Assembly: GCA_963665235.2 (NCBI GenBank)
Contig: CAXXLX010000001.1
Span: 2,752,001-2,816,000, forward strand
Direction of reading: 5' to 3'
DNA from: Candidatus Poribacteria bacterium
GTDB lineage: Bacteria; Poribacteria; WGA-4E; WGA-3G
DNA length: 64,000 nucleotides
Numbering within the stretch: the first letter of the stretch is position 1; every line of letters begins with the position of its first letter. Below, piece by piece: positions 1 through 64,000 of the stretch. A program made the position numbers and the translations under genes. The notes beneath the pieces are model-generated. The model ran no database searches. It was not told the DNA's origin and worked only from the letters and a program-made list of their open reading frames with translations.

Positions 1-1
1 C

Positions 2-241
2 TGTGATGATTTCACAGTGCCAACATCTGAAGAATCAGCACGATTCTGGATTCACGGGGGCAATAATGAAAAACATGAGACCGGTACCTGCATTCAGGAG
101 GTCAATATGATTGAGCGGTTTTCAGACATAATCCACTCTGGCAACCTGGAACCGCACTGGTCAGATATTGCTGTGGAGACAATGCGTATTTGCGATGCCC
201 TGCTTGAATCGCATCGGCGCGGCGCGGTTGTCAATCTTTAA
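2..241 (+). CDS. Partial (5'-truncated) oxidoreductase, probably the C-terminus of a Gfo/Idh/MocA family protein
   Basis: The frame is open from the window start. The C-terminus 'QEVNMIERFSDII...AVETMRICDALLES..RGAVVNL' resembles Gfo/Idh/MocA C-termini. Confidence 0.55.
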   Translation, partial: CDDFTVPTSEESARFWIHGGNNEKHETGTCIQEVNMIERFSDIIHSGNLEPHWSDIAVETMRICDALLESHRRGAVVNL

Positions 242-261
242 TACCGCAAAAGAGGAACATT

Positions 262-1449
262 ATGAAGATTACCAATATAGAAACCTTTGTTGTGGATGGC
301 GGGTGGCGTCCTTGGCTCTTCGTCAAGGTGGAAACCGATGAAGACGTTATCGGCTACGGAGAATGCAGCGATGGCAGAAACCCGAACGGCATCGTTGGCA
401 CTATCAAAGACTTAACCCCCCTGCTGATTGGACAAGACCCTCGCGCGTATGAGATGCGGTTTTGGGATATGATTCGCGGGTCACGGCAGAGCCCGGGAGG
501 CATCGCCGCAAAGGCAATCGCTGGCATTGAGTGTGCCCTTGTGGATATCAAGGCGAAAGCGTTAGGCATCTCTGTCGTAGAACTCTTTGGCGGCCCAACC
601 CGTGGAGACGTACAGGTTTATTGGTCGCACTGCGGGTCATCCCGTGTTCACAATTTTGAACTGATAGGGGTGCCGCCGCTAAGAACCATGGCGGACATCA
701 CCGCGCTGGGACGTGAAGTCGTAGAGAGGGGTTTCACCGCCCTAAAAACAAATATCGTCATTCCGGGAGAGCCCGCCTCCGTCTATTTCAGCGGCTTCGG
801 TAGAGGCCCTGGCACCACCGACGGAAATGTCACCCCTGAACTCCTCAGACATATTGAAACACTCATCCGCACCTTTCGCGATGCGGTTGGACCTGATGTC
901 GGAATCAATCTCGACCTGAATTTCAACTTTAAACCGGAGGCGTGCATGCGCATAGCGAAAATATTGGAGCCTTATAATCTGTTGTGGTTGGAGATTGACA
1001 TGTATGCCCCTGAAGCAATTCGTCAGATTAAGGACTCCACGACGACAAAAATATGCACCGGTGAAAACCTCTACTACATGCGAGACTATCTTCCCTATTT
1101 TGAAGCCCGTGCGGCGGATGTCTTCATGATAGATGTGCCGTGGAACGGATTCGCACCCTCGAAAAAAATAGGCGATTTAGCAGAGGTGTACCAACTCAAC
1201 GTCGCACCGCACAACTATTATAGTCATCTCGCCACCTTTATGAGTGCGAGTCTCTGCGCGGTATTGCCGAATGTACGTATTATGGAGGTTGATATTGACG
1301 ATGTGCCGTGGAAAGACGACCTGACGACACACACGCCAGAAATTGTTGAGGGTAATATGAAAATTCCGACGCGCCCAGGCTGGGGAACAGAACTGAATGA
1401 GGACGTTGTCAAGGCGCATCTCTGGGATAACCGCCGAGGCGATTGGTAG
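262..1449 (+). CDS. Mandelate racemase/muconate lactonizing enzyme family protein (galactonate dehydratase-like)
   Basis: Motifs MKITNIETF, 'VKVETDE..GYGE', 'AIAGIECALVDIKAKALG', metal ligands D/E/E (LDLN, WLE, TGE), 'APHN' and 'PTRPGWG'. RBS GAGG. Confidence 0.9.
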   Translation: MKITNIETFVVDGGWRPWLFVKVETDEDVIGYGECSDGRNPNGIVGTIKDLTPLLIGQDPRAYEMRFWDMIRGSRQSPGGIAAKAIAGIECALVDIKAKALGISVVELFGGPTRGDVQVYWSHCGSSRVHNFELIGVPPLRTMADITALGREVVERGFTALKTNIVIPGEPASVYFSGFGRGPGTTDGNVTPELLRHIETLIRTFRDAVGPDVGINLDLNFNFKPEACMRIAKILEPYNLLWLEIDMYAPEAIRQIKDSTTTKICTGENLYYMRDYLPYFEARAADVFMIDVPWNGFAPSKKIGDLAEVYQLNVAPHNYYSHLATFMSASLCAVLPNVRIMEVDIDDVPWKDDLTTHTPEIVEGNMKIPTRPGWGTELNEDVVKAHLWDNRRGDW

Positions 1450-1494
1450 ACACAGTGGCCCCTCTGTGATAAGGCGGATTAGCAGACCTGCCCC

Positions 1495-2343
1495 TTAACG
1501 TGCCACTGCCTCTGAACCAATATTCTCCTGAATCCAGGCGCGGAGCGGTACGTCTTTATCACCGGGGGACGTATATCCCATGCCGCCGGTGCTTTTACCC
1601 AAAATCTGCTGCCGAATCGGATCGGATTTTTCCATATAGTGCCCTACCGTCATATCATCCCGTGGCTGCAACCATCTGTAGCTATATCCGTAGAAAAGCA
1701 CTTTCCGCATAATATCCGAGGTATTGCGGCCCACGGCATGCCATACCCGTCGATCGAAAAACACCGCCGTGCCGGGTTTCGCGAACACCGCTGTGGCGTT
1801 TTCAGGATCAACCGTGTTATCCTCTGGCATGTCAACCTTGTTGAATTTTTGACTGCCGGGCAGCACAGAAAAATTACCGCGTCCTGGAACCGAAGTATCG
1901 GTCAGAAAATAGGCGACTTTCAACGATATGCGGGGACGCGGATTTCCTTCCAATTCAATGTTAAGGCGACCACTATCTTGATGCCAGCCGAGCCGTCTGT
2001 GCTTGTCGTGCTCTTCAGGCGGAAGCGGCGGTAAGGCTATCATGTGTGAGTGGTAGAGTTTGATATTCCACCCTAAAATGCCCCACACTTTCGGAAACGT
2101 TGTGTGCCAATCCAGCAGCTCAATAAAAACGTCATCCCTGCCGACGAAGTCAAGTATATTGAAGTTTGCGTTAGGCGGAAGCTCATCTTTCCCCAAATGT
2201 TCCGCCCCGATTCGATCGAAAGCGACAATCAACTTCTCAACCAGCTCCTGCGAAATAGCATCCTCAACGACGAAATAGCCGTTATCTTCAAATTGTTGTT
2301 TCTCTGTTTCGGTCAAACGGTGTTCTAAACATAGCGGATTCAT
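1495..2343 (-). CDS. Phytanoyl-CoA dioxygenase (PhyH) family Fe(II)/2OG dioxygenase
   Basis: 'QFEDNGYFVVEDAIS', HxD motif 'WHQD', 'VLPGSQ', distal His 'VWHA' and the 2OG-binding Arg. Confidence 0.9.
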   Translation of the reverse strand: MNPLCLEHRLTETEKQQFEDNGYFVVEDAISQELVEKLIVAFDRIGAEHLGKDELPPNANFNILDFVGRDDVFIELLDWHTTFPKVWGILGWNIKLYHSHMIALPPLPPEEHDKHRRLGWHQDSGRLNIELEGNPRPRISLKVAYFLTDTSVPGRGNFSVLPGSQKFNKVDMPEDNTVDPENATAVFAKPGTAVFFDRRVWHAVGRNTSDIMRKVLFYGYSYRWLQPRDDMTVGHYMEKSDPIRQQILGKSTGGMGYTSPGDKDVPLRAWIQENIGSEAVAR

Positions 2344-2398
2344 TTTTCTCTCCTTTAAAAGCGAGGGGTAGTGTTTAACAGCAACGCCTATTTATAAC

Positions 2399-2425
2399 GT
2401 AGGCGGGATTTGAAACCCCGCCTAT
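2399..2425 (+). repeat. GTAG-type REP-like hairpin
   Basis: Intergenic GTAGGCGGG-atttgaaac-CCCGCCTA inverted repeat. Confidence 0.55.
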
Positions 2426-2455
2426 ATCTGTAAACGGACAGAATTGTTGATGAAC

Positions 2456-2692
2456 CTAGTAAGTCCGCTTCCTAGTTCGCGAAACATAGCTTGGGCTAAA
2501 ATCGTTGATGTACCCGGTCAATCCTCTGCCTTCTTCCGCCAACTCTTTCATTGCTTCGATGTTATCTTCCCCTGCACTTTCATAATTGTACAGATAGATA
2601 CGGCCGCTGGTAAACTGAATTCTAATGAAATCTGGGCCCGCTTCATACGCAGCAACCCCCGACTTTCCGTGAAGGTTTCCATAACGTTTCAT
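2456..2692 (-). CDS. Small conserved hypothetical protein, KTSC-like
   Basis: 'SGVAAYEAGPDFIRIQFTSGRIYLYNY...GRGLTGYIN' resembles the KTSC pattern. RBS AGGAG. A TTGACA-17-TATCAT promoter lies on the minus strand at ~2732-2760. Confidence 0.6.
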   Translation of the reverse strand: MKRYGNLHGKSGVAAYEAGPDFIRIQFTSGRIYLYNYESAGEDNIEAMKELAEEGRGLTGYINDFSPSYVSRTRKRTY

Positions 2693-2784
2693 GTTTTTCT
2701 CTCCTATCGGAATTTAATAATAATTTCATGTATGATAACACAACCACAAACCGTTGTCAAATAATTTTTAACAGCCGGGGCAAG

Positions 2785-4695
2785 TCAAGGCGTACTTGTA
2801 TCCACAGTCCATGTGAACTCCCATAACAGCACCGTGCCATCCGCACTGCCACTTCCGAGCGTTTTTCCATCAGGACTAAACGCCACGCTAAAGACAGGTG
2901 CCTTATGTCCCGTGAGTGTCTCTTTGTGTTCACCCGTCGCTGCATCCCATAAGCGGATTGTGCTATCCTCACTCCCACTTGCAAGCATCACGTTATCAGG
3001 ACTGAATGCCACACTCGTGACCCGTTCCGTATGACCCGTGAGGGTTTCCTTTTGGTGACCCGTGTCTGCATTCCACAAGTGGATTGTTCCATCCGCACTC
3101 CCGCTTGCCAGGGTCCGCCCATCCGGACTGAACGCCACACTCGTGACAGGAGATTTATACGCTGTCAATGTTTTCTTGTGCTGCAGCATCATGCCCACTC
3201 TCCAGAGGCGGACTGTTCCATCCGCGCTTCCACTTACAAGTGTCCGTCCATCCGGACTGAACACGACACTCGTGACAGCAGAGGTATGTCCTGTGAGCTG
3301 TCCCTTGTGAAGCCCTATAGTTGTATCCCAGAGGCGGATTGTGCCATCTACACTCCCGCCTGCAAGCGTTTTTCCATCCGGATTGAATGCAACACTCGTG
3401 ACAGGTGCCTGATGCTCAGTAAGTCTTCGCTGGTTCTCTCCTGTGGTTGTATTCCAGAGGCAGATAGTTTTGTCCCCGCTCCCACTTGCAAGCATTTTCC
3501 CATCCGGACTGAACGAGATGTCTGTCACATCCCAGGCATGCCCTGCCAGTGTTTTTTTCTGCTCCCCTGTGGCTGAATCCGACAAAAGAATCGTATCGTC
3601 CCACCCGCCACTTGCCAGCACTTTCCCATCAGGACTAAACGAGATGGTAGAAATCCACTGCGAATGGGTTGCAAGCGTTTTTTGGTATTTTCCCGTTTCT
3701 GCATCCCACAAACGGATTGTACCATCGCCACTGCCACTCACAAGCGTTTTTCCATCCGGACTGAATAGGACATCCTCAACAAAAAACGTATGTGCAGCGA
3801 GCGTCTCCTTATCTTCCCCGGTGGTTACGTCCCACAGATGGATAGTGTTGTCCCAACTGCCACTTGCGATTGTTTTTCCATCTGGACTGAACGCCACACT
3901 AGAAACCCAGCTCGTATGACCTACGAACGGCTCCGTGGACTGACCTGTCGTTGTATCCCATAGACGGATAGTGTTATCGCCGCTGCCACTTGCGATTGTT
4001 TTTCCATCTGGACTGAACGCCACACTAGAAACCCAATGCGTATGGTCCGTAAGTGTTTTCTTACGTTCACCTGTCGCTGTATCCCACAAGCAGACTGCTC
4101 CGCTGTCACTGCCACTTGCGATAGTTTTTCCATCTGGACTGAACACCACACTATTGACATACCCTATTTGCGCTGTGAACGTTCGCTTATGTGCTCCTGT
4201 GACTGCATCCCATAAGCGGATATCCATACTCCCGATTGCGAGTGTTTTTCCATCCGGACTGAACGCCATACTAGAAATTCTATATATATCTCCTGTAAGC
4301 GTCTCCTTGCGTTCTCCTGTAGTTATATTCCACAAATGGATTGTGCCATTCTGACTCCCGCTTGCAAGTGTTTTCCCATCCGGACTGAATGCGACACTGG
4401 TAACCTTATAGGTATGCCCTGTAAGCAGAGCGAGCTCCTTACCGGTGCTGGCATCATATATCCAAACACCGATATCACTGGCAACTGCAAGACGCGTACC
4501 TTCTGGAGAATACTGTATATCATTTATCCCGCCTTTACCGATTCGGACTCTTGCCCCATCAGGTAAATGCCATTGTGAGACATTTTGGGCAAAACTGTTC
4601 GGAAGATATAACGTTGAAACGATAAGTAGTGTCAAAAAGAGGATACATCTTAATATAAAAAATTCGCGAGCTGCATCAAGGGGCGCGTGTTTCAT
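2785..4695 (-). CDS. Secreted WD40-repeat (eukaryote-like) beta-propeller protein
   Basis: About 14 'GH...V.SVAFSPDGKTLASGS.D.TI.LWD' repeats after an N-terminal signal/TM segment. Confidence 0.95.
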   Translation of the reverse strand: MKHAPLDAAREFFILRCILFLTLLIVSTLYLPNSFAQNVSQWHLPDGARVRIGKGGINDIQYSPEGTRLAVASDIGVWIYDASTGKELALLTGHTYKVTSVAFSPDGKTLASGSQNGTIHLWNITTGERKETLTGDIYRISSMAFSPDGKTLAIGSMDIRLWDAVTGAHKRTFTAQIGYVNSVVFSPDGKTIASGSDSGAVCLWDTATGERKKTLTDHTHWVSSVAFSPDGKTIASGSGDNTIRLWDTTTGQSTEPFVGHTSWVSSVAFSPDGKTIASGSWDNTIHLWDVTTGEDKETLAAHTFFVEDVLFSPDGKTLVSGSGDGTIRLWDAETGKYQKTLATHSQWISTISFSPDGKVLASGGWDDTILLSDSATGEQKKTLAGHAWDVTDISFSPDGKMLASGSGDKTICLWNTTTGENQRRLTEHQAPVTSVAFNPDGKTLAGGSVDGTIRLWDTTIGLHKGQLTGHTSAVTSVVFSPDGRTLVSGSADGTVRLWRVGMMLQHKKTLTAYKSPVTSVAFSPDGRTLASGSADGTIHLWNADTGHQKETLTGHTERVTSVAFSPDNVMLASGSEDSTIRLWDAATGEHKETLTGHKAPVFSVAFSPDGKTLGSGSADGTVLLWEFTWTVDTSTP

Positions 4696-4822
4696 GAAAT
4701 CAAACTCCTCATTATAGTCAAGTTTTCCATAAATTTTTATGAATTATATCGTAATAAGTGTATCACAAAAAGCGGTTGAACGTCAAATGGGTGTTTAAAT
4801 AGTCAGAGTCATTAAAAAACCG

Positions 4823-4852
4823 TTGACACCTAACTATAGAATGTGATACGCT
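4823..4852 (+). promoter_or_regulatory. Putative sigma70 promoter for truA
   Basis: TTGACA, an 18-nt spacer, and TG-n-TACGCT upstream of truA. Confidence 0.4.
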
Positions 4853-4890
4853 ATATGTATTAGTGTACTTCAACCGTTTGACGTGATATA

Positions 4891-5646
4891 ATGCGAAATA
4901 TTAAACTTGTGCTTGAATATGATGGTAGGAATTACTACGGGTGGCAGATACAACCCAACCTTGTAACCATTCAAGGTTCAATTGAGGATGCGCTAAATCA
5001 GTTAACCCAAATGCAGCACCGGGTTATCGGGGCAGGTAGGACAGATAGCGGTGTGCATGCCGAGGGACAGGTGGCGAATTTTCATACAGATTCGCCGCTG
5101 CCGCTAATCGCTTTTCAAAAGGGTCTTAACGCTATTTTGCCACGTGACATTGTTATCTGCTCTGCAACAGAGGTACCTGCCGATTTCCATGCACGTTTCA
5201 GTGCCGTAAGCAGGCGGTATCGGTATACGATTTTAAATAGGGCTTATCGCTCCGCACTTTTGCGATACACGAGCTATTTCTACTCAGCGGTAATGGATGT
5301 AACCCTGATGGATGCTATTTGCCGGAGTTTGGTTGGAAAACAGGATTTCTCCTCTTTTCAGAAGCAGGGCAGCACTAGACTAGACCCTGTATGTGAAATT
5401 TATGAGGCACACTGTTTTAAAATAGACGACTGTGTCTATATTGAAATTGAAGCGGATTCGTTTCTACGGGGAATGGTTCGAGCAATTGTCGGCACACTTC
5501 TCAAATGCATGAAAACTGCTGAGGGAAATGTGGGAGCCGTGAACGCGCAGCTCCACCGAATTCTAGAAGCGAAGGATAGAGCCGTAGCTGGACAATCGGT
5601 CCCAGCCCACGGATTATCCCTTATCCGCGTCAAGTACAACGTATGA
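4891..5646 (+). CDS. truA: tRNA pseudouridine(38-40) synthase
   Basis: 'LEYDG..Y.GWQIQ', 'AGRTDSGVHA.GQV', 'FHARFSA..RRYRY', 'FLRGMVR.IVG'. Confidence 0.97.
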   Translation: MRNIKLVLEYDGRNYYGWQIQPNLVTIQGSIEDALNQLTQMQHRVIGAGRTDSGVHAEGQVANFHTDSPLPLIAFQKGLNAILPRDIVICSATEVPADFHARFSAVSRRYRYTILNRAYRSALLRYTSYFYSAVMDVTLMDAICRSLVGKQDFSSFQKQGSTRLDPVCEIYEAHCFKIDDCVYIEIEADSFLRGMVRAIVGTLLKCMKTAEGNVGAVNAQLHRILEAKDRAVAGQSVPAHGLSLIRVKYNV

Positions 5647-5671
5647 ACTACGAAATTGAAACGAGGTTTTT

Positions 5672-6685
5672 ATGAACTACGCCCAGGTATTGAATGAATT
5701 GGAAACATTGGTCAATGAGACGTTTGGTCTTTGGGAACATAACCGGGTCGGTTTTCAGTGGCGGCATTATACGTGGAATCACACCATGCGTGTCCGAGCG
5801 ATGAGTATGGAACTCGGCAGACGCGAGGGAGGCGATGTGAAACTGCTGGAAGTCGCCGGAACCCTACACGACATCACCAAACGTTACGATGGCGTTATCT
5901 TAACAGATGACAACGGACAACGAATCCTTGATCACAACGGTTTTTGGCTAAATGAAACGCTCACCCCCGCCGGGAAGAACATTGTCACCGAGCTTTACGA
6001 TAAGCACAATCTCCACGGGAAGGTGCACCACGAATCGGGTGCGGTGATTACCGAGAATATTTTGGGGATGTACGACTTTGAACCGACGTTCGTAGAAGCT
6101 GCAACGGCAGTTGTCCTGGCACATCTGAAACCGACTAATCTGACAGCTGAGGACTTTAAGCTGTTGTACGGCAGCATCGAAAACCAGATCCTCTATGATG
6201 CAGACACGATGGACCCGAATGTGGGGTATACCGCTTTCTTTCGTAATATCCACATCCACTCACATTTCGCACTGCAACGGGGGAATTTTGAGCTAGATTC
6301 CTATGTGAGAAACATGCCGCGCTGGATGAATCCCAAGCAGGCTTTTGTGGACAAACTCCTAACCGAATCCTCCCGCGAAGTCGCCCAAGCCAGGCAGGAC
6401 AGAAATCTGCAACTCGCCGCACAAATGCTCGGTGAACTTGAGGATATAGAGATAAATCGGAAATACGGATTGCTCGGCATAATTGAGTATTTTGTCAGTG
6501 AAACCGAAGACCCGCATTTTCTGAATCAACTCAACTATTTGCAAACCGAATGGCTTCCGAAGCGACGACAGTGGTTAGCAGAAGAGGAGAAGAGCGAATC
6601 CGCACGTGAACGCGCCGAAGCAGCAATTCAGCGCGTTAGCGACTTCTTAACGTTACTTGAACAGGAAAGCCGAGGCGAAATTTAA
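5672..6685 (+). CDS. HD-domain metalloenzyme
   Basis: H (WNHT) ... HD (LHDITK) ... HH (VHHESG) ... H (LAHLK) ... D (LYDAD). Confidence 0.85.
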   Translation: MNYAQVLNELETLVNETFGLWEHNRVGFQWRHYTWNHTMRVRAMSMELGRREGGDVKLLEVAGTLHDITKRYDGVILTDDNGQRILDHNGFWLNETLTPAGKNIVTELYDKHNLHGKVHHESGAVITENILGMYDFEPTFVEAATAVVLAHLKPTNLTAEDFKLLYGSIENQILYDADTMDPNVGYTAFFRNIHIHSHFALQRGNFELDSYVRNMPRWMNPKQAFVDKLLTESSREVAQARQDRNLQLAAQMLGELEDIEINRKYGLLGIIEYFVSETEDPHFLNQLNYLQTEWLPKRRQWLAEEEKSESARERAEAAIQRVSDFLTLLEQESRGEI

Positions 6686-6697
6686 GGAGTATTTTTT

Positions 6698-7573
6698 ATG
6701 AATCACCAAGCAACAGGCGAACCGAGAGACATCGCTGCTACGCTCCCACCAATTCCGTATCCGGATGACCTCTACCGGTTTGATACGGTGGCGGATGGAA
6801 TTTCAGGCAGCTTCGAGGCTGTAACCGAAGCGGATATCCGATACTTTCATCAGCACGGTTACCTTGTTATTCAGGATGCCTTTAGTCCTGACGAGGTCCG
6901 CGATGCTTTAGCTGGCATGGTTTATCTGATGGATGGGAAAAACCCGGACTTCCGCGCAATCCAGTTTGAACCGAAACTCGCGAAACTCAAAGACGAGATG
7001 AGTGCTGACGACCGCCGCGATGCCATCAGGAAAATTTTCAAGTTCGTAGACCACGAACCACGTTTAAAGGCGATGGCGGAACATACCGGGCTGCTCGGCG
7101 TGCTTGCACAAATTATGGAGGATACACCGCAGCTTTTTCAAGACATGGCGTTGGTTAAACCTCCCCGCTTCGGTTCCGAGAAACCGTGGCATCAGGATTG
7201 TGCCTACTTCAATCTACCGGAGGGGACAACCGTTGTGGGGGTGTGGATTGCCTTAGATGAAGCCACCGCTGAAAACGGATGCATGCACATTATCCCCGGT
7301 TCCCACAGTGAGGGGCCGATGATTCATTTCAAACGGCGCGATTGGCAGATTTGCGATACGCATGTCCCGGTAATGCGTGATACAGTGGTGCCGCTCCAAC
7401 CGGGGGGATGTCTGTTTTGGCACGGATTACTCCATCATGGGAGTCCTGTCAATCATTCTACGCAGCGTCGGCGGGCTCTTCAGTTTCATTACAAACCTGC
7501 AAGTTGCGGTGAGGTTACAACACAGGAGCGGATGGCGGTATACGGAAGTGAGGGGAAGGATGTGGCGTGCTAA
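6698..7573 (+). CDS. Phytanoyl-CoA dioxygenase (PhyH) family protein
   Basis: 'KPPRFGSEKPWHQD', 'VWIALDEATAENGCMHIIPGSH', 'LHHGS', 'RRA'. Confidence 0.92.
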   Translation: MNHQATGEPRDIAATLPPIPYPDDLYRFDTVADGISGSFEAVTEADIRYFHQHGYLVIQDAFSPDEVRDALAGMVYLMDGKNPDFRAIQFEPKLAKLKDEMSADDRRDAIRKIFKFVDHEPRLKAMAEHTGLLGVLAQIMEDTPQLFQDMALVKPPRFGSEKPWHQDCAYFNLPEGTTVVGVWIALDEATAENGCMHIIPGSHSEGPMIHFKRRDWQICDTHVPVMRDTVVPLQPGGCLFWHGLLHHGSPVNHSTQRRRALQFHYKPASCGEVTTQERMAVYGSEGKDVAC

Positions 7574-7680
7574 TAGCGCGCCTCTCCCTTATGTGCCAGG
7601 TTCCACTAGTGCCGCCGCGTTTTGCAAGGGCGGGGTTAAAAAAACAACGAAAAATATGGCGAACTAAATGACTCTGGGAA

Positions 7681-10600
7681 TCAGGAGGACACCAGGGATT
7701 CTCCTTTTTCTATTAAGTCTCCGCGCTTAATCATTTCATTGATAACTGATTTAACTCTTTGCCGCATTTCTGTAGTGACCCTCTTAAACCCGAACAATTT
7801 GCAGGTCTCGTGAGCTAAATCGTTTTGTTCTATGCCGTAAGATTCCGATACGATTAACTTGATAGCCTCCTGTATCTCCTCGGGAGCAATAAGTTCTAAT
7901 TTTCGAGAGGTATTCGGGAGTTTACTCCGGTCTCGGACGCGAATTTGTTTCTGCTCTGTGTAGTAGAAAAATTCATCTCGGACCCGAATGCTTTTAGAAT
8001 GCGTCGCCCACTCTCCAGCGTTTTCAACAGCGTCTCGGATGCGATTGCCTACCTTCTTAACCCCTACGGCACTTGCAATGCGTTTTGCTACCTCGTCAAC
8101 ATGCACCGGACTTTCAATCTCAACGACACGCTGAATCCACTTCGCCATCACGTCGGGTGTAACCGCATGTAAATCACGTCCATCGGTGGAAATGACTAGT
8201 TCAGCGAGTCTATACTCTTTTGCTAGGGGATTATTGGGCTCCGGTTCTGGGGTTGGAGCACCGGTTGTATCAACTCCTGTTTCTGGTACTTCCGGCTCTT
8301 CATTGGAACCATGAGCTTTGTTTTTAGAGGTATCCTCATGAGTGGAAGGAACATGTGCTTTAGCTGCTTCAATCGCCTCAACCGCCTTTTCGAGTTCACG
8401 GTCTGGAAATCTAAACCAATCGGTACTCCAAATACGATGGATACGCCAACCTAATCCTTCAAGTACGCCTTGCCTAATTCTGTCCCGGTCGCGAGCCGAT
8501 TGTGCGCTATGGTAGGTTGCCCCGTCACATTCAATGCCTAATAGGTATCGCCCCGGGCGTTCCGGGTCTTTAACCGCGAGATCTATGAAATAACCAGCAG
8601 AACCGATTTGATGATCAACTTGAAAACCAAGTCCACGTAAAGCATCTGCGACCTCTTCCTCAAACGGGGAGTCTGGTGGTTTTCCGGTCCCTTCTGGAAT
8701 GTCACATTCACCTGTTTGGGCATACTTTAGATAACGTTTAAGTGCCACAACCCCCCCATCTGGATTGTCAGGTCGGGGATCAATGTCATCAGCTGTCAAG
8801 TTGGTAAAGACTTCACAACGTTGTCTAGCGCGCGTAATCAGGACATTCAATCTCCGCTCGCCACCCTTTTTGTTTAAGGGGCCGAAGTTCATCGTAAGTT
8901 TTCCATTAGCGTCGCGTCCATAGCCAACGCTGATGAAAATAATATCCCGTTCATCTCCTTGAACGTTCTCCAGATTTTTGACGAAAAATGGCTCCTCAGG
9001 ATGTGCGTTGAAAAACTGCTCACAGGATGAATCTTCACGACGCAAAAGTTCAAGTTGATCTTGAATCGCTTGCATTTGGGCTGTACTAAACGTTGCTACA
9101 CCAAGCGTCAAACCGGAAGGTGTGCGTGCATGTTCCATGACTTTTTCTGCAACTATTCGGGCCTCTTCCGGATTGCTCCGACTCCCTCCACGCTCATAAG
9201 CAGTATCCTGTAGGTAATGATAAACTAACCCAACTTCTTCCTTCGCAGCATCTGGACTTGGAAAAAGTTGAAGTCTATTGCCGTAAAATTCAATGTTCGA
9301 CACAGTAATTAGGGATTCGTGCCGGCTCCGATAATGCCAACGTAACATGCGTTCTGGCGCGCTTTGAGCACTAAATAAACCCAGAATGCTCTCCGTATCA
9401 ACTGCTGAATTTTCTTCCGTGTTTTCGTCATCATCCTTTATGTGTTTATCAAAGAAGTCAGTCGGTGGAAGTTGTCGGCTATCCCCAACGACAACTGTTT
9501 GCTTCCCTCGAATAATCGCTCCAAAGGCATCAACAGGTTTTACTTGGCTAGCTTCGTCAAAAACCACTAAATCAAACTCAACACTGTTCGGCGGTATGAA
9601 CGTTGCCACTGAAAGTGGACTCATCATAAATACCGGCTTAATTGCTTGTATCGCATTTCCTGCCTCTGTCATAAGTTTACGAATTGGCAGATGCCGCCGT
9701 TTTTTCGCAAATTCACGTCTGAGCAGCCCTAATTGTCCAGCGGGCATTTCGTACCGGGGCAGTTGTTTCCAGTGTTCATAAGCAACTTTAGCTTTATTAT
9801 ATTCAAGTGAATTACGGTCTAATTCTTTAAACCTTTGGACAATAAACTGATGAGCATCGCTACTAAAACCCGCAAGGACAGGACGTTCCCGCATTGCTGT
9901 CTCAATTTTTGCGTTATACCAAGCATGTTTGAGTAAATCCGACAAAGATTCACTTGCCTCTGACCAGTTATTCGCAACCTTCACAATTTCAGCAAAACCA
10001 CTATCTGCTAACGCCTCAGCTAGGTGGTTATACGAAACCATATCCTGGAGACTATCTGATTCGGTTTCCCAACATTTTAAGATTTTTGCTTGTTCAGAAA
10101 ATGAGAGTTGTTTTAATCCATAACGTATTTTCTCGTCAAGTTGAATTTTATCAATTACCGTTTGAAGGTGATTGGGATAGTTGCTCTGGTGTTCCTCAAC
10201 AGATACAAGTAGCTCCTTGAGTGTTTCCAAATTCGGGTTTGATGCAAGGTATGCAACTAATGCTTCTGGCAATTCATTGTTTACCACCGATTCGTGTAGT
10301 GCCGATAGATACTTGGCGATTTCTCGGAGTTGATCCCAATCCGAGGATTGTCCGTGCCAGTGTGTACCAAATGCTTCTTTTCCAATCTCTTCTATCCGTT
10401 CGAGATGGGGCAATTCACGTTGCGCTGCAAGAATCGCATCAACTATGCTGAGTCGTTCATCATGGGTTTTCGGGAGTTGTTGTGAACATAAACCTTTGAG
10501 TTCATTATGAGCCTGTCTATATTTCCCCGAAAGTATACGCCACCGCTTATCTCCATAAGCCGCTAGCATTTGTCGAATCTCCAAAACGTTTTGTTTCCAC

Positions 10601-12408
10601 GCTTCAGGGATAAGGATATGGTCGTGTGCGTTATGAAGTTCGCTTAACCTTTCTCCGGCGTTTAGTCCTAATTCTAAATCACTTTTGTGTGTTCTCCAGG
10701 CCGTTGACTGCACAGAAACACCTGATAAGTCTGGTGCATCTAATGCACGGTGTGCTGCGCGAATGAGATTTTCGACTGCTTCATAAGTGTCTGGGACCGA
10801 AAGTTTAAGGTGTTGTGCAAGTAGTTCGGATGATTTTTGGAGTGCTACAACCGTTTCTCTGGCTTCTGCTGCTGCCGATTCAAGTGGTAGTTTGTCGGTT
10901 GGAAGAAAGACTTTACAACGGCTCCCCCAAAACGGGTGCTGATTTGGTACGCCCATCTGATTAAGATGTTTCTGTAGTAGTTCAGTTTGTCCCAATCCCA
11001 TTTTAAATTCAGCTATCGAATGCTGAAATTTTCCTGCTAAAATTGGAAGTGCTTTTCCTGAACGGTTACGTTGCACCAATAAAAGTTCTCCGTACGCCTG
11101 ATACGGTGTAATATCACCATCACCAATAGGTGCGTTGACTGCCTCACAGTAATCGTTTAATTGGTCACGATCACTGAGGAGAGCTTCAAGTTCTTGTTCC
11201 ATATCTGTTATCCGAGGCTCACTGATTTCGAGAATGCGCTTGAGTTCATCAGCAACGGTTTTTTTGTTCATCTTATGACTATGGAGTTCCAGACATGCAT
11301 CTCCGAGACCTATCTTATCCAAATTCCGTTTGACTACCTCCAAAGCCGCCATTTTCTCTGCAACAAACAGGACCCGTTTCCGTTCTGCAATAGCTGCTGC
11401 AATGATGTTGGTGATAGTTTGGGATTTTCCGGTGCCAGGCGGACCTTGGATAACGAGATTTCGTCCTTGACTCACATCATGGATAGCCAATGCTTGCGAA
11501 CTGTCCGCATCAACTACATGACACGTATTAGCAGGCATCAGGTGTTTGTCAATGTTGGGTACGCTATCGTCAATGGATGATTTTGGTTCGCCAAATCCGT
11601 TTACGAGTACCGACCGCAATACTGAACGTTCAGTTAAAACGTTATCAGGCCAATCGTTAGCATCTAAATCGCGATACATCAGAAACTTAGCAAACGAGAA
11701 AAAACCGAGTGCAATTGCAGAAGTATCAACCGACCATCGCTTAAAATCATCAATTTCCTGACACACATCCTGATAGTATTTTAGGATGTTGGACTTATCA
11801 AGGTCGTCCGCTTCGGGAAGATGTGGCAATTGGATGCCAAATTCAGCTTTTAGTTTTTCCTGAAGCGAAAGATTCGTGCCAATCTCCTCCTCTGTGTATT
11901 GAACACGAAAACTGGCGCGTACACTGGTACGGCTGATCTCCACAGGGACCAAAATTAACGGGGCACGGCGCAATATCTCACTTGCTTCATCTTCATACCA
12001 TTTGAGCATACCGAGTGCAAGATAGAGTGTAGTCACACCCTGCTCTTCAATAGCCGTTCGCGCCGTATAATAGGTTTTCAATAAACGCTTTCGAAGTTCA
12101 TCAGATGTATGGTTTGTCTGAAGTTTGGTATCGGTATACCGAGCAGGATCGTTCTCTACTTCATCATCTTCAAACAAAAGGGAGTTGTCTTCTTCAGATT
12201 CACGTTTTGGTAGGAATGACATGAACTTCCCATCTTGCACAAGAATCTGATAGACATCCGGTGGAGATTCATCAACAATCTCAACCCCTCGTGCCTTGAG
12301 AAGTCTGTAGTTAATCAGCGGGTTACGTAAACCCAAGTCAAGGAGTTCATTCCGTGCTTCGTCTAATTTTTTTTGTATTTCTTCTAGTACAGAATTCATC
12401 TCATCCAC
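7681..12408 (-). CDS. DUF4011 / SF1 helicase / MTES_1575(Vsr-like) nuclease / DUF3320 protein (Hhe-type anti-phage protein)
   Basis: N-terminal 'LLDLGLRNPLINYR', Walker A 'QGPPGTGKSQTI', 'FDEASQ', 'HYRS', 'VQGDERD', 'RRLNVLITRAR', and a nuclease region 'SPFEEEV...IDLAV...IECDG..YHS..ARDRDR.RQ..LE.LGW'. Confidence 0.9.
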   Translation of the reverse strand: MDEMNSVLEEIQKKLDEARNELLDLGLRNPLINYRLLKARGVEIVDESPPDVYQILVQDGKFMSFLPKRESEEDNSLLFEDDEVENDPARYTDTKLQTNHTSDELRKRLLKTYYTARTAIEEQGVTTLYLALGMLKWYEDEASEILRRAPLILVPVEISRTSVRASFRVQYTEEEIGTNLSLQEKLKAEFGIQLPHLPEADDLDKSNILKYYQDVCQEIDDFKRWSVDTSAIALGFFSFAKFLMYRDLDANDWPDNVLTERSVLRSVLVNGFGEPKSSIDDSVPNIDKHLMPANTCHVVDADSSQALAIHDVSQGRNLVIQGPPGTGKSQTITNIIAAAIAERKRVLFVAEKMAALEVVKRNLDKIGLGDACLELHSHKMNKKTVADELKRILEISEPRITDMEQELEALLSDRDQLNDYCEAVNAPIGDGDITPYQAYGELLLVQRNRSGKALPILAGKFQHSIAEFKMGLGQTELLQKHLNQMGVPNQHPFWGSRCKVFLPTDKLPLESAAAEARETVVALQKSSELLAQHLKLSVPDTYEAVENLIRAAHRALDAPDLSGVSVQSTAWRTHKSDLELGLNAGERLSELHNAHDHILIPEAWKQNVLEIRQMLAAYGDKRWRILSGKYRQAHNELKGLCSQQLPKTHDERLSIVDAILAAQRELPHLERIEEIGKEAFGTHWHGQSSDWDQLREIAKYLSALHESVVNNELPEALVAYLASNPNLETLKELLVSVEEHQSNYPNHLQTVIDKIQLDEKIRYGLKQLSFSEQAKILKCWETESDSLQDMVSYNHLAEALADSGFAEIVKVANNWSEASESLSDLLKHAWYNAKIETAMRERPVLAGFSSDAHQFIVQRFKELDRNSLEYNKAKVAYEHWKQLPRYEMPAGQLGLLRREFAKKRRHLPIRKLMTEAGNAIQAIKPVFMMSPLSVATFIPPNSVEFDLVVFDEASQVKPVDAFGAIIRGKQTVVVGDSRQLPPTDFFDKHIKDDDENTEENSAVDTESILGLFSAQSAPERMLRWHYRSRHESLITVSNIEFYGNRLQLFPSPDAAKEEVGLVYHYLQDTAYERGGSRSNPEEARIVAEKVMEHARTPSGLTLGVATFSTAQMQAIQDQLELLRREDSSCEQFFNAHPEEPFFVKNLENVQGDERDIIFISVGYGRDANGKLTMNFGPLNKKGGERRLNVLITRARQRCEVFTNLTADDIDPRPDNPDGGVVALKRYLKYAQTGECDIPEGTGKPPDSPFEEEVADALRGLGFQVDHQIGSAGYFIDLAVKDPERPGRYLLGIECDGATYHSAQSARDRDRIRQGVLEGLGWRIHRIWSTDWFRFPDRELEKAVEAIEAAKAHVPSTHEDTSKNKAHGSNEEPEVPETGVDTTGAPTPEPEPNNPLAKEYRLAELVISTDGRDLHAVTPDVMAKWIQRVVEIESPVHVDEVAKRIASAVGVKKVGNRIRDAVENAGEWATHSKSIRVRDEFFYYTEQKQIRVRDRSKLPNTSRKLELIAPEEIQEAIKLIVSESYGIEQNDLAHETCKLFGFKRVTTEMRQRVKSVINEMIKRGDLIEKGESLVSS

Positions 12409-12431
12409 TTCTTAATTTGATCGTTAGCTCT

Positions 12432-12514
12432 ATAAACATACCGCCCATACTGGGCTAGTTTGTGTGGCGGAAGATTTAATAAACATACCGCCCATACTGG
12501 GCTAGTTTGTGTGG
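12432..12514 (+). repeat. Two direct copies of a 36-bp REP-like unit (ATAAACATACCGCCCATACTGGGCTAGTTTGTGTGG)
   Basis: Identical copies at 12432-12467 and 12479-12514, with an internal GCCC/GGGC hairpin. Related to the units at 15875-16007. Confidence 0.8.
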
Positions 12515-12823
12515 TTGAGCGTCTCTATGGTGTGACGTTTGTAAGCGCGCTTACAAATTGTCAAACAAACCAAAGCGAACTCAGCTCCGGAAATTGCCGT
12601 AGCGATGAATAATCAAAGACATCGAGCATACCGGTTATTTTATTTTTCATAAATCCCTTCACAGAATAACATACTTCGCAGAAAATGTCAAATGAATTCT
12701 TTGCTATTGTGTGCATTTACTGTGGCATCCTAACAATTTCTGTGATATACTTTTAAAAGTAACACAACTCACACGAACCTGATTGCCAACGCGGCTTTCA
12801 AAAACTGTCAACATAGCATAACA

Positions 12824-15409
12824 ATGGAAATAACACGCCCATTTTTACTTTTACTTCTCCTTTTACTCCCCATCCTCTACTACAGTTACCGGCGGAGTCT
12901 GGTTGACCTATCGCGAACGCAGCGATTGATTAGCTTAGGTATCAGGATTATTATTGTGCTGCTGCTAATCTTGAGCGTTGCCGACGTGCAATATCTGAAA
13001 ACCGACGAAAAGTTAGCGGTTATGTTTATAGCGGATATTTCGGATAGCATCTCAGCAGATGGATTGACAAAATCAACCGATTATATCAACGAAGCCCTTA
13101 AATCGCGTACGCGGAATCAGGAAGCTGGGGTCATAGCGTTTACAGATAAGGCGGAAATACTGAAAGCCCCCGGCGTTGAAAATCAAGATAACAGTGAATC
13201 TGAAGCGGATGTGCAGCTCGCTGACATCAGAAAAACGTGGCAAGAAGCAAATGAAGATGTGGGCGACGCGACGAACATCGCGCAAGCAATTGAGACCGCA
13301 TGGAGCGTTTTTCCCGCCAATGCCAATAAACGCATCGTTCTGATTACGGACGGAATTGAGACGCAGGGGGATGCAATTCATACCGGACTACGCGGAAAAG
13401 ATTTTGATATACAGGTCGACACAGTGCCGATATATCCGAGCGATGAACCGGAGGTTATGTTAGAGCGCATTGATGTTCCCGTGCAAGTTAAACAGGGGGC
13501 GCCGTTTAATCTGGAAGTGCTTATCCATAGCAATCATGAGGATATAGCCGAAATTCGGCTCTTCAAGAACAAATTTGAGACTGCTAAAAAGGAGGTCCGT
13601 CTCGCTGAAGGTGAAAATCGCGTGGTATTTACCGAGACATCAATGGAAAGCGGTACCTTGACCTACGATGCTATCTGCCGTACGACAAAGGATACCCGTT
13701 ACGACAACAATCGGGCTCTCGGTATTGTTACAGTTGCGGGTAAACCGAAAGTCCTGCTGATTGATGAAAATGAATCGCAAGCACGCTATCTGGCACGCGC
13801 CCTTGAGGATGCAAAGATTCGTGTGGATGTCCGAAACGGGTTGGGTGTACCGAATGAACTTGCTGACCTACAAAACTATGAACTGATTATCTTTAGCGAA
13901 GTGCCAGCTAACCGCCTCAATGAGAAACAGATGGGACTTATCCGTACCTATGTTCAAGACCTTGGGGGAGGTTTCATGATGCTCGGCAGTGAGAACAGCT
14001 TCGGACTCGGTGGCTACTATAAGACACCTATTGAGGCGATTTTGCCTGTCCGCACCGATACAGAAAAGAAGAAGGAAACCCCCTCGCTTGCCATAGTGCT
14101 TGTTATTGATAAGTCCGGAAGTATGGGCGGTATCAAAATTGAATTGGCGAAAGAGGCGGCGCGGGCAACCGTCGAATTGCTTGGGAAACGCGACAAAATC
14201 GGGGTTATCGCTTTTGATGGTTCACCCTTCTGGATTACGGAGATGCACGCTGCCTCGGATAAGTTGTACGTTACCGATCAGATTGGCACAATTACCGCAG
14301 GCGGTGGCACAAATCTATACCCCGCACTACAACAAGCGTATTTCTCGCTTACAGAAACAACCGCTAAACTCAAACATGTCATTGTCCTTAGCGATGGACA
14401 GTCGCAGCCGGGGGACTGGTACGGCATTGCAAATTCTATGCATTCGGAGCGCATTACGATTTCTACGGTGGGCATCGGCAGTGGGGCGGATATGAATCTG
14501 CTTGGCAATCTCGCCAAATGGGGGGGAGGCCGCGAGTACTTCACCCAAGACCCGTATAACATTCCACAAATCTTTGCAAAAGAGACTGTGACCGCCTCTA
14601 AATCCGCTATCATTGATGAGCCGTTCATTCCACAACAGATTAAGCCGACTCAAGTTTTGAGCGGTATTGACTTGGGACTTGCACCGTTCCTCCTCGGCTA
14701 CGTCGCAACGCAACCACGCCCGACCGCAGAGACCTTCCTTGTTTCTGACCGTGGTGACCCTGTATTAGCAAGTTGGCAGTACGGTTTAGGAAAAGCAGTC
14801 GCCTTCACCTCCGACGCGAAAGCACGATGGGCAACCGATTGGTTGGAGTGGCCCGGCTACGGTAAATTCTGGGCACAATTGGTACGTGACACGATGCGGA
14901 AGACAACCCTTAGCAATTTCCAAGCACAAATTAGCAAGAGGAAAGGTGTTGCTCACCTCGCTATTGATGCCCTCGGTGACACTGGCGAATTTCTAAACGA
15001 ATTGGAGAGTGACATTACGCTTATCGGGCCCGACCTCAAAAAGAGACAACTCCCTGTCACACAAACTGCGCCAGGACGATATGAACTCGGTTTTCCAGCG
15101 AAAGATGTCGGCCCCTATTTCTTGAATATCATGCAAAAACAGGCGGGAGAAATTGTCAACACGCAAGTGACGGGGACCGTTGTCTCCTACCCCGAAGAAT
15201 ATCTGGTTCACAACGCCAACGAATCGCTCCTAACGCAACTATCATCTGTGTCTGGCGGAAAATTCAACGTTTCTGCTGAGGAGGCGTTTCGTCCGCCGGA
15301 GAATCCGGTAGTGCTCCGAATTCACTTGTGGCGACCTTTTCTCATCGCCGCGCTATTTCTGCTGCTCCTTGATATTGCACTACGCCGCATTGATATGAGA
15401 CGCTCCTAA
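12824..15409 (+). CDS. Membrane-anchored double VWA-domain protein with glutamine amidotransferase-like (DUF1355-type) region
   Basis: BatA-like N-terminal TM. MIDAS motifs 'DISDS' and 'DKSGSM'. Also 'TDG'/'SDG', 'GGGFMMLG...GGYYKTPIE.ILPV', 'WQYGLGK..AFTSD' and a C-terminal TM. Confidence 0.88.
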   Translation: MEITRPFLLLLLLLLPILYYSYRRSLVDLSRTQRLISLGIRIIIVLLLILSVADVQYLKTDEKLAVMFIADISDSISADGLTKSTDYINEALKSRTRNQEAGVIAFTDKAEILKAPGVENQDNSESEADVQLADIRKTWQEANEDVGDATNIAQAIETAWSVFPANANKRIVLITDGIETQGDAIHTGLRGKDFDIQVDTVPIYPSDEPEVMLERIDVPVQVKQGAPFNLEVLIHSNHEDIAEIRLFKNKFETAKKEVRLAEGENRVVFTETSMESGTLTYDAICRTTKDTRYDNNRALGIVTVAGKPKVLLIDENESQARYLARALEDAKIRVDVRNGLGVPNELADLQNYELIIFSEVPANRLNEKQMGLIRTYVQDLGGGFMMLGSENSFGLGGYYKTPIEAILPVRTDTEKKKETPSLAIVLVIDKSGSMGGIKIELAKEAARATVELLGKRDKIGVIAFDGSPFWITEMHAASDKLYVTDQIGTITAGGGTNLYPALQQAYFSLTETTAKLKHVIVLSDGQSQPGDWYGIANSMHSERITISTVGIGSGADMNLLGNLAKWGGGREYFTQDPYNIPQIFAKETVTASKSAIIDEPFIPQQIKPTQVLSGIDLGLAPFLLGYVATQPRPTAETFLVSDRGDPVLASWQYGLGKAVAFTSDAKARWATDWLEWPGYGKFWAQLVRDTMRKTTLSNFQAQISKRKGVAHLAIDALGDTGEFLNELESDITLIGPDLKKRQLPVTQTAPGRYELGFPAKDVGPYFLNIMQKQAGEIVNTQVTGTVVSYPEEYLVHNANESLLTQLSSVSGGKFNVSAEEAFRPPENPVVLRIHLWRPFLIAALFLLLLDIALRRIDMRRS

Positions 15410-15562
15410 TTAACCTAATACCATTTCTAATTGAAAATGTCTCTTTATTGTAGCATAAACTTCCAGTTTGTGTATTGTAGCATAAACTTCCAGTTTGTGT
15501 ATTGTAGCATAAACTTCCAGTTTGTGTATTGTAGCATAAACTTCCAGTTTGGGTCTTCCGTT
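15380..15562 (+). repeat. Tandem segmental duplication: VWA gene 3' end plus truncated MITE with 4x27-bp units, repeated from 15563
   Basis: CTACGCCGCATTGATATGAGACGCTCCTAATTAACCTAATACCATTTC... occurs at both 15380 and 15563. Confidence 0.9.
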
Positions 15563-15600
15563 CTACGCCGCATTGATATGAGACGCTCCTAATTAACCTA

Positions 15601-15826
15601 ATACCATTTCTAATTGAAAATGTCTCTTTATTGTAGCATAAACTTCCAGTTTGTGTATTGTAGCATAAACTTCCAGTTTGTGTATTGTAGCATAAACTTC
15701 CAGTTTGTGTATTGTAGCATAAACTTCCAGTTTGTGTATTGTAGCATAAACTTCCAGTTTGGGTCTTCCGTTCTCCGTTTCATTTCTAACAACTGGTAAT
15801 GATAGAATAATTAATAAAAATGGTAT
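15601..15826 (+). mobile_element. MITE family A (TIR ATACCATTT...AAATGGTAT) carrying 5 tandem 27-bp GTAG-hairpin units
   Basis: Near-identical reverse complement of the 118-bp element at 20433-20550. The length difference is exactly 4x27 bp. The unit is TATTGTAGCATAAACTTCCAGTTTGTG. Confidence 0.8.
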
Positions 15827-15834
15827 AAGCTACC

Positions 15835-16023
15835 TAACGCGAGCTTGATAATAAATGGCCGTTTGTGCTAACCTCTATAAACATATCGTCCCTACAGGAC
15901 TAAGAGGCGGTGGGGAAACGTTTGCTTCTATAAATATATCGTCCCTACAGGACTAAATCTGTGGGGAAACGTTTGCTTCTATAAATATATCGTCCCTACA
16001 GGACTAAAGAAAAACTCACGTTA
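15835..16023 (+). mobile_element. MITE family B (TIR TAACGYGAGYTT) with three REP-like units CTATAAAYATATCGTCCCTACAGGACTAA
   Basis: Ends are TAACGCGAGCTT...AAACTCACGTTA. A homologous inverted copy lies at ~21708-21925. Confidence 0.7.
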
Positions 16024-16169
16024 CCTATCAATTTTTAGACTTGGAAACGCCGATTTTCGTCAAAAAATGATGATAATTATACCCTGAACTTCTATATTGC
16101 ACGCTTATGCCACAAACTAGGAAGTTTGTGCTACTATATGGCAACTTGCGTTAATTAGAAAAAATTGAC

Positions 16170-16198
16170 TTGATTTTCTACGGGATATCTGGTATAAT
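16170..16198 (+). promoter_or_regulatory. Putative sigma70 promoter of the ATPase-PIN operon
   Basis: TTGATT-17 nt-TATAAT. Confidence 0.5.
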
Positions 16199-16266
16199 GA
16201 TGGTTATATATGTCCTGCATGGCCGAGTGATAATTATCCGTTTTCTCATTTTGTGGAGATGACACT

Positions 16267-17586
16267 GTGAACATTACGCAATTTACGATGGAAGAGGTTC
16301 GCTGTTTCAGTGAACGCCAAACGCTTGAAATTCGACCTCTGACGTTTCTGGTCGGCGAAAATAGCACAGGAAAGACAACCGCGCTGGCATGTTTTCAGGT
16401 GTTAGCAAATTGTTTGCATCAGCCCGGAGTAGATTTTAATCATCCACCCTACACAATGGGAATCTTTAAGGAAATTGTTAGGAGCAGTAGAAAAAAAGAG
16501 AAGACCTTTAAGCTAGGATTTACGTACAAAGATATGGATGAGAATGTTGAATGGATAGTTGAATTCGTTGAGAAGAAAGAAGGGGTTGAACCTGCTGTTA
16601 GCAAAATGACACTTAAATTCTGTGATGGCGGCAGTATCGTTTTCAAAACTTCGGATGAACTAGAGAACGCCGTATTCCGAGTTGAATTTGTGGAGGCTCC
16701 AAATCGGTTCCAAATTGCTTGCCGAGAGGATAGGATTAAGAGCCCATCATTGGGGATGCTTTTAGATTTTCTAGAAGACCAAGATGCGGCACCTTTTCTA
16801 GAGGGGGAAGATACGGTAAAAAAAGCACTCACAAAGTATATAAGGGACCGTGTAATGGCACGGGATGGAAGATTCGGACTATTGGATATCCGGTATGCAA
16901 TATCTGTATTTAGTACATCACCTATTCGCTCTCAACCGAAACGAACGTACGATCCGATTCGAGAACTTTATGACCCTGAAGGAAGTGAAATTCCTATGTA
17001 TCTAATGCGGATAGAAGCAACTCAAAAGAAGGAGTGGGAAACACTTAAGCAGCATCTGCTCGAATTTGGTAAGGCTTCAGGCTTATTCCAGAACATTGAG
17101 CTAAAAAACTTCGGACAGGCTTTAGGGGGACCATTTCAGCTACGTTTCAAGGTTAGAGGGCCTACCTGTAATATAACGGATGTCGGATACGGAGTCAGTC
17201 AGATTTTGCCGATTTTAGTTCATGTATTAAATCCTTCTATTTATACTGCAACTAGCTTCTTCTTATTACAACAACCGGAAGTCCACTTGCATCCGAGGGC
17301 ACAAGCGGAACTCTCCTCCCTGTTAGCGAAATTGGCACATACAGGTAAAGGGTCGTTCATTGTTGAGACGCACAGCGACTATATGATAGACCGCGCACGT
17401 ATTGAAATCAGAAAGGGCACCATCAAGCCTGACGAGGTTTCCCTAATCTACTTTGAACCGAAGGGCAACATCGTCAACGTGCATAACATAGGCTTTGATG
17501 AAGCGGGCAATCTAACCAACGTTCCGAAACATTATCGGAAGTTCTTTCTCAAAGAGACCTACCGGCTCATGGGGTTTGAGGATTAA
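16267..17586 (+). CDS. ABC-type AAA ATPase (AAA_21/AAA_15 with DUF3696-like C-terminus)
   Basis: Walker A 'LVGENSTGKT', signature 'DVGYGVSQILP', 'QQPEVHLHP.AQ', H-loop 'VETHS'. Confidence 0.88.
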   Translation: MNITQFTMEEVRCFSERQTLEIRPLTFLVGENSTGKTTALACFQVLANCLHQPGVDFNHPPYTMGIFKEIVRSSRKKEKTFKLGFTYKDMDENVEWIVEFVEKKEGVEPAVSKMTLKFCDGGSIVFKTSDELENAVFRVEFVEAPNRFQIACREDRIKSPSLGMLLDFLEDQDAAPFLEGEDTVKKALTKYIRDRVMARDGRFGLLDIRYAISVFSTSPIRSQPKRTYDPIRELYDPEGSEIPMYLMRIEATQKKEWETLKQHLLEFGKASGLFQNIELKNFGQALGGPFQLRFKVRGPTCNITDVGYGVSQILPILVHVLNPSIYTATSFFLLQQPEVHLHPRAQAELSSLLAKLAHTGKGSFIVETHSDYMIDRARIEIRKGTIKPDEVSLIYFEPKGNIVNVHNIGFDEAGNLTNVPKHYRKFFLKETYRLMGFED

Positions 17587-17589
17587 CGA

Positions 17590-18024
17590 ATGTGTGTGAT
17601 AATAGATACAAATACCTTCAGTAGGTTCAGAAATCCAGCAGATGAAGATTTGGAGCCTGTCCGACAATGGCTAAGAAATAGAAACGGTAAAATCGTCTAT
17701 TCTAATATAGGAAAATATAAGCAGGAGTGGGAAAAAGGCGGAATGGGCCCCTTAACAAGAGAACTAATCAGGAGAGGCCAACTTAAAGATGTCTCGAAAG
17801 ATGCTGAGGTGGCAGAAAAGGAACGGGAACTCAAAGGCGAAATAAAATCGGACGATGCACACATTATAGCATTGGCGATAGTAGCGGAGGTAAGGGTATT
17901 GGTTTCCTACGCCGAAGGCGATAAAGCACTGTTTGACGATTTTAAGGATAAGAAATTTGTTGGCGGAAAGATATACACGAGAAGATCGCATGACCATCTG
18001 CTTAAGAGCGATTTATGCCTGTAA
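17590..18024 (+). CDS. PIN-domain-like protein
   Basis: 'MCVIIDTN' and 'SDDAHIIALA...VLVS...DKALFDDF' match the PIN acidic-residue pattern. Starts 3 nt after the ATPase stop. Confidence 0.7.
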   Translation: MCVIIDTNTFSRFRNPADEDLEPVRQWLRNRNGKIVYSNIGKYKQEWEKGGMGPLTRELIRRGQLKDVSKDAEVAEKERELKGEIKSDDAHIIALAIVAEVRVLVSYAEGDKALFDDFKDKKFVGGKIYTRRSHDHLLKSDLCL

Positions 18025-18090
18025 AGACAGGACATGTTAGGAGGTGAATGTTTCGCCAAAATCTGCGCAATCTCAATTCATATCACACAC

Positions 18091-18146
18091 CTCTCCATCC
18101 TTCCATTCTTCCATTCTTCCACCCATCCATCCTCCCATTCTTCCCC
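18091..18146 (+). repeat. Degenerate 8-bp pyrimidine-rich tandem repeat (CCATTCTT-like)
   Basis: ccatccttccattcttccattcttccacccatccatcctcccattcttcc; a similar tract is at ~27376-27420. Confidence 0.6.
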
Positions 18147-18161
18147 TATGTTCATTTTAAT

Positions 18162-18190
18162 TTGACATCCCGTGCGATTCATGTTATCAT
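18162..18190 (+). promoter_or_regulatory. Putative sigma70 promoter of the HAD gene
   Basis: TTGACA-17 nt-TATCAT, followed by RBS AAGGAG. Confidence 0.6.
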
Positions 18191-18215
18191 ATTAACGTAA
18201 TTGTAAGGAGAAAAA

Positions 18216-18914
18216 ATGCGTTATAATGCTATAATATTTGATCTGTTCGGCACGCTAGTTGGAAATTTCAGCCGCCGAGGGCATAATCGAGCAAATGCGA
18301 AAATCGCTGAAGCACTTAACATTCCAATTCCAAAATTTTCGGAACTGATATGGGACACATATTTCAACAGATCTCTAGGGGTTTATGCCTCGATAGAAGA
18401 AAATGTGCTTGACATCTGCCATCGCTTGGGTATACAAACGAATATAGAACAAATTACACAATTTACGGAAGCACATTATAAATTTACAGCAAATATACTT
18501 ATCCCTGAACCAGAGGTTTTAGAGTTATTGGTATTACTGAGAAGAAAGGGGTTTCTGCTTGGGCTCATTAGCAATTGCGCGCCCACTGTACCACGACTTT
18601 TTCCACAATCCCGTTTAGCCCCATACATGGACGTGTCTATTTTTTCGTGTGAAGAACGTATAAAAAAACCTTCACTCGGCATCTATAATCTCACATGCGA
18701 GCGGTTGCAAGTTAAACCGGAGGAATGTCTTTACATTGGGGATGGAAGTAGCGAGGAGCTAACGGGCGCAGCAGCAGCGGGAATGCTCCCGATTCTAAAA
18801 CGCCCCGAGCTGACAGATGTTTACGATACACACCGTCCGGAAGTGGAGACCTGGCAGGGGCGTACTATTGATGAAATCCCGGAACTGTGGGACATTGTTT
18901 GTGAATTAACGTAG
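18216..18914 (+). CDS. HAD-family hydrolase
   Basis: 'IIFDLFGTL', 'LISN', 'KKPS..IY', 'YIGDG..EELTGA..AGM'. Confidence 0.9.
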   Translation: MRYNAIIFDLFGTLVGNFSRRGHNRANAKIAEALNIPIPKFSELIWDTYFNRSLGVYASIEENVLDICHRLGIQTNIEQITQFTEAHYKFTANILIPEPEVLELLVLLRRKGFLLGLISNCAPTVPRLFPQSRLAPYMDVSIFSCEERIKKPSLGIYNLTCERLQVKPEECLYIGDGSSEELTGAAAAGMLPILKRPELTDVYDTHRPEVETWQGRTIDEIPELWDIVCELT

Positions 18915-19004
18915 TTTTTCTGCGTTTGTCCCAACCTAAAATATATCCATGGAATAAAATCTAAACATACCGGAAAAACAGCAACCGATATACGGAGGTT
19001 TCTC

Positions 19005-19640
19005 ATGCCTACAATCGAAACAGTTTTTGACTCCCCAGGTCCGCAGCCCAACGGTATGCAAGCCACTGAAGATGGGCTCTGGATTATCGACCAACGGAGC
19101 AACGAGGTCCATCTTGTCTCATATCAGGGGGTTGTGAAAAAGACGCTCACTACCGACTCTGACAGGGGCAGCGGAATTACACACACTGGTACAAATCTTT
19201 GGCTCGCCTCTACCTATAGCTGTGAAATTTTGTCAGCTGACCCTGAAAATGGTAAGACACTCGCCACTTTTGACACGCCCGGGTCAGGCCAGACCGGCGC
19301 ACACGGGTTGGAATGGCGTGACAATAAACTCTGGGTTGCAGTCCCACCCTCGGCAACCATCTACCAGGTTGACGTTGATAACGGGTTCACGGTGCAACAC
19401 ACACTGCCAGCCCCCGGTGACCGACCGCACGGCATCGCATGGGTTGGAGACGACCTCTGGTGCGTTGAGACGAACCATCGCGCTATCTATCATCTCAATC
19501 CGGAAGATGGCAGCCATCTCAACAAAATAGAGATACCGGAACCGCACCCGGAACCCCACGGTATGACCTATTGGGACGGCTATTTCTGGTACTGTGATGC
19601 CCATACAACCGCTGTCTGCCGAGTTGCATTATCCCAATGA
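19005..19640 (+). CDS. Beta-propeller protein (glutaminyl cyclase/Vgb/NHL-like)
   Basis: Repeated 'PG..PHG(I/L/M).W.G..LW' blades. Confidence 0.7.
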   Translation: MPTIETVFDSPGPQPNGMQATEDGLWIIDQRSNEVHLVSYQGVVKKTLTTDSDRGSGITHTGTNLWLASTYSCEILSADPENGKTLATFDTPGSGQTGAHGLEWRDNKLWVAVPPSATIYQVDVDNGFTVQHTLPAPGDRPHGIAWVGDDLWCVETNHRAIYHLNPEDGSHLNKIEIPEPHPEPHGMTYWDGYFWYCDAHTTAVCRVALSQ

Positions 19641-20416
19641 AAACAGAGGGCAGACTTTTAAATATGGGTGTAAACTGCGCAGCGATGAATATGGCAATTG
19701 ATGAAGTAATTCTGAACGCGCAGAAAGCACACCCAAACCCAACGCTGCGGTTTTACGATTGGGCGGCACCGGCGTTCAGTTTCGGCTACTTTCAAGATAT
19801 TGCCACCGAAGTGGACGTGACAGCCTGCCGTGCAGATGGTATCGAATTGGTCAAACGTATGACCGGCGGTGGGACCGTCGTGCATGGATGGGATATGACC
19901 TATACGCTCATTCTTCCGCGTAGTGCTGGAGAGATGAGCATCTCTGACCTGTATCAATGCCTTGGACAAAGTCTCGTCAAAGCGTTTAGCAAGCTTGGCC
20001 TCACTGCCCAGTGTTATGCCGCGTCCACCGATTCCTCACAAACTGCCCAGAATATCTGCCTGACGAACCCTGCTAAACATGATGTGATGTGCCATGAGAA
20101 AAAATTGGCGGGGGTTTCTGTCAGACGCACTCGAAAAGGCATCATGTTTCAAGGATATATCTCCCTGAATATGCCTCCGCTGTCAATCCTTGCGCGTGTC
20201 TCAAAATCCCCTGATGTTCAGCAGCTGCTACGCCACAAATCAACAGCTATCAATACAGAGACGCGTGCTGTAACGAGAGGCGCGCTCATTCAGGCTATCT
20301 GTGACACGTTTGAAGTCGGAATCGCGTTCAATTTCGCGGAACTATCGTCGACAGAGCGGACGCTAGCAGAGGCGTTGGCGAAAACTAAGTATGCTACAGC
20401 GGATTGGAATTTCTGA
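19637..20416 (+). CDS. Lipoate-protein ligase A family (BPL/LPL) protein
   Basis: 'NMAIDE', 'PTLRFY.W', 'S.GYFQ', 'VKRMTGGG.V.H', 'KKLAG'. Confidence 0.9.
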   Translation: MKTEGRLLNMGVNCAAMNMAIDEVILNAQKAHPNPTLRFYDWAAPAFSFGYFQDIATEVDVTACRADGIELVKRMTGGGTVVHGWDMTYTLILPRSAGEMSISDLYQCLGQSLVKAFSKLGLTAQCYAASTDSSQTAQNICLTNPAKHDVMCHEKKLAGVSVRRTRKGIMFQGYISLNMPPLSILARVSKSPDVQQLLRHKSTAINTETRAVTRGALIQAICDTFEVGIAFNFAELSSTERTLAEALAKTKYATADWNF

Positions 20417-20432
20417 TGGTTTCTATGAACTG

Positions 20433-20550
20433 ATACCATTTTTATTAATGATTCTATCATTACCGGTTGTTAGAAATGAAACGGAGAACGGAAGACACAA
20501 ACTGGAAGTTTATGCTACAATAAAGAGACATTTTCAATTAGAAATGGTAT
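20433..20550 (-). mobile_element. MITE family A, single-unit (118 bp) copy
   Basis: TIR ATACCATTT...AAATGGTAT. Reverse complement of 15601-15826 but with one 27-bp unit. Confidence 0.8.
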
Positions 20551-20573
20551 GACTATTGGAGGCTAACGACATC

Positions 20574-21668
20574 ATGAATCGTGTACGAATAGGTGTTATT
20601 GGGTGTGGTGCAGTTGCGCAGGTGCAACATTTGCCGAACCTTGCGGAATTACATAGAGAATTTGCGGTGACAATCGTCTGTGACCTATCGCCCGGTGCTG
20701 CGGAAGCCGCCGCTCGGCGATTTCGTATTCCCAAATACGTAACAAATTACGCGGAACTGTTGGAAACAGATGTAGAGGCAGTACTGCTTTGCCACAGCGA
20801 CCCGAAAACAGAGGTCGCACTCGCCGCATTTGAAGCCGGTAAACATGTCTTTATTGAAAAACCGGTCTGCTTTTCGCTACAGGAGGTTGAGGCGATGATA
20901 GCAGCACAACGCAAAGCTGGTACCGTCGGCCAAGCAGGATACATGAAGGTCCATGACCCCGCTTTTCAACTTGCCAAGCGGGAAGTGGATACAATGGAGA
21001 ACTACCGGTTCGTTCAAATTAACCATCTACATCCCAACAATAGCTTGCACCTGAGCCAGTTTGACGTGGAAAGGTTCAACGATTTACCCCCAGATGCATT
21101 TAAGTCGGCAGGTGAGGCTCGGAGGGCAGCCCGGGCTGAAGCGATAGGCGATGTATCTGCTGAAGCAGAACGCGCATTTTTTCTACTTTCAGGGAGTATG
21201 ATTCACGACATTTATAGCCTACGGGTAATGCTCGGTTCACCAAGTGAGGTTATAAGTGCTGAAGTATGGTCTGGCGGGCAAGGCGTAAGCATCGTTTTTG
21301 GATATCCAAACGGTGCACGGTGTATCGCAACCTGGGTCGATCTCCCGGACTTGTGGGATTTTAAGGAGACGTTGGAGATTTATGGCGACACCAAACGGGT
21401 GTTAGTGTCGTATCCTACAGGTTTTTCACGCGGAATTCTCTCCGAAGTGACGATATACGGTATAGATGCTGCTGATGGTACGACATATAAGAAATCCCCC
21501 GCGATTGAATGGGAGAGCGCGTTTGTCCGCGAGCTCCGGCATTTCCATGCATGTATAACAGCGGGTGAGACGTGCTATACCTCCCTAGAATCCGCACGAA
21601 AGGATATTGAGCTGATTATTAATATTGTGAAATGCTATGTGGATAAGGTGCCGGTTAAATGCGGCTAG
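20574..21668 (+). CDS. Gfo/Idh/MocA family oxidoreductase
   Basis: 'RIGVIGCGAVA', 'AGKHVFIEKP', 'IHD'. ATG at 20574 with a GGAGG RBS. Confidence 0.9.
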   Translation: MNRVRIGVIGCGAVAQVQHLPNLAELHREFAVTIVCDLSPGAAEAAARRFRIPKYVTNYAELLETDVEAVLLCHSDPKTEVALAAFEAGKHVFIEKPVCFSLQEVEAMIAAQRKAGTVGQAGYMKVHDPAFQLAKREVDTMENYRFVQINHLHPNNSLHLSQFDVERFNDLPPDAFKSAGEARRAARAEAIGDVSAEAERAFFLLSGSMIHDIYSLRVMLGSPSEVISAEVWSGGQGVSIVFGYPNGARCIATWVDLPDLWDFKETLEIYGDTKRVLVSYPTGFSRGILSEVTIYGIDAADGTTYKKSPAIEWESAFVRELRHFHACITAGETCYTSLESARKDIELIINIVKCYVDKVPVKCG

Positions 21669-21677
21669 AGCAGTTAA

Positions 21678-21696
21678 GCGGGCTTTCAAAGCCCGC
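21678..21696. terminator. Hairpin between convergent genes
   Basis: GCGGGCTTT-c-AAAGCCCGC immediately after the Gfo stop. Confidence 0.45.
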
Positions 21697-21707
21697 ATAC
21701 ACTGTTG

Positions 21708-21925
21708 TAACGTGAGTTTGAAAAAAAGTTTTCCCCTAGTATTATGTTTATAGAAGCAGCGGTTACCGCCCCGGCTCTTAGTCCCAGTATTCGGGCAAGC
21801 AGCCCGCTCTTTAAGGACGATATCTTTATAGAAACGTGAGTTTGAAAAAAAGTTTCTTTAGTCCCGTAGGGACGATATCTTTATAGAAGCTAGGGCAAAC
21901 GGACATTTATTATCAAGCTCGCGTT
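21708..21925 (-). mobile_element. MITE family B copy (inverted, internally rearranged)
   Basis: TAACGTGAGTTT...ATTTATTATCAAGCTCGCGTT matches 15835-16023. It has an internal duplicate of AACGTGAGTTTGAAAAAAAGTTT and units TAGTCCCGTAGGGACGATATCTTTATAG. Confidence 0.7.
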
Positions 21926-21962
21926 GTTGTATATAAGAGCAGCACGCTTACAAACGTGTCAA

Positions 21963-22727
21963 TTACCATGCCACCCATCCGCCGTCGACAGCGATGGTCT
22001 GTCCTGTAACCCAATTTGCAGCATCTGACGCTAAGAAGAGCACAGCACCGACAACCTCGTCTACCTCACCGACGCGGCCCATCGGGATACGGCGCACTAC
22101 ATCTTCATAAAATTCTTTCCGTTGCAGGAGCACATCCGCAAGCGGAGTCCGCGTGAACGCTGGCGCGACAGCATTTACAGTGACGTTATGCGGTGCCCAT
22201 TCAACGGCAAGCCCTTTGGTTAACAACACAACGCCGCCCTTGCTACCGGAATAGGCGGTACGCAACGGACCCCCTACCAACCCCATCGTAGAGGAGATAT
22301 TGATAATCTTTCCGCTCTCCCGTTCTATCATCGGTTTGACAAGCGTTTGGGTTAAAAAGAATAACCCTTTGAGGTTCAGGTCATAGATTGCATCCCAATC
22401 CTCTTCGGTTAATTCCAGGGCAGGTTTAGGACGATTGGTACCAGCATTATTAACCAGCACATCCACTCTGCCCCATACATCAATAGCGGCTTGTGCACCG
22501 CGTTCAATATCATCTATATTGCTAACATCAAACACGACCGGCTCCGCTTCACCGCCGTTTGTGCGAATCTCTGCTGCGACCTCTTCAAGGTCAGAAAGCG
22601 TTCGGCTGTTTAGGATAACCTTCGCACCCATCTGCGCAGCAGCGAGCGCGATACCTTTACCGATACCTTTACCGGAACCGGTGACTAACATTACTTTATC
22701 CTTCAATTCAAATCCTGGAAATGCCAT
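21963..22727 (-). CDS. SDR family oxidoreductase (gluconate 5-dehydrogenase/KduD-like)
   Basis: 'VTGSGKGIG', 'LVNNAG', 'YSGSKGG', 'VNAVAP', 'TGQTIAVDGG'. Confidence 0.92.
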   Translation of the reverse strand: MAFPGFELKDKVMLVTGSGKGIGKGIALAAAQMGAKVILNSRTLSDLEEVAAEIRTNGGEAEPVVFDVSNIDDIERGAQAAIDVWGRVDVLVNNAGTNRPKPALELTEEDWDAIYDLNLKGLFFLTQTLVKPMIERESGKIINISSTMGLVGGPLRTAYSGSKGGVVLLTKGLAVEWAPHNVTVNAVAPAFTRTPLADVLLQRKEFYEDVVRRIPMGRVGEVDEVVGAVLFLASDAANWVTGQTIAVDGGWVAW

Positions 22728-22750
22728 AAATTTCCTCCATTTGCCTAAGG

Positions 22751-23584
22751 CTATTTTCTACTTGCTAATTTCAACGTATTTTCTAACAACATTGCACGTG
22801 TCAACGGTCCAACCCCCCCTGGTACCGGTGTAATGAACCCCGCGACCTCCTTGACCTCCTCAAATTTGACATCGCCAACGAGCCGCTCCGACACACTGTT
22901 GATGCCAACGTCAATAACGGTGGCCCCGGGTTTAACCATATCCCCGGTGATGAATTCAGGTTTGCCGACAGCAGCAATCAGAATGTCAGCCGTTTTTGTC
23001 ACGTCGGCGAGTGCTTTTGTGCGTGAATGACAATAGGTGACGGTTGCGTTCCGATTGAGTAGCATCAAACCGACAGGTTTTCCGACAAGTTTGCTTCTGC
23101 CGATACAAACTGCACGTTTCCCTTCAATCGGTTGGCCCGTCAACTCAATCAGACGGATAATCCCGGCTGGGGTGCAAGGCGTTATCCCTTCCCGAGCGAT
23201 GAAAAGATTGCCTAAATTGAGAGGGGTTAGTCCGTCCACATCTTTGTTCGGTGGAATGGCATCAATCACTACCTGCTCATCAATTGTATCTGGCAGCGGC
23301 ATTTGCACCAATATACCGTGTATATCTTGTCGGGCATTTAATGCAGTGATATGCTGAATGAGGACTGCCTGCGTTGTTTCGGTAGCGAGTCGGTGTACTT
23401 CTGAGTGGAAGTGTACCTTTTCACAATCGCGTTGTTTGTGTTTAATATAGAGGGTTGATGCTGGGTCATCGCCGACTTGGATAACAGCGAGGCCAGGGGT
23501 AAACGTGAGCTTTTTCAGTTTGCGTCGAATCTGGCTGCGGATACGTTTCGCGAGTTGGGTACCATTAAGGATTTCGGCTGACAA
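22751..23584 (-). CDS. folD: Bifunctional methylenetetrahydrofolate dehydrogenase/cyclohydrolase
   Basis: 'PGLAVIQVGDDPAS..Y', 'HGILVQMPLP', 'KDVDG', 'PCTPAG', 'GRS..VGKP', 'ITPVPGGVGP.T'. Confidence 0.97.
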   Translation of the reverse strand: MSAEILNGTQLAKRIRSQIRRKLKKLTFTPGLAVIQVGDDPASTLYIKHKQRDCEKVHFHSEVHRLATETTQAVLIQHITALNARQDIHGILVQMPLPDTIDEQVVIDAIPPNKDVDGLTPLNLGNLFIAREGITPCTPAGIIRLIELTGQPIEGKRAVCIGRSKLVGKPVGLMLLNRNATVTYCHSRTKALADVTKTADILIAAVGKPEFITGDMVKPGATVIDVGINSVSERLVGDVKFEEVKEVAGFITPVPGGVGPLTRAMLLENTLKLASRK

Positions 23585-23705
23585 GTGCCCTTCCTCCGAG
23601 TTGTAAAGGGGTTTTGAACAAAATCTTAGTCTTATATGCTATTGTAACATATATCGGGGTTTTTGTCTATTAATTTCAGAATTTTTAGATTGGGTGTGGG
23701 TATCA

Positions 23706-25688
23706 CTATTCAGTCTCAAGCCGTTTGAGACGTTCTTGGAGGAATTGGGTGACGGTGTCGGTGCTGTGAAGACCGAGGGTACCAGCTTCATCTATAACCG
23801 TTTGCATCTGGATAGGGTTATCGTTTAAGAGTTTCTGTGCCTTACGATAATAGGTTTTGGCAGAATCCTTTTCACCCGCCTCCTGGTGCATGACCGCTAA
23901 GTAGATGTGAGCGGCAGCGAACCGAGGTGAACCCTTGCGGTTCTGGATAAACTCCTCGAAAGCAAAACGCGCCTCCGTGTAACGCTGGTCCTCATAGTGG
24001 ACTCTGCCGATGCGGAATTGTGCCCGATCGGCGAAGCTGTCTTTATGACCCCCGGGCAGATATAGCTCGCGTTCAGGATAACCGAGCGTTGTTCTATACG
24101 CTTGCAATGCCTCGTTGAATCGTTCGAGTTTTCTGTAAATTTCCCCCAATTGGAAGTTCGCCATCATAGCGTGCAAAGAGTTTGGATGCTCGGCAATGAC
24201 AGCCTTGTAGGTCTGGAGTGCTGTGTTCGGGGTGTCAAGTTTTTCTGCATAAATAATGCCGGTACGATAGAGTGCCTCCGCTGCGTAAGCGGATTCAGGG
24301 TGTGCCTTGACTAACGCCTTATAGGCATCGACAGCTTTCGGATAATCCTGTAACTCCCGTTCATAGATGGTGCCAATTTGTAGTTGGGCCCTAACCCTTT
24401 CGGCACTATTTGGTGTCTCTTTCTGAATCTGGGTCTGTAAGGTTTGAATAGCTGCCCGGTGTCTAATTGCGTGGTGTTGTGCTGCAGCCCGTTTAGCGTA
24501 TACTGTATTCGGTGCGTTGGCGATTAGGTAACGTATTATTGTTAGTGCCGTAATGTAATCCGCCTTTACGATTGCCTTTTCGAATTTTTCCCATTCAACT
24601 CGAGGCAGCTGTTGCGTAAGCGTATCTATTTTTTCACGAAGCAGGGCGGTTACCTCCGAAACATTTTTATCGTACATCCCAATTTGCCCCAGGTAAGCGG
24701 GGTCAAGGTGTGGAAGATGGACGTGAAGAAAGGTTTTAAAAGCGATAAGGGCTTCACCGTAGTTCCGATTGTGCTCATGGCAGATGCCTGACCAGTAGAA
24801 AACAGCGTGCATATTCCAGAAGTTCGGATATTTCGATGCAAGTGCCTCAAAAACGGTGAGTGCTTCCGTGTAAGCCGCCGCTTTTCGATGCAGATTCGCA
24901 ATCTGAAAAAGTGCCTCTGCAGCAAAATTGCTGGTCGGAAAGTCATCGGCGACCTTCTGATATTCTACAATTGCTAACGACAATTGATTAAGCGCAGTAT
25001 GTCGTAAATGTGCAATACGCCACTGTGCTTCCGGAGCAAGTTTGGCGGTTGGATGCGTCTTAAGCAGGACCTGATACGCCGCAATTGCGCGTTCAGGCTG
25101 ATTGAGTTGTGAGGGGGTTCGATACAGCTCAGCTATCTGGAATTGAGCGACCGCTGCGAGCGGTGTCCCTTTATAGGTGTCAATAATCCGCTCCTGAACC
25201 TGGAGGTTTTCAAGCGCAGTCTGAATGCCTCGAATTTTCTGTAACCCGATTTTATAGGCGAAATGGCTCTCCGGTGCCACGTCGACAAGAGTTTGGTAGG
25301 TTTGAATAGCCTGCTCATATTTCCCCATTCGACTATAGACATCACCGGTTTTAATATAGGCGAGAAAAATTTCCGCGTCTGACAGGGTATCCGCCTGCAT
25401 GCCGATTATTTTTTTATACGCCTTGAGTGCTTCCGGGTACTGCTGTGTATAGTTATAATAGATTTCCCCAAGTTGGTAGTAGCACCAGCTGCGCGTTTCA
25501 ACGTCTTTTTCTTTTACCGATGCGGCGAGTCTTTCCAACTTGTCGACAGCTTCAGGGTACCGGCCCTGCTGGATTAAAGTAGTCACTTCGCTAAGCTGTG
25601 CATGTGCTGTGGAAATTAGGAGTAGTATCAAAAACAGACCGCTCGCTATGCTAAACTGCAGTGGCGAAGCGATTCTCATATTTCCCAT
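23706..25688 (-). CDS. Secreted tetratricopeptide-repeat protein (BamD/YfiO-like repeats)
   Basis: Signal peptide and many TPRs of the '..P.S..A.EA.F..A.IY' type. Confidence 0.9.
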   Translation of the reverse strand: MGNMRIASPLQFSIASGLFLILLLISTAHAQLSEVTTLIQQGRYPEAVDKLERLAASVKEKDVETRSWCYYQLGEIYYNYTQQYPEALKAYKKIIGMQADTLSDAEIFLAYIKTGDVYSRMGKYEQAIQTYQTLVDVAPESHFAYKIGLQKIRGIQTALENLQVQERIIDTYKGTPLAAVAQFQIAELYRTPSQLNQPERAIAAYQVLLKTHPTAKLAPEAQWRIAHLRHTALNQLSLAIVEYQKVADDFPTSNFAAEALFQIANLHRKAAAYTEALTVFEALASKYPNFWNMHAVFYWSGICHEHNRNYGEALIAFKTFLHVHLPHLDPAYLGQIGMYDKNVSEVTALLREKIDTLTQQLPRVEWEKFEKAIVKADYITALTIIRYLIANAPNTVYAKRAAAQHHAIRHRAAIQTLQTQIQKETPNSAERVRAQLQIGTIYERELQDYPKAVDAYKALVKAHPESAYAAEALYRTGIIYAEKLDTPNTALQTYKAVIAEHPNSLHAMMANFQLGEIYRKLERFNEALQAYRTTLGYPERELYLPGGHKDSFADRAQFRIGRVHYEDQRYTEARFAFEEFIQNRKGSPRFAAAHIYLAVMHQEAGEKDSAKTYYRKAQKLLNDNPIQMQTVIDEAGTLGLHSTDTVTQFLQERLKRLETE

Positions 25689-25707
25689 CGTTAACTTCCT
25701 TGGCGGG

Positions 25708-26343
25708 CTAGGGGTTCTCTGTATTTAGGAGTTCCAACTGAACACTCTGTAGATGTTTATTGGCAATTTTTGCCCAGTCCGTACCTTGTGCCTGCTCCTT
25801 AACGCGTTGGAGTTGACTCACAGTCTCCCATTCGTCCGCGTTCCGAAGGTGTCGGGTTCTGAGGACATCCTCCATGCTCCGTTGAATATCTTGCAGTCTA
25901 TACTGTTCCATTCTCGCAGCAGCAGAGTCCGTTTGTCCTAATCGTAACGTTGTCGTGGCACGAAACGGATTACTTACGAGAATTGTAGCGCAAATTGTTG
26001 CGATGATGAGGAAACAGATTGCCGCTGTTTTCGGTACCCGGAACATTGAAAGGACATTCGTGCAGTGCGTCCAAAAGCGTGCCCATAGCGGTGGGGTTTC
26101 AGGCTGCGTAGCCGCCAGACGTTTGTAAAGTTTCATCTCAAGGTCGTGTGCTGCGAAGGTGCGGGGGATTAGGGCACCCTCTGCTTCATCGGCAAGGTGA
26201 AGCACACGTTGAAAGCCGTTGACCTGTACACGACAGGAGGTGCATGTACTGAGATGCTGTTCAAAAACGGCAGCTTGGGGTTGGTCAAGTTCACCAAATA
26301 GATAATCTATCGTTTGTGCTTCAAATTTCTTACAGGCTGGCAT
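25708..26343 (-). CDS. Zinc-binding anti-sigma factor (zf-HC2) with TM helix
   Basis: 'DYLFGEL...FEQHLSTCTSC' (HxxxCxxC), a TM segment, and a position directly after the ECF sigma gene. Confidence 0.85.
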   Translation of the reverse strand: MPACKKFEAQTIDYLFGELDQPQAAVFEQHLSTCTSCRVQVNGFQRVLHLADEAEGALIPRTFAAHDLEMKLYKRLAATQPETPPLWARFWTHCTNVLSMFRVPKTAAICFLIIATICATILVSNPFRATTTLRLGQTDSAAARMEQYRLQDIQRSMEDVLRTRHLRNADEWETVSQLQRVKEQAQGTDWAKIANKHLQSVQLELLNTENP

Positions 26344-26354
26344 GAATTATCCTC

Positions 26355-26936
26355 TTATATCTGGTTATTTTCCAATAATGGACGGAGTAAGGTTTGCAGT
26401 TTATCGATTGCGCGATGGAGATGGATTTTCACGGTGCCTTCAGCTATACCGAGGGCTTCGGCTGCCTCCTTAATCTGTAACCCCTCATATCGAGTTAGCA
26501 TAAAAACAGCTTTCTGCTTCGGGGAAAGTTCGTCGACCGCTTCACGGATGATGCGTCCGCGTTCCTTATCCGCTAACTGTTTTTCGGGATTGCTTGAGAG
26601 GTCTGTTGCGATGAGTTTTGCCTCAATCCCCTCTTCATCGTCCGACAGGTGGACAGGCTGCCGCGCTTTGGCACGGTGATAATCAATAGCACGGTTTGAG
26701 GCAATTGTATAGAGCCAAGTTGAAAACTTTGCCTTCGGTTGCCACGTAGGCAGCGCACGGTATGCCTTAACAAAGACATCCAGCGTTAACTCTTCGGCAT
26801 CTTCGTGGTTTCTTACAGACCGCAGAAGATATCCAAAGATTCGGCGTTGATAACGTTTAAACAACTCATCAAACGCACTTTGGCGACCCGATTGGAAATG
26901 GGCAACGAGCATTTCATCGTCAATCAATTTATCCAT
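26355..26936 (-). CDS. ECF RNA polymerase sigma factor
   Basis: 'AFDELFKRYQ', 'DAEELT.DVFVKAY', 'FSTWLY.IA.N..ID', 'LGIAEGTVK.HLHRA'. Probable ATG at 26936. Confidence 0.93.
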   Translation of the reverse strand: MDKLIDDEMLVAHFQSGRQSAFDELFKRYQRRIFGYLLRSVRNHEDAEELTLDVFVKAYRALPTWQPKAKFSTWLYTIASNRAIDYHRAKARQPVHLSDDEEGIEAKLIATDLSSNPEKQLADKERGRIIREAVDELSPKQKAVFMLTRYEGLQIKEAAEALGIAEGTVKIHLHRAIDKLQTLLRPLLENNQI

Positions 26937-27068
26937 AATTCCCACCTTAGGGGATGTTTGCAAACGAATTTGTTGTTTATAACGTATACCTTTCAATTAA
27001 GTTTACAATATTCCGTACTTTGTGTCAAAATTTTATGTTAGGCGCGGATGTGTAAAATTTTCGGACGT

Positions 27069-27277
27069 TCTTCTGTAGGAGCGTGCTGTGCCCGCGATAC
27101 CCCTCTTCTGTAGGAGTGTGCTGTGCCCGCGATACCCCTCTTCTGTAGGAGCGTGCTGTGCCCGCGATACCCCTCTTCTGTAGGAGCGTGCTGTGCACGC
27201 GATACCCCTCTTCTGTAGGAGCGTGCTGTTCACGCGATACCCCTCTTCTGTAGGAGCGTGCTGTGCACGCGATACCC
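27069..27277 (+). repeat. Tandem array of six 35-bp GTAG-REP-like units
   Basis: TCTTCTGTAGGAGCGTGCTGTGC(C/A)CGCGATACCCC at 27069, 27104, 27139, 27174, 27209 and 27244. No spacers. Confidence 0.92.
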
Positions 27278-27317
27278 TAGACGCTCACAATCCCCTAAAA
27301 AGACTATGTCTCTTAAA

Positions 27318-27420
27318 CTCCGCGTTCTCCGCGTTCTCCGCGCCTTCCGCGATTCTGACAACACACACACAAAATCCACTCTTCCGCTCTTCCACTCTTC
27401 CACTCTTCCATCCTTCCCCC
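27318..27420 (+). repeat. Short 9-bp (CTCCGCGTT) and 8-bp (CCACTCTT) tandem repeats
   Basis: ctccgcgttctccgcgttctccgcgccttccgcg and ccactcttccgctcttccactcttccactcttcc. Confidence 0.65.
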
Positions 27421-27546
27421 TATCATATTTACAAAAACTTTCATGGACGCGATTAAGTGGATTTTTGAGAGGAATTAGTTTATCAAATCTTCGCTTCATG
27501 CTTTAGCTGGGGGATGTAGTAGCGGCGCATGAGTTGAAATTTTAAT

Positions 27547-27575
27547 TTGACTTTTCCTGAAAAATGGGGTATACT
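27547..27575 (+). promoter_or_regulatory. Putative sigma70 promoter upstream of the tnpB remnant
   Basis: TTGACT-17 nt-TATACT. Confidence 0.5.
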
Positions 27576-27658
27576 CTATTTAATGCACTTAGCGGAGAAT
27601 CTATAGACTTCTCCGTCTTTCTAGAGGTAGGTAGCAACTTTTCCGCTGATACCCTTAT

Positions 27659-28680
27659 ATGTATACCACAAAATACAAACTTTTTCGTGCCCCGCGTAAT
27701 CGTAATTCAAGCGTTTAACGTGGGTTGCCCATGATGTTTGTAACTATTTTTTAGGTTGGCAGCGGACGCGCTATTCTCTTGGTCTTGCGTATATGTCGCT
27801 TCCTGAGATGTCGCGTGCCTTTACCGTCCTTAGGAACTCACATCCTGAAGTGTTTTCGCATTGGCGTGAGTTAGACTCTTGGGCGGCGCGTGATATACTG
27901 CGGCGTTTAGACACCGGGTATCAGCGTTTTTTTAAGTGTATTGCGAAGCGTCCGCCTAAGTTTCGTTCATGGCGCAAACCGTATTCATTCACAATGTCCG
28001 CCTCTGGCTATAGTTTCTATGGTGATAGGGTCCGTATAATGGAAAAACAATATCGGTTTAATCTAAGCCGCTCACATTAAGACAGTCACGTTTTCCAGCA
28101 AAGCGTTGGTGACTTCTATATGTGTGTTGTAACAGATGACACGGTATCTGAAATCCTACCTAAACTAGTCCAGGGTATGATTTCGGTATCAAAACGATGT
28201 TCACCTGTTCCGATTCCTATGCGTCCCTGAGTTCTATACCTCTATGGCATTTGTCTGTAGCCCAACGTGCCCATGCTAAGAAAGTAAAGGGTAGCAACAC
28301 CCGTTCCCGCTTAGATGTGGCGCGCAAACATAAAATCTGACAACGATGAGGATCATCACAAACTCGCGAAGCGTCTGTGCATGAACACGATGACCTCTGT
28401 TTTGAGACGTTGACTTTTGAGGGTAGAAACGCATCTGGGGTCGTCAAGTTTCTGATATTGCGCCAGAAAACTCGTTTCATCAAAAGTTGCAACATCAAGC
28501 GGTAAAACCGGTAAAGAGGTTCACTATATTGACCGGAACCGACTTCTAAGACTTGTATGGACAGCGAAAACAGCAGCTGGACTTGTCTGTTCGTCAATGG
28601 TGTTGCACTTGCGCGCAGAAACAATCGGGACGTTAACGCTGCCATAAATATTTTAAAGGTTGGGGCATCAACCATGTCAG
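27659..28680 (+). pseudogene. tnpB: Decayed IS200/IS605-family TnpB (RNA-guided nuclease)
   Basis: Fragments in several frames: 'MYTTKYKLF', 'LRRLDTGYQRFFK..AKRPPKFRS', 'DFGIKTMFTCSD', 'EPTSKTC', 'RDVNAAINILKVGAST'. Multiple stops and frameshifts. Confidence 0.85.
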
Positions 28681-28812
28681 TCTTGCTATTGCGAGCAGCC
28701 CTCGCAGATTCACAAAGTCTATACCCCACAATCCGCACCAGAAGCATGGGATTCACTTTGAGAGGAATTAGCTTTAGCTAATAAGATAAGAAAAAAAACG
28801 GAGGTATTTTCG

Positions 28813-29895
28813 GTGGCACATACACATACTGATTCACAAACAAAACCTTTGGTAATTCCGGCTTCGGAGACAGCGAAACAGATGGCGCAAGCAGCGGCGA
28901 ACTTCCTGGACGCGCTGCCCCCAGCTTTACGCGAAAAAGCGGCACTCCCTTTCGATGGAAACGAACGTTTCCGATGGCACTACATCCCTATTGAAATGTG
29001 GGAACGGCAAGGCGTTTCCCTCAAAGAACTGAACCCGAAACAGCAGGAAGCAGCGTTCACACTCATGGCTAGCGGATTGAGTACTACAGGGTATGAGAAG
29101 GCGCGCGCTATTATCAATTTAGAGGCAACGCTCGGTGAAATTGAGAAGAAGGCGGGGGAAACGCGGCTTGCACGCGACCCGGAATTTTACTTCTTCACCG
29201 TATTCGGCGACCCGACCGGAAATGGCGCGTGGGGATGGCGTACTGAGGGTCACCACATTTCGCTCAACTTTACTGTCGTCAATCGGGAACTTGTTTCGCC
29301 TAATCCGTTCTTCTTCGGTTCAAATCCAGCAGAGGTCCCACAGGGTGAGAAAAAAGGATTGAGAGTGCTGCTTGCTGAGGAAGACCTGGCACGTCAGCTT
29401 CTAATAGGACTAACGCCGGACCAAAAAGCGAAAGCCGTTATCAATACGGAGGCACCTAACGATATTCTAACCCGCAATGCCCCCAAAGTTGAATTTGAAG
29501 CGGTCGAGGGATTAGCGGTGGAAACGATGCAAACACATCAACGCGAAATTCTGATGCAATTGGTGCATGAATATATTAACAGGCTGCCTGATGAGATAGC
29601 CGAAATAGAACGCCGCAAGCTACGCGAAGGCAGTGCTAACGATATCCATTTCGCCTGGGCAGGCGGTGAAGAGCGGCGGATGCCCCATTACTATCGACTT
29701 CACGGGCCGTTTTTCTTTGTGGAGTATGACAACACACAGAACGATGCAAACCACATTCATTCAGTGTGGCGGCACATCGCGGATGATTTCGGAGCTGATC
29801 TGTTGCGGTTACACTATCACAAAACGGATCATCATGACCATTATGCACAGGGCTCATGCAGCGCGTTGATAAATCCTTATGATAGTGAGATATAG
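28813..29895 (+). CDS. DUF3500 domain-containing protein
   Basis: 'WHYIP', 'GLS..GYEKA..I..LE', 'WGWR.EGHHIS.NF', 'FAWAG...HYYRLHGP.F.VEYDNTQNDANHIH.VWR'. Confidence 0.88.
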   Translation: MAHTHTDSQTKPLVIPASETAKQMAQAAANFLDALPPALREKAALPFDGNERFRWHYIPIEMWERQGVSLKELNPKQQEAAFTLMASGLSTTGYEKARAIINLEATLGEIEKKAGETRLARDPEFYFFTVFGDPTGNGAWGWRTEGHHISLNFTVVNRELVSPNPFFFGSNPAEVPQGEKKGLRVLLAEEDLARQLLIGLTPDQKAKAVINTEAPNDILTRNAPKVEFEAVEGLAVETMQTHQREILMQLVHEYINRLPDEIAEIERRKLREGSANDIHFAWAGGEERRMPHYYRLHGPFFFVEYDNTQNDANHIHSVWRHIADDFGADLLRLHYHKTDHHDHYAQGSCSALINPYDSEI

Positions 29896-29925
29896 AGGCA
29901 TCATGACCATTAGTCCTGTTGCCTA

Positions 29926-29971
29926 AAAAGATAAAGAGAGCTGCCGAGGTTGGCGGCTCTCTTTATCTTTT
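29926..29971. terminator. Bidirectional intrinsic terminator
   Basis: AAAAGATAAAGAGAGCTGCC-gaggtt-GGCGGCTCTCTTTATCTTTT between convergent genes. Confidence 0.85.
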
Positions 29972-29998
29972 TATAAGTCGTAATCTGACTCGCGACGA

Positions 29999-30850
29999 TT
30001 ATTGGACAGCTTTGAGAGTGCCCCAGGTTGTTGTAAGTTTACCCGCGGGTTCAACGGCGGTAACCGTGTCGCTGCTGAGTACGACGAGTCCTGTTTTTTC
30101 AGAATTTTTTCCGTGGACAACAGAGTGGGGATACCATCCGCTCCACCCTTTTTGCCCGCCTTGTCCTGCGGCTTTATCACCATCGTTGACGCAGATGCCG
30201 AGCCCGAGTTCATCACCTGCGCTGAATGAGCCAGAAATGCCTAAATGTGCAGGGGTGACTCTGAATTCATAGTAGGTTTTCTTTGCATCCTCATCTCGCA
30301 TAATAGCGAGATCTGTTTTCGCATCGAGCCCGGGTTGACCGTTCGTTCTTTCATTTCCTAGGAGAATGTCGCCATTATCCCTTAAGCCAACATTATAGAG
30401 AAACAGGGTCTGACCTGCGCCTCGGTCGCCGGTTGGTTCAAAGGCGAGTTGTGCGCCATCGCCGTTCCATGCTTGGCCTGCTGCGTGTTCGTGCTCGTCA
30501 TCGGTGACACTGAGTGCAAGATAGAGTGCATCGGCATCCCAGGCAATCATGAAACAGGTTGTGTGATCATCGGCACCGCTCCATTTACCACCGCCGTGTT
30601 CCTCAAATACCTTGACGGCTCCGCCAACGCCTTCAAATTCAACACCGCAGAACGTCGAACCATCAGTCCCGGTGACAGCGTCCATGACCTCTCCCCATTC
30701 GTCAAGATTTCCATCGATTTCAACGTCGAGGCCGCTTGGTGCGTTGTAAACGTCTTGGGTGTCGTTACGCCACTGTGCGTCCGCGATGCTGATTGTGAAT
30801 AAGAATACTGCTGCACAGAGTGCAGTCAGTATAAAAGCATATTTTTTCAT
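29999..30850 (-). CDS. Secreted CBM9/DOMON-like sugar-binding protein with Poribacteria-type C-terminal motif
   Basis: Signal peptide MKKYAF..., 'IDGNLDEW', 'WDADALYLA..VTDD', 'W.GD..QLAF', 'G..VNDGD'. C-terminus 'AVEPAGKLTTTWGTLK'. Confidence 0.8.
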   Translation of the reverse strand: MKKYAFILTALCAAVFLFTISIADAQWRNDTQDVYNAPSGLDVEIDGNLDEWGEVMDAVTGTDGSTFCGVEFEGVGGAVKVFEEHGGGKWSGADDHTTCFMIAWDADALYLALSVTDDEHEHAAGQAWNGDGAQLAFEPTGDRGAGQTLFLYNVGLRDNGDILLGNERTNGQPGLDAKTDLAIMRDEDAKKTYYEFRVTPAHLGISGSFSAGDELGLGICVNDGDKAAGQGGQKGWSGWYPHSVVHGKNSEKTGLVVLSSDTVTAVEPAGKLTTTWGTLKAVQ

Positions 30851-31055
30851 TAAATTTCCTCTTTTTGTTAGCTGTTTTCCACGTTCAGTTTGTCGAGATT
30901 CGAAGCTCGCTCCTACCGAGTCGTGGAGGTTTCTATAGTGCAACTATGTTGCTATATTAGTTGTCTGGACAGGGACATTCCTGCTCAAACAGAAGCTGCA
31001 GCGGTCTGTTTGTAACCGCTGCGATGTTATCGGTTTTTGACGTGTGCCAAAACCG

Positions 31056-31910
31056 TTATCGGATTGATTTTAGTTTACCCCATGTCGTTGCTAACTTATT
31101 GGCAGCTTCGACAGCGAGGGTTTCATCGATAAGTCTGACGAGACCGGTTTTTTCTGGATTCTTGCCATGAACAACAGAGTGGGGGTACCATCCGCTCCAG
31201 CCTTTTTGTCCGCCTTGGCCTGCGGCTTTATCGCCATCGTTGATACAGATACCGAGCCCGAATTCGTAGCCTTCGCTGAACGGCTCTTTTAAACCTAAAT
31301 TTTCAGGCGTGATTTTAAATTCATAGTAGGTTTCCTTTTCACCCTCGTTGCGAACAATGAATATACTTTCACCTTCACCTGCAACAAGCCCTGGATTGCC
31401 TCGCGTCCGCTCATTCCCTAGTATGAGATTCCCGTTATCGTGCAATCCGGCATTATATAGGATGTCGGGCTGTCCACCTGCGCGATTACCACTTGGTACA
31501 AAAGAGAGTTGTGCGCCATCCCCATTCCATGCTTGGCCTGCTCCGTGTTCATGTTCATCATCGGTGACTTTGATACCGATGTAGAGAGCTTCTGGCTCCC
31601 AGAAAATTGCGAAACAGGTTTTGTGGTCGTTGGCATCTTTCCATGTCCCTCCGCCATGCGTTTCAAAGACTTTAACTGCACCACCAACCCCTTCAAATTC
31701 GACTTCACAGAAAGGTTTGCCGTTAGTGCCTTTAACTGTTTCAAGGGCACCTTCCCACCCTTCGTCGTCATTAAGTTCACCATCGATTTCAATGTCGGAG
31801 GAAGCTCTCAAGGCTTCGTAAAGGTCGTGGGTTTTGCTTCGCCACTGTGCTTCTGCTGTGATACCTGTGAGTAATAGCAGTAGCGTTGTTACAATCAAAA
31901 AATTTCTCAT
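31056..31910 (-). CDS. Secreted CBM9/DOMON-like protein, paralogue of 29999-30850
   Basis: Long shared stretches (e.g. NDGDKAAGQGGQKGWSGWYPHSVVHGKN). C-terminus 'AVEAANKLATTWGKLK'. Confidence 0.8.
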   Translation of the reverse strand: MRNFLIVTTLLLLLTGITAEAQWRSKTHDLYEALRASSDIEIDGELNDDEGWEGALETVKGTNGKPFCEVEFEGVGGAVKVFETHGGGTWKDANDHKTCFAIFWEPEALYIGIKVTDDEHEHGAGQAWNGDGAQLSFVPSGNRAGGQPDILYNAGLHDNGNLILGNERTRGNPGLVAGEGESIFIVRNEGEKETYYEFKITPENLGLKEPFSEGYEFGLGICINDGDKAAGQGGQKGWSGWYPHSVVHGKNPEKTGLVRLIDETLAVEAANKLATTWGKLKSIR

Positions 31911-31981
31911 TTCTTCTCCTTATTAAAGCAAGCACGGTTATGCTGCTTGCGATTTAAGTTCAATTCCGCGCAGTGCGGAGA

Positions 31982-33517
31982 TTAACGGTCTTCAGCGGTT
32001 TGGGCAACGTCTTTGCCCCCCAAGCAGAAGATATATCTATTATTTGAACCGATGTAAAGTTTACCGTTGGCGATAGCCGGTGAGGAAAGGAGTTCCGTGC
32101 CACGTGCAACGGTGTTTGTATCATATTTCCACATAATGTCGCCATCATCAATTGCAAGGCAGTAAATCAGACCCGCTTCCGTTGCAGCGTAAACTGCATC
32201 TTGTGTAACCGCCGGTGATGAGACTATACCGGAACCGAGCGGGGTTTTCCAATGGAGGTCGCCCCCCGTAGCTGTAAATGTGTAAACGTGTCCATCGCGA
32301 GAGCCGAAGGTTACAAAACCGTCATGTACAACAATTGCTGTGAAAACAGCGTCCGCTGCTTCATATTCCCAGGCAATGTCTCCGTTTTCAGTGTTAAGTG
32401 CGACAACCTTTCCTTTCGGAATGGGTGCGCTTTCAGAAAAATTGCCCCTACCGAGGCCAAAAAAGACAAGGTTTTCATAACCACCCGGCGTACCCCAAAC
32501 AGGATACGGCATCGGTTTTGACCAGACTTCTGCACCTGTATGTTCATCCACAGCATAAACTTTATACTGTCCGTAACCGGTGCCGAAATAGACCTTGCCA
32601 TTTTTGACTAAGGGGGACATGTCGGCATGCACGGCGGGAAAATGCCAAATCTGCTCACCAGCGAGGGCATCAATGCAATAGACCCCATCTGCCCCGGCGG
32701 TGAAGTAAAGCCTGCCATGTGTTATGAATGGCGTTGACTCAACATGACTCGCGGTTCTAAAATTCCAGATAGGGTCGCCAGTCTTTGCGTCAAGGCATCG
32801 GAGGCTGCATCCATCATCATAATGAAAACCTTCGCCGATGTAAACTCTACCGGCTACAACGGCGGGTGAAGAAACGATTGGGATTTTAGAATCGTGCCGC
32901 CAGACAACCTCTTGTGTATCCGTATTAATACAGTAAGTTGCACCGCTAACAGAAAAAACTGCACCATGGGTGGCACCGATATAAAGACGATTGCCGATGA
33001 TTGCAGGTGACGACAAGAATTGAACCGTTTTCGCACCCTTCGATTTGAAAACCCATGCAGGGGTTCCATTTGTCGGACCGGGCAGGTCATCAACATGCCC
33101 AGTACGGTTTGCATCTGCGCGAAACGTCGGCCATGTTGTGTGCGTTCTCACATTTGCTTCATCAGCACGCTGAATGCCGGTATCAATCGGAGCGGTGTTC
33201 TTGGGGATGCTCTTTCCAACAAGTTGATAGGTTAGCACCGCTAGGCCAATTAGCACAATGAGACTCACGACAGAGACAAGGATTCTGCGGAAAGACAGCA
33301 GGTCTCTCAGTTTGTAAAAGAACATCTTGGTCGTATCACGGGCAAAGACAAAACAGGTCAGAATAGCAACACCGATAAAGGCAAGAATCTGCGGGATTAT
33401 GGCAAGCAGCGTTGTCAAAGGCCCGAGCAGTTGCGGTATTACCGCATGCGCGGTCGTCGTGAAACAGACAAAAACCGATATGAGGCTTAAGGTCAGTATT
33501 CGTGTGGATTTTCTCAT
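31982..33517 (-). CDS. PQQ-like (BamB-type) beta-propeller protein with N-terminal membrane segments
   Basis: Repeated 'SSPAV..G.VY.G', 'DA.TG...W' and 'WPTFRAD..RTG'. Confidence 0.85.
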   Translation of the reverse strand: MRKSTRILTLSLISVFVCFTTTAHAVIPQLLGPLTTLLAIIPQILAFIGVAILTCFVFARDTTKMFFYKLRDLLSFRRILVSVVSLIVLIGLAVLTYQLVGKSIPKNTAPIDTGIQRADEANVRTHTTWPTFRADANRTGHVDDLPGPTNGTPAWVFKSKGAKTVQFLSSPAIIGNRLYIGATHGAVFSVSGATYCINTDTQEVVWRHDSKIPIVSSPAVVAGRVYIGEGFHYDDGCSLRCLDAKTGDPIWNFRTASHVESTPFITHGRLYFTAGADGVYCIDALAGEQIWHFPAVHADMSPLVKNGKVYFGTGYGQYKVYAVDEHTGAEVWSKPMPYPVWGTPGGYENLVFFGLGRGNFSESAPIPKGKVVALNTENGDIAWEYEAADAVFTAIVVHDGFVTFGSRDGHVYTFTATGGDLHWKTPLGSGIVSSPAVTQDAVYAATEAGLIYCLAIDDGDIMWKYDTNTVARGTELLSSPAIANGKLYIGSNNRYIFCLGGKDVAQTAEDR

Positions 33518-33535
33518 TGCTTAATAACCCCCGTC

Positions 33536-34714
33536 CTATTTGGATTTCTCTAGAAACGCTACGGCGAAATGCATCAAGTTTTCAAGCATCGGACGATTTT
33601 GAGCAACCTGTTCTTTTCTATTGTTGTGGAGGTTCGTGATGAGATACATGCCTTTACCGTATCTTAATTTAGCGACAACAATTTCTTTACCCTTGTTAGT
33701 TGTTGCGAGCACCTCAAATTTATCGTTCCACCCGTTCCAGGAGTCGTCAAGCGAGAGTTGTCCTGAGCGGATTCGGTGCGGTGCTTTGAAAAGCGTGCCT
33801 GCTTTGGATGTGGGTTGGAAATCATTTCTGTGTGCGCTTTCTACCCCCTTCAGCGGTTCAGGTAACCATCCACTGCCACACGGTTTTCCGGTGTCACTAT
33901 CTTGTCCGGAGACAATCACAATCCCCCCGTTTTTCACAAAATCTTTAATCCGTTTTTCGTGCTTGCTGTTGAGCCAATATCTGCCATCTCTGCCGATGGA
34001 GCGGCACCCAATCCACAAGATATGAGCCTTGCTGAGCCCAGGTAGTTCGCGATTCGTTGTCTGATGGTGGGCAATCCAACGTTCCTGCACCTTGTTGATT
34101 TCGGAGATAACAGGATGTTCAACCTGATATTCTTTCGTATTGAAAAGCAGGAGTTGGAGTGCGTTTTCACCGAGCATCGCGCTTAACTCTTTCTGGAATT
34201 CGGGGGTTGAATCTCTTTTTGAGACTTTGTCCCTATTCAGGTATTTCTCGAAATGTGTAAAACCCCACCATCCCCAATCGCCTCGCTGTTTTGTGGCTTG
34301 GGTCTGAAACCATTTGCCTCTTGTATGTGCGAGGCTGTCGATGCGTCCACCGTCTTTCCGATAGCAGACGACAATCGGTTCATCATTTCTCAGAAATCGG
34401 CTGAGCTCTTCCCGCTGGTCCGCCTCACCTTTGAATACATCGAAGCGAATTTTGATTTCATCAAAGTCTCTGGCACCTTTGAGGTATTTCTCAACCTTAA
34501 CCTTAACCGTCTTTCTCTTCGTGTTAAGTTCGGTGACAGTGCCAAAAAGCACGTTAGTGCTTTCGCTAACGATTTGCGGGATGGTGTAACGGGCAGCGAT
34601 GTAGGACTCCGCACTCAACTGGACCAACATTATAAGACTCACAACAAACAGCCCGATACAGTGATAACGTTTAACTTTAAAATTTGGATTGCTAACCGAT
34701 GTTAGTTTTTGCAT
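33536..34714 (-). CDS. Secreted hypothetical protein with C-terminal glutamine-amidotransferase-like fold
   Basis: Signal/TM, 'IKDFVKNGGIVIV', 'YGKGMYLIT', 'LENL'. Confidence 0.55.
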   Translation of the reverse strand: MQKLTSVSNPNFKVKRYHCIGLFVVSLIMLVQLSAESYIAARYTIPQIVSESTNVLFGTVTELNTKRKTVKVKVEKYLKGARDFDEIKIRFDVFKGEADQREELSRFLRNDEPIVVCYRKDGGRIDSLAHTRGKWFQTQATKQRGDWGWWGFTHFEKYLNRDKVSKRDSTPEFQKELSAMLGENALQLLLFNTKEYQVEHPVISEINKVQERWIAHHQTTNRELPGLSKAHILWIGCRSIGRDGRYWLNSKHEKRIKDFVKNGGIVIVSGQDSDTGKPCGSGWLPEPLKGVESAHRNDFQPTSKAGTLFKAPHRIRSGQLSLDDSWNGWNDKFEVLATTNKGKEIVVAKLRYGKGMYLITNLHNNRKEQVAQNRPMLENLMHFAVAFLEKSK

Positions 34715-34804
34715 TGAAGGCTTTTCTCCTTTTGTGTATGTTTTTTAGTAGGGGGATGCGTTTGTATTAAAACGTCCCGTATCGTGCGTTTCGTTGTGAT
34801 AACA

Positions 34805-35917
34805 CTATTGCGACCGTCCTCTTGCAGCGATGTTCCACACAGATTCGACAATCCCGTTTCGGATGCCGTAATACTTGTCGTGAAGGTTAACGGTTGTACA
34901 ACAGTGTGTCGGTAAAATTTCCAGTTTATCCCCCGGTGCGAGGGGAATGTTTGTGTCGGTAACCAGCACTGTTCCATGCTCTTCGGAAAGCCCGGTCATC
35001 TCTAAGCCTGCCATACCCACCGGTTGCGGGATGCCGAACTCTTTGGCGAGCACTTTCATACCTGTATCCACAATGAGGCGATTCCGTTCAGGACGACTCA
35101 CAACAGTTGCCAAAACTGACAGCGCACACGCAAATTGTTCACCGACCCCTTCAACGCTGCCGTAGGTTGAATCCATGAAAACGTATGAACCTGCCTGTAC
35201 CTCTGTCATTTCGGGGAGGCTGCCTGTGATATTAAAGGTGCCGGTACCGCCGCCGCTCATAATTGAAACCGCTACATCATGTTTTTCGAGGTAATGTTTC
35301 GTGTCAATCAAATGTTGCATAGCTTCGCGTGTGGCGGTTTCTCTTTCAACGCGGTTCGGTTTTGCAACCGTGTGTCCCTCATACCCCATAAGTCCTTCAA
35401 ATATCAGGTTTGGACTTTTGCATATCTGTTGTGCCAATGTAAGCGCCGGTTGCCCGGGTTCAACGCCACAGCGGTCCATTCCGATGTTGACTTCCACTAA
35501 CATTCTGATGTTTACCCCTTTTGCCGATGCTGCATCGGAGATAGCCTGCACGTTCTCTGAATTGTCCACTGCGACCATAATCTCTGAATGCTTTGCGAGG
35601 TTGATGAGCCGTGCTATTTTGTGTGTGCCGACAACCTGATTGGCAATAAGGACATCCCGGATGCCAGCGTGAATTACCGCTTCTGCCTCCCCTAATTTGG
35701 CACACGTAACCCCGATTGCTTCGCCTGCAGCAATCTGTTTATGTGCAATAATCGGCGTTTTATGTGTTTTGACGTGCGGTCTAAGCACCGCGTTGACATT
35801 CGTAAAATAATTCGCCATCTTCTCTATGTTGGCTTCCATTTTATCCAGGTCAATCAGCAGAGCCGGGGTATCTAATTCAGTTTTGGACCGCCCGATAAAG
35901 GTGTCATTGGATTGCAT
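34805..35917 (-). CDS. DSD1-family PLP-dependent enzyme (D-threonine aldolase / D-serine dehydratase-like)
   Basis: 'LDTPALLIDL', 'LRPHVKTHK', 'GLMGYEGH', 'SGGGTGT', 'EVQAGSYVFMD', 'LSEEHG', 'PTHCCTTVNL'. Confidence 0.92.
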   Translation of the reverse strand: MQSNDTFIGRSKTELDTPALLIDLDKMEANIEKMANYFTNVNAVLRPHVKTHKTPIIAHKQIAAGEAIGVTCAKLGEAEAVIHAGIRDVLIANQVVGTHKIARLINLAKHSEIMVAVDNSENVQAISDAASAKGVNIRMLVEVNIGMDRCGVEPGQPALTLAQQICKSPNLIFEGLMGYEGHTVAKPNRVERETATREAMQHLIDTKHYLEKHDVAVSIMSGGGTGTFNITGSLPEMTEVQAGSYVFMDSTYGSVEGVGEQFACALSVLATVVSRPERNRLIVDTGMKVLAKEFGIPQPVGMAGLEMTGLSEEHGTVLVTDTNIPLAPGDKLEILPTHCCTTVNLHDKYYGIRNGIVESVWNIAARGRSQ

Positions 35918-35929
35918 AGCTGTATCCCT

Positions 35930-36883
35930 TCAAAGTTGTTTTACAGGATTTGACAACGTGCCGAACCCCTCAATTTCGATGTGGACGATATCGCCTGGGG
36001 CAAGCGGTAAATCGTTTGGGATGATGATACCGGTGCCAGTAGAGACAACAGTGCCAAACGGAATAGGGTTATCACGTATCAGGAATTCGGTAAGTTGTTC
36101 AAACTTCCAATTAATTTGGGAGGTGTTAACCTCACCGGCATAGATTTCTTCATCGTTCCGAAGGATATTACAGGTTATCTTTAGGTTGTAAGGGTCATCA
36201 ACTTCGGAGGGGGTGATAAACATAGGACCGAGGGCACAGCATCCGTAAAAGATTTTGGATTGCACCAGATAGAGCGGGTTCTCGCGTTCGATATCCCAGG
36301 CGGATACATCGTTACAGAGGGTGTATCCGAGGATATCCCCATCTCTGCCGAGTATATATGCGAGTTCAGGTTCCGGTGCGGTTAGGACAGAGTCGCTGCG
36401 GATACCGATAAAATCGTTGGGGCCGACACATCGTTCAGGCGTAGCTTTGAAAAAGATTTCGGGCCGGTCTGCGTTGTAAACCCGGCTGTAGATATCCTGC
36501 TCGCTATCGTCGTCGCGCATGTCCGCGCTCCGTTTATAGGTAACGCCACATCCCCACACTTCGGGGGTGTCAATCGGTGTCAAGAGGTGTGGAACATTTT
36601 CAGCCGGTGCAACGTTTAGCTTCTCAAACGTCAGACCGTTCTCTTTCGTCAAATCCGGCTCATCGCCTGGGCGTGTCGGGAAGCGCATCGGTGGCGGTGT
36701 TGACACCTGCTCCTGTATGTCAGCGAGGAGCACACCGAGGCTCACGCGCTCTTCATTGGCAAGTGCGAGGACCTCTAACACGCCTGGGGATTCATCGCTC
36801 GTTACGTCGATGACCTCATGTTCGCGGGTAACAATCCCGACCCGTTTGCCTAAGTTCGGTAAGTGAAATTGAATCAGTTTCAT
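35930..36883 (-). CDS. Fumarylacetoacetate hydrolase family protein (2-keto-3-deoxy-pentonate dehydratase-like)
   Basis: 'EVWGCGVTYKRS', 'IYSRVY.ADRPEIFFK', 'PEPEL', 'NDVSAWDIE.ENPLYL.QSK', 'TGTG'. Confidence 0.9.
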   Translation of the reverse strand: MKLIQFHLPNLGKRVGIVTREHEVIDVTSDESPGVLEVLALANEERVSLGVLLADIQEQVSTPPPMRFPTRPGDEPDLTKENGLTFEKLNVAPAENVPHLLTPIDTPEVWGCGVTYKRSADMRDDDSEQDIYSRVYNADRPEIFFKATPERCVGPNDFIGIRSDSVLTAPEPELAYILGRDGDILGYTLCNDVSAWDIERENPLYLVQSKIFYGCCALGPMFITPSEVDDPYNLKITCNILRNDEEIYAGEVNTSQINWKFEQLTEFLIRDNPIPFGTVVSTGTGIIIPNDLPLAPGDIVHIEIEGFGTLSNPVKQL

Positions 36884-36918
36884 CGTTTTCCAAACATCTC
36901 TGTAGTTTGAGGTGCACG

Positions 36919-37536
36919 TTAATCTATCTCAGGAACCAGGGCAGTTTTCTCAAGAAGATTGATAACTTTCTGTGCACATTCCGTAATGGATAGGTCAGCC
37001 GTATTCACAATAACTTCTGCATTGTGCGGTGGTTCGTAGGGGGCACTGATACCCGTAAATTCCTTAATTTCTCCGGCGCGTGCTTTTTTGTATAACCCCT
37101 TCGGGTCACGTTCTTCGCAGACTTCAAGTGGACATTCAACGAAGACTTCAACGAATCTGCCTTCGGCGATGAGATGTCGTGCCTGAGCCCGATCGGCGCG
37201 ATAGGGGGAAATAAACGCTGTTATGACGACGGTCCCCGCATCTACGAAAAGTTTTGCGACTTCACCGACGCGCCGAATATTTTCCTCCCGGTCAGCGGGA
37301 GAGAAGCCTAAATTTTTGTTCAAACCGTGCCGTACATTGTCGCCATCTAGCACATACGTATGATGATTTCGCTGGTGTAAAAGGTATGCCACCGCGTTTG
37401 CTAATGTTGATTTGCCCGACCCGGAAAGCCCGGTGAACCAAATCACACAGCCTTTCTGGTTGAGCAGTTGTTCTCTGTCTTCCGCTGTGACAGTCGCTTG
37501 ATGCCACGTAATATTGGTCGCTTTCTGTTCTACCAA
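36919..37536 (-). CDS. cysC: Adenylyl-sulfate kinase
   Basis: '[13 protein letters not shown]', '[10 protein letters not shown]', '[16 protein letters not shown]', '[15 protein letters not shown]', 'FTGISAPYE'. Probable TTG start at 37536. Confidence 0.97.
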
Positions 37537-37739
37537 TCGATTATTCCTCGTGATTTCCTTAATTGCAATATATGTTCTGTAGGTTGCTCGTCTCAATTGG
37601 CGTGTTTCCCATAAAAAATAGTATACCAAAAATATAGCCGAGTGTGCAACCCTTTTTTCAGTTAATGTATATTATAACACTATCTCAACCTTAATTGCAA
37701 AAATTTTTCACTGTGAGGGGGGTGTCAATAGTTTGCGAA

Positions 37740-38375
37740 TCATATAAGAATTTTCTTGTAGACAAAATCCAGCCATCTGTTTTGCGGGGGTATAATTTGC
37801 GGTTTCGGTGAAAGTGGAGTCCAATACGGCTGAAAAATATGCCCCAGATCACTTTTCAATTCCCATATATCTTCCGTTTTCTCTTGTGTGGACATAAGGA
37901 AAAAGTGTCTTTTTTTCTGTGCGCTAAGGTTTTCGTTCGGCACCCACCCCGTAATCTTATAGTCAATGCAGGTGGGATTAAAGTGTTTGTCGTATTCGTA
38001 TTCAGTATATGAAATATGTGTAAAATCTTCTTGTGTAGCACGGTAATCGACGGTAAGTCCCCTGGTTAATTTCCGTTTGTAGGGGATTGCGTTTAAGTCC
38101 GGGTTGATATAAACTTGAGTCGTCTCGGTGATAATTCTTTGGCGTTCACTCAATTCGTTTTCAATACAACCCAGATATTTTTCAATTTTTACGTTCTGTA
38201 ATCCGGTTTCTTCGGCTGTTTCTCGCTGGACGGCTGTTTCGATATCTTCATCCGCTTCAACGGAGCCCGCTGGGATTTGGATGCCTGCGGTGGGGTGTTT
38301 AAAGACGAGCAACATCTTGATACCGTTTCTTTCCTGTGTGATAAAGGCGGAAACCTTTTCAATGGGGTTGTTCAC
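37740..38375 (-). CDS. NUDIX hydrolase
   Basis: Nudix box 'GSVEADEDIETAVQRETAEETGL'. Probable GTG start overlapping the hsdR 3' end (the start is uncertain). Confidence 0.85.
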   Translation of the reverse strand: MNNPIEKVSAFITQERNGIKMLLVFKHPTAGIQIPAGSVEADEDIETAVQRETAEETGLQNVKIEKYLGCIENELSERQRIITETTQVYINPDLNAIPYKRKLTRGLTVDYRATQEDFTHISYTEYEYDKHFNPTCIDYKITGWVPNENLSAQKKRHFFLMSTQEKTEDIWELKSDLGHIFQPYWTPLSPKPQIIPPQNRWLDFVYKKILI

Positions 38376-41300
38376 TATAAACGCTTCTCTCTTCACCATA
38401 GTAAGAATCATAGATATGCTGATAAACTGACTCAGATTTTTGATGGAACAGCTCTCGCGTGTAGCATTCGGGCAGGTCTTCACCAAGTATATTGTCAACG
38501 ACAAGTCTGACTTGTGCGCGTGTTTGTGTCTGTTTACGCCAATCCAAAACCAGCTTCTCTCGCTTGAGCGTCTCAAGCAATTTCCTCACAGTAGTTTTTA
38601 CCTCGTCTCTTTCAGGAACAGTGAGTTGGGGCTCGGGTTGTGTCAACAGATCGAACACCGCCAATTCCTCTTCAGAAAAGTTTTCAGCCTTGGCGCGTTG
38701 GTATTCCTGCTGAAGTTCGCCAGCGAAGTTGAAAAGCCCCTCAACGTAATTATCAATACTAAGAGTGCCTGCGTTGTATTCCGCAATCATCTGCTCAAAT
38801 TTCGTCTGATAATCCATCCGACTTCTGTTGAGGCGAATCATCGCGGCGAGTTCGCTGTTGAGCGCACCTCTGAGCCGTTCCGCCTCAACGCGTTTGTATT
38901 CCGTATTGAATTGTTCGCTTAACTGGTCAAAATCAATTTGGCTTAAATCTATCGGCCCTGTATCGTAGGCATCCGGCGGTACTTGAATGAGATAGGCTTC
39001 AGATGCAATGGACCGGTCGAGTAGGTCCTCTACTTGTGTCATCACCCCGGAGATGTCAGCGGGTGGCGTTAAATTCCTTATTTTCTGTGCGATAATATTG
39101 ATTAGTTGGCAAATTCTGGTAAACGCATACACATCGGGGTCGGGTAGAATCGCTCTGTAGAGTTTCGTGACGTTCGTTGCAAATTGCAGATAACGTTTTT
39201 TGGTTTCATCGTTAATCAGGATGCGTTCCATTAACTGGTTGATGTGACTGACCTTTTGCCAAGTGTCATCCGTTTGGGTTTCTGTCAAGTCAACACCGAG
39301 GCCTTCACAGAATGCGGTGATTTCGATGATTGCCTCTCTAAGTTTTTCAACCAATTCCGACTTATCTGCAATCGGTTTCTTGCCCTCCACATCGGGCCCA
39401 GTTGCATAAATCGCTAACGCCTTTTCAAGATTACGGAAGACCCCGATGTAGTCAACAATCAAACCGTTGTTTTTATCACCGAAGACGCGGTTGGCTCTGG
39501 CGATAGTTTGCATCAAGGTATGGTTTCGCTGCGGTTTGTCCAGATAGATTGTAGAACAGGATGGCACGTCAAAACCTGTAATCCACATTGCACAAAGGAA
39601 AACAATACGGAACGGAGCATCAGGGTCTTTAAATTTGGTCTCTAAATCCTCCGTGTTCATACGCCTGCGGTGCGGCGTGATGTCCACACCCTTTTGACTG
39701 AGGTCATCGATTTCATTTTGTCCCGGAGAAACTACAACCGCCATATCGGTCTCTTCCATGTAATGAATCCTTTCCTCTAAAAAGCCTCGCTTGCTACCGG
39801 TCTGTGTGGTTCGTTCCGATTTTAGACGTTCGGTCTCCCGTTTCCAATGTTTCTGTACCTTATCGTACATCTTGACAGCAGTCGCTTTGTCAATTGAGAT
39901 GACCATCGCTTTCCCCTGATACCCTCTGCCCATAAAGTGCTTAACGATATCTTCGGCGATGGTTTCCAATCGTTCATCACGTGTGATCAGATGATATTCT
40001 CTGGCAAACTCGTGTTCGAGCTTAGCCTCTTGTGCTTCGTCCAGCTCGGCATCTTCAAGAATCTGTTCCATGTCCTCGTTGAAGTTTTCATTTGTCAGTT
40101 GTAAGGCAGGCACACGGTTTTCATAATAGAGCGGGACAGTTGCACCGTCGAGGATAGATTGTTTAAAGTCATAAACGCTTACATAGTCCCCGAACACCGA
40201 TTTTGTTTTTTCTTCACCTGCTATAAGCGGCGTGCCGGTAAATGCAATGAACGCGGCATTGGGGAGCGCGGTACGCATATTCAACGCCAATGTATCGTAT
40301 TGACTGCGGTGCGCCTCATCGGTGATGACGACGATGTCTGACCGCTCCGAGAGAACGGGGTGCCGCTCGCCATCTCGCGTCTGGAACTTGTGAATCAGCG
40401 TAAAGATATAGCGATGGTCTTCACTGAGGAGTTGGCGAAGATGGCGGACACTTTCCGCATGAACTTCTTGCTGCATCAGGACACCACTTGCACTCGCGAA
40501 GGTCTTATAGATTTGATTGTCCAACTCCTTCCGATCGGTTACGACAACGAATGTCCAGTTTCCCGGTAGTTTTCTAAGCACCTTCTGTGCAAAGAGGAGC
40601 ATAGAGATACTTTTCCCGCTGCCCTGTGTATGCCAAAACACACCAAGTTTGCCTCGGTTATCTTCAATCTCCTTTAGCGATTGGATTGTGTTGTTGACAC
40701 CGAGGTATTGATGATTTTTGGCGAGAATTTTGACGGAGCCCCCTTGTGCTTCCATAAACAGGATAAAGTTCTCAACAACATCAAGTAATCTTTGGTGTTC
40801 ACAAAGTACCTGCAGCATCGTTGCCAAAGAGGCTTCGGGGGTTTCATCTTCACGATGCCTCCGCTTCCATTCAGCAAAGTGTTCCCAACTTGCTGTGAGG
40901 CTACCAACCTTACTGTCTGTGCCATTAGATAGGATAATGAAGCCGTTGTACCAGAAAAGGTGAGGGATTGTGTCTTTGTAGTCGCGGAGGTTGCCGTTAT
41001 AAGCCGCGTAGAGGTTCACGTCAATCCGTTTGAATTCCATCAGGACAAGTGGAAGCCCGTTGACGAAACAGACGAGGTCCGGACGTTTGGTATACATGTC
41101 ACCGGTAATCGAGAATTGCGATGCTGCGAAGAAATCATTATTCTCCGGCTGTTCCCAGTCTATAACCTGAAGGACTTCAACGGATTCAGCTTCAGCATTG
41201 GGCTCGGTTATAACCACCGTCACACCATCTTTCAGAAGACTATAAATCTCGCGATTGGCTTCAACAAGACTCATAGATTTGCGGGAGCGGGTGAGCTCTT

Positions 41301-41523
41301 CAATCGCAGCAGCGATGGCCTCCTGCGTCGCTTCAGGATTGAGCCGTTCCAATGCGGACTGAAGTCTGGCGGTTAGCACAACTTCGGATTTGGTTTCCCT
41401 ACCGACCGGACTTTCATCGCCGTGACTGAATTCGCTATAGCAGTTTCGCGTCTCCCACCCCATTTCTGCTAGCAGTGCAATTGCGGGTTGTTCTATGAGT
41501 TCATCTTCGCTGTATGCGTTCAT
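38359..41523 (-). CDS. hsdR: Type I restriction enzyme subunit R
   Basis: 'RPDLV.FVNGLPLV.MEFK', 'WHTQGSGKS', 'DEAHRSQY', 'FTGTP', 'TGFDVP', 'QTIARANR' and a DUF3387-like C-terminus. Confidence 0.97.
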   Translation of the reverse strand: MNAYSEDELIEQPAIALLAEMGWETRNCYSEFSHGDESPVGRETKSEVVLTARLQSALERLNPEATQEAIAAAIEELTRSRKSMSLVEANREIYSLLKDGVTVVITEPNAEAESVEVLQVIDWEQPENNDFFAASQFSITGDMYTKRPDLVCFVNGLPLVLMEFKRIDVNLYAAYNGNLRDYKDTIPHLFWYNGFIILSNGTDSKVGSLTASWEHFAEWKRRHREDETPEASLATMLQVLCEHQRLLDVVENFILFMEAQGGSVKILAKNHQYLGVNNTIQSLKEIEDNRGKLGVFWHTQGSGKSISMLLFAQKVLRKLPGNWTFVVVTDRKELDNQIYKTFASASGVLMQQEVHAESVRHLRQLLSEDHRYIFTLIHKFQTRDGERHPVLSERSDIVVITDEAHRSQYDTLALNMRTALPNAAFIAFTGTPLIAGEEKTKSVFGDYVSVYDFKQSILDGATVPLYYENRVPALQLTNENFNEDMEQILEDAELDEAQEAKLEHEFAREYHLITRDERLETIAEDIVKHFMGRGYQGKAMVISIDKATAVKMYDKVQKHWKRETERLKSERTTQTGSKRGFLEERIHYMEETDMAVVVSPGQNEIDDLSQKGVDITPHRRRMNTEDLETKFKDPDAPFRIVFLCAMWITGFDVPSCSTIYLDKPQRNHTLMQTIARANRVFGDKNNGLIVDYIGVFRNLEKALAIYATGPDVEGKKPIADKSELVEKLREAIIEITAFCEGLGVDLTETQTDDTWQKVSHINQLMERILINDETKKRYLQFATNVTKLYRAILPDPDVYAFTRICQLINIIAQKIRNLTPPADISGVMTQVEDLLDRSIASEAYLIQVPPDAYDTGPIDLSQIDFDQLSEQFNTEYKRVEAERLRGALNSELAAMIRLNRSRMDYQTKFEQMIAEYNAGTLSIDNYVEGLFNFAGELQQEYQRAKAENFSEEELAVFDLLTQPEPQLTVPERDEVKTTVRKLLETLKREKLVLDWRKQTQTRAQVRLVVDNILGEDLPECYTRELFHQKSESVYQHIYDSYYGEERSVYSEQPH

Positions 41524-41633
41524 TTGTTCCGATTAGATTGCAGCTCTACCAACTGCTCGCGCTCAGCTTTGGGCAGTTGATGTATGAGTGATAATAGTTT
41601 TTCGAGGGTTATCGGTTCAGAAATTTGAATCAT
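41520..41633 (-). CDS. 37-aa mini-ORF translationally coupled to hsdR (MIQISEPITLEKLLSLIHQLPKAEREQLVELQSNRNK)
   Basis: GGAGG RBS. Its TGA overlaps the hsdR ATG (ATGA). Not in the supplied ORF track. Confidence 0.5.
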   Translation of the reverse strand: MIQISEPITLEKLLSLIHQLPKAEREQLVELQSNRNK

Positions 41634-41664
41634 TGCAATTTACCCTCCAAGAAGTTATCGGTTT

Positions 41665-42207
41665 TCAGGCGCGTTCACGCCTCACCTCTGCAAGTGCTTC
41701 CTCAAAATCACGTATTACCTCTTCCTCTGGCGTATCAGCAAACTTAGCGTGGAAATAGGCAAGGGTTTTATCCCACTCCTCCCGAAACTTTTTGCGCTCA
41801 CTCTCAACTTCGGTGCGGAAGCGCGAAACGATGTTCTGCCACTGCGTTGGTGTACCAGATTCGCCTTTCTGAATATCGGGTGCGAAAAACACCTTGTCAG
41901 ACAAATTACAATCTTTGACGATTCGTTTAACCTCACTAACAATAGGTTTTGACACATCCTGTCGTTGCTGATCGGAATCAACGATAAAAATAATATAGCT
42001 ATCTTGCTTGAGATAATGCCCAATTGCCTTCCTTAGGCTGCTGCTTATAAGTGTGCCTTTTCTATGGCACTTGCGAAGTGTACTTCTTCCGGCTGTTCGG
42101 ATACCGATATCCCCAACCTGTCTCAATCTGATAAATTCATTTTCCAAAAACTTGACTGCTTTGGCATCACAATCCGATAGTAAATTCCAAACTCGGACGC
42201 TTAGCAT
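41665..42207 (-). CDS. TOPRIM-like (DUF4276-like) hypothetical protein with helical acidic tail, paralogue 2
   Basis: GGAGGAG RBS before ATG 42207. 'YIIFIVDSD'. Aligns by eye with 42228-42776. Confidence 0.6.
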   Translation of the reverse strand: MLSVRVWNLLSDCDAKAVKFLENEFIRLRQVGDIGIRTAGRSTLRKCHRKGTLISSSLRKAIGHYLKQDSYIIFIVDSDQQRQDVSKPIVSEVKRIVKDCNLSDKVFFAPDIQKGESGTPTQWQNIVSRFRTEVESERKKFREEWDKTLAYFHAKFADTPEEEVIRDFEEALAEVRRERA

Positions 42208-42227
42208 ACTGGCTCCTCCGTAAACAA

Positions 42228-42776
42228 CTACCGGGTGCATTCACGATCCTCGTGGATGAGATCGTCAACAAAATTTTCACGCTCGGTTTCAGTCATCGTG
42301 TCCCAATCTAAACCGCGCGAGGCACATAATTGTCGAAACCGCGTTTCGGCGTAAACCATACGTTTTGCTCGAGCGGGCTCTTCAATTCCCAGATGCACTT
42401 GCCACAACCGCGCTTCAAGTTCCGGAACCCCCAGCGCGAAAAACACTTTGCCCGCAAAGCTGGGGTCCGCAACAATCTGTTTAATCTGTTTAACAAGTGC
42501 TCCCGACTTTTGTAGTTGAGTCCCGTTCGGCACAGACTCTTGACTGTTAGCTATGAAAATAACGTAGTCATCTTGCTTGAGGTAATGCCGTACTGCCTTT
42601 TTCAGGTTGCCATTCAAAGATTCGACGCTCACATTAGGCATCGGGAACGCTTTGCTGCCAGCTGTTTGAATAGACAGATTACCGAGTTTCAAGTCTGTCG
42701 CTAAACGATTTCCCAAAGATTTAAGAACTTTAGCATCGTAATTAGATTCCACAGTCCAAATTCTTATGTTTGTCAT
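42228..42776 (-). CDS. TOPRIM-like (DUF4276-like) hypothetical protein with helical acidic tail, paralogue 1
   Basis: 'IWTVESNYDAK', 'GVPELEARL'. ATGA overlap with the upstream ATPase. Confidence 0.6.
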   Translation of the reverse strand: MTNIRIWTVESNYDAKVLKSLGNRLATDLKLGNLSIQTAGSKAFPMPNVSVESLNGNLKKAVRHYLKQDDYVIFIANSQESVPNGTQLQKSGALVKQIKQIVADPSFAGKVFFALGVPELEARLWQVHLGIEEPARAKRMVYAETRFRQLCASRGLDWDTMTETERENFVDDLIHEDRECTR

Positions 42777-43945
42777 CCTGGTTCCTCCATTAAATCTTGT
42801 AGAAGTTCACTATGGAAAATGGCACTGCCGATTCCGAAATCCGCTATCCACCCCTCAAGTGCCTCACGTTTCTTACGGATATCCTCAAGGTTGAGGACTT
42901 CGGTGCCAAGTCCGGGGCGGTTGCGTAGAAGTAGAACGCCAAGCCAATCGGATAAATGCTCGGAGCTGAAGGTGTCAAGGAGTTGGGAACTATGCGTTGT
43001 AATTATCACCTGCGTTCGTTCCGCAAGACGCTCAAGTATGTACGCAATATCCTTCAGTGCCCCAGGGTGTAAACTTCGCTCCGGTTCCTCAATGGCAATC
43101 AGTGGCGGTAATTCAGATTGATTGAGTAAGGTGTTATATGCAAGAAGACGCGCTGTTCCATCAGAAGCAGCAAGTAAAGGTATTGGCTCCTTGTATCCTT
43201 CCAGAAGGCAGAGTTGGGATTCGCCATCAATTTTACGATAGTCTATATTGATATTCGTGGCAGCGGCTAAGGCTGCACTAACAGATCGGAAATCCTCTGG
43301 CGAATTCTCATACCACTCTCCGAGGATGGCCGGTACCCCTCCCCCATAACGATTAAGTTTTGGCAATTCAGGGATATTTTTTATACCAGAAAAAGTTCTA
43401 TCAGAATTAGTTCGTATGTAGCTTGGTTCAAAGTCATAAAATTCCCATCCTTGAATAAACTCTGTTAGCGCGCTCGTAACGGGTTTATGTCCATAATCAC
43501 CGGCAGATCTCAAAGCGAGTTTATTGGATGTGTATCTCGTTTCATTCTTACCATCTTCATCCTGAACTTGTCCTTCTCCATCCTGAATTGAGATGACTTT
43601 GACACTGTTAACCAATAATTCTTCGCCAACAGAAAGATCTTCATCTTTAGCTTTGAACACCAATGTATATTGCGCTAATTTCTCCTTCACTTTGGCGTGT
43701 AGTTCGTAGGTGATGTGGTCGGCTCCACCTGCCCAAAGGCGATCTCTGAGAAAATTCGCATGTGTAGGAGGGGTTTCAACACTCAGGATCCCTTTGAAAA
43801 GGTGTAATGTGTTCAAAGTATTTGATTTCCCACTTGCATTAGGACCAACAAGAATCGTCAGAGGCCTCAGGGGAAGCGTAATATTCCGCAAGCTCATATA
43901 GTTTTTGATATGAACTTTCTCTAAGAAGGATTTCACTTCAGACAT
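42773..43945 (-). CDS. ABC-type AAA_21 ATPase
   Basis: 'LVGPNASGKSN', 'ASDGT', 'IAIEEPERSLHP', 'ITTHS'. Confidence 0.9.
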   Translation of the reverse strand: MSEVKSFLEKVHIKNYMSLRNITLPLRPLTILVGPNASGKSNTLNTLHLFKGILSVETPPTHANFLRDRLWAGGADHITYELHAKVKEKLAQYTLVFKAKDEDLSVGEELLVNSVKVISIQDGEGQVQDEDGKNETRYTSNKLALRSAGDYGHKPVTSALTEFIQGWEFYDFEPSYIRTNSDRTFSGIKNIPELPKLNRYGGGVPAILGEWYENSPEDFRSVSAALAAATNINIDYRKIDGESQLCLLEGYKEPIPLLAASDGTARLLAYNTLLNQSELPPLIAIEEPERSLHPGALKDIAYILERLAERTQVIITTHSSQLLDTFSSEHLSDWLGVLLLRNRPGLGTEVLNLEDIRKKREALEGWIADFGIGSAIFHSELLQDLMEEPG

Positions 43946-44034
43946 AATTGTTTCCCTCTACTTAATCAATGTTAAATCGTAAACACCAATTATTTTAACA
44001 TAACACCGGTTTTTATGCAAAAGAAAATTCAAGG

Positions 44035-44120
44035 TTATTGAACACTAACGCTTGATTGTATGTAGTCAATGTCAAGTTCGGACACGTCAATCTCACCAGA
44101 GATGAGTTGGGGCGGAGAAG
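44035..44120 (-). pseudogene. hsdS: Duplicated hsdS 3' end remnant (PQLISGEIDVSELDIDYIQSSVSVQ*)
   Basis: 44066-44120 closely matches 44744-44796 within hsdS. Confidence 0.8.
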
Positions 44121-44135
44121 GGCACTAATAGGGTA

Positions 44136-44501
44136 CTAATTTGGTATAGGTCTCTGTCGGATGTCATCTTCATCGTGAACAACAAAGAGGTGTCCTGTCC
44201 AATCTGCTCGACTTTCAACTGCGTTGATTATGATTTGTGCTACCTCCGAAGGTAAACGGTTATCACGTCGGACACGAAACAGAATAACGCCGAAAGGGGC
44301 TTTTAACTTGTCGCGAAAGACTAAATCACCGAAGTCCTTGTCGTATGTGAGGAGAATTCGTCCTTCGGCTGTGGCACGAGAAAGCACCATTTGGTCATCA
44401 ATCCCAGGCGTTTCTTCCTCTATCCACACGAGGTCATGACCACGCGAACGAAGCATTCCTACTTCTAATCTGTTGAAGTTTTCATCTGCTAACAGACGCA
44501 C
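44136..44501 (-). CDS. DUF5615 family PIN-like protein (putative toxin)
   Basis: 'MRLLADEN', 'GHD', 'GIDD..VL..A..EGRILLT.DKDFGDL', 'GVILFR'. Confidence 0.9.
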   Translation of the reverse strand: MRLLADENFNRLEVGMLRSRGHDLVWIEEETPGIDDQMVLSRATAEGRILLTYDKDFGDLVFRDKLKAPFGVILFRVRRDNRLPSEVAQIIINAVESRADWTGHLFVVHDEDDIRQRPIPN

Positions 44502-45909
44502 GTGTCACCTTTTCTTGATACGTGCGACACGCCTCAATGTCCTCACGTGCAACGTTTGGGTAATTTTCAATAACTTCTTCCTCACTCCACCCCTGTTTCA
44601 GCAAGTCAAGGATAAACGCAACAGCTAAACGGGTCCCTTTGATAACAGGTTTGCCACCGAGTATCTTTTCGTCAGCATGTAAACGCTCTGTGAGCGGGTA
44701 TGGAATGTGTGTCCCGCCTTTTATGGGCTGCATTCCATCCACGTTAATGTCAAGTTCAGATACGTCAATCTCCCCAGAGATGAGTTGCGGGAGAAGTAGG
44801 TCTCGGGTTTGGCGGAGGTTTTGATTTCTTTGTTTAAGACTTTCCGTTTTTTGAAATATGCCAGTGGTGAAATCAGAGAATCGTTCACTTGTTTCAGAGT
44901 CAGCAACTGCAACTACTTTATTGTTAAGTTCTGTCCAGTACCGCTTGTATTCTCTTGTTTCAACAAGATTAAAAATTAAAAAAAATAAATATCCGACCGG
45001 CGTTTTATCTTTGGCGATAAAAGGGACTACGTTGGGGCCAAGAGAGAAAGGAGCAACCATTAATTGCATCTTACAAGTATGATCCCCAAAAATCACAATT
45101 GGGTCTTTTGGAGACGCATTGTGATCTGGTTCATTATCATGAAAACCTAAAAAGTCTGCACGAGACTGGTCAACCACAATAATCTTACCTGTTTGATCAA
45201 CATCAATCTCTCTATATGTTTTACCTGCTTTTAGACGTTTAACTATCTCTTTTACCTCCTTTACCTCCCATCCCTCTGGTATCGGTCCCAACGGTGATTC
45301 TACCATCGAGACATTCTCATGCCCCGGAAATCGGAAGTGGACGAACCATTCTCGGTAGAGGGTTTGTGCCATATCCTCAAGGATTTTGATGCGGCGGGTG
45401 TTGTTTGCAATCAGGTTGTCGTAAGCAGAGAGGACAGCGGCGATTTTGCGTTGGGTTTGAAGAGGAGGCACACACACCTCAAGGTTTGCAAACGTCGACT
45501 TTTTTACTATCGGAACTGCAACACCGGCAGCGATATTTTTCAGAACCGCTGTTTTGGTGCTAAGAAGGTAATAGACAAAGTATGGATCGTGCTTTCGTTG
45601 ATCCACTACAACGCTGTTGATTTGCTGATTTGTTACGCTGGGAACGGTTGTCATGCAAATTTTACCGATACTTGCAATGCAGACGACACAAACAGCATTA
45701 CAAGGAAGCAAGCGATTCTTATTGTATTCATATCCTTTCTGTGATAGAAATCGTTTGGTATGAACAAGGCGAGAATCTATTTCTATATCAGTTGGAGTGA
45801 TAAAAGGATACTTATTGCCGTAATACTCTGTTTTTTTAGTGGGCGGCGTAGACCCTGTGATTATTTGTCCCAAGTCATTGATAGTTACATTCCGCCATGT
45901 ATTCATCAT
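44482..45909 (-). CDS. hsdS: Type I RM specificity subunit S fused to a C-terminal DUF433 antitoxin domain
   Basis: Two TRDs with conserved regions 'PPLQTQRKIAAVLSAYD.LI..N.RRI..LE' and 'TRDLLLPQLISGEIDV', followed in-frame by 'ILGGKPVIKGTRLAV..ILDLL..GWS.EEV..NYP...EDI.AC'. Confidence 0.9.
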   Translation of the reverse strand: MMNTWRNVTINDLGQIITGSTPPTKKTEYYGNKYPFITPTDIEIDSRLVHTKRFLSQKGYEYNKNRLLPCNAVCVVCIASIGKICMTTVPSVTNQQINSVVVDQRKHDPYFVYYLLSTKTAVLKNIAAGVAVPIVKKSTFANLEVCVPPLQTQRKIAAVLSAYDNLIANNTRRIKILEDMAQTLYREWFVHFRFPGHENVSMVESPLGPIPEGWEVKEVKEIVKRLKAGKTYREIDVDQTGKIIVVDQSRADFLGFHDNEPDHNASPKDPIVIFGDHTCKMQLMVAPFSLGPNVVPFIAKDKTPVGYLFFLIFNLVETREYKRYWTELNNKVVAVADSETSERFSDFTTGIFQKTESLKQRNQNLRQTRDLLLPQLISGEIDVSELDINVDGMQPIKGGTHIPYPLTERLHADEKILGGKPVIKGTRLAVAFILDLLKQGWSEEEVIENYPNVAREDIEACRTYQEKVTRASVSR

Positions 45910-45936
45910 ATTGCCTTCTCTAAGTTTTCTCCAAAA

Positions 45937-46989
45937 TCATGGGTTATTAACTTCTATCATATTTAGGTTATGCTCTGCAAAGAATTTTTTGAGATCGTCA
46001 GTGTATTCGGAAATTGGATCTTGATCGACTATGCGAAACAATTCGCGACCAACCCGGGAAAGTGCTACCCCTGACACCCTAAACTCAGGTTTATTATCCC
46101 AATCTGGCGAGGGAAATAAAGCCCAGAACTTGCCTTGGTGTTGAAAAGGCGAAGGAATTGGATTGTCTTCATATACTATGCACGAGTTGTAGTCATACAG
46201 AGAGCACAATTTGTAGTCAGGCAGAGGAATGTCCCCCGAAAAAATTAGATTGTATTCGTTTAATATATTAAGTTGATCGAGGCCTAATCCATATTTGCTG
46301 AGAGCATTAGATCCAAGACTGCTCCCTAAAGGCAGAACTCTAGCATCAATAACGAGTTCGCTGTTTGGAATTCTGAAAGGCCCAATGACTACACATACTG
46401 AACAGAATCTTTTGAACAAAGCAGCAGTATTTTGATCGAGCTCACCGAGAAGGTTTACAGCCTTAATTGAATACGAGCCCGGTTGCCTAATTTCGCCTGC
46501 CAAGATACGACCGAAACGAAGCTGCATCTCTTCAGTGCTTTTTTTCCGCGCTTCTGTATCGAAACTGTTAAGCCAATCGTCGTCGATTACCCTTTCCTCA
46601 CGACTATCTGTCCCCTGATTTGGCGAATCAGTAGATTGCCCTTCATTAGGGGCACTTGCACCTTGATTTGTTAAACTATCAGGTTCCCCGTTTTTAAGCT
46701 CATTTGCAGCAATAGCGGAAATTTTATCAAGATTGAGCTGCTCCCGAATTATTTTTTCTGCGAATTTGTGGCCTGCTCTCAACGCATATTCCGGGTCAAC
46801 TTGTATCTGTTGAACAATTTGGGCGGTAATCTCTTCCCTAATTTTAATGCGGGCTTCCGATTCTGCTCGTTTTTCGGCGGATCTCCGTTCAAGAGCTCCA
46901 ACTGGTACATCAATTAAAGCGGAGCAAAGTCGGTCGAAAGCCTTAAATGCGTTTCGCCTGATTGGGGCAGGGATAGTTGAATCTAACAC
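45937..46989 (-). CDS. DUF2806 domain-containing protein
   Basis: 'REQLNLDKI', 'IDDDWLN.F...A...STEEMQ..FGRILAGEI.QPGSYS'. The 5' end may be frameshifted (see findings). Confidence 0.8.
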   Translation of the reverse strand: MLDSTIPAPIRRNAFKAFDRLCSALIDVPVGALERRSAEKRAESEARIKIREEITAQIVQQIQVDPEYALRAGHKFAEKIIREQLNLDKISAIAANELKNGEPDSLTNQGASAPNEGQSTDSPNQGTDSREERVIDDDWLNSFDTEARKKSTEEMQLRFGRILAGEIRQPGSYSIKAVNLLGELDQNTAALFKRFCSVCVVIGPFRIPNSELVIDARVLPLGSSLGSNALSKYGLGLDQLNILNEYNLIFSGDIPLPDYKLCSLYDYNSCIVYEDNPIPSPFQHQGKFWALFPSPDWDNKPEFRVSGVALSRVGRELFRIVDQDPISEYTDDLKKFFAEHNLNMIEVNNP

Positions 46990-47097
46990 AACATCAGTGA
47001 CAACGTCAAGTGCTGTGTGTGCTTCATCCTCAGTTGTTGAATGTAAATCAGGTTTTTTTGTCAGGCATTATGAAATCCTTTTTTTGATAGACGCGCT

Positions 47098-47301
47098 CTA
47101 TTTTGTTATAGATATGTTAATACATTTAACTTGCTCATCCTCAATTGGTGTCAAGTTGTGACGTAATTTAAGACTGACCTGAATTTCCACTTCTTCGGTT
47201 TCGTCCCAATAATCGGCGAGGTCATGCGTGTCCCAAAATTCGCCGATCTCCTCTGGTGTTGCATCGGGAGGCGGCATTGGGTCTCGTTTTTTGTTTTTCA
47301 T
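47098..47301 (-). CDS. CopG/BrnA-like antitoxin N-terminal protein (orphan, possibly truncated)
   Basis: 'EEIGEFWDTHDLADYWDETEEVEI' pattern. No adjacent toxin gene. Confidence 0.6.
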   Translation of the reverse strand: MKNKKRDPMPPPDATPEEIGEFWDTHDLADYWDETEEVEIQVSLKLRHNLTPIEDEQVKCINISITK

Positions 47302-47464
47302 ATTTTCATTATACCATGTTTTCCAGAATCTTTGCCAGATTGTTGCAATGTCTGGGGGTGCAAAGTTTTTGACAATCAGACCCCACCTCTTTTGTAGAAG
47401 GCGTTCAACCTCGATAGCACAGCAATGATTTCACAGTAGTCGGATTACCGATAGCCTTATCTAT

Positions 47465-47722
47465 CTATGTATCCAACCCTTGTAAGAAGGTTTCGAAGTT
47501 AGGTGTTTTCATAGCAGTGCGCAGGAGTTGCTGTAGGCGTTCCATGTCGTGAATAGTTTGTAGTCGCTGTTTTGCGGCCTCGGTGTCACTATTCGGAAAT
47601 CGCTCTGTGAGTAGCAGCAGGATATTTTCGATGGTGTTCTCGCGCGCACCTTGTTCGATACCTTGTTCGATACCTTGTTCGAAGCCTCGTTCAAGTAGTT
47701 CTTCAGCCATTGTTCGTGCCAT
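47465..47722 (-). CDS. Stand-alone copy of the Rpn C-terminal small protein (RpnS-like)
   Basis: Nearly identical to 47766-48059, with its own GGAGGAGGT RBS and 3 rather than 6 EQG repeats. Confidence 0.75.
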   Translation of the reverse strand: MARTMAEELLERGFEQGIEQGIEQGARENTIENILLLLTERFPNSDTEAAKQRLQTIHDMERLQQLLRTAMKTPNFETFLQGLDT

Positions 47723-47765
47723 GGGGTCTACCTCCTCCACTCGGATTACCGATAGTCTTGTCTAT

Positions 47766-48881
47766 CTATGTATCCAACCCTTGTAAGAAGGTTTCGAAGT
47801 TAGGTGTTTTCATAGCAGTGCGCAGGAGTTGCTGTAGGCGTTCCATGTCGTAAATAGTTTGTAGTCGCTGTTTTGCGGCCTCGGTGTCACTATTCGGAAA
47901 TCGCTCTGTGAGTAGCAGCAGGATATTTTCGATGGTGTTCTCGCGCGCACCTTGTTCGATACCTTGTTCGATACCTTGTTCGATACCTTGTTCGATACCT
48001 TGTTCGATACCTTGTTCGAAGCCTCGTTCAAGTAGTTCTTCAGCCATTGTTCGTGCCATGGGGTCTACCTCCACATTGTTTGTATGTCTGTCTACTAACC
48101 TTATCAATTCTTCGTGTTCCTCTGGGGAGCGGCGATGCAGGATAAGATCAAGGATATAACCGATTGCCTCACGCTTCTGTGCTGACTGTGCCTCAGGCAG
48201 TGCACCAAAGTGAATTAACGCCTCGATGAGAGCGTCGCGTATTTCCGCAGAGTCCGCTTTCTCTTTCTGTAGCACTGTGAGAATCCATCCTAACGGATGC
48301 GCTGTCTTTGTGAGGGTTGCCGCCTCTGTTTCTTTGACGCTGAGAAACAACGTGTCAAATTGTGGAACGAAACGTTCAAGCTCTTTGGGAAGGTCCATGA
48401 TAGCTTGTAGTGTCAGCGGGGTGTTCCATCGCCGGTCGCCTGTATAAAAGACTATCGGCAGAATTGGAGACAATCGCTGTTTATTTTTGGGAACATTGTC
48501 CGTTTTCCATCCTCTGCGTTGTTGGTCCCATATCAGCATCATGTAAAGCAGGAGGCGAAATCCCATCTCATCATCCACTGTCGATTGATGTTCAAGTAGG
48601 ATATAGATGAGTAGTTCGTCCGAATGCTCCTCTGTTTTAAAAGGTGCACGGAACAGCACGTCCGCTTCCCGTTCCTGTAGGATTTCAGAAATCAAATCAG
48701 GGTTGAGCGGGACGAGTTTGTTAAAATCTATAAGTTGCGCGAGGTCGTTAGCGATGATTTCTATCAGCCCGCGTATATTTTCCTTGTTTTGAAACAGGTG
48801 TCGGATACTCCTGTCAGGAAAGCGTCCGAGCTGTCTATTAAGAAAATCGCGGACCTTCTTCTCTTTTGTTTCTACTGTCAT
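47766..48881 (-). CDS. Rpn family recombination-promoting nuclease/putative transposase (PD-(D/E)XK, YhgA-like)
   Basis: 'EREADVLF', 'IYILLEHQS..D..M.FRLL.Y', 'PILPIVFYTG...W', then 'MAEELLERG.EQG' repeats. Confidence 0.9.
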   Translation of the reverse strand: MTVETKEKKVRDFLNRQLGRFPDRSIRHLFQNKENIRGLIEIIANDLAQLIDFNKLVPLNPDLISEILQEREADVLFRAPFKTEEHSDELLIYILLEHQSTVDDEMGFRLLLYMMLIWDQQRRGWKTDNVPKNKQRLSPILPIVFYTGDRRWNTPLTLQAIMDLPKELERFVPQFDTLFLSVKETEAATLTKTAHPLGWILTVLQKEKADSAEIRDALIEALIHFGALPEAQSAQKREAIGYILDLILHRRSPEEHEELIRLVDRHTNNVEVDPMARTMAEELLERGFEQGIEQGIEQGIEQGIEQGIEQGARENTIENILLLLTERFPNSDTEAAKQRLQTIYDMERLQQLLRTAMKTPNFETFLQGLDT

Positions 48882-49059
48882 GTCCTCCTCGATTCTGGGG
48901 GTACAGGATATGGTCTTCTCTGACCGGGGTCACCCATTATATTGAGTGTTTGTGAATTACCAAATTATTTGAAACTCTATAAGCAAACTGGGTAACGCTA
49001 CGTCACAAAAACGCGTTGGCGTTTGATGTTCCGTTTTGACTCTTCACCCATTTTTTTTA

Positions 49060-50628
49060 TTATACCCTATTTTCCAAAATCTTTGCAACATTCTCTGCAA
49101 TCCGCTCCTCTAACTGACGTGCCTCAGCGTTCAGATTCTCCAATTCTTCATTGAGTTTTCCGAATTGTTCTGTGAAGTCAAAATCGTCCGCGGTTTGCGT
49201 AGCGACACCGACATAACGTCCAGGGTTTAGGCTCCAACCTTGTGCTTCAATATCGGCAACGGCCGCCATTTTGCAAAGCCCGGGAACATCAATATATTCT
49301 GCATCGGGGAACTTTGTAGCGAGAAAATCCGAGCTGTCGTGTCGGTTTTCAGGAGATTCAGCTCGGTAGAGCCTAACAATATTGGCGAGGAATTCCAGCT
49401 GAAGCGGGGTGAATTGCCGATGCGCTCGGCTCACTTGTTGATAAAGGTGTCGGGCATCAATGAACAACACTTTATCGGCTCTTTCCGTATCCCGTTTAGC
49501 TTTGTCGAAAAACCAGAGGGTACACGGTAAAGTAACAGTATAGAAGAAATTTGAGGCTATGCTAACAATAACATCCACCGCGCCGGTCTCAATAAGCTGC
49601 TTACGAATTTGTAGTTCAGAGGCGCGTGCATCCGCAGCAGAGTTCGCCATGACAAACCCCGCGCGACCTGTCTCCAAAAGCGAACTATAAAAGAGTTGTA
49701 TCCAGAGGTAATTGGCGTTATCTACGCGAGGCATGCCGAACGGAAATCGCGGGTCATCTTTGAGCCGTTCCCTATCTACACGGTCCACATTGAAGGGTGG
49801 ATTTGCCATGACAAAGTCGAACCTCCCTAGACAGTTATGCGGGTCTTCGTAGTAGCTATTCGCCTGCTTTATATCCCCCTCCAGACCGTGTACCGCGAGG
49901 TTCATTTTACATAATCTGATAGTCTCCGCGACGCGTTCCACGCCGTAGATGCTAATGTTGTCACCCTGTTTTCCGTTTTGCTGGTGGTTACGAATGAATT
50001 CTGCACTTTGGACAAACATGCCGCCAGAGCCGCATGCAGGGTCAAGGATACGTCCATGAAAGGGTTGTAGAATTTCAACGATCAGTTTAACGAGTGAGGT
50101 TGGCGTGAAAAACTCACCCCCCCGTTGTCCTTCACTCATAGCAAAGTTGCCGAGGAAGTACTCATAGACCTTTCCGAAGGCATCCCCTTCAATATCCATC
50201 GGAATCTGTTGCATGATGCGGAGGAGTTCAAAGAGGGTACGTTTTTCGAGTTGATTGTAATTTTTGGGCAGCACCCCTTGAACCTGACTGTTTTCAGCTT
50301 CGATTGCGCGCATTGCGGCAGTGATAGCTTGCCCAATGTTCGCACTTTCCGGCAAATTGAGGAGATGCTGAAATCGCGCTTCCTCTGGTAGGTAAAAGAT
50401 ACCGCGTGCTTGGTATTGTATCTTTTTATCTGTTCGCCGTCGCGTGTTAGGGGACGATTCGCGTTCAAATTCGCGTTCCGCCTCTGTAAATTTATGGTCG
50501 GCGTATTTCAAGAAGATGAGCCCGAGTACCGGTGTTGAGTACTCCGATGCTTTAAGCTTTGAATTAGCTCTGAGTTCATCAGCAGCGTGCCACAGTTTGT
50601 TTTCTATGTCGGTTAGGTTTGTGTTCAT
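49060..50628 (-). CDS. hsdM: Type I RM DNA methyltransferase subunit M
   Basis: '[11 protein letters not shown]', 'LGLIFLKY', 'GEFFTP', '[10 protein letters not shown]', 'MANPPFN', 'WSLNPGRYV'. Confidence 0.97.
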
Positions 50629-50657
50629 AATGTTCACTAAATTAGGAGGCAAAAGGA

Positions 50658-51116
50658 TTACCGGACAGAATCAACTCTCAACATAGAGTCGGGTCCTCTG
50701 ATACCATTTTGTGCCAATGTCCGCCGATATTTACCCCTTTTCACGTTTGATCCAGTTTTCCCACTGGAAATCCAGTGATAAGTACTGTGATGTTTTAAAT
50801 CTTCAAGAGGTTTTGCTACGTTTTTGCGCCACTGTTTTAGCCACTTTAATTTCGCGATGATGTTTTTTACTTCGCCAGCGCTTCCGGCGGGATGGATTTC
50901 GATATAGTAAACCCTATCTTTATAACCGAATACATAATCCCAACGGGGGTCATTCGGATAACGCTCGGCGACGCAGGCGTCGATATCGACACTGCCTTTT
51001 AATTCAGGAGTCTCAGGGACTTCTATCTTTCTACTATTTCTTTTTAATGCCTGTAACCCATGTCTGAGACACTCAGCAATTTCATGCGTATTCTGAACAG
51101 CATCTGTAAAACTCAC
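50658..51116 (-). CDS. Hypothetical protein, possible restriction-endonuclease-like fold
   Basis: 'PRWDYVFGY....YYIEIHP' resembles a (P)D...ExK variant. GTGA overlap with the upstream ATPase. Confidence 0.55.
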
Positions 51117-52270
51117 GAATCACTCTCCCATACCGCTTTTGTGACAACATCCGCTGCCTTCGTGCTAAAGTGTGTGAGACCGCCCCAATCCGATATGGCT
51201 TCATCGGAATCTTCCGGATCCAAAGTTGAAATGTCTTTGACATTCACAACACTATCTTGCCGAGAGAAGTAATAGGTTTTGAATGTCTTTTCGGATAGGA
51301 CTGTTTTCACGAGCTTATTAGAAAAAGCATTGGGTTCCAAATCCAACAATTGCCTTAACCGTTTTGGTGCTTCTTTTGATTTCGCAATGAGCGGGATTGC
51401 CCATACCAATTCCAGCATTTGTGCCGAGTGTGTAGAAATAATGACTTTATAGTCTCGCCGCAAAAGTTCCATGAAAATTAGGAGGAGGGTTGAGATTGCT
51501 TTCGGATGTAGTCCCATTTCCGGTTCTTCAATAACAACCCAGTTTATACTGTTTCTCTTTTGTGCTCTCTTTGAAGGCATTAATCGATACAGTCCGAGTA
51601 AGAGCGGTGTGAATTCTCTTTGTCCGGTTGACCAGGTCATGAACGGCAATTGACTGCCCGCAACATCTAAAACGACGCGTTTACGCAATGTAGTTTTATC
51701 CAGTTTGACTTCGGCACCGCCAAAGACGTTTTCCCCGAGCGCGTCCCGGAGTGTCTTATTCATGCGACCTTCCTGCGGAAAAATAGCCCCTTTACTTGTG
51801 CCTAACCCAGCTTCCATAAGTAGACGCAACTTCTCGCTGAACTCTTTAACAACGTATGGGTCGCTACTTGTATAGTCTGTAAAAGCGCGAGGCCAGCCAT
51901 CTTTGAGCGTTATCACCCGGTGTGCGGGAATTAGAAAGAGGGATTCCGCTCTTTTCCTCCCTCTTTTGGACAGTGCTTCTGATAGTGTGAAATCTTGTTC
52001 ATCAGCGATAATTTTTATTCCGGTGGGTTTCCAAATCCCTTGCATTCCCTCACCGAAGTAGAGCGACAAAAAATTTTCGCTATTTCCGTGCCACTCGTAC
52101 CCGTGTTTTTTGAGGGTTTGGGTAATATCGCCGGTATCCAAAATTAATTTCACAAGCTGGAGCAGGATGCTTTTCCCACTCGCTTGTTCACCGACGAAGA
52201 TAGTCATATCGCCGAAGGTAATATCAGCTTCGCGGATTTGTCCGAGTGAACTTAATGTAAGCCGTTTCAT
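51113..52270 (-). CDS. ABC-type AAA ATPase (AAA_15/AAA_21)
   Basis: 'FVGEQASGKS', 'WSTGQRE', 'VIEEPEMGLHP', 'ISTHS'. Confidence 0.9.
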   Translation of the reverse strand: MKRLTLSSLGQIREADITFGDMTIFVGEQASGKSILLQLVKLILDTGDITQTLKKHGYEWHGNSENFLSLYFGEGMQGIWKPTGIKIIADEQDFTLSEALSKRGRKRAESLFLIPAHRVITLKDGWPRAFTDYTSSDPYVVKEFSEKLRLLMEAGLGTSKGAIFPQEGRMNKTLRDALGENVFGGAEVKLDKTTLRKRVVLDVAGSQLPFMTWSTGQREFTPLLLGLYRLMPSKRAQKRNSINWVVIEEPEMGLHPKAISTLLLIFMELLRRDYKVIISTHSAQMLELVWAIPLIAKSKEAPKRLRQLLDLEPNAFSNKLVKTVLSEKTFKTYYFSRQDSVVNVKDISTLDPEDSDEAISDWGGLTHFSTKAADVVTKAVWESDS

Positions 52271-52334
52271 TGAATAGCCCTCAGGGTTATTTAGTTATCC
52301 ACATTTTTCGCAGGTTGTTCAACAAACCTCTTCT

Positions 52335-52401
52335 AGTATTCGACCAAGCAGCCCGCTCCTGAGGAACGAGCTGTGCTAGCGATATTAAGGAGTGGGCTGC
52401 T
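52335..52401. repeat. Long inverted repeat related to the insert in the MITE-B copy at 21779-21812
   Basis: TATTCGACCAAGCAGCCCGCTCCT...AGGAGTGGGCTGCTTGCCCGAATA. One arm matches TAGTCCCAGTATTCGGGCAAGCAGCCCGCTC at ~21779. Confidence 0.65.
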
Positions 52402-52434
52402 TGCCCGAATATTGGGACTAATGGGTTTACTATT

Positions 52435-53991
52435 TTACGCGTAGATATTCTGCATCTGCCACGCATCCAGCGATTTCAGTTCAGAGGGTTGCCCCTGCGA
52501 ACGTAGCGAAACCCCAACGCTGTCCTCCCTGTCAGGATAGACCCGCATTGCCACACACTGTTTTCCATTAGCGAACACCTCCACCACACTCTTATCAACG
52601 AATACCCGTAGTTTGAGCGTTTCGTCTGATGCGATGGAGACAGTGCCGGTTTCGGGAGCACGTGAACGCACATCAGGTGCAATTGATGAATACGAGGAAT
52701 CAATCGTTAGCAGACTGTTCCGGACGTTCGTGCTGGCGTTTAGGTTGCGCATACCGCGTTCTTTGAAGAAGGCAATCCGTGTGAATTCCTCTTTTTGCGG
52801 GGAACGGAGGACATTCAACTCAACCATAGGCGCACCTTTAACCTCTATTTCCAATTCCAGTTCCATAGCGTTGCCTGCGATGCCCTCTAGGACAACCTCC
52901 TCGTTTGCAGGAAGCGTCATTGCATTGACGTGCTGATGGTCATACCGCAACGATTCAATATCGCCAGCCGGTTCAACGCCTATTTCGTCTCTTGAGAGCA
53001 ACGTCAGACGGCGCGGCAACGTCATAATCTGGTTCCACCCTTTAGTGGGTTTCGCTGGATTCATGTTGTAGATAACGATGAGCCCGCCGTTGCCATCCGG
53101 TGTAGCGGAGGGTGCATGGACACCAGCGGGGGCTGCTGCGCCGAAGTTATTTTTCTCCCCTGCTGTCACGACGAACTTATCGCGTGCAGTGTCATAATCG
53201 CCGAGCAGATATTGTCCACCGCTCATGTGACTGAAAAATAGCAGGATGTGCCGGTCACCGATGGGCCAAAAATAGGGACACGCGCCATCATCACCTACCA
53301 ATGTATACTGATCATTTTCGACGAACGGGTGTAGATAAACCCAATTTGCCAAATCTGCTGAACGGAGCAGAAAGTTGGCACGCACCGGTTTACCCCCCGG
53401 ACCGTGCGGAAGTGTACCACCCGATAGCGAATAATACATATCACCCTTTTTCCAGATACACGGGTCGAAAACGCGATAGACAGGCGTTGTACCATCTGCG
53501 TGCCTTGAGGGTATTACCGCCTTGCCGGACACCTTCTCCCAGTTTAAAAGAAGCGGGTCGCTTGACACGGCCACCATGTTGCCGACAACTGTGCCGTGAT
53601 ACATGGCAATCACGCGGTCCTCTTCGACAAAGGTTGACCCGGAGAAACAGCAACGTTCCGGGTTCGGATAAATTGCATAAGGGAGGTCACGCCAGTGGAT
53701 GAGGTCGTCACTAACTGCGTGTCCCCAGTGCTGACGTGTATCTTCTGGTGGATATGCTTGATAGAAGAGATGCCACCGGCCCTGCCAGAAGCAGAGGCCA
53801 TTCGGATCATTGAGCATCGCTTCTGGGTTGATGTAGTGATAGATGGGCCGATGCGGGTCGCCTTCGTAAGTCTTCCGATAAGCGTTTAACCGTTCCATCA
53901 AAGGGTTCGTTTTTAACTGTTCTTCCTGTTCTTCCAACGTTTCCGCGAAGGTATAATGCGGAACTTTTGAGGTGAAGTCTTCGTTAGCCAT
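52435..53991 (-). CDS. Glycoside hydrolase family 32 (beta-fructofuranosidase-like)
   Basis: 'LNDPNG', 'WHLFYQ', 'WGHAVS.DLIHW', 'FSGS', 'FDP' and a C-terminal beta-sandwich 'LRVFVDKSVVEVF'. Confidence 0.9.
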   Translation of the reverse strand: MANEDFTSKVPHYTFAETLEEQEEQLKTNPLMERLNAYRKTYEGDPHRPIYHYINPEAMLNDPNGLCFWQGRWHLFYQAYPPEDTRQHWGHAVSDDLIHWRDLPYAIYPNPERCCFSGSTFVEEDRVIAMYHGTVVGNMVAVSSDPLLLNWEKVSGKAVIPSRHADGTTPVYRVFDPCIWKKGDMYYSLSGGTLPHGPGGKPVRANFLLRSADLANWVYLHPFVENDQYTLVGDDGACPYFWPIGDRHILLFFSHMSGGQYLLGDYDTARDKFVVTAGEKNNFGAAAPAGVHAPSATPDGNGGLIVIYNMNPAKPTKGWNQIMTLPRRLTLLSRDEIGVEPAGDIESLRYDHQHVNAMTLPANEEVVLEGIAGNAMELELEIEVKGAPMVELNVLRSPQKEEFTRIAFFKERGMRNLNASTNVRNSLLTIDSSYSSIAPDVRSRAPETGTVSIASDETLKLRVFVDKSVVEVFANGKQCVAMRVYPDREDSVGVSLRSQGQPSELKSLDAWQMQNIYA

Positions 53992-54115
53992 AATTTCTCC
54001 TCTGCACAATGTTTATGAGATAATAATCTTTAGCATATCATACTATACGTTGTATGTCCAGAAAAAATTATGGTTTTTAGGAGAAATACTGATGAACAGC
54101 GGAGCTTAAAACAGC

Positions 54116-54643
54116 TCAGAATTGTGTGGGAAAATTGCCGCGTGCAGCATCCATCACTTCGCCAGTAATTTCAGTATGTCCGTTATCTTTCGCGAAACTT
54201 TCAATACCCATCTTTGCCATAGGACGGACAAAAGCGGGAATACGTTCTAAACGTTCCAGTGCCTCCGCTGTCCACGTGACTCCTTCAGGTACCGGCCCAG
54301 GTTTTTCCTCAAAAGCTTCGGAGATGACAGCAGTAAACGGACATTTGCCCCCCTCGGTGCTTTCACCTATAGCCGATTCGGCGGGCACCGTGCTAGGCAT
54401 CGGCGTAGTCTTAGCGGTCTCTAACTGTGAGCGCACCATTTGCATCGGTTGCGCCGTTTGATTGCTGCCCCCGAGTTGGAGGTCTAAGGATTTGAGCATC
54501 TGTGTTTCCCACGGATTGAGAAACATGGCAATTTCAGTGAAACAGTCGGGACATTCAAAAACAGCGGTGACGGAGCCCTGTTCAGGCCGGGTTACGTCTT
54601 TAAATTTCATCGCTGTGTCGCAATCTATGCATAAGAATTTCAT
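54116..54643 (-). CDS. PCP_red-domain protein with N-terminal CxxC/CxxC metal-binding module
   Basis: 'CIDC...CPDC', 'CPF', and 'WTAEALERLERIPAFVRPMAK..IE.FA...G..EIT'. Confidence 0.8.
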   Translation of the reverse strand: MKFLCIDCDTAMKFKDVTRPEQGSVTAVFECPDCFTEIAMFLNPWETQMLKSLDLQLGGSNQTAQPMQMVRSQLETAKTTPMPSTVPAESAIGESTEGGKCPFTAVISEAFEEKPGPVPEGVTWTAEALERLERIPAFVRPMAKMGIESFAKDNGHTEITGEVMDAARGNFPTQF

Positions 54644-54704
54644 GGTTTAATCTCCATATCTTTTAGGGATGAGAAGGAATAAGGGACGTTAGTCTTTCCT
54701 CTCG

Positions 54705-55586
54705 TCATGTTTTAAAGAAGTCTTGAATCTTTTTTGCTATCTCTATGATTACGTTGCTTGCGGGTGTATCCGGATATTCATGGACATAAGGGGTGCCGCT
54801 GTCACTACACCGTGAGAGTTTCGGGTCAAAAGGAATTTTGCCGAGCGTTGTCGATTGGAACGCAACCTCAGAGGGTTCCACAGCAGCAAATAGAGATTCC
54901 TGTTCACCGCAGTGCGCGCATACATGAAATGCCATGTTTTCAACGACCCCAATAATTGGAACGTTGAGAACGTCTCTCGCCATCGTCACCGATTTTTTGA
55001 CAATCAATTGCGACACTTCGGAGGGGATTGTCACCACGATAACCCCGCCGAGGTTTGGGATGAGCTCAACTACATTCGGAAGTCTATCTGTTCCGGGCGG
55101 TAGGTCAAGCAGGAGGAAATCAAGATTTTTCCAGTGGGTGTCGGCGATGAACTCGCGCAGCGCGCCTACCTCCATTGTGCTACGCCATGTGAAAGCATCC
55201 TTTTGCGTGTGCGCGTTCCATAGCACCGGTGCATCATCTTCTGCCAGCAGGAGGTCCATTGAGATAAGCTTCGTACCGAGGGCAGTAATAGCGGGTTCGA
55301 CCCCAGTGGACGTGTATTCTAGCGTGGCATTCCGAACCCCCATCATCTTGGCGAGCGTTGGTCCATTGATATCAGCGTCAACGACACCGACGGTACACCC
55401 TGCTAGCGTGAGAGCGGTTGCGAGGTTAGCGGTTATCGCGCTTTTTCCGACCCCGCCTTTCCCGCTCATAATCGCGACCGTATGTTTTACAGCGGCGAGG
55501 CGTTTCTGGAGACGATTCGCCTGCGCGGTGACCTGCCCAATAATATTTGATCCGGCATCATCCGGAAGCTCCTGATAACTTTTCAC
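54705..55586 (-). CDS. mrp: Mrp/NBP35 (ApbC) family Fe-S cluster carrier ATPase
   Basis: 'SGKGGVGKS', 'DADINGP', 'DLPPGTD', 'GVVENM...CAHC', 'LGKIPFDP'. Confidence 0.9.
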   Translation of the reverse strand: MKSYQELPDDAGSNIIGQVTAQANRLQKRLAAVKHTVAIMSGKGGVGKSAITANLATALTLAGCTVGVVDADINGPTLAKMMGVRNATLEYTSTGVEPAITALGTKLISMDLLLAEDDAPVLWNAHTQKDAFTWRSTMEVGALREFIADTHWKNLDFLLLDLPPGTDRLPNVVELIPNLGGVIVVTIPSEVSQLIVKKSVTMARDVLNVPIIGVVENMAFHVCAHCGEQESLFAAVEPSEVAFQSTTLGKIPFDPKLSRCSDSGTPYVHEYPDTPASNVIIEIAKKIQDFFKT

Positions 55587-56908
55587 TCTTTCTGACCGAT
55601 GGCGTATAAGGCATCGTAGCTACGCAGGTAAAGCGTGCCATTTGCAATAACAGGCGATGCAGCAACGGTTTCGTCAATTGAATTGGTTGCCACGATTCCA
55701 AATTCTCGGCCTGCTTTAACAACACTAACAACGCCGTTGCGCGCAGTTAAATAGATATAACCGTTGGCATAGATAGGTGAAGAGCGGTGCCGTTGTCGAT
55801 GTGTCCGCTTCCGATAGAGTTGTTCTCCTGTTTTAGCATCAAGGCAGATTAGGTCACCGTTTTCTCTGCACAGATAGACCAGTCCTTCGTGAATAAGTGG
55901 GGATGGAACATCAGGTGTACCTTGTGGAAGTTTCCAGATTTGCCATGGGGTGTTTGTAATATCACCTGTTCCGGAGGGGTCTAACCCCACAACGGGTCCA
56001 TTTTTTGCCGTAGGAACGACAATGAGCCCTTCTGTCGCTACCGGAGAAGCAACGAGTCGGAATGAGGGGTTATATCTATTCGGGGGATTCAAACCGCCAC
56101 ATCGCCAGATTTCGCTGCCATCTTCAAGGCTATGTGCCGTGACATAGTCCGCGCCATGCACGACAAGGAATTCACGTTCCGCATCCCGGTAAAGGATTGG
56201 GGAGGTATAGGCGTGTTCACATTCTCTCGTTGCATCGCTTTTACGGTCGTGTTTCCAAATTTCTTCACCTGTCATCTTGTCAAGTGCAAGGACTAACCAG
56301 GCGTTGCTATGGATAAGTTGAAGGTATAGTTTATCCTTGTAGAGCAGCGGTGTCATGGACATAATAAAGCCGAGTCTAAATTTACCGTAGCGTTCCTCCA
56401 GATTTGTGTGCCAGACCGGATTCCCTTCAAAATCGTAACAAGCGAGGTCACCGGTGCCTAAAAACGCCCAAACGTGCTTACCATCAGTTGTTGGAGAGGG
56501 TGCTGCAGAATTGACCTCATCGCCACGTGCGGAACGGTTGCCGCTTGCCACTGTGCGTTTCCATAGTTCCTCGCCTTCCGTGCTAATGCACATCAGAACA
56601 AGCGCCCTTTCTTCCGCGGATGTCAGAAAAATTCTATCATCCCACACAACCGGTGTAGATGCGCCTTCTCCCGGAAGTGGTAACCGCCATCGGACATTCT
56701 CGGTTTGGCTCCACTGGATTGGTACATCGGTTTCGGAACTGATACCGTCGTTGTTTGGGCCTCGCCACTGGTGCCAGTTTTTAGAGGCTTTGGTCATCGG
56801 AGCTGTATTTGTATCGGATAGATTTTGGGCACAGCTGCTTATAGAAAAAATAAGTGCTGCTATGCCCAGAATCATAGTTATCCCATTTTTAAAAACCCTG
56901 TTTTTCAT
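55583..56908 (-). CDS. PQQ-like beta-propeller lipoprotein
   Basis: Lipobox-like 'ISSC', 'WHQWRGP', 'STPVVWDDRIFLT', 'ASPVIANG.LYLR'. Confidence 0.85.
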   Translation of the reverse strand: MKNRVFKNGITMILGIAALIFSISSCAQNLSDTNTAPMTKASKNWHQWRGPNNDGISSETDVPIQWSQTENVRWRLPLPGEGASTPVVWDDRIFLTSAEERALVLMCISTEGEELWKRTVASGNRSARGDEVNSAAPSPTTDGKHVWAFLGTGDLACYDFEGNPVWHTNLEERYGKFRLGFIMSMTPLLYKDKLYLQLIHSNAWLVLALDKMTGEEIWKHDRKSDATRECEHAYTSPILYRDAEREFLVVHGADYVTAHSLEDGSEIWRCGGLNPPNRYNPSFRLVASPVATEGLIVVPTAKNGPVVGLDPSGTGDITNTPWQIWKLPQGTPDVPSPLIHEGLVYLCRENGDLICLDAKTGEQLYRKRTHRQRHRSSPIYANGYIYLTARNGVVSVVKAGREFGIVATNSIDETVAASPVIANGTLYLRSYDALYAIGQKE

Positions 56909-57011
56909 GCTGTCCCTCCGTTTCGGTTAACCGTGTTGAGATTTCGCTGTTGTGTCATGTAAATTTCGTGCTTTTGTATGAAGTATGAGACAAGTTTCCG
57001 TATTGTCAAAT

Positions 57012-57440
57012 TCAACGCTTTTCGTCTGTCCATAAACCTCGAGCTGGACCGTTCAACTGGTAGGGGGTTATTTTTGATAAAGTGCCTACCCTATATTCAG
57101 GGAACTTATATCCTATCTCTATAACGTAGCCTTCGTTTGTAAAAATCGGCAATGCAAGTTTAGCAAGAGAAGCGACGGGTTCGATTTCCAGCTGTACGTC
57201 ATCTGCTCCGACCACTGTTTTGTAAAAAAAGTCCGCGGAGTGGCTTTCATGTTTTAGAATCATGATTGCGCCGGCGTGTTTAACCTCTCCGTTAGCCGTG
57301 CATACTTTCAAAGCTACTACTAAATCGTCCGTTGGCGTTGGCTCTGATTTTAATTTAAACCATAAACCGTGATGTGAACCCTCCGCAACACCCTCATTTG
57401 GACCGAGAATCTGGAAAGTAATTGTCGGGATTTCTGCCAT
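57012..57440 (-). CDS. Hypothetical protein
   Basis: 142-aa ORF with AAGGAG RBS. A fragment of it recurs at ~58190-58241. Confidence 0.55.
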   Translation of the reverse strand: MAEIPTITFQILGPNEGVAEGSHHGLWFKLKSEPTPTDDLVVALKVCTANGEVKHAGAIMILKHESHSADFFYKTVVGADDVQLEIEPVASLAKLALPIFTNEGYVIEIGYKFPEYRVGTLSKITPYQLNGPARGLWTDEKR

Positions 57441-57473
57441 AATCTCTCCTTCAAAAGTGAAATGCCGTTGGCC

Positions 57474-57947
57474 TCAATTTTGCATATCGTTCAGGTTTTG
57501 AGGGGGTTCAGGTGGGGGTTCATTGAACGGTATACCTTTAATTTCAGCGCCCATTCTGCGTTCGTTCCATGCTGCCCACAGTTGATAGTTTTCGGCTCTA
57601 CCTTTTGCTTCACCTTCGGCTCTGCCTTTTGCTTCTGCTGCTTCGACCTGTTTTTTTACTTTCATTTTAAACTTACTTGTCAAATACATAGCAATATCTC
57701 CGATTTGAATAATGGCAATCATAACGACACCCTCTACGATACTGAACCCAGCGAGGTGTGCCCAAATTCCCTCTAATCTATCCTCCAATATCTTGCTGCT
57801 GTTGAGAAACTTTCGTATGAAAATCCAGGCTGCATACCCCAAAAAGAGGATTGAGTAGACTTTTGACGCTATATTTACGTATTTTCGCTGGATGCCGATA
57901 AAAGGAACAATTTCGTTATCCCTATCGTAGTCTTTTTGATTGTCCAT
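57474..57947 (-). CDS. Two-TM membrane protein with EG/KG coiled repeats and Pro-rich tail, copy A
   Basis: Near-identical to 58265-58762. 'AEAKGRAEGEAKGRAE' and 'PFNEPPP'. Confidence 0.7.
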   Translation of the reverse strand: MDNQKDYDRDNEIVPFIGIQRKYVNIASKVYSILFLGYAAWIFIRKFLNSSKILEDRLEGIWAHLAGFSIVEGVVMIAIIQIGDIAMYLTSKFKMKVKKQVEAAEAKGRAEGEAKGRAENYQLWAAWNERRMGAEIKGIPFNEPPPEPPQNLNDMQN

Positions 57948-58264
57948 CTATGATGCTCTTTTGTTATATATTATGATAGCATATTCTACGCGAATATGCT
58001 ATCTTTTTTAATTTAAACTATATTGATAGGGATTGCCTCGACTCGCGTTTGCAGGTGTCTGCCCACGTATAAAAAAATAGTCGCGTCTACACATCAATAC
58101 CAAAAATAAGGACAGGAATATCAATGTGAGCAACGTCCCGCTGCTCTAAATTCCACACAAAAGGTAACGTTTAATACTTTCCGACTGCTGGTTCGATTTC
58201 CAGCTGTACGTCATGCACTCCGACCACTGTTTTGTAAAAAAGTCCACAGAAGCGAACGTTGGCA

Positions 58265-58762
58265 TTAATCTTGTATATCGTTCGAGTTTTGAGGGGGTTC
58301 GGGTGGTGGTTCATTGAACGGTATGCCTTTGATTTCAGCTTCCATTCTGCGTTCGTTCCATGCTGCCCACAGTCTATAGCTTTCGGCTCTGCCTTTTGCT
58401 TCACCTTCGGCTCTACCTTTTGCTTCACCTTCGGCTCTGCCTTTTGCTTCTGCTGCTTCGACCTGTTTTTTTACTTTCATTTTGAACTTACTTGTCAAAT
58501 ACATAGCAATATCTCCGATTTGAATAATGGCAATCATAACGACACCCTCTACGATACTGAACCCAGCGAGGTGTGCCCAAATTCCCTCTAATCTATCCTC
58601 CAATATTTTGCTGCTGTTGAGGAACTTGCGTGTGAAAATCCAGGCTGCATACCCCAAAAAGAGGATTGAGTAGACTTTTGACGCTATATTTACATATTTT
58701 CGCTGGATGCCGATAAAAGGAACAATTTCGTTATCCCTATCGTAGTCTTTTTGATTATCCAT
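58265..58762 (-). CDS. Two-TM membrane protein with EG/KG coiled repeats and Pro-rich tail, copy B
   Basis: Duplicate of copy A with one extra 24-bp GEAKGRAE unit. Confidence 0.7.
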   Translation of the reverse strand: MDNQKDYDRDNEIVPFIGIQRKYVNIASKVYSILFLGYAAWIFTRKFLNSSKILEDRLEGIWAHLAGFSIVEGVVMIAIIQIGDIAMYLTSKFKMKVKKQVEAAEAKGRAEGEAKGRAEGEAKGRAESYRLWAAWNERRMEAEIKGIPFNEPPPEPPQNSNDIQD

Positions 58763-58862
58763 CTATGATGCTCTTCTGTTATATATCATGATAGCATATT
58801 CTACGCGAATATGTCATCTTTTTTTTTATGGAGGGAGCACTAGAGACCTTCTTGAAGGGTTT

Positions 58863-60773
58863 CTATTTCGGCACCGTTGGTTGTGTCCCTTGATAATATT
58901 CCCCTAGCACTTCATTGGCAAGACTTCTACCGTCCTCTATGACCTGTGCGGCGAAATCAAGCGTAACCTGTGCAATACCCGCCTCTTGTGCACGTTGTTC
59001 GATGCGCGTTTGGGTAATATTTCGCATAAACCCGGCAGGCACTAACGCCAAACGTTCCATCGCTTCATCTGTCCATTGCAGGGAACTGTTAAAGGCCTCG
59101 CCTGTTTCAGCGTTTTGGGATTTAGTTTGTGCTTGCATGGCTCTGAGTTCAGGGGCATCTTCTCGGACAGCTGCAGCTTCCCCCATGCTATCATTGATAA
59201 TCTGCGTTGCGAACGCGTTTGTAATAGTTGCAATTTTCTGGGCACGTGCGGATTTTTCAATTCGGGCTTTCACGTTACGCCGCATATAGCCCCGGGGCAC
59301 CGTCCGCAGTGCTTTTTTCGACTGCTCCGACCATTGCAAGCGGACACCGTCAAACGTTTCCTCTTCTGCTGTACCGCCTTCATTAATAGCGATGTGTTCA
59401 AGTGAATTTTTGTCAACCATCTGAAAACGTTCAGGGGGTGAACTACAGACAGGACATTTTATGGGTTGTTGATTATGCGCAGCGTAACCACATTCACCAC
59501 AGATATAGGTCTGCACTGCCCCCGCCTCTAAGACCTTCTGCTCCGCAATTTCTTTAGCAACGCGAGTCAATTTTTCGGAGGCGCGTTGCGGCATAATTGC
59601 CTCCATCGCTTTGTCGATGACGCTCTCGGTAATTACCGAATGGCCACGCTCAATGGCAAAACGGTGAACTGCTGTCTTCGCTATACCGCGGACGAGTGGG
59701 GGGGCTTTCTCCATCCGGTCCAACGCCTCTTGTGTCCACACAAGCGTCTCCTCCGCTTTTACATCAATCTGCGGAAAATAACGTTGACTTGACAGCAAGA
59801 CATTGCAAGGTGCAAGCCGTAAAAGGTTTTCAGCATTGCTACCGATGTCCATATCCTGCTCACTGTGGACACCGATTCTGCCTAAGACGAGTAGCCACGG
59901 TTCTGTTTTTCGTGTATATTGTAGAATCTTTTCGTAAGCTTTTCCATCAAGTAGGGTAATTTTTAGGGTGTAGTCGTGCTCCTCTTTCGCAATAGAACGG
60001 GCAACCTCTAGATGCGACTGATAGATTTTCGCTAACCCCGTATCAATCACCTCTTCGTGTAGCTGTTCCTGCTCTTTAAATCTGAAAGTTCTCGCAGCAC
60101 GTTCCGTTAGCACGTTGACGACAGAATTAAAGACGATATAATGCAGATACGGGTCATAGACACCAACCGCTTCGACCTGTTTGTTGAACGCTTGCCCGAG
60201 GCGGATAGCGGTTTTCAATCCTGAGAAGGATTCGGGGCTACCATCAATTCCGACCAGAATATTGCCGGGCTGTTCTGCTACAGGTTCCAGGTTTCGAACA
60301 ACGAGCGTATCGGTGTTGATACGGCGTACCACGCGTTCACAGACACCGCCGATTAGACTATCCTTAACTGCCCCCATGCCAAGCGCACCCATAATCACAA
60401 GGTCATAGTCGCTCGCCTGAATGTCCTCCACGAGTTTGATAAAGTGTTTGCCTTCAGGCATTTTCGCTTCGAACGGAATATTAAATTCAGTGCACTTCTG
60501 TTTCATCACCTCAAGGTAGGAATCCGAAATCAGTTGCAAACCCATCGTAATGAGCGTATCGTGGATGCGGCGTTGTTTTTCAAGTTCAACTTCGTCCTGA
60601 TATTCCTCTGGTAAGGTGTACTCCATCTGTTTGAACCGCACATCGTGCATTTTCGCCGCGTAGACATGAGACCCTACCAGCTGCGAACCAAATTTCTTAG
60701 CGAATTCCACAGCTAAGGCGATACTTGCATCTGAATAGTCCGAATTATCAACGGGCACGTAAATGTTTTTCAT
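58863..60773 (-). CDS. Tandem universal-stress-protein domains + 3 PCP_red domains + rubredoxin-like CxxC/CxxC module
   Basis: USP motifs 'IYVPVDNS', 'DLVIMGALG', 'ILVGIDGS', 'IGSNAENLLR'. PCP_red motifs 'WTQEALDRM', 'WSEQSKKAL', 'WTDEAMERL'. Rubredoxin-like 'YICGECGY...CPVC'. Confidence 0.85.
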   Translation of the reverse strand: MKNIYVPVDNSDYSDASIALAVEFAKKFGSQLVGSHVYAAKMHDVRFKQMEYTLPEEYQDEVELEKQRRIHDTLITMGLQLISDSYLEVMKQKCTEFNIPFEAKMPEGKHFIKLVEDIQASDYDLVIMGALGMGAVKDSLIGGVCERVVRRINTDTLVVRNLEPVAEQPGNILVGIDGSPESFSGLKTAIRLGQAFNKQVEAVGVYDPYLHYIVFNSVVNVLTERAARTFRFKEQEQLHEEVIDTGLAKIYQSHLEVARSIAKEEHDYTLKITLLDGKAYEKILQYTRKTEPWLLVLGRIGVHSEQDMDIGSNAENLLRLAPCNVLLSSQRYFPQIDVKAEETLVWTQEALDRMEKAPPLVRGIAKTAVHRFAIERGHSVITESVIDKAMEAIMPQRASEKLTRVAKEIAEQKVLEAGAVQTYICGECGYAAHNQQPIKCPVCSSPPERFQMVDKNSLEHIAINEGGTAEEETFDGVRLQWSEQSKKALRTVPRGYMRRNVKARIEKSARAQKIATITNAFATQIINDSMGEAAAVREDAPELRAMQAQTKSQNAETGEAFNSSLQWTDEAMERLALVPAGFMRNITQTRIEQRAQEAGIAQVTLDFAAQVIEDGRSLANEVLGEYYQGTQPTVPK

Positions 60774-60807
60774 GAAATTTTCCTCACTTGTCGTTAAAAG
60801 AGAGAGC

Positions 60808-61074
60808 TCACTCTGTCTCCATATTATTATCAGCAGGTTTGTGACGAGCCCCTAGCAAACCTCCGAGGACATGGGCAAGCAGGGTTGCCGGCCATAAGTA
60901 CACCATCGCGGTTTGCCATTCCCAGTGGAGGATGAAACGGCGCACGACGATGTTGAGCACAATCGGGATATAGAGGCATCTGCCCCAGGGGCGGCTGAAT
61001 CTTTTAAACCGTACGCGAAAAAATCCGAACGGAAAATGAATCAGAAATGCCGCAATCGAAATTAAAAAATTCAA
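60808..61074 (-). CDS. Small hypothetical membrane protein
   Basis: Hydrophobic 88-aa ORF with ATGA overlap to the SCO gene. Confidence 0.6.
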   Translation of the reverse strand: MNFLISIAAFLIHFPFGFFRVRFKRFSRPWGRCLYIPIVLNIVVRRFILHWEWQTAMVYLWPATLLAHVLGGLLGARHKPADNNMETE

Positions 61075-61709
61075 ATCCGCTGTTTTCCAAGGAGTAGTTT
61101 GATATCTTTACGTAAACGTTTCAGCGCGGCTTTACTACGGCTGTCGTAGTAGTTGTAAATGTTTCCATCTGATGAGACGAGAGCAAACCTTGTGCTATGC
61201 GGAAATGCTCCGCTGTGATGGGCAGCCGATAATTTAAAACCTGCGTTAGCCAGTTGATAAATCTGTTCCTTTTCCCCTGTCAAGAAATGCCATCGCTGCG
61301 CGTCTGCCCCATATTGCAACGCATAACGCGAGAGAACAGCTGACGTATCTCGCTCCGGGTCAACTGTGAAAGAGACGAAATTCACCTGTTCTGAGTCAAA
61401 TTCCGATTGGAGACGTGCCATCTCCTGCGTCATTATAGGACATATCGTTGGACAGTGGGTGAAGATAAAATCCGCAACCCAGATTTTTCCCGCCAAATCG
61501 GATAAATCTAACGAATGCCCATCCTGATTAGTTAAACTGAAATCTGGAACAGAAGCAACCTCTGACGCAGGCTCCGGTTTTTTATCGAAAACTAACCACA
61601 AATTGAGCACCGCAATACCGATTACGATAATACCCAACACAATCCAAGGGAGGGTGCTCTTTTGAAGCTTCTGCTCATCAGGCTTGAGGTTGTTAGACCG
61701 ATTCTCCAT
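61071..61709 (-). CDS. SCO family copper chaperone
   Basis: 'DFIFTHCPTICP' (CxxxC), 'SFTVDPERDT', 'WHFLTG', 'HS'. Confidence 0.93.
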   Translation of the reverse strand: MENRSNNLKPDEQKLQKSTLPWIVLGIIVIGIAVLNLWLVFDKKPEPASEVASVPDFSLTNQDGHSLDLSDLAGKIWVADFIFTHCPTICPIMTQEMARLQSEFDSEQVNFVSFTVDPERDTSAVLSRYALQYGADAQRWHFLTGEKEQIYQLANAGFKLSAAHHSGAFPHSTRFALVSSDGNIYNYYDSRSKAALKRLRKDIKLLLGKQRI

Positions 61710-61756
61710 ATTTGTCCACGCATATAATTGGAACAGATGTTACACCCGCCCAGGTC

Positions 61757-62095
61757 CTAGTCCGCCGTGGTATTAACAACCTCTACTGCCGATTTCTCTA
61801 TGCCTTTGTGCCGCGCATCTGATGTCAAATCGGGCATTAACATAATGACAAGGAAAACACAGATAAGAAAAGGCGTAATGACGATAGTTGCCAACGTACG
61901 CTTTTCAAATTTTAAATGCATGAAATAGATAGCAACCAAGGCCGCCTTAGAGCAGGCCAATCCGACAAGCAATATCCCTTTGAGCAAAAGGGAATATTCA
62001 GGGATTGCTACGCCAATTTCAACAGCGGTCAGCACAGCAAGCCACACGAAAATAATCATGTACTTTGGATGTTCTTTGTGTCCATCTTGAGCCAT
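61757..62095 (-). CDS. ctaF: Cytochrome c oxidase subunit IV (CtaF-like)
   Basis: 'LAVLTAVE', 'KAALVAIYFMHLKFE'. Confidence 0.85.
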   Translation of the reverse strand: MAQDGHKEHPKYMIIFVWLAVLTAVEIGVAIPEYSLLLKGILLVGLACSKAALVAIYFMHLKFEKRTLATIVITPFLICVFLVIMLMPDLTSDARHKGIEKSAVEVVNTTAD

Positions 62096-62107
62096 ATTTA
62101 TGTCCTC

Positions 62108-62758
62108 CTAGAGTAGATAGATGAAGGTGAAAACCATAATCCAGATAAGGTCAACGAAGTGCCAGTAAAGTCCCACAATTTCCACTTCATGGTTAAACTC
62201 AGCTGTATACCGGCCTGACCATCCATTTCTCAATATGACAGCGAGGTAGATAACACCGCCAGTTACGTGTAACCCGTGGAAACCCGTAATAGCATAAAAA
62301 GTGGGGCCGAAAAGTGTTGAACCGCTAATTGCATCTCCGGATAGACCGTGCTCCGGAATTCCTGTAAGTGTCAACCCATGGTGAATCAGATGATACCATT
62401 CATAAGCTTGTAACCCAAGGAAGATAACACCCCCTAAAATTGTCAACCCCAGAAAGTCACACATTCTTCCAACATCACCTTTCTGAATTGACTCCAATGC
62501 TTTCACCATCGTGACACTACTGCATATCAGCAGGAACGTCATAAAAGCGGTCAGGTTAATACCGAGTATCGCGCTTGGCGGCACCCATCCGATTACACCT
62601 GCACCCGCCCGGAGTGCCGCGTAAGCCGCGAGCAGGGCACCGAACGACATGGTATCCCCAACGAGGAAAATCCACATGCCGAGCTTACCGAGGCTATCAG
62701 GCGTAAGCGACGGTTCGTATACGTCTTCAGTATGTTCTAAAGTGGTAGCATGTTCCAC
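62108..62758 (-). CDS. ctaE: Heme-copper oxidase subunit III
   Basis: 'KLGMWIFL..D..SF', 'T.LLI.SS.T', 'FY.ITGFHGLHV', 'GLYWHFVDLIW'. Confidence 0.93.
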   Translation of the reverse strand: MEHATTLEHTEDVYEPSLTPDSLGKLGMWIFLVGDTMSFGALLAAYAALRAGAGVIGWVPPSAILGINLTAFMTFLLICSSVTMVKALESIQKGDVGRMCDFLGLTILGGVIFLGLQAYEWYHLIHHGLTLTGIPEHGLSGDAISGSTLFGPTFYAITGFHGLHVTGGVIYLAVILRNGWSGRYTAEFNHEVEIVGLYWHFVDLIWIMVFTFIYLL

Positions 62759-62810
62759 TATACTAAACTCCTTTTCTGTTTATTGTCTAAAATTAATTGG
62801 GGAGTGTACG

Positions 62811-63026
62811 TCACGTCTTCAGTGCTCTATAATGGTAGAAGACGCTGCCCCCGATGATACCGAAAACCGTAAACGGCATCGCCATCATAAAAAGCACACT
62901 CCAATTAAAACCCCGCGCAATCGGTTCGTCAAGATTCTTGCATGCAGGGCATGCTTCAAGGCTGACAGGCACAAGCGAAACGAGCAAACCGATTACGAAA
63001 ATCCAAAAGAGAATCTGACGAAGCAT
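62811..63026 (-). CDS. Small membrane protein with CxxC (cox-cluster accessory)
   Basis: 'ACPACK...ARGFNWSVLFMMAMP'. ATG at 63026 with RBS GGGAG. Confidence 0.6.
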   Translation of the reverse strand: MLRQILFWIFVIGLLVSLVPVSLEACPACKNLDEPIARGFNWSVLFMMAMPFTVFGIIGGSVFYHYRALKT

Positions 63027-63037
63027 AAGTCTCTCCC

Positions 63038-63628
63038 TTAAGCGAAATATACCAAAAAATAGAGGACTGGCCACAGGGCAACCACAAAAATCCAATAAAT
63101 CGTGCATGTTTCAACACCGGTATACCGGACCGATGAAAACCTGCCCGCTATTGCCATACCCGCGACAATCATCAACCAAATTACCGCACCTAACACGTGA
63201 ACCGCGTGGCACCCGATAAGCACATAAAATATCCCGCCATACACCCCAGATTGGAGCGTCAGCCCTTTGTGAACGAGTTGCACCCATTCGCTTCCCTGTA
63301 TTACGAGGAAAAGCAAACCTAATGTACCCGTGAATATTAACCAATTGCGGAGCTGCGTGACCTGGTCTCTCCGAATCGCGCGCAGGGCCTGAAACATCGT
63401 GTATCCGCTCAGTAGCAGAAGGACCGTATTGATGCCTGTTACCGCACGCGGCAGTTGAATGTCAGCGTGAGACAGCGGCGGCCACATGACATTTCCCATC
63501 CGAAATACGAGAAACGCACCGATAAGTCCGACGAATAACATCGTCTCAGCACCGAGTAGAACGAGTATACCCAAGCGGGCGTTGCTCATTGGACGACTTT
63601 GCGTAATTTCGGAATCGCTATATGCCAT
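63038..63628 (-). CDS. Heme-copper oxidase subunit III paralogue
   Basis: 'LG...LL.AETMLF', 'NT.LLLLSG', 'FYVLIGCHAVHV', 'YWIFVVALW'. Confidence 0.88.
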   Translation of the reverse strand: MAYSDSEITQSRPMSNARLGILVLLGAETMLFVGLIGAFLVFRMGNVMWPPLSHADIQLPRAVTGINTVLLLLSGYTMFQALRAIRRDQVTQLRNWLIFTGTLGLLFLVIQGSEWVQLVHKGLTLQSGVYGGIFYVLIGCHAVHVLGAVIWLMIVAGMAIAGRFSSVRYTGVETCTIYWIFVVALWPVLYFLVYFA

Positions 63629-63629
63629 C

Positions 63630-63866
63630 TCATGCACCTTTTTTGATAATCCTAAGAATAATCTCAACAATCGCTGAGCCTATCAGCAAAAACCCCGCAG
63701 TACCGGCAATCGCTATGATAATATAGGTAACAATTTTCTTGACAGATGGCGCAGCTTCAAACCCTGAAACAAATCCCAATATAGAAAGGGTGAACAATCC
63801 TATAAACAGTAAAACCAATAGGGCACCAACTATACGATTTCGCTTGCGATGTTTCTGCATGTTCAT
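63630..63866 (-). CDS. Small two-TM hypothetical protein
   Basis: GGAGG RBS, basic N-terminus and two hydrophobic helices. Confidence 0.55.
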   Translation of the reverse strand: MNMQKHRKRNRIVGALLVLLFIGLFTLSILGFVSGFEAAPSVKKIVTYIIIAIAGTAGFLLIGSAIVEIILRIIKKGA

Positions 63867-63885
63867 GAGGCCTCCGATAGCTAAA

Positions 63886-63999
63886 CTAAATTTTGTCAAT
63901 TGCCATCGTAATAAATATCAGCGGTAAGTACAGCAGGGACGCGTGCAAAACGTACCGTGCCGCTTTCACAGAGCGGCTTTTCTCTAAATAGATGCCACT
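63886..63999 (-). CDS. ctaB: Partial protoheme IX farnesyltransferase (heme o synthase) C-terminus
   Basis: Translates to 'SGIYLEKSRSVKAARYVLHASLLYLPLIFITMAIDKI*', typical of a CtaB/CyoE C-terminus. The cox-operon context agrees. Confidence 0.7.
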   Translation of the reverse strand, partial: SGIYLEKSRSVKAARYVLHASLLYLPLIFITMAIDKI

Positions 64000-64000
64000 T

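Follow-up and report, generated by a model that had tools for sequence, protein, structure and literature searches.

The locus described here raises the question of what an ABC ATPase gene and two small paralogous genes, P1 and P2, are doing within a type I hsdM/S/R operon, and whether the two small proteins, each of which has kept a different part of a TOPRIM-like acidic site, belong to one effector. It lies in a 64,000-nucleotide stretch of DNA (the window); the source of this restriction-enzyme operon is a sponge bacterium, a symbiont. A sequence-only reading of the window had noted the ATPase and its two followers of about 180 amino acids and proposed a system with a heteromeric, split or decoy effector. 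Every gene of the locus is on the (-) strand, and the features, from the upstream end, are these:

44482-45909 (-), hsdS fused to DUF433 (Pfam Methylase_S 1.6e-31, DUF433 1.6e-21)
44136-44501 (-), DUF5615 PIN-like gene (Pfam DUF5615 2.2e-23)
42773-43945 (-), ABC ATPase, 390 aa, HEC-01A / MAD3-like (Pfam, PADLOC)
42228-42776 (-), P1, 182 aa, TOPRIM-like N-domain plus antitoxin-type tail
42220..42240 (-), PIN toxin gene reduced to its opening 7 codons, MHPVVVY (nucleotide identity to 5' ends of the P1-linked PIN gene, PIN1)
42208..42219 (-), 3'-terminal 12 nt left over from the deletion of a second ATPase gene (nucleotide identity to ATPase/P2 junctions)
41665-42207 (-), P2, 180 aa, divergent TOPRIM-like N-domain plus a second antitoxin-type tail
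41634..41689 (-), scar left by PIN2, the PIN gene linked to P2 (nucleotide comparison with five related loci)
41520..41633 (-), 37-codon ORF, truncated UPF0175-type gene (own GGAGG; N-terminus common to relatives)
38359-41523 (-), hsdR, 1054 aa, closing the string at its downstream end (Pfam HSDR_N, SWI2_SNF2, T1RH-like_C)

The positions of hsdS, the DUF5615 gene and hsdR thus place ATPase-P1-P2 between hsdS and hsdR, as had been claimed, with one small gene, that for the DUF5615 PIN-like protein, separating hsdS from the ATPase. The hsdS::DUF433 and DUF5615 genes (44136..45909) are the upstream boundary, a separate toxin-antitoxin-like pair. The remaining order, ATPase-P1-P2-small ORF-hsdR, is tightly packed, with two 4-nt ATGA overlaps, one between the ATPase stop and the P1 ATG and one between the 37-codon ORF stop and the hsdR start. 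The ORF between P2 and hsdR and the two short gene stubs had been absent from the sequence-only reading. PrrC, an ABC ATPase fused to an anticodon-nuclease domain, also lies between hsdS and hsdR, and the published account, in the part available, describes its position as embedded in restriction-modification systems; the likeness is one of position only, as the window's 390-aa ATPase has ABC domains alone (Pfam, PADLOC).

The ATPase matches AAA_21 (Pfam 3.6e-26) and AAA_15 (4.8e-22), and its Walker A, Walker B-like IAIEEPE and TTHS loop are invariant in 40 homologues. Its best PADLOC match, at the top of 126 families matched, is HEC-01A; six HEC-01A models match it, with E from 5.3e-41 to 1.2e-28. 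The AriA models (7.6e-26) are weaker than HEC-01A, PADLOC mad3 matches at 3.8e-21, and NCBIfam MADS3 (NF047739) gives 80.5 bits (E 1.3e-22), far short of its equivalog cut-off of 420 bits. These matches support its membership in the HEC-01A / MAD3 / OLD-type ABC group. HEC-01 is a PADLOC candidate system of an ABC ATPase, HEC-01A, and a TOPRIM/DUF4276 protein, HEC-01B; when its authors assayed it, the system did not confer defence (Payne et al., bioRxiv 10.1101/2024.01.29.577857). The window resembles that portrayal in the best match of its ATPase and in having a two-gene ATPase/small-protein unit inside a larger restriction-type system. Elsewhere in the source genome three canonical HEC-01 pairs lie in tandem, and such pairs are frequent across Poribacteria.

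BLASTP shows P1 and P2 to be homologous (34% identity over 122 aa, E 1e-22); P1 has 52 homologues and P2 has 317. P1 has its TOPRIM-like N-domain at about residues 1-125 and its tail at about residues 131-182 (42231-42386); in P2 these parts lie at about residues 1-118 and 126-180 (41668-41832). The P2 ORF opens at 42240, but translation almost certainly begins at the ATG at 42207, since GGAGG lies 7 nt upstream of it and the homologues are mostly 180 aa long (187-aa forms are second). The AF2 models (pLDDT 82.5 for P1, whose core is beta-alpha x4 and whose tail is helical, and 83.6 for P2) show four strand-helix units, which describes their succession and not the order of the strands; E10 ends strand 1, positions 77-79 end strand 3, and the ELE motif follows strand 4. 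The motifs are as previously quoted: VESNYD and IANSQ in P1, with E10 kept and N77-S-Q79 instead of DxD, and LLSDCD and IVDSD in P2, with L10 instead of the Glu and D77-S-D79 kept. The dN/dS values, 0.22-0.42 for P1 and 0.17-0.31 for P2, indicate purifying selection on both; they are not near 1, so neither gene is decaying neutrally; neutral decay, together with single intact genes in homologous loci, was among the outcomes that the sequence-only reading had said would refute it.

Neither P1 nor P2 is matched by any model of Pfam, NCBIfam or PADLOC (0 PADLOC families at E <= 0.01), nor by DUF4435 / AriB models, and DUF4276 (PF14103) gives nothing even at E <= 10. The matches listed by Foldseek and VIA-align (best Z 8.0 and 8.6) are all alpha/beta folds of a generic kind, with no TOPRIM protein among them. 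The link runs instead through relatives without a tail, which are 50% identical to P1 (E 1.5e-34) and which have sub-threshold matches to HEC-01B (2e-06), mad4 (2.2e-05) and DUF4276 (9.4e-06). DUF4276 is matched by 40 of the 106 family members at E <= 0.01 (best 3.5e-06), and the relatives' scores of 20-26.4 bits lie below its Pfam gathering cut-off of 30.2 bits. Aligned to canonical DUF4276 with hhalign, the tail-less relatives reach 82% probability (E 1.1e-05, over only 23 columns), the P1 family 18% and the P2 family 0.5%; canonical Poribacteria DUF4276 proteins, for their part, match HEC-01B at 2.5e-75 and 3.5e-82. Solely through this homology chain are P1 and P2 supported as kin of the DUF4276 / HEC-01B / MAD4 TOPRIM-like proteins.

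The tail-less relatives keep E10, D14, D77 and D79 in 36 of 36 cases. In the P1 family (n=39) E10 is found in 38, D14 in 22, D77 in 33 and D79 in 18, and in the P2 family (n=118) position 10 is Q in 55, E in 42 and L in 15 members, and the ELE motif is absent; the site is eroded as well in the K-type and UPF0175-tailed forms. Judged from these alignments, the six-residue acidic site is eroded independently in all four tailed lineages, and neither P1 nor P2 of the window has the conserved catalytic Glu together with DxD. D12, D14, D77, D79 and D111 are nevertheless kept in 86-99% of the P2 family, and an R37/R41/R45/C47/H48 patch is nearly invariant, so P2 might still be an enzyme or nucleic-acid binder and not a passive adaptor.

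These counts bear on the mildest form of the earlier idea, a working HEC-01 / MAD3-MAD4-like nuclease in which an ATPase dimer carries one P1 and one P2 and the tails are dimerisation or regulatory helices. All three reading frames are unbroken and closely coupled, purifying selection acts on them, and P1 retains E10, D14, E119 and E121 while P2 retains D12, D14, D77 and D79; in TOPRIM enzymes, however, the Glu and DxD sit in one domain (PMC12065111), and nothing points to an inter-subunit site. Modest reductions of DNA cleavage in the MAD4 point mutants D55A and D81A (PMC13662399, in the portion available) would lend a partial site some plausibility, yet the reciprocal pattern is missing in L009, a locus that holds both P1 and P2 and whose P2 has both motifs. 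In five loci the ATPase, an intact tail-less TOPRIM-like gene and P2 are consecutive, with PIN2 missing in all five; the order ATPase-P1-P2, on the other hand, occurs in 0 of 59 related loci, and in the window it is best read as the product of a deletion (below). We therefore consider such a mixed nuclease unlikely, and the reciprocal motif loss does not survive as a designed split site.

The tails had been likened to small antitoxins, and they are indeed homologous to genuine stand-alone antitoxins beside PIN toxins, which also argues against the mixed nuclease. In L053 the P2 tail forms the C-terminal half of a 78-aa stand-alone antitoxin whose gene overlaps one for a PIN_3 protein (PIN2), and it is also found on an unrelated 373-aa protein that PIN2 follows. 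The P1 tail occurs in 79-aa ORFs, in a Phd/YefM fusion or in P1 itself; a stand-alone antitoxin encoded in the source genome, its gene overlapping one for a PIN_3 protein, matches this tail with 68% identity over 50 aa. PIN1 follows P1-type tails in L008, L010, L012, L039 and L049, and among 64 metagenome loci P1-tail-like modules adjoin PIN genes in 42. A third tail type, UPF0175 (2.3e-11), is followed by a PIN-like PDC-S70 gene. PIN1 and PIN2 are both PIN_3 proteins (Pfam 7.3e-17 and 2.8e-20), and neither matches a PADLOC model.

In the 59 related loci, 57 of them with Poribacteria in the record title, the usual unit is the ATPase, a single small protein of the P2 type and then an overlapping PIN_3 toxin gene. 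The ATPase is directly upstream of the small gene in 41 loci, and PIN2 overlaps the stop of the P2-tail proteins in 25 of 41. Such cassettes are almost confined to Poribacteria in the collections searched. In the window neither P1 nor P2 is followed by a whole PIN gene, and just 7-codon stubs of both PIN genes are left; the same genome has one PIN1 homologue, about 305 kb away and with its own antitoxin, and PIN2 was not found anywhere in the source assembly (92.6% complete).

Could P1 and P2 then be free orphan antitoxins (anti-addiction or cross-neutralising), unlinked to the ATPase, with the N-domain a mere antitoxin N-terminal module? The same tails do sit on unrelated N-terminal modules, and L049 has P1 and PIN1 without an ATPase gene, but remnants of an ATPase 3' end precede P1 even there, as in L009 and L039. 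In the loci examined the P2 ATG lies within the last ATPase codons, and there is one natural in-frame ATPase::P2 fusion; these, and the 41 loci with the ATPase immediately upstream, speak for a real link. The PIN1 toxin elsewhere in the source genome could be a target for P1, but that genome offers no PIN2 for P2 to neutralise, and we regard this explanation as very doubtful. The P2 tail has a median dN/dS of 0.153 in loci without PIN2 and 0.171 in loci with it; given this equal constraint and a genome without PIN2, it may serve more than toxin binding, a constraint without PIN2 that the mixed nuclease would also accommodate. Much of this constraint signal may date from before the PIN2 losses.

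How the present order came about can be read at several places. Between P1 and P2 a PIN1 stub of seven codons overlaps the P1 stop, like the intact PIN genes of relatives, and 15-19 of its 21 nt are identical to PIN1 5' ends (L008, L039, L049, L010, L012 and the copy in its own genome). It abuts 12 nt of an ATPase 3' end, upstream of P2; these 12 nt with the first 9 nt of P2 match, at 17-20 of 21 nt, the junctions of ten single-cassette loci (the junction compared being ATPase 3' end / P2 start). From its sequence, the 12-nt remnant is now the Shine-Dalgarno region of P2. With the scar visible in the assembled sequence, the ATPase-P1-P2 adjacency is best read as having arisen by deletion. The window P2 is the sister of the L001 P2 and the window ATPase groups elsewhere, which is consistent with loss of P2's own ATPase. 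The second place, 41634..41689, was compared with L001 and L003, where PIN2 is present, and with L013, L018 and L004, where PIN2 is absent and the junction is different. It contains the first 7 codons of PIN2 and then TAA, overlapping the P2 stop, and a few bases like the PIN2 3' end immediately before the small ORF. The N-terminus of the 37-codon ORF heads a 104-aa protein in L003, L013 and L018 (a 126-aa ORF in L018); in relatives this protein has a UPF0175 domain (Pfam 2.4e-12) and likewise abuts hsdR.

The loss of PIN1, PIN2, an ATPase gene and the UPF0175 domain, marked by three deletion scars, might mean that ATPase, P1 and P2 have been functionless since toxin loss and have simply not yet accrued disabling mutations. 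Three acidic positions of the window P1 have residues that only a minority of its 39 relatives have (N12, 2 relatives; N77, 6; Q79, 12), but N77/Q79 are also present in the closest P1 relative (82% identical), and so are not private lesions. Many ATPase genes in related loci are partial or missing (L004, L008, L010, L017, L020); here, on the other hand, 2.3 kb have neither frameshift nor stop, the deletion preserved the ribosome-binding site and start of P2 exactly, and PIN2 has been lost at least twice independently with P2 left intact. A dead remnant is accordingly improbable.

We favor, with a probability of about 0.6, a reading in which the window holds the remains of two tandem ATPase / TOPRIM-like::antitoxin / PIN cassettes, here disarmed; that figure includes the adaptor and gating scheme below. 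A complete cassette would encode a HEC-01A / MAD3-type ABC ATPase, a small TOPRIM-like protein with a VapB-like toxin-binding tail in place of the C-terminal helical domain, and, from an overlapping gene, a PIN_3 (VapC-like) toxin, in two lineages, P1 with PIN1 and P2 with PIN2. One deletion would have fused PIN1 codon 7 to the second ATPase gene 12 nt short of that gene's end, another removed PIN2, and a third truncated the UPF0175 gene upstream of hsdR. Docking, gating and present function we infer: the TOPRIM-like N-domains would sit on the ATPase dimer in the manner of MAD4 on MAD3 (2:2), the tails would keep the PIN RNase inactive, and a trigger sensed by the ATPase would release the toxin and arrest the infected cell. 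Because the acidic site is eroded in every tailed lineage, the TOPRIM-like domain would be an adaptor and not a nuclease. That a catalytically dead TOPRIM-derived adaptor tethers a VapB-like tail to a HEC-01-type ATPase, so that a sensor embedded in the restriction-modification system gates PIN RNase release, is a tentative proposal with somewhat less than an even chance. With no adjacent toxin, and no PIN2 in the assembly, the window's module is probably a disarmed, antitoxin-only derivative; it is possibly still an ATPase-bound complex with both P1 and P2, and the PIN1 homologue about 305 kb off could still be a binding partner of its P1.

The known systems each share a part of this arrangement. 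VapBC-type pairs are type II toxin-antitoxin systems in which the usual antitoxin N-domain binds DNA; as in these, the antitoxin gene ends within the start of the PIN toxin gene and the tails are those of ordinary small antitoxins, whereas here a TOPRIM-like domain takes the place of the DNA-binding one, the gene is translationally coupled to an ABC ATPase, and the window has no remaining toxin gene. The tail-less relatives weakly match HEC-01B, unlike P1 and P2, which match no HEC-01B model, have exchanged the helical domain for antitoxin tails and have an eroded acidic site; moreover, relatives add a PIN toxin gene, and in the window a single ATPase is followed by a pair of small genes. MAD3-MAD4 of the Pseudomonas aeruginosa MADS system, described in the available part of PMC13662399 as a 2:2 complex, likewise pairs an ABC ATPase with a DUF4276 TOPRIM-like partner, and by analogy could be a template for the seating of P1 and P2, but MAD4, in that account, has the intact acidic pocket and helical domain that both P1 and P2 lack, and the MADS3 score is well below the equivalog level. 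In HEC-03 the partner of the ABC ATPase is a VapC-like PIN protein, both genes being needed for defence (bioRxiv 10.1101/2024.01.29.577857), and this system is similar in having a PIN RNase as the likely effector within a defence locus; there the pairing is direct, with no antitoxin-like part described in the portion of the report available, whereas here a TOPRIM-derived protein with a VapB-like tail stands between ATPase and PIN. In PARIS, according to the available part of PMC11464382, the ABC ATPase AriA restrains toxic AriB (a DUF4435 TOPRIM protein) and frees it upon sensing a phage protein; the restrained partner and the anti-restriction link fit the present setting, but there AriB acts as the toxin, whereas in the present cassettes the TOPRIM-like part looks non-catalytic and any toxin is encoded separately, as a PIN protein.

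If the tentative proposal of a gating adaptor is true, Poribacteria would have a novel tripartite defence or addiction module, and an evolutionary bridge from ATPase-nuclease systems (HEC-01 / MAD3-4 / PARIS) to classical toxin-antitoxin pairs. Its effector would have been exchanged on at least three occasions (two PIN_3 types, and the UPF0175-linked PIN-like gene), and the window would be a natural disarmed variant with one ATPase for two different antitoxin-bearing adaptors.

The ABC ATPase and the two small paralogous proteins that follow it, P1 and P2, lie in a string of minus-strand genes bounded by hsdM and hsdR, as follows:

49060-50652, minus: hsdM, the first gene in the reading direction, followed by passenger genes
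45937-48881, minus: the stretch of passenger genes between hsdM and hsdS
44482-45909, minus: hsdS, fused to a DUF433 domain
44136-44501, minus: DUF5615 PIN-like gene
42773-43945, minus: ABC ATPase of 390 aa, with AAA_21/AAA_15 matches
42228-42776, minus: P1, 182 aa, whose own ATG overlaps the ATPase stop
start most likely at 42207, minus: P2 (the first ATG of the ORF is at 42240)
41520-41633, minus: ORF of 37 codons between P2 and hsdR
38359-41523, minus: hsdR, the last gene of the string

The more downstream start is preferred for P2 because GGAGG lies 7 nt upstream of it and because its homologues are mostly 180 aa long, with 187-aa forms next. Among defence models the ATPase is matched best by HEC-01A (5.3e-41), with AriA, AbiLi, mad3, Old and GajA behind. 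P1 and P2 are homologues of each other, with 34% identity over 122 aa (E 1e-22), and the ATPase, the paralogues and the motifs quoted for them in the sequence-only reading are all present.

Several neighbours deserve mention in their own right. The hsdM-hsdS interval holds a DUF2806 gene (45937-46989, minus) that recurs at the same place in many related loci, a CopG-like small ORF (47098-47301, minus), and an Rpn/YhgA-like Transposase_31 gene with an (EQGI)n repeat (47766-48881, minus), which is followed by a truncated duplicate of its own C-terminus (47465-47740, minus). The C-terminal DUF433 domain of hsdS is antitoxin-like and the hsdS gene overlaps the DUF5615 PIN-like gene (together 44136-45909, minus), so one half of a toxin-antitoxin-like pair is joined to the specificity subunit; similar fusions are found in the related loci L002, L003 and L024. 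Directly upstream of hsdM is a second ABC-ATPase module (50658-52270, minus), a 385-aa ATPase with a 152-aa partner, which matches the PADLOC candidate PDC-M56A/B (3.8e-158 and 3.5e-48).

A collection of 5.8 billion proteins holds 52 homologues of P1 and 317 of P2; of 1.84 billion cluster representatives, no more than 116 are matched by a profile built from the group as a whole. The related loci, from a scan with one genome taken for each species, number 59, of which 57 are titled Poribacteria and two "uncultured bacterium". No model in Pfam, NCBIfam or PADLOC is matched by P1 or by P2. The group also includes tail-less proteins of 235–246 aa with a helical C-domain, one of which is 50% identical to P1 over 131 aa (E 1.5e-34), and these have sub-threshold matches to DUF4276 (9.4e-06), HEC-01B (2e-06) and mad4 (2.2e-05), and also to RloB. 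Among 106 aligned family members, DUF4276 is matched at E <= 0.01 by 40, RloB by seven and Toprim by one. Aligned with hhalign to canonical Poribacteria DUF4276, 36 tail-less members reached 82% probability, confined to the ELEAW motif, the P1 family 18% and the P2 family 0.5%. DUF4276 and RloB have been placed in the TOPRIM superfamily (PMC12065111), and MAD4, itself of the DUF4276 family, is described as containing a TOPRIM-like domain (PMC13662399). AF2 models of P1 and P2 (pLDDT 82.5 and 83.6) have a core of four strand-helix units followed by two long helices, and the acidic positions fall where strands 1 and 3 end and past strand 4. Foldseek against the PDB and VIA-align against 48,161 chains listed for both proteins nothing but three-layer alpha/beta folds of a generic kind, namely flavodoxin-like, GTPase, Argonaute MID and racemase types (Z up to 8.0 and 8.6), with no TOPRIM entry among the matches listed. 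A PDB sequence search with a mixed family profile gave chance-level matches only, in a copy in which the canonical DUF4276 profile finds no DUF4276/MAD4 chain, and for P2 a search of the ESM Atlas brought no usable match. Because homology can be chained from protein to protein, and motifs and predicted topology agree with it, "TOPRIM-like" is a reasonable label for P1 and P2, short of proof by fold match.

The C-terminal tails of both proteins are antitoxin modules. The P2 tail (residues about 126–180) is the C-terminal half of a 78-aa stand-alone protein whose gene, at unrelated loci, overlaps a PIN_3 toxin gene (2.4e-20); it is also found at the C-terminus of an unrelated 373-aa protein, and the same PIN gene then follows. 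In the restriction-modification loci the corresponding toxin gene is PIN2, which is 58–66% identical to the PIN gene of the stand-alone tail loci (PIN_3, 2.8e-20) and which, at 25 of 41 loci, overlaps the stop of the gene for the P2-tail protein. The P1 tail is found on P1, in a fusion with Phd/YefM, or by itself as an ORF of 79 aa, and a different overlapping PIN_3 gene, PIN1 (7.3e-17), follows it in L008, L010, L012, L039 and L049. A metagenome scan found the P1-type tail at 64 loci, with a PIN gene directly downstream in 42 and room for one in 57. The same scan made with the P1 family yielded tail-only matches and no further full-length P1, and therefore the original ATPase-P1-PIN1 cassette is seen intact nowhere. 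In a third tail type the domain is UPF0175 (2.3e-11), and the gene that comes next is PIN-like and listed by PADLOC under PDC-S70. P2 variants with this tail lie at about 7001-8223 in L035, L036, L038 and L039; the 147–163-aa PIN-like gene after them (read in L035, L038 and L039, with the PDC-S70 match in L035) abuts hsdR, with a 4-nt overlap in L035 and L038. This pairing counts as the third effector swap seen on one scaffold. The earlier impression that the tails resemble small antitoxins is thus borne out by stand-alone homologues that overlap PIN genes. The unit that recurs is therefore an ATPase, followed by a TOPRIM-like protein bearing an antitoxin tail and by a PIN toxin.

Retention of the acidic sites differs among the members of the family.

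Members retaining each acidic residue (positions in P1 numbering)
Tail-less proteins (n=36): E10 36, D14 36, D77 36, D79 36, E119 36, E121 36 (positions 119 and 121 partly fixed by the selection pattern, the other four unbiased)
P1 family (n=39): E10 38, D14 22, D77 33, D79 18, E119 34, E121 29
P2 family (n=118): E10 42 (Q 55, L 15), D14 104, D77 109, D79 101, ELE motif absent
Lysine-10 type (n=5): E10 2, D14 4, D77 5, D79 1, E119 5, E121 1
UPF0175-tailed type (n=4): E10 3, D14 4, D77 0, D79 3, E119 4, E121 0

Loss of the predicted catalytic site accompanies the antitoxin tails, and the pair in the window, P1 without DxD and P2 without the Glu, is one outcome of a general erosion. The sequence-only reading had taken this reciprocal loss as a possible sign of a heteromeric, split or decoy effector; the generality of the erosion speaks against that, as does L009, which has both proteins and whose P2 keeps both motifs. 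The P2 family keeps D12, D14, D77, D79 and D111 and a basic/Cys-His patch very well, and to judge from this conservation may retain a residual binding or enzymatic role.

How the two proteins came to be neighbours can be read in part from the junctions. When the recurrence of the twin arrangement was surveyed, the order ATPase-P1-P2 was found in none of the 59 loci. Two TOPRIM-like genes in a row occur at five other loci; in each of these a tail-less protein, intact, comes first and PIN2 is absent. P1 and P2 co-occur in L009 and L039, flanking the ATPase on either side. A recent tandem duplication is ruled out, as P1 and P2 lie on opposite sides of the deepest split in the N-domain tree, which separates the P2 clade from the tail-less, P1 and lysine-type proteins (100/100). 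In the trees the window's P2 is sister to that of L001, where PIN2 is still present, and the window's ATPase groups with other loci; the trees agree with an old P1/P2 split. Two pieces make up the 33 nt from the P1 stop region to the P2 ATG. One is the initial seven codons of PIN1 (MHPVVVY), which agree with real PIN1 starts at 15–19 of 21 nt; the other, 12 nt, taken with the first 9 nt of P2, matches the junction of the ATPase 3' end and P2 in single-cassette loci at 17–20 of 21 nt. Since a PIN1 stub is joined here to an ATPase 3' end before P2, a deletion appears to have removed PIN1 and a second ATPase gene. In the short Logan contigs of four sequencing runs no exact piece among the matches listed spans 42224-42236, so that the junction is neither confirmed nor contradicted by them; no RNA run was among the runs listed for this sequence. 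Upstream of P1 in L009, L039 and L049, too, there are remnants of an ATPase 3' end; P1 apparently once had its own ATPase there, as it still has in the window.

What follows the P2 stop in the window is the first seven codons of PIN2, a TAA and vestiges of the 3' end of PIN2. The junction is different in relatives that lack PIN2, L013 and L018 among them, and therefore PIN2 has been lost at least twice. The ORF of 37 codons corresponds to the N-terminus of a UPF0175 protein of 104 aa (a 126-aa ORF in L018) that precedes hsdR in L003, L013 and L018; this internally deleted gene has its own Shine-Dalgarno and its stop overlaps the hsdR start (ATGA), and it may now serve only translational coupling into hsdR. 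In L002, L009, L010, L012, L016, L028 and L038, fragments of a DUF4351-like (EQGI)n-repeat protein, similar to the C-terminal end of the Rpn-like gene in the window, lie between the P1-tail/PIN1 genes and the ATPase, upstream of the latter; they may mark recombination hot spots.

The surviving genes are under constraint. Neutral decay, considered in the sequence-only reading, would give dN/dS near 1; pairwise values are 0.22–0.42 for P1 and 0.17–0.31 for P2. The idea of a simply non-functional P2 is rejected in view of its 317 homologues (about 70–83% identity among the 120 matches listed) and dN/dS around 0.2. The P2 tail is equally constrained in PIN2-less and PIN2-bearing loci (0.153 versus 0.171), although much of this history of constraint may predate the PIN2 losses. 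The window's own genome (92.6% complete) contains no PIN2 homologue and no further copies of P1 or P2. It has one PIN1 homologue at G000:C1:3120619-3121020, 62% identical and about 305 kb away, whose own antitoxin has a tail 68% identical to that of P1. Outside the window the same genome carries three tandem pairs of ATPase (411–416 aa) and canonical DUF4276 protein (199 aa) at G000:C1:2623.6-2629.3 kb (locus L141); these DUF4276 proteins score 41.9–51.4 bits, over the Pfam cut-off. PF14103 exceeds its cut-off in 124 of the 151 genomes of the phylum searched.

The sequences themselves show the architecture, the homologies, the scars and the selection; the proposed mechanism is modelled on MAD3-MAD4, HEC-03 and PARIS. 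MAD3-MAD4 is reported to be a 2:2 complex, with MAD4 insoluble alone (PMC13662399); HEC-03 defence is reported to need both an ABC ATPase and a VapC-like PIN (bioRxiv 10.1101/2024.01.29.577857); and the PARIS ATPase is described as holding and then releasing a toxic partner (PMC11464382). By analogy, the N-domains would dock on an ATPase dimer, the tails would keep the PIN RNase silent, and the ATPase would sense a trigger upon which the RNase is freed. A physical association of ATPase and small protein is supported by a single natural in-frame ATPase::P2 fusion, by the start of the small gene inside the ATPase stop where the junction was read, and by adjacency to the ATPase in 41 loci. As it stands in the window, the module has been disarmed; it may survive as a complex of antitoxins only, in which P1 possibly covers the distant PIN1, or alternatively as a sensor with some other output.

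HEC-01 is the closest catalogued system. The locus's own proteins fail the HEC-01B, DUF4276 and MAD3-equivalog tests, and the locus is better regarded as a variant within the ABC-ATPase/TOPRIM kind than as a member of that system. Among the papers listed for DUF4276, HEC-01, MAD4 and ABC ATPase/antitoxin/PIN/TOPRIM, no title or abstract opening names such a fusion; the supplements of the HEC-01 preprint (bioRxiv 10.1101/2024.01.29.577857) might list related candidates.

ABC ATPase and TOPRIM pairs (HEC-01, MAD3-MAD4, PARIS, OLD) are widespread. For HEC-01 the sole published test is reported to have found no defence (bioRxiv 10.1101/2024.01.29.577857). The Poribacteria loci suggest a testable wiring in which the TOPRIM partner can lose catalysis and become an adaptor with an antitoxin tail, the PIN RNase being the real effector; if true, this would link ATPase-gated nucleases with toxin-antitoxin pairs. 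The window shows a repeated purging of toxin genes, with persistence of the ATPase and the antitoxin-bearing proteins, which bears on the turnover of defence islands inside restriction operons.

Follow-up and report, generated by a model that had tools for sequence, protein, structure and literature searches.

A type I restriction specificity subunit from Poribacteria that continues into a DUF433 antitoxin domain beside a DUF5615 PIN gene

Introduction

What becomes of a toxin when its antitoxin is made as part of a restriction enzyme? Type I restriction-modification (RM) and type II toxin–antitoxin (TA) systems are textbook systems that lie side by side in defence islands, and interaction between the two is known to us only through separate proteins, such as the guardians PrrC and PARIS. 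The question is raised by a 64 000-nucleotide stretch of a Candidatus Poribacteria genome (hereafter the window), in which a specificity gene, hsdS, runs in frame into a DUF433 domain and is followed by a putative toxin gene of the DUF5615 PIN type. A sequence-only reading of the window had taken the two domains for a recognised TA pair wired into the RM enzyme as a candidate PrrC-like guard, had allowed that the fusion might be an indel artefact and had supposed the architecture to be undescribed. The last supposition agrees with our literature searches, which found in the papers themselves no published description of an HsdS–DUF433 architecture. The locus provides a natural, long-maintained covalent link between an RM subunit and an antitoxin.

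Results and discussion

The fusion protein

The fusion ORF (44482–45909, minus strand) has an ATG start and a TGA stop at 44482–44484 and encodes 475 residues. Its translation reads ...LLLPQLISGEIDVSELDI and then directly NVDGMQPIKGGTHIPYPLTERLHADEKILGGKPVIKGTR..., with no stop codon between. The HsdS body (residues 1–388; 44746–45909, minus strand) comprises TRD1, a central helix, TRD2 and a C-terminal helix, CR2, and ends in SELDI. Methylase_S (PF01420) is found by Pfam as a single stretch at residues 3–177 (E = 1.6e-31), whereas the sequence-only reading had anticipated two such matches; the second TRD is recovered by the PADLOC Specificity_I profile, positions 1–399 of 403 of which align to residues 2–385, and by an AF2 model of the fusion protein, which displays TRD1, a helix at residues 150–190, TRD2 and a helix at residues 338–378. 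Together, the three sources give the two TRDs and the two conserved helical regions of an HsdS. An HsdS is also expected to end soon after CR2, as plain Poribacteria HsdS proteins do (3–12 residues past SELDI in six of seven genes and 24 residues in L148), whereas the fusion protein runs 87 residues past SELDI.

The extension begins with a linker (residues 389–412; 44674–44745, minus strand) that contains Met393 (ATG at 44731–44733) and a relic SD-like sequence, AAAGGCGGG (44713–44722). About 35 residues in this region are predicted to be disordered, with pLDDT values below 50 at residues 391–428 of the AF2 model. The DUF433 domain (COG2442, VapB-like antitoxin; residues 413–464, 44518–44673, minus strand) matches PF04255 with an E value of 1.6e-21 and a score of 76.3 bits against a gathering cut-off of 23.6, and its sole match in the PDB is 2ga1 (E = 2.2e-4). 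Judged from the sequence, the antitoxin would here be the C-terminal domain of a 475-residue RM subunit, in contrast to the usual free, small antitoxin with its own start. As this clade has lost both the hsdS stop codon and the spacer that held a ribosome-binding site for the antitoxin, translation would yield the antitoxin solely as an extension of HsdS.

The junction

The in-frame passage from HsdS into DUF433 is borne out by the ORF list, by Pfam, by 79 other protein clusters and by contigs. Contigs of three runs bridge 44596–44835 with no differences and no gaps, and a contig obtained in a separate study (the fourth run) spans 44493–44820 with 25 substitutions and no gaps. All 16 fused loci from species genomes are colinear through the junction, with no indels among them. 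That an assembly or sequencing error lost a base and masked the hsdS stop, the genes being truly separate, might be argued from the source genome being a MAG and from the existence of separate-gene relatives; set against a junction that is identical in three runs, gap-free in the divergent fourth, colinear in 16 genomes and present in 80 protein clusters, this explanation is scarcely credible, and the suspected indel artefact is refuted for the fused clade. The relatives with separate genes that the sequence-only reading thought would speak against the fusion do exist, but as a distinct sister arrangement beside which the fusion stands.

The out-of-frame TAA (44721–44723) and the SD-like sequence that had aroused this suspicion are both present in the linker, where they align with the stop/SD spacer of the unfused relatives. 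Internal initiation at Met393 or past the relic SD is unlikely: across 80 proteins the Met393 column holds M in 32, I in 30, V in nine, T in five, L in two and a gap in two, and a reading of the window sequence found no in-frame ATG, GTG or TTG past the relic SD. It is somewhat less unlikely in the 32 proteins with M and the nine with V. With Met393 not conserved and no start past the relic SD, a separate antitoxin would probably not be produced. Contig joints at 44165→44481 (X1 and X2; side 25) and 44054→44472 (X5; side 46) are weakly anchored and may be PIN-less relatives from the same samples.

The PIN gene and its predicted complex

The putative DUF5615 PIN toxin gene (44136–44501, minus strand; 121 residues, GTG start) shares its first 20 nt with the end of the fusion ORF, and AAGGTG precedes its start; the overlap itself had been noticed in the sequence-only reading. 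DUF5615 (PF18480) matches residues 1–110 with an E value of 2.2e-23 and a score of 82.7 bits against a cut-off of 23.8; Pfam thus upholds both domain names that had been proposed. Residues Asp6, Glu7, Asp36 and Asp54 are invariant across 12 orthologues, as expected of a DUF5615 protein. An AF2 model of the PIN protein alone, built on an alignment of 12 rows, has a mean pLDDT of 57.8, too low to confirm the fold; the protein has no match in the PDB or among the PADLOC and NCBIfam profiles. The arrangement is VapBC-like in that the antitoxin gene lies directly upstream of the toxin gene and overlaps it, but the antitoxin is not free and small, its domain sitting in the 475-residue protein. The pairing itself is a recognised one, as had been claimed: 97 PIN–COG2442 pairs are counted in PMC2701414, and one pair, VapBC10, is validated in PMC3834315, which reports that the toxin is toxic and can be neutralised, that ClpXP degrades the COG2442 antitoxin and that VapB10 binds its own promoter.

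Prediction of a complex between the fused DUF433 domain and PIN gave an ipSAE of 0.73 (median of three runs), compared with 0.00 for the best of three controls; when the method was calibrated, 58 of 80 solved complexes attained this mark, as did two of 110 mismatched pairs. At least 98% of the contacts agree between runs, and the partner pLDDT is at least 85. The predicted interface includes residues 6–8, 32–37 and 53–54 of PIN, among them the conserved acidic residues, and residues 413–452 of the fusion protein, on a conserved face of DUF433. No solved complex of a similar kind was found in the PDB comparison of DUF433 and PIN. The model supports binding of the fused DUF433 to PIN over its acidic active site.

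An intact PIN gene is present in 12 of the 16 fused loci, PIN presence having been scored in the 16 species genomes. In 11 of the 12 the gene begins before the fusion stop, and in L131 it begins 3 nt past the stop. The context of the start is conserved, with an SD-like AAGG or AAAG ahead of it in every one of the 12. The location of the PIN start within the last codons of the fusion implies translational coupling. Three fused loci (L123, L124 and L132) have no PIN gene and in one (L122) it is split by a frameshift. The loss in L123 is very recent, as its DUF433 is identical to that of L121. DUF433 is intact in all four loci, which argues that it is not retained solely for the PIN in cis.

Distribution and selection

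The fusion occurs in 80 protein clusters (90% identity), the cluster of the window included; the 79 others are 67–89% identical across the linker and DUF433. Both PF01420 and PF04255 are found in 78 of the 80, and the TRDs differ between clusters. Among 176 Poribacteria species genomes, 16, from three GTDB families, carry it, all of the genomes compared being MAGs. The fused open frames have 472–556 residues in 15 of the 16; the last (322 residues) is cut by the contig start. As the hosts are sponge symbionts that have not been cultured, what is said of the system beyond its anatomy is inferred.

Values of pN/pS are 0.20/0.73 for the former spacer, 0.15/0.76 for the N-arm and 0.14/0.58 for the core, with synonymous sites near saturation. 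By these sequence measures, the fusion is old, selectively maintained and under purifying selection. All 12 fused TA pairs group together in a single clade (100/99) whose inner branching follows family and genus, in a tree that is unrooted and has a three-way split, and the fusion of the main family appears to have a single old origin. What looks like a one-base frame merge distinguishes a second junction type (P0091 and P0092) from the unfused g8 type, which suggests that such fusions arise easily. Of 42 long DUF433 proteins, 37 have the domain joined to an unrelated partner, in most cases a combination seen just once, and P0128, an N6-methylase/Eco57I-like protein of 1131 residues from Chloroflexi, also has a C-terminal DUF433. 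The source genome itself has several further DUF433 genes, as well as at least one more DUF433–PIN pair (L004). The sequence-only reading had recommended a search for independent fusions; those of the main family all fall in one clade, and in other phyla no independent HsdS fusion was found among the best 8000 word-sharing candidates, which is weak evidence of absence. None of the 19 pattern matches on viral contigs was confirmed, and in the ESM Atlas the best score was 0.80, with no informative cluster.

Unfused relatives and loss of the cassette

Other Poribacteria have this cassette unfused at the corresponding site. In 11 of 34 other DUF433 loci, hsdS CR2 lies 160–169 nt upstream of the DUF433 core with a stop codon, AAGGAG and ATG between; the fused and unfused forms differ by TGA→GGA and a net 13 nt. 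Free-standing relatives were also found, 55–62% identical in DUF433 and 52–57% identical in PIN. From its canonical stop/SD/ATG layout, we infer that the unfused form is ancestral. Five unfused loci that have no PIN gene keep a separate DUF433 gene beside hsdS, and the plain hsdS tails of L148, L020 and L141 resemble the fused linker.

The DUF433–PIN cassette sits at the 3' end of hsdS, bracketed by two copies of hsdS CR2, a feature that the sequence-only reading had passed over. The coding copy (44743–44790, minus strand; PQLISGEIDVSELDI) was found by repeat search as one member of a 48-nt direct repeat (family D1), the other being at 44065–44112; the copies are 90% identical and spaced by 678. 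The latter belongs to a non-coding second copy of the hsdS tail, CR2' (44035–44120, minus strand; PQLISGEIDVSELDIDYIQSSVSVQ followed by TAA), which begins past the 15 nt (44121–44135) that follow the PIN stop. A CR2' remnant lies 3' of PIN in nine of the 16 fused loci. The tail of CR2' is similar to the terminal part of plain hsdS genes from Poribacteria, and CR2' and the coding copy share a K→Q change. On an hsdR tree of 21 rows, the fused, unfused and plain states are intermingled, with at least six changes of the fused label. The cassette has therefore often been lost or swapped, which argues against strong addiction, and its loss leaves a plain hsdS. The locus provides a concrete route for such traffic, in which modules lie between hsdS-tail copies that are still exchanging sequence; this would explain why the cassette is so often lost and why its loss cleanly restores a normal hsdS.

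The surrounding hsd locus

The window holds a complete type I RM operon on one strand, with HsdS encoded in the same locus as its partners. Its order, hsdM, hsdS, hsdR, is conserved in related loci, and the fusion has this same setting wherever it occurs in the species genomes. In the window, hsdM (49060–50652, minus strand) is identified by Pfam N6_Mtase (E = 1.3e-82) and HsdM_N, and hsdR (38359–41523, minus strand) by Pfam HSDR_N, SWI2_SNF2 and T1RH-like_C and by NCBIfam hsdR (E = 3.6e-154). In the available flanks of the 15 other fused loci, hsdM lies upstream in 13 and hsdR downstream in 14; hsdM is 75–84% identical to that of the window, in 14 of the 15 loci, and hsdR 65–82% identical. 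A scan for promoters and terminators at 43800–46200 gave no signal (five promoter-like matches with 4.8 expected and one terminator-like match with 1.9 expected).

Between CR2' and hsdR lies an embedded module (41665–43945, minus strand) that consists of an AAA_21 ATPase gene (42773–43945) and genes for two small, paralogous proteins (42228–42776 and 41665–42240, minus strand). The ATPase matches Pfam AAA_21/AAA_15 and PADLOC HEC-01A (E = 5e-41) and is MADS3-like in NCBIfam, below the cut-off. The module is found in some related loci and is missing from others. The gap between hsdS and hsdR is a landing site for accessory modules.

Possible roles of the tether

On balance, we lean towards a reading in which the antitoxin tethered to HsdS couples the silencing of PIN to the expression of hsdS, as an old, maintained fusion with an addiction-like consequence. 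The tethered DUF433 would, as modelled, cover the PIN active site. Every HsdS would carry one silenced PIN, as would every M2S or R2M2S complex built on it, and the supply of antitoxin would be set by hsdS translation; the toxin is probably silent only while the specificity subunit is being synthesised. If HsdS were lost, silenced, truncated or degraded, PIN would be left unneutralised and growth would be arrested. As a minimal consequence, the TA module would police the expression and retention of hsdS, amounting to addiction to, or stabilisation of, the specificity gene. A domain at this position has been tolerated elsewhere, GFP at the C-terminus of HsdS being reported to leave M.EcoKI activity unaltered (PMC2914225). 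If the tether matters, it would offer a simple, testable model in which toxin silencing depends on one defence protein, and would explain how a non-addictive type I system gains addiction. Against this reading stand the missing or broken PIN in four of 16 fused loci, the restriction of the fusion to just 16 of 176 species genomes and the frequent loss or swapping of the cassette on the hsdR tree. The fusion could instead be a frozen accident, in which a small mutation joined a TA cassette already lying 3' of hsdS, with no gain for restriction-modification. It would persist through the antitoxin's dependence on the hsdS start and act as a free antitoxin, perhaps after cleavage of the linker; the purifying selection on the frame may then be only a ratchet, the antitoxin start having been lost and any break of the frame being lethal. 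The prevalence of the unfused arrangement (11 of 34 loci), the slight difference between the two forms (TGA→GGA and a net 13 nt), the apparent one-base merge in P0091 and P0092, the mostly singleton fusions of DUF433 to unrelated partners and the frequent cassette loss all agree with such an origin. However, 80 clusters and 16 species genomes are unlike a singleton, the fusion has outlasted both TRD exchange and synonymous saturation, and the former spacer is itself under purifying selection. Lineages that lack PIN also keep DUF433 intact, and for them the ratchet argument fails. We regard an accident as doubtful, though deserving of real weight.

The PrrC-like guard of the sequence-only reading would have PIN sense the integrity of the type I RM enzyme, with anti-restriction or destruction of HsdS leading to abortive infection. 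It strikes us as unlikely, as does its corollary that the covalent tether is a hard-wired PIN guardian, in which removal, degradation or halted synthesis of HsdS would free the RNase and shut down the cell; candidate triggers would be phage anti-restriction, entry of a protease from the C-terminal antitoxin and loss of the locus. Like prrC, the PIN gene lies inside a type I hsd operon; PrrC and PARIS are described as RM guardians in PMC12707154, and PMC1484252 reports that PrrC stays latent alongside EcoprrI until a T4 inhibitor activates it. The tether would, on the predicted complex, put PIN on every HsdS, a HEC-01A-like ATPase module is also embedded in the locus, itself a defence island, and the fusion has long been kept across three families. 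Four of the 16 loci nevertheless have a lost or broken PIN, and loss of the entire cassette is frequent; no relative was confirmed on viral contigs, and hence no counter-defence context was seen. Given a long linker with predicted disorder, a DNA mimic in the HsdS/HsdM groove would have no obvious route to the release of PIN from DUF433. A role of DUF433 on HsdS that is independent of PIN, whether in DNA binding and autoregulation, as a degradation tag or as an antidote to PIN paralogues elsewhere, seems quite improbable. The domain is in frame in three PIN-less fused loci and a separate gene in the five PIN-less unfused ones, VapB10 is reported to bind its promoter and to be degraded by ClpXP (PMC3834315), the genome holds other DUF433 genes and the pair L004, and the P0128 methylase also ends in DUF433. 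Against such a role, 12 of the 16 fused loci keep an intact PIN, with its start overlapping the fusion stop or 3 nt past it and an SD-like site in 12 of 12; the predicted interface lies on the conserved face of DUF433, and neither a DNA target nor a degron was found.

Comparison with known systems

PrrC with EcoprrI (type Ic) resembles the present locus in that a type I hsd operon includes the gene for an RNA-targeting toxin whose silencing is attributed to the RM proteins; loss or inhibition of RM function frees the toxin in the model given in PMC1484252 and PMC12707154. PrrC, however, consists of an ABC-ATPase and an anticodon nuclease and binds the RM enzyme directly, whereas the window has a small PIN protein (121 residues, with DUF5615 only and neither of the PrrC domains) and an inhibitor that is an antitoxin domain carried covalently on HsdS. 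If the guardian reading were true, the locus would represent a second, mechanistically independent answer to the problem that PrrC solves.

With VapBC10 of Synechocystis (PMC3834315) and the pairs of Makarova et al. (2009; PMC2701414), it shares the DUF433/COG2442 antitoxin family and, as those sources give it, a gene order in which the antitoxin comes first and PIN overlaps it or is adjacent. The likeness to VapBC10 is one of antitoxin family, and antitoxin–toxin binding is reported there and predicted here; the antitoxin of the window differs in being a domain of a 475-residue RM subunit without its own start. COG2442–wHTH fusions (Rv2018, beside the PIN gene Rv2019; PMC2701414) likewise join DUF433 to another domain while remaining paired with PIN, but there DUF433 is joined to a small DNA-binding domain that belongs to the TA system and not to a subunit of another defence enzyme. 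The engineered GFP–HsdS (M.EcoKI) fusion and the natural or engineered HsdM–HsdS fusions reported in PMC2914225 and PMC3510504 indicate that the HsdS termini tolerate added domains; these are laboratory constructs or fusions of RM subunits, none with an antitoxin. The PADLOC HEC candidates and MADS, defence modules that lie within RM loci, are separate genes, with none found described as fused to HsdS; their likeness to the present locus is that the operon in the window holds an AAA_21 module resembling HEC-01A and MADS3.

Structure of the HsdS–DUF433 locus

The fusion is encoded by a 475-residue ORF (44482–45909, as with all of the listed genes of the region on the minus strand) between hsdM (49060–50652) and hsdR (38359–41523). 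Pfam assigns it a single Methylase_S stretch (residues 3–177) and a DUF433 domain (residues 413–464, E = 1.6e-21), and the PADLOC type I specificity profile covers residues 2–385. The AF2 model (mean pLDDT 71) displays the order TRD1–helix–TRD2–helix, followed by a segment with pLDDT <50 (residues 391–428) and a small helical domain. The PIN ORF (121 residues, 44136–44501) matches DUF5615 with an E value of 2.2e-23; its GTG start falls within the fusion ORF, 20 nt from the end, with AAGGTG ahead of it. A two-TRD HsdS, DUF433, DUF5615 and the overlap with the PIN start are therefore present as described in the sequence-only reading, except that Pfam detects one Methylase_S stretch where two were expected.

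That reading had allowed that the fusion might be an indel artefact. Logan contigs of four sequencing runs (X1, X2, X3 and X5) were compared with 43950–46000. Contigs of X1 (44596–45036), X2 (44596–44835) and X3 (44628–44835) span the junction and match it with 0 differences and 0 gaps; these three runs come from a single study, and the source sample may be among them. Over 44493–44820, a contig of X5, which belongs to a different study, has 25 substitutions and is free of gaps. Within 44482–44800 the differences listed for the four runs include neither insertions nor deletions. The junction is also colinear, with no indel, in all 16 fused loci of the phylum, the window's own among them (all genomes compared are MAGs), and the artefact explanation can be set aside.

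Distribution and selection

A protein-cluster search with residues 385–475 of the fusion, among proteins of 261–832 residues, yielded 80 clusters from 117 candidates, including the window's own protein; PF01420 and PF04255 are both present in 78 of the 80. The other 79 clusters are 67–89% identical to the window's fusion over the linker and DUF433, with whole-protein identities of only 37–67% (26 of the 79 compared) and visibly different TRD2 ends, and the constant CR2–linker–DUF433 module (CR2 being the C-terminal conserved helix region of HsdS, which ends in SELDI) has thus outlasted changes of specificity. Among named GTDB species genomes the fusion occurs in Candidatus Poribacteria MAGs only, with a full-length match in 16/176 species genomes of the phylum (three families, six genera). 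The fusion itself, as first noted, is thus borne out by the same junction in 80 clusters and 16 genomes. Open frames of 472–556 residues are found in 15 of the 16 loci, the sixteenth (322 residues) being cut by the contig start. Where the flanks are present in the assemblies, hsdM accompanies 13/15 of the other fused loci (75–84% identical) and hsdR 14/15 (65–82% identical). In two fused loci hsdR is matched only in pieces, as residues 1–328 in L121 (genome G149) and as two overlapping segments in L128 (G021); HsdR may be disrupted at these two loci, in which the fusion and PIN are intact.

Over the 16 fused loci, pN/pS is 0.083/0.479 for CR2, 0.204/0.725 for the former spacer (NVDGMQPIKGG), 0.153/0.756 for the DUF433 N-arm and 0.144/0.579 for its core. 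These values indicate purifying selection on the junction and DUF433; synonymous sites are close to saturation.

An intact PIN ORF lies downstream in 12/16 fused loci. Its start, a GTG or ATG behind a Shine–Dalgarno (SD)-like AAGG or AAAG, overlaps the fusion stop in 11 of the 12 and lies 3 nt past it in L131, and residues Asp6, Glu7, Asp36 and Asp54 are invariant in all 12. In L122 PIN is split over two frames, and among the 16 it is absent from L123, L124 and L132. L123 and its PIN-bearing relative L121 have codon-for-codon identical DUF433 domains, and the loss of PIN in L123 is therefore recent.

Comparison with unfused loci

A further 34 DUF433 loci from the phylum were compared, 11 unfused but adjacent to hsdS and 23 free-standing. 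In the 11, CR2 precedes the DUF433 core by 160–169 nt and is in a different frame; in the 23, no CR2 was found directly upstream of DUF433. The unfused hsdS ends ...SELDIDTD-stop in L113 and L144–L148 (...SELDID-stop in L144), and in four g8 loci (L134, L135, L137 and L138) the frame reaches a stop ∼15 codons further on. A spacer of ∼28 nt with AAGGAG (AAGGAA in L147) follows, then ATG and MQPEPLQQWTDRIV... PIN is present in six of the 11, with a CR2 remnant after it in three of those six. In a first set of 14 loci (L105–L118), 13 are free-standing, ten of these with PIN; DUF433 and PIN of these free-standing relatives are 55–62 and 52–57% identical, respectively.

By alignment, the fused junction differs from the unfused one by TGA→GGA plus a net 13 nt. 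AAAAGGAG, the SD sequence of unfused loci, aligns with AAAAGG(C/T/A)GG of the fused form; the RBS-like AAAGGCGGG picked out earlier in the window's linker thus does correspond to a ribosome-binding site of unfused loci, but in the fused form it is a relic and has become part of the translated sequence. Between this relic and the DUF433 core the window has no ATG, GTG or TTG in frame, and the lone upstream methionine (residue 393) is Met in 32 of 80 proteins (Ile in 30, Val in nine, Thr in five, Leu in two and a gap in two).

A second HsdS–DUF433 junction occurs in clusters P0091 and P0092, which carry different TRDs, and reads ...DLDIATDLHRSQEGEK followed by PMQSAPAPIW... (also given as ...SQEGEK followed by PMQSAPAPIW...). 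Known from proteins alone and found in 0/176 species genomes, it resembles an unfused g8 locus in which the two frames have been merged. Contig C95 of G040 carries a fused locus with PIN (L133) and an unfused one (L153) ∼57 kb apart, the latter with a CR2 remnant and no PIN.

Duplicated hsdS tail

A repeat search identified a 48-nt direct repeat, 90% identical and 678 nt apart, at 44743–44790 (the coding end of HsdS, PQLISGEIDVSELDI) and 44065–44112. The second tail copy begins 15 nt (44121–44135) past the PIN stop, continues ...SELDIDYIQSSVSVQ-stop and ends at 44035. The DUF433–PIN cassette is therefore bracketed by two hsdS tail copies, which offer a ready route to its deletion with restoration of a normal hsdS. 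Plain Poribacteria hsdS genes end 3–12 residues past SELDI in 6/7 genes read (24 residues further in L148), and the downstream copy resembles a native hsdS 3′ end that has been displaced. A CR2 remnant lies −19 to +28 nt from the PIN end in 9/16 fused loci (one weak, E = 0.021), and 876 nt away in another; in PIN-less L123 it immediately follows the stop of the fusion.

The CR2 copies of one genome are 86–100% identical over 42 nt in nine loci, compared with an average of ∼83% between CR2 and the remnants of other genomes. Lineage-specific changes are common to both copies (Lys to Gln in the window, Glu to Gln in L129), and the copies are identical in L131. Sequence exchange between the repeats thus continues (loci L119–L131), which implies ongoing gene conversion between the two tails.

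In unfused L148 (G051) the order is hsdS, an AAA_21 module, a CR2 fragment, DUF433, PIN and hsdR, which places the cassette, with a CR2 fragment of its own, away from hsdS. The ending of the main hsdS, ...DIDTDGIQVRVKGAPNPVSIDRAVAH, resembles a decayed fused linker. Modules seem to have been shuffled by recombination at CR2 copies.

Evolutionary history

A tree of DUF433 plus PIN (29 rows, no outgroup and hence a three-way split) places the 12 fused pairs in one clade (100/99) with inner branching by family and genus; of the other two clades, one holds the free g6 pairs and one the unfused-adjacent pairs together with three free ones. The hsdR tree (21 rows) branches by genus with fused, unfused and plain loci intermingled. 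The fused label changes at least six times on it, no fewer than with shuffled labels, and sister pairs include plain and fused loci (L014/L122, L044/L119 and L011/L132) and an unfused and a fused locus (L144/L133). Plain L014 has the tail DIDPDSKSN, a match to the tail DIDTAPKSN of the remnant in fused L120. Our reading is that the fusion had a single, old origin and was inherited in an orthologous locus, that the cassette was repeatedly deleted, most simply through recombination of the two CR2 copies to restore a normal hsdS, and that elsewhere the fused allele was replaced by other alleles.

Predicted DUF433–PIN interaction and possible role

No solved complex of the DUF433 and PIN families was found; DUF433 matches only 2ga1 and PIN matches nothing. 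Complex prediction with fusion residues 385–475 (26 aligned rows) and PIN (12 aligned rows) gave scores of 0.47, 0.73 and 0.74 (median 0.73), against at most 0.00 for three controls. In calibration this score was reached by 58/80 solved complexes and 2/110 mismatched pairs, a guide that is only rough here owing to the custom alignments. At least 98% of contacts agree between runs, with partner pLDDT of at least 85. The predicted interface joins PIN residues 6–8, 32–37 and 53–54, the conserved acidic cluster, to fusion residues 413–452, and supports binding of PIN by the fused DUF433.

Anatomy, conservation, the lack of a conserved separate start and the translational overlap with PIN are direct observations. 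In the mechanism that we propose, DUF433 would neutralise PIN while tethered to HsdS, so that PIN would ride on M2S and R2M2S complexes; hsdS translation would set the supply of antitoxin, and loss of HsdS would free PIN. M.EcoKI activity is unchanged when GFP is attached to the C-terminus of HsdS (PMC2914225). Neutralisation of its PIN and degradation by ClpXP have been reported for a COG2442 antitoxin (PMC3834315), and PrrC sets the precedent of a toxin kept silent by a type I enzyme (PMC1484252; PMC12707154).

The fusion could instead be without a strong or special role, its frame kept by a ratchet alone. PIN is lost or broken in 4/16 fused loci, cassette loss is frequent, the linker is long and floppy, and singleton fusions of DUF433 to unrelated proteins are numerous (37/42), all of which such a history would accommodate; it is less easily reconciled with a large and old family, with selection on the former spacer or with the retention of DUF433 where PIN is gone. 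P0128, an 1131-residue N6_Mtase/Eco57I-like restriction–modification enzyme with the source label Chloroflexi (a single cluster, known as protein only), likewise ends in DUF433; it forms an independent DUF433–DNA methyltransferase link in another phylum and also speaks for more than an accident.

The sequence-only reading knew of no description of this architecture, and full-text literature searches likewise found none of an HsdS–DUF433 or other HsdS–antitoxin fusion. For COG2442, the relevant passage of Makarova et al. (2009) mentions only wHTH fusions. Seven fusion clusters were checked, six of them present in NCBI and ENA, and a product name was found for 0/14 members, one of which shows a status line only. 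Type II toxin–antitoxin pairs and toxins embedded in restriction–modification loci are kinds already known, and HsdS–DUF433 is a variant of these and not categorically new.

Neighbouring genes

Between the CR2 remnant and hsdR lies a module (41665–43945) of an AAA_21/AAA_15 ATPase (42773–43945; PADLOC HEC-01A, E = 5e-41; NCBIfam MADS3-like, below cut-off) and two paralogous small ORFs (42228–42776 and 41665–42240) of 182 and 191 residues, ∼34% identical to each other and with no match in Pfam, PADLOC or NCBIfam. The module is found in some related loci and missing from others, where a 40–50-codon fragment of a small gene often remains before hsdR. Upstream of the fusion are a DUF2806 gene (45937–46989, 350 residues) and a 67-residue CopG-like ORF (47098–47301) for which no toxin partner is apparent; both are seen again between hsdM and hsdS in several related loci. 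The Rpn/YhgA-like gene (47766–48881; Transposase_31, 371 residues) contains a run of GIEQ repeats and is followed by a 91-residue ORF (47465–47740) that duplicates its last ∼100 residues with 87% identity and may be a stand-alone copy of its C-terminal part; the references of PMC12707154 include work on Rpn proteins that have intragenic antitoxins.
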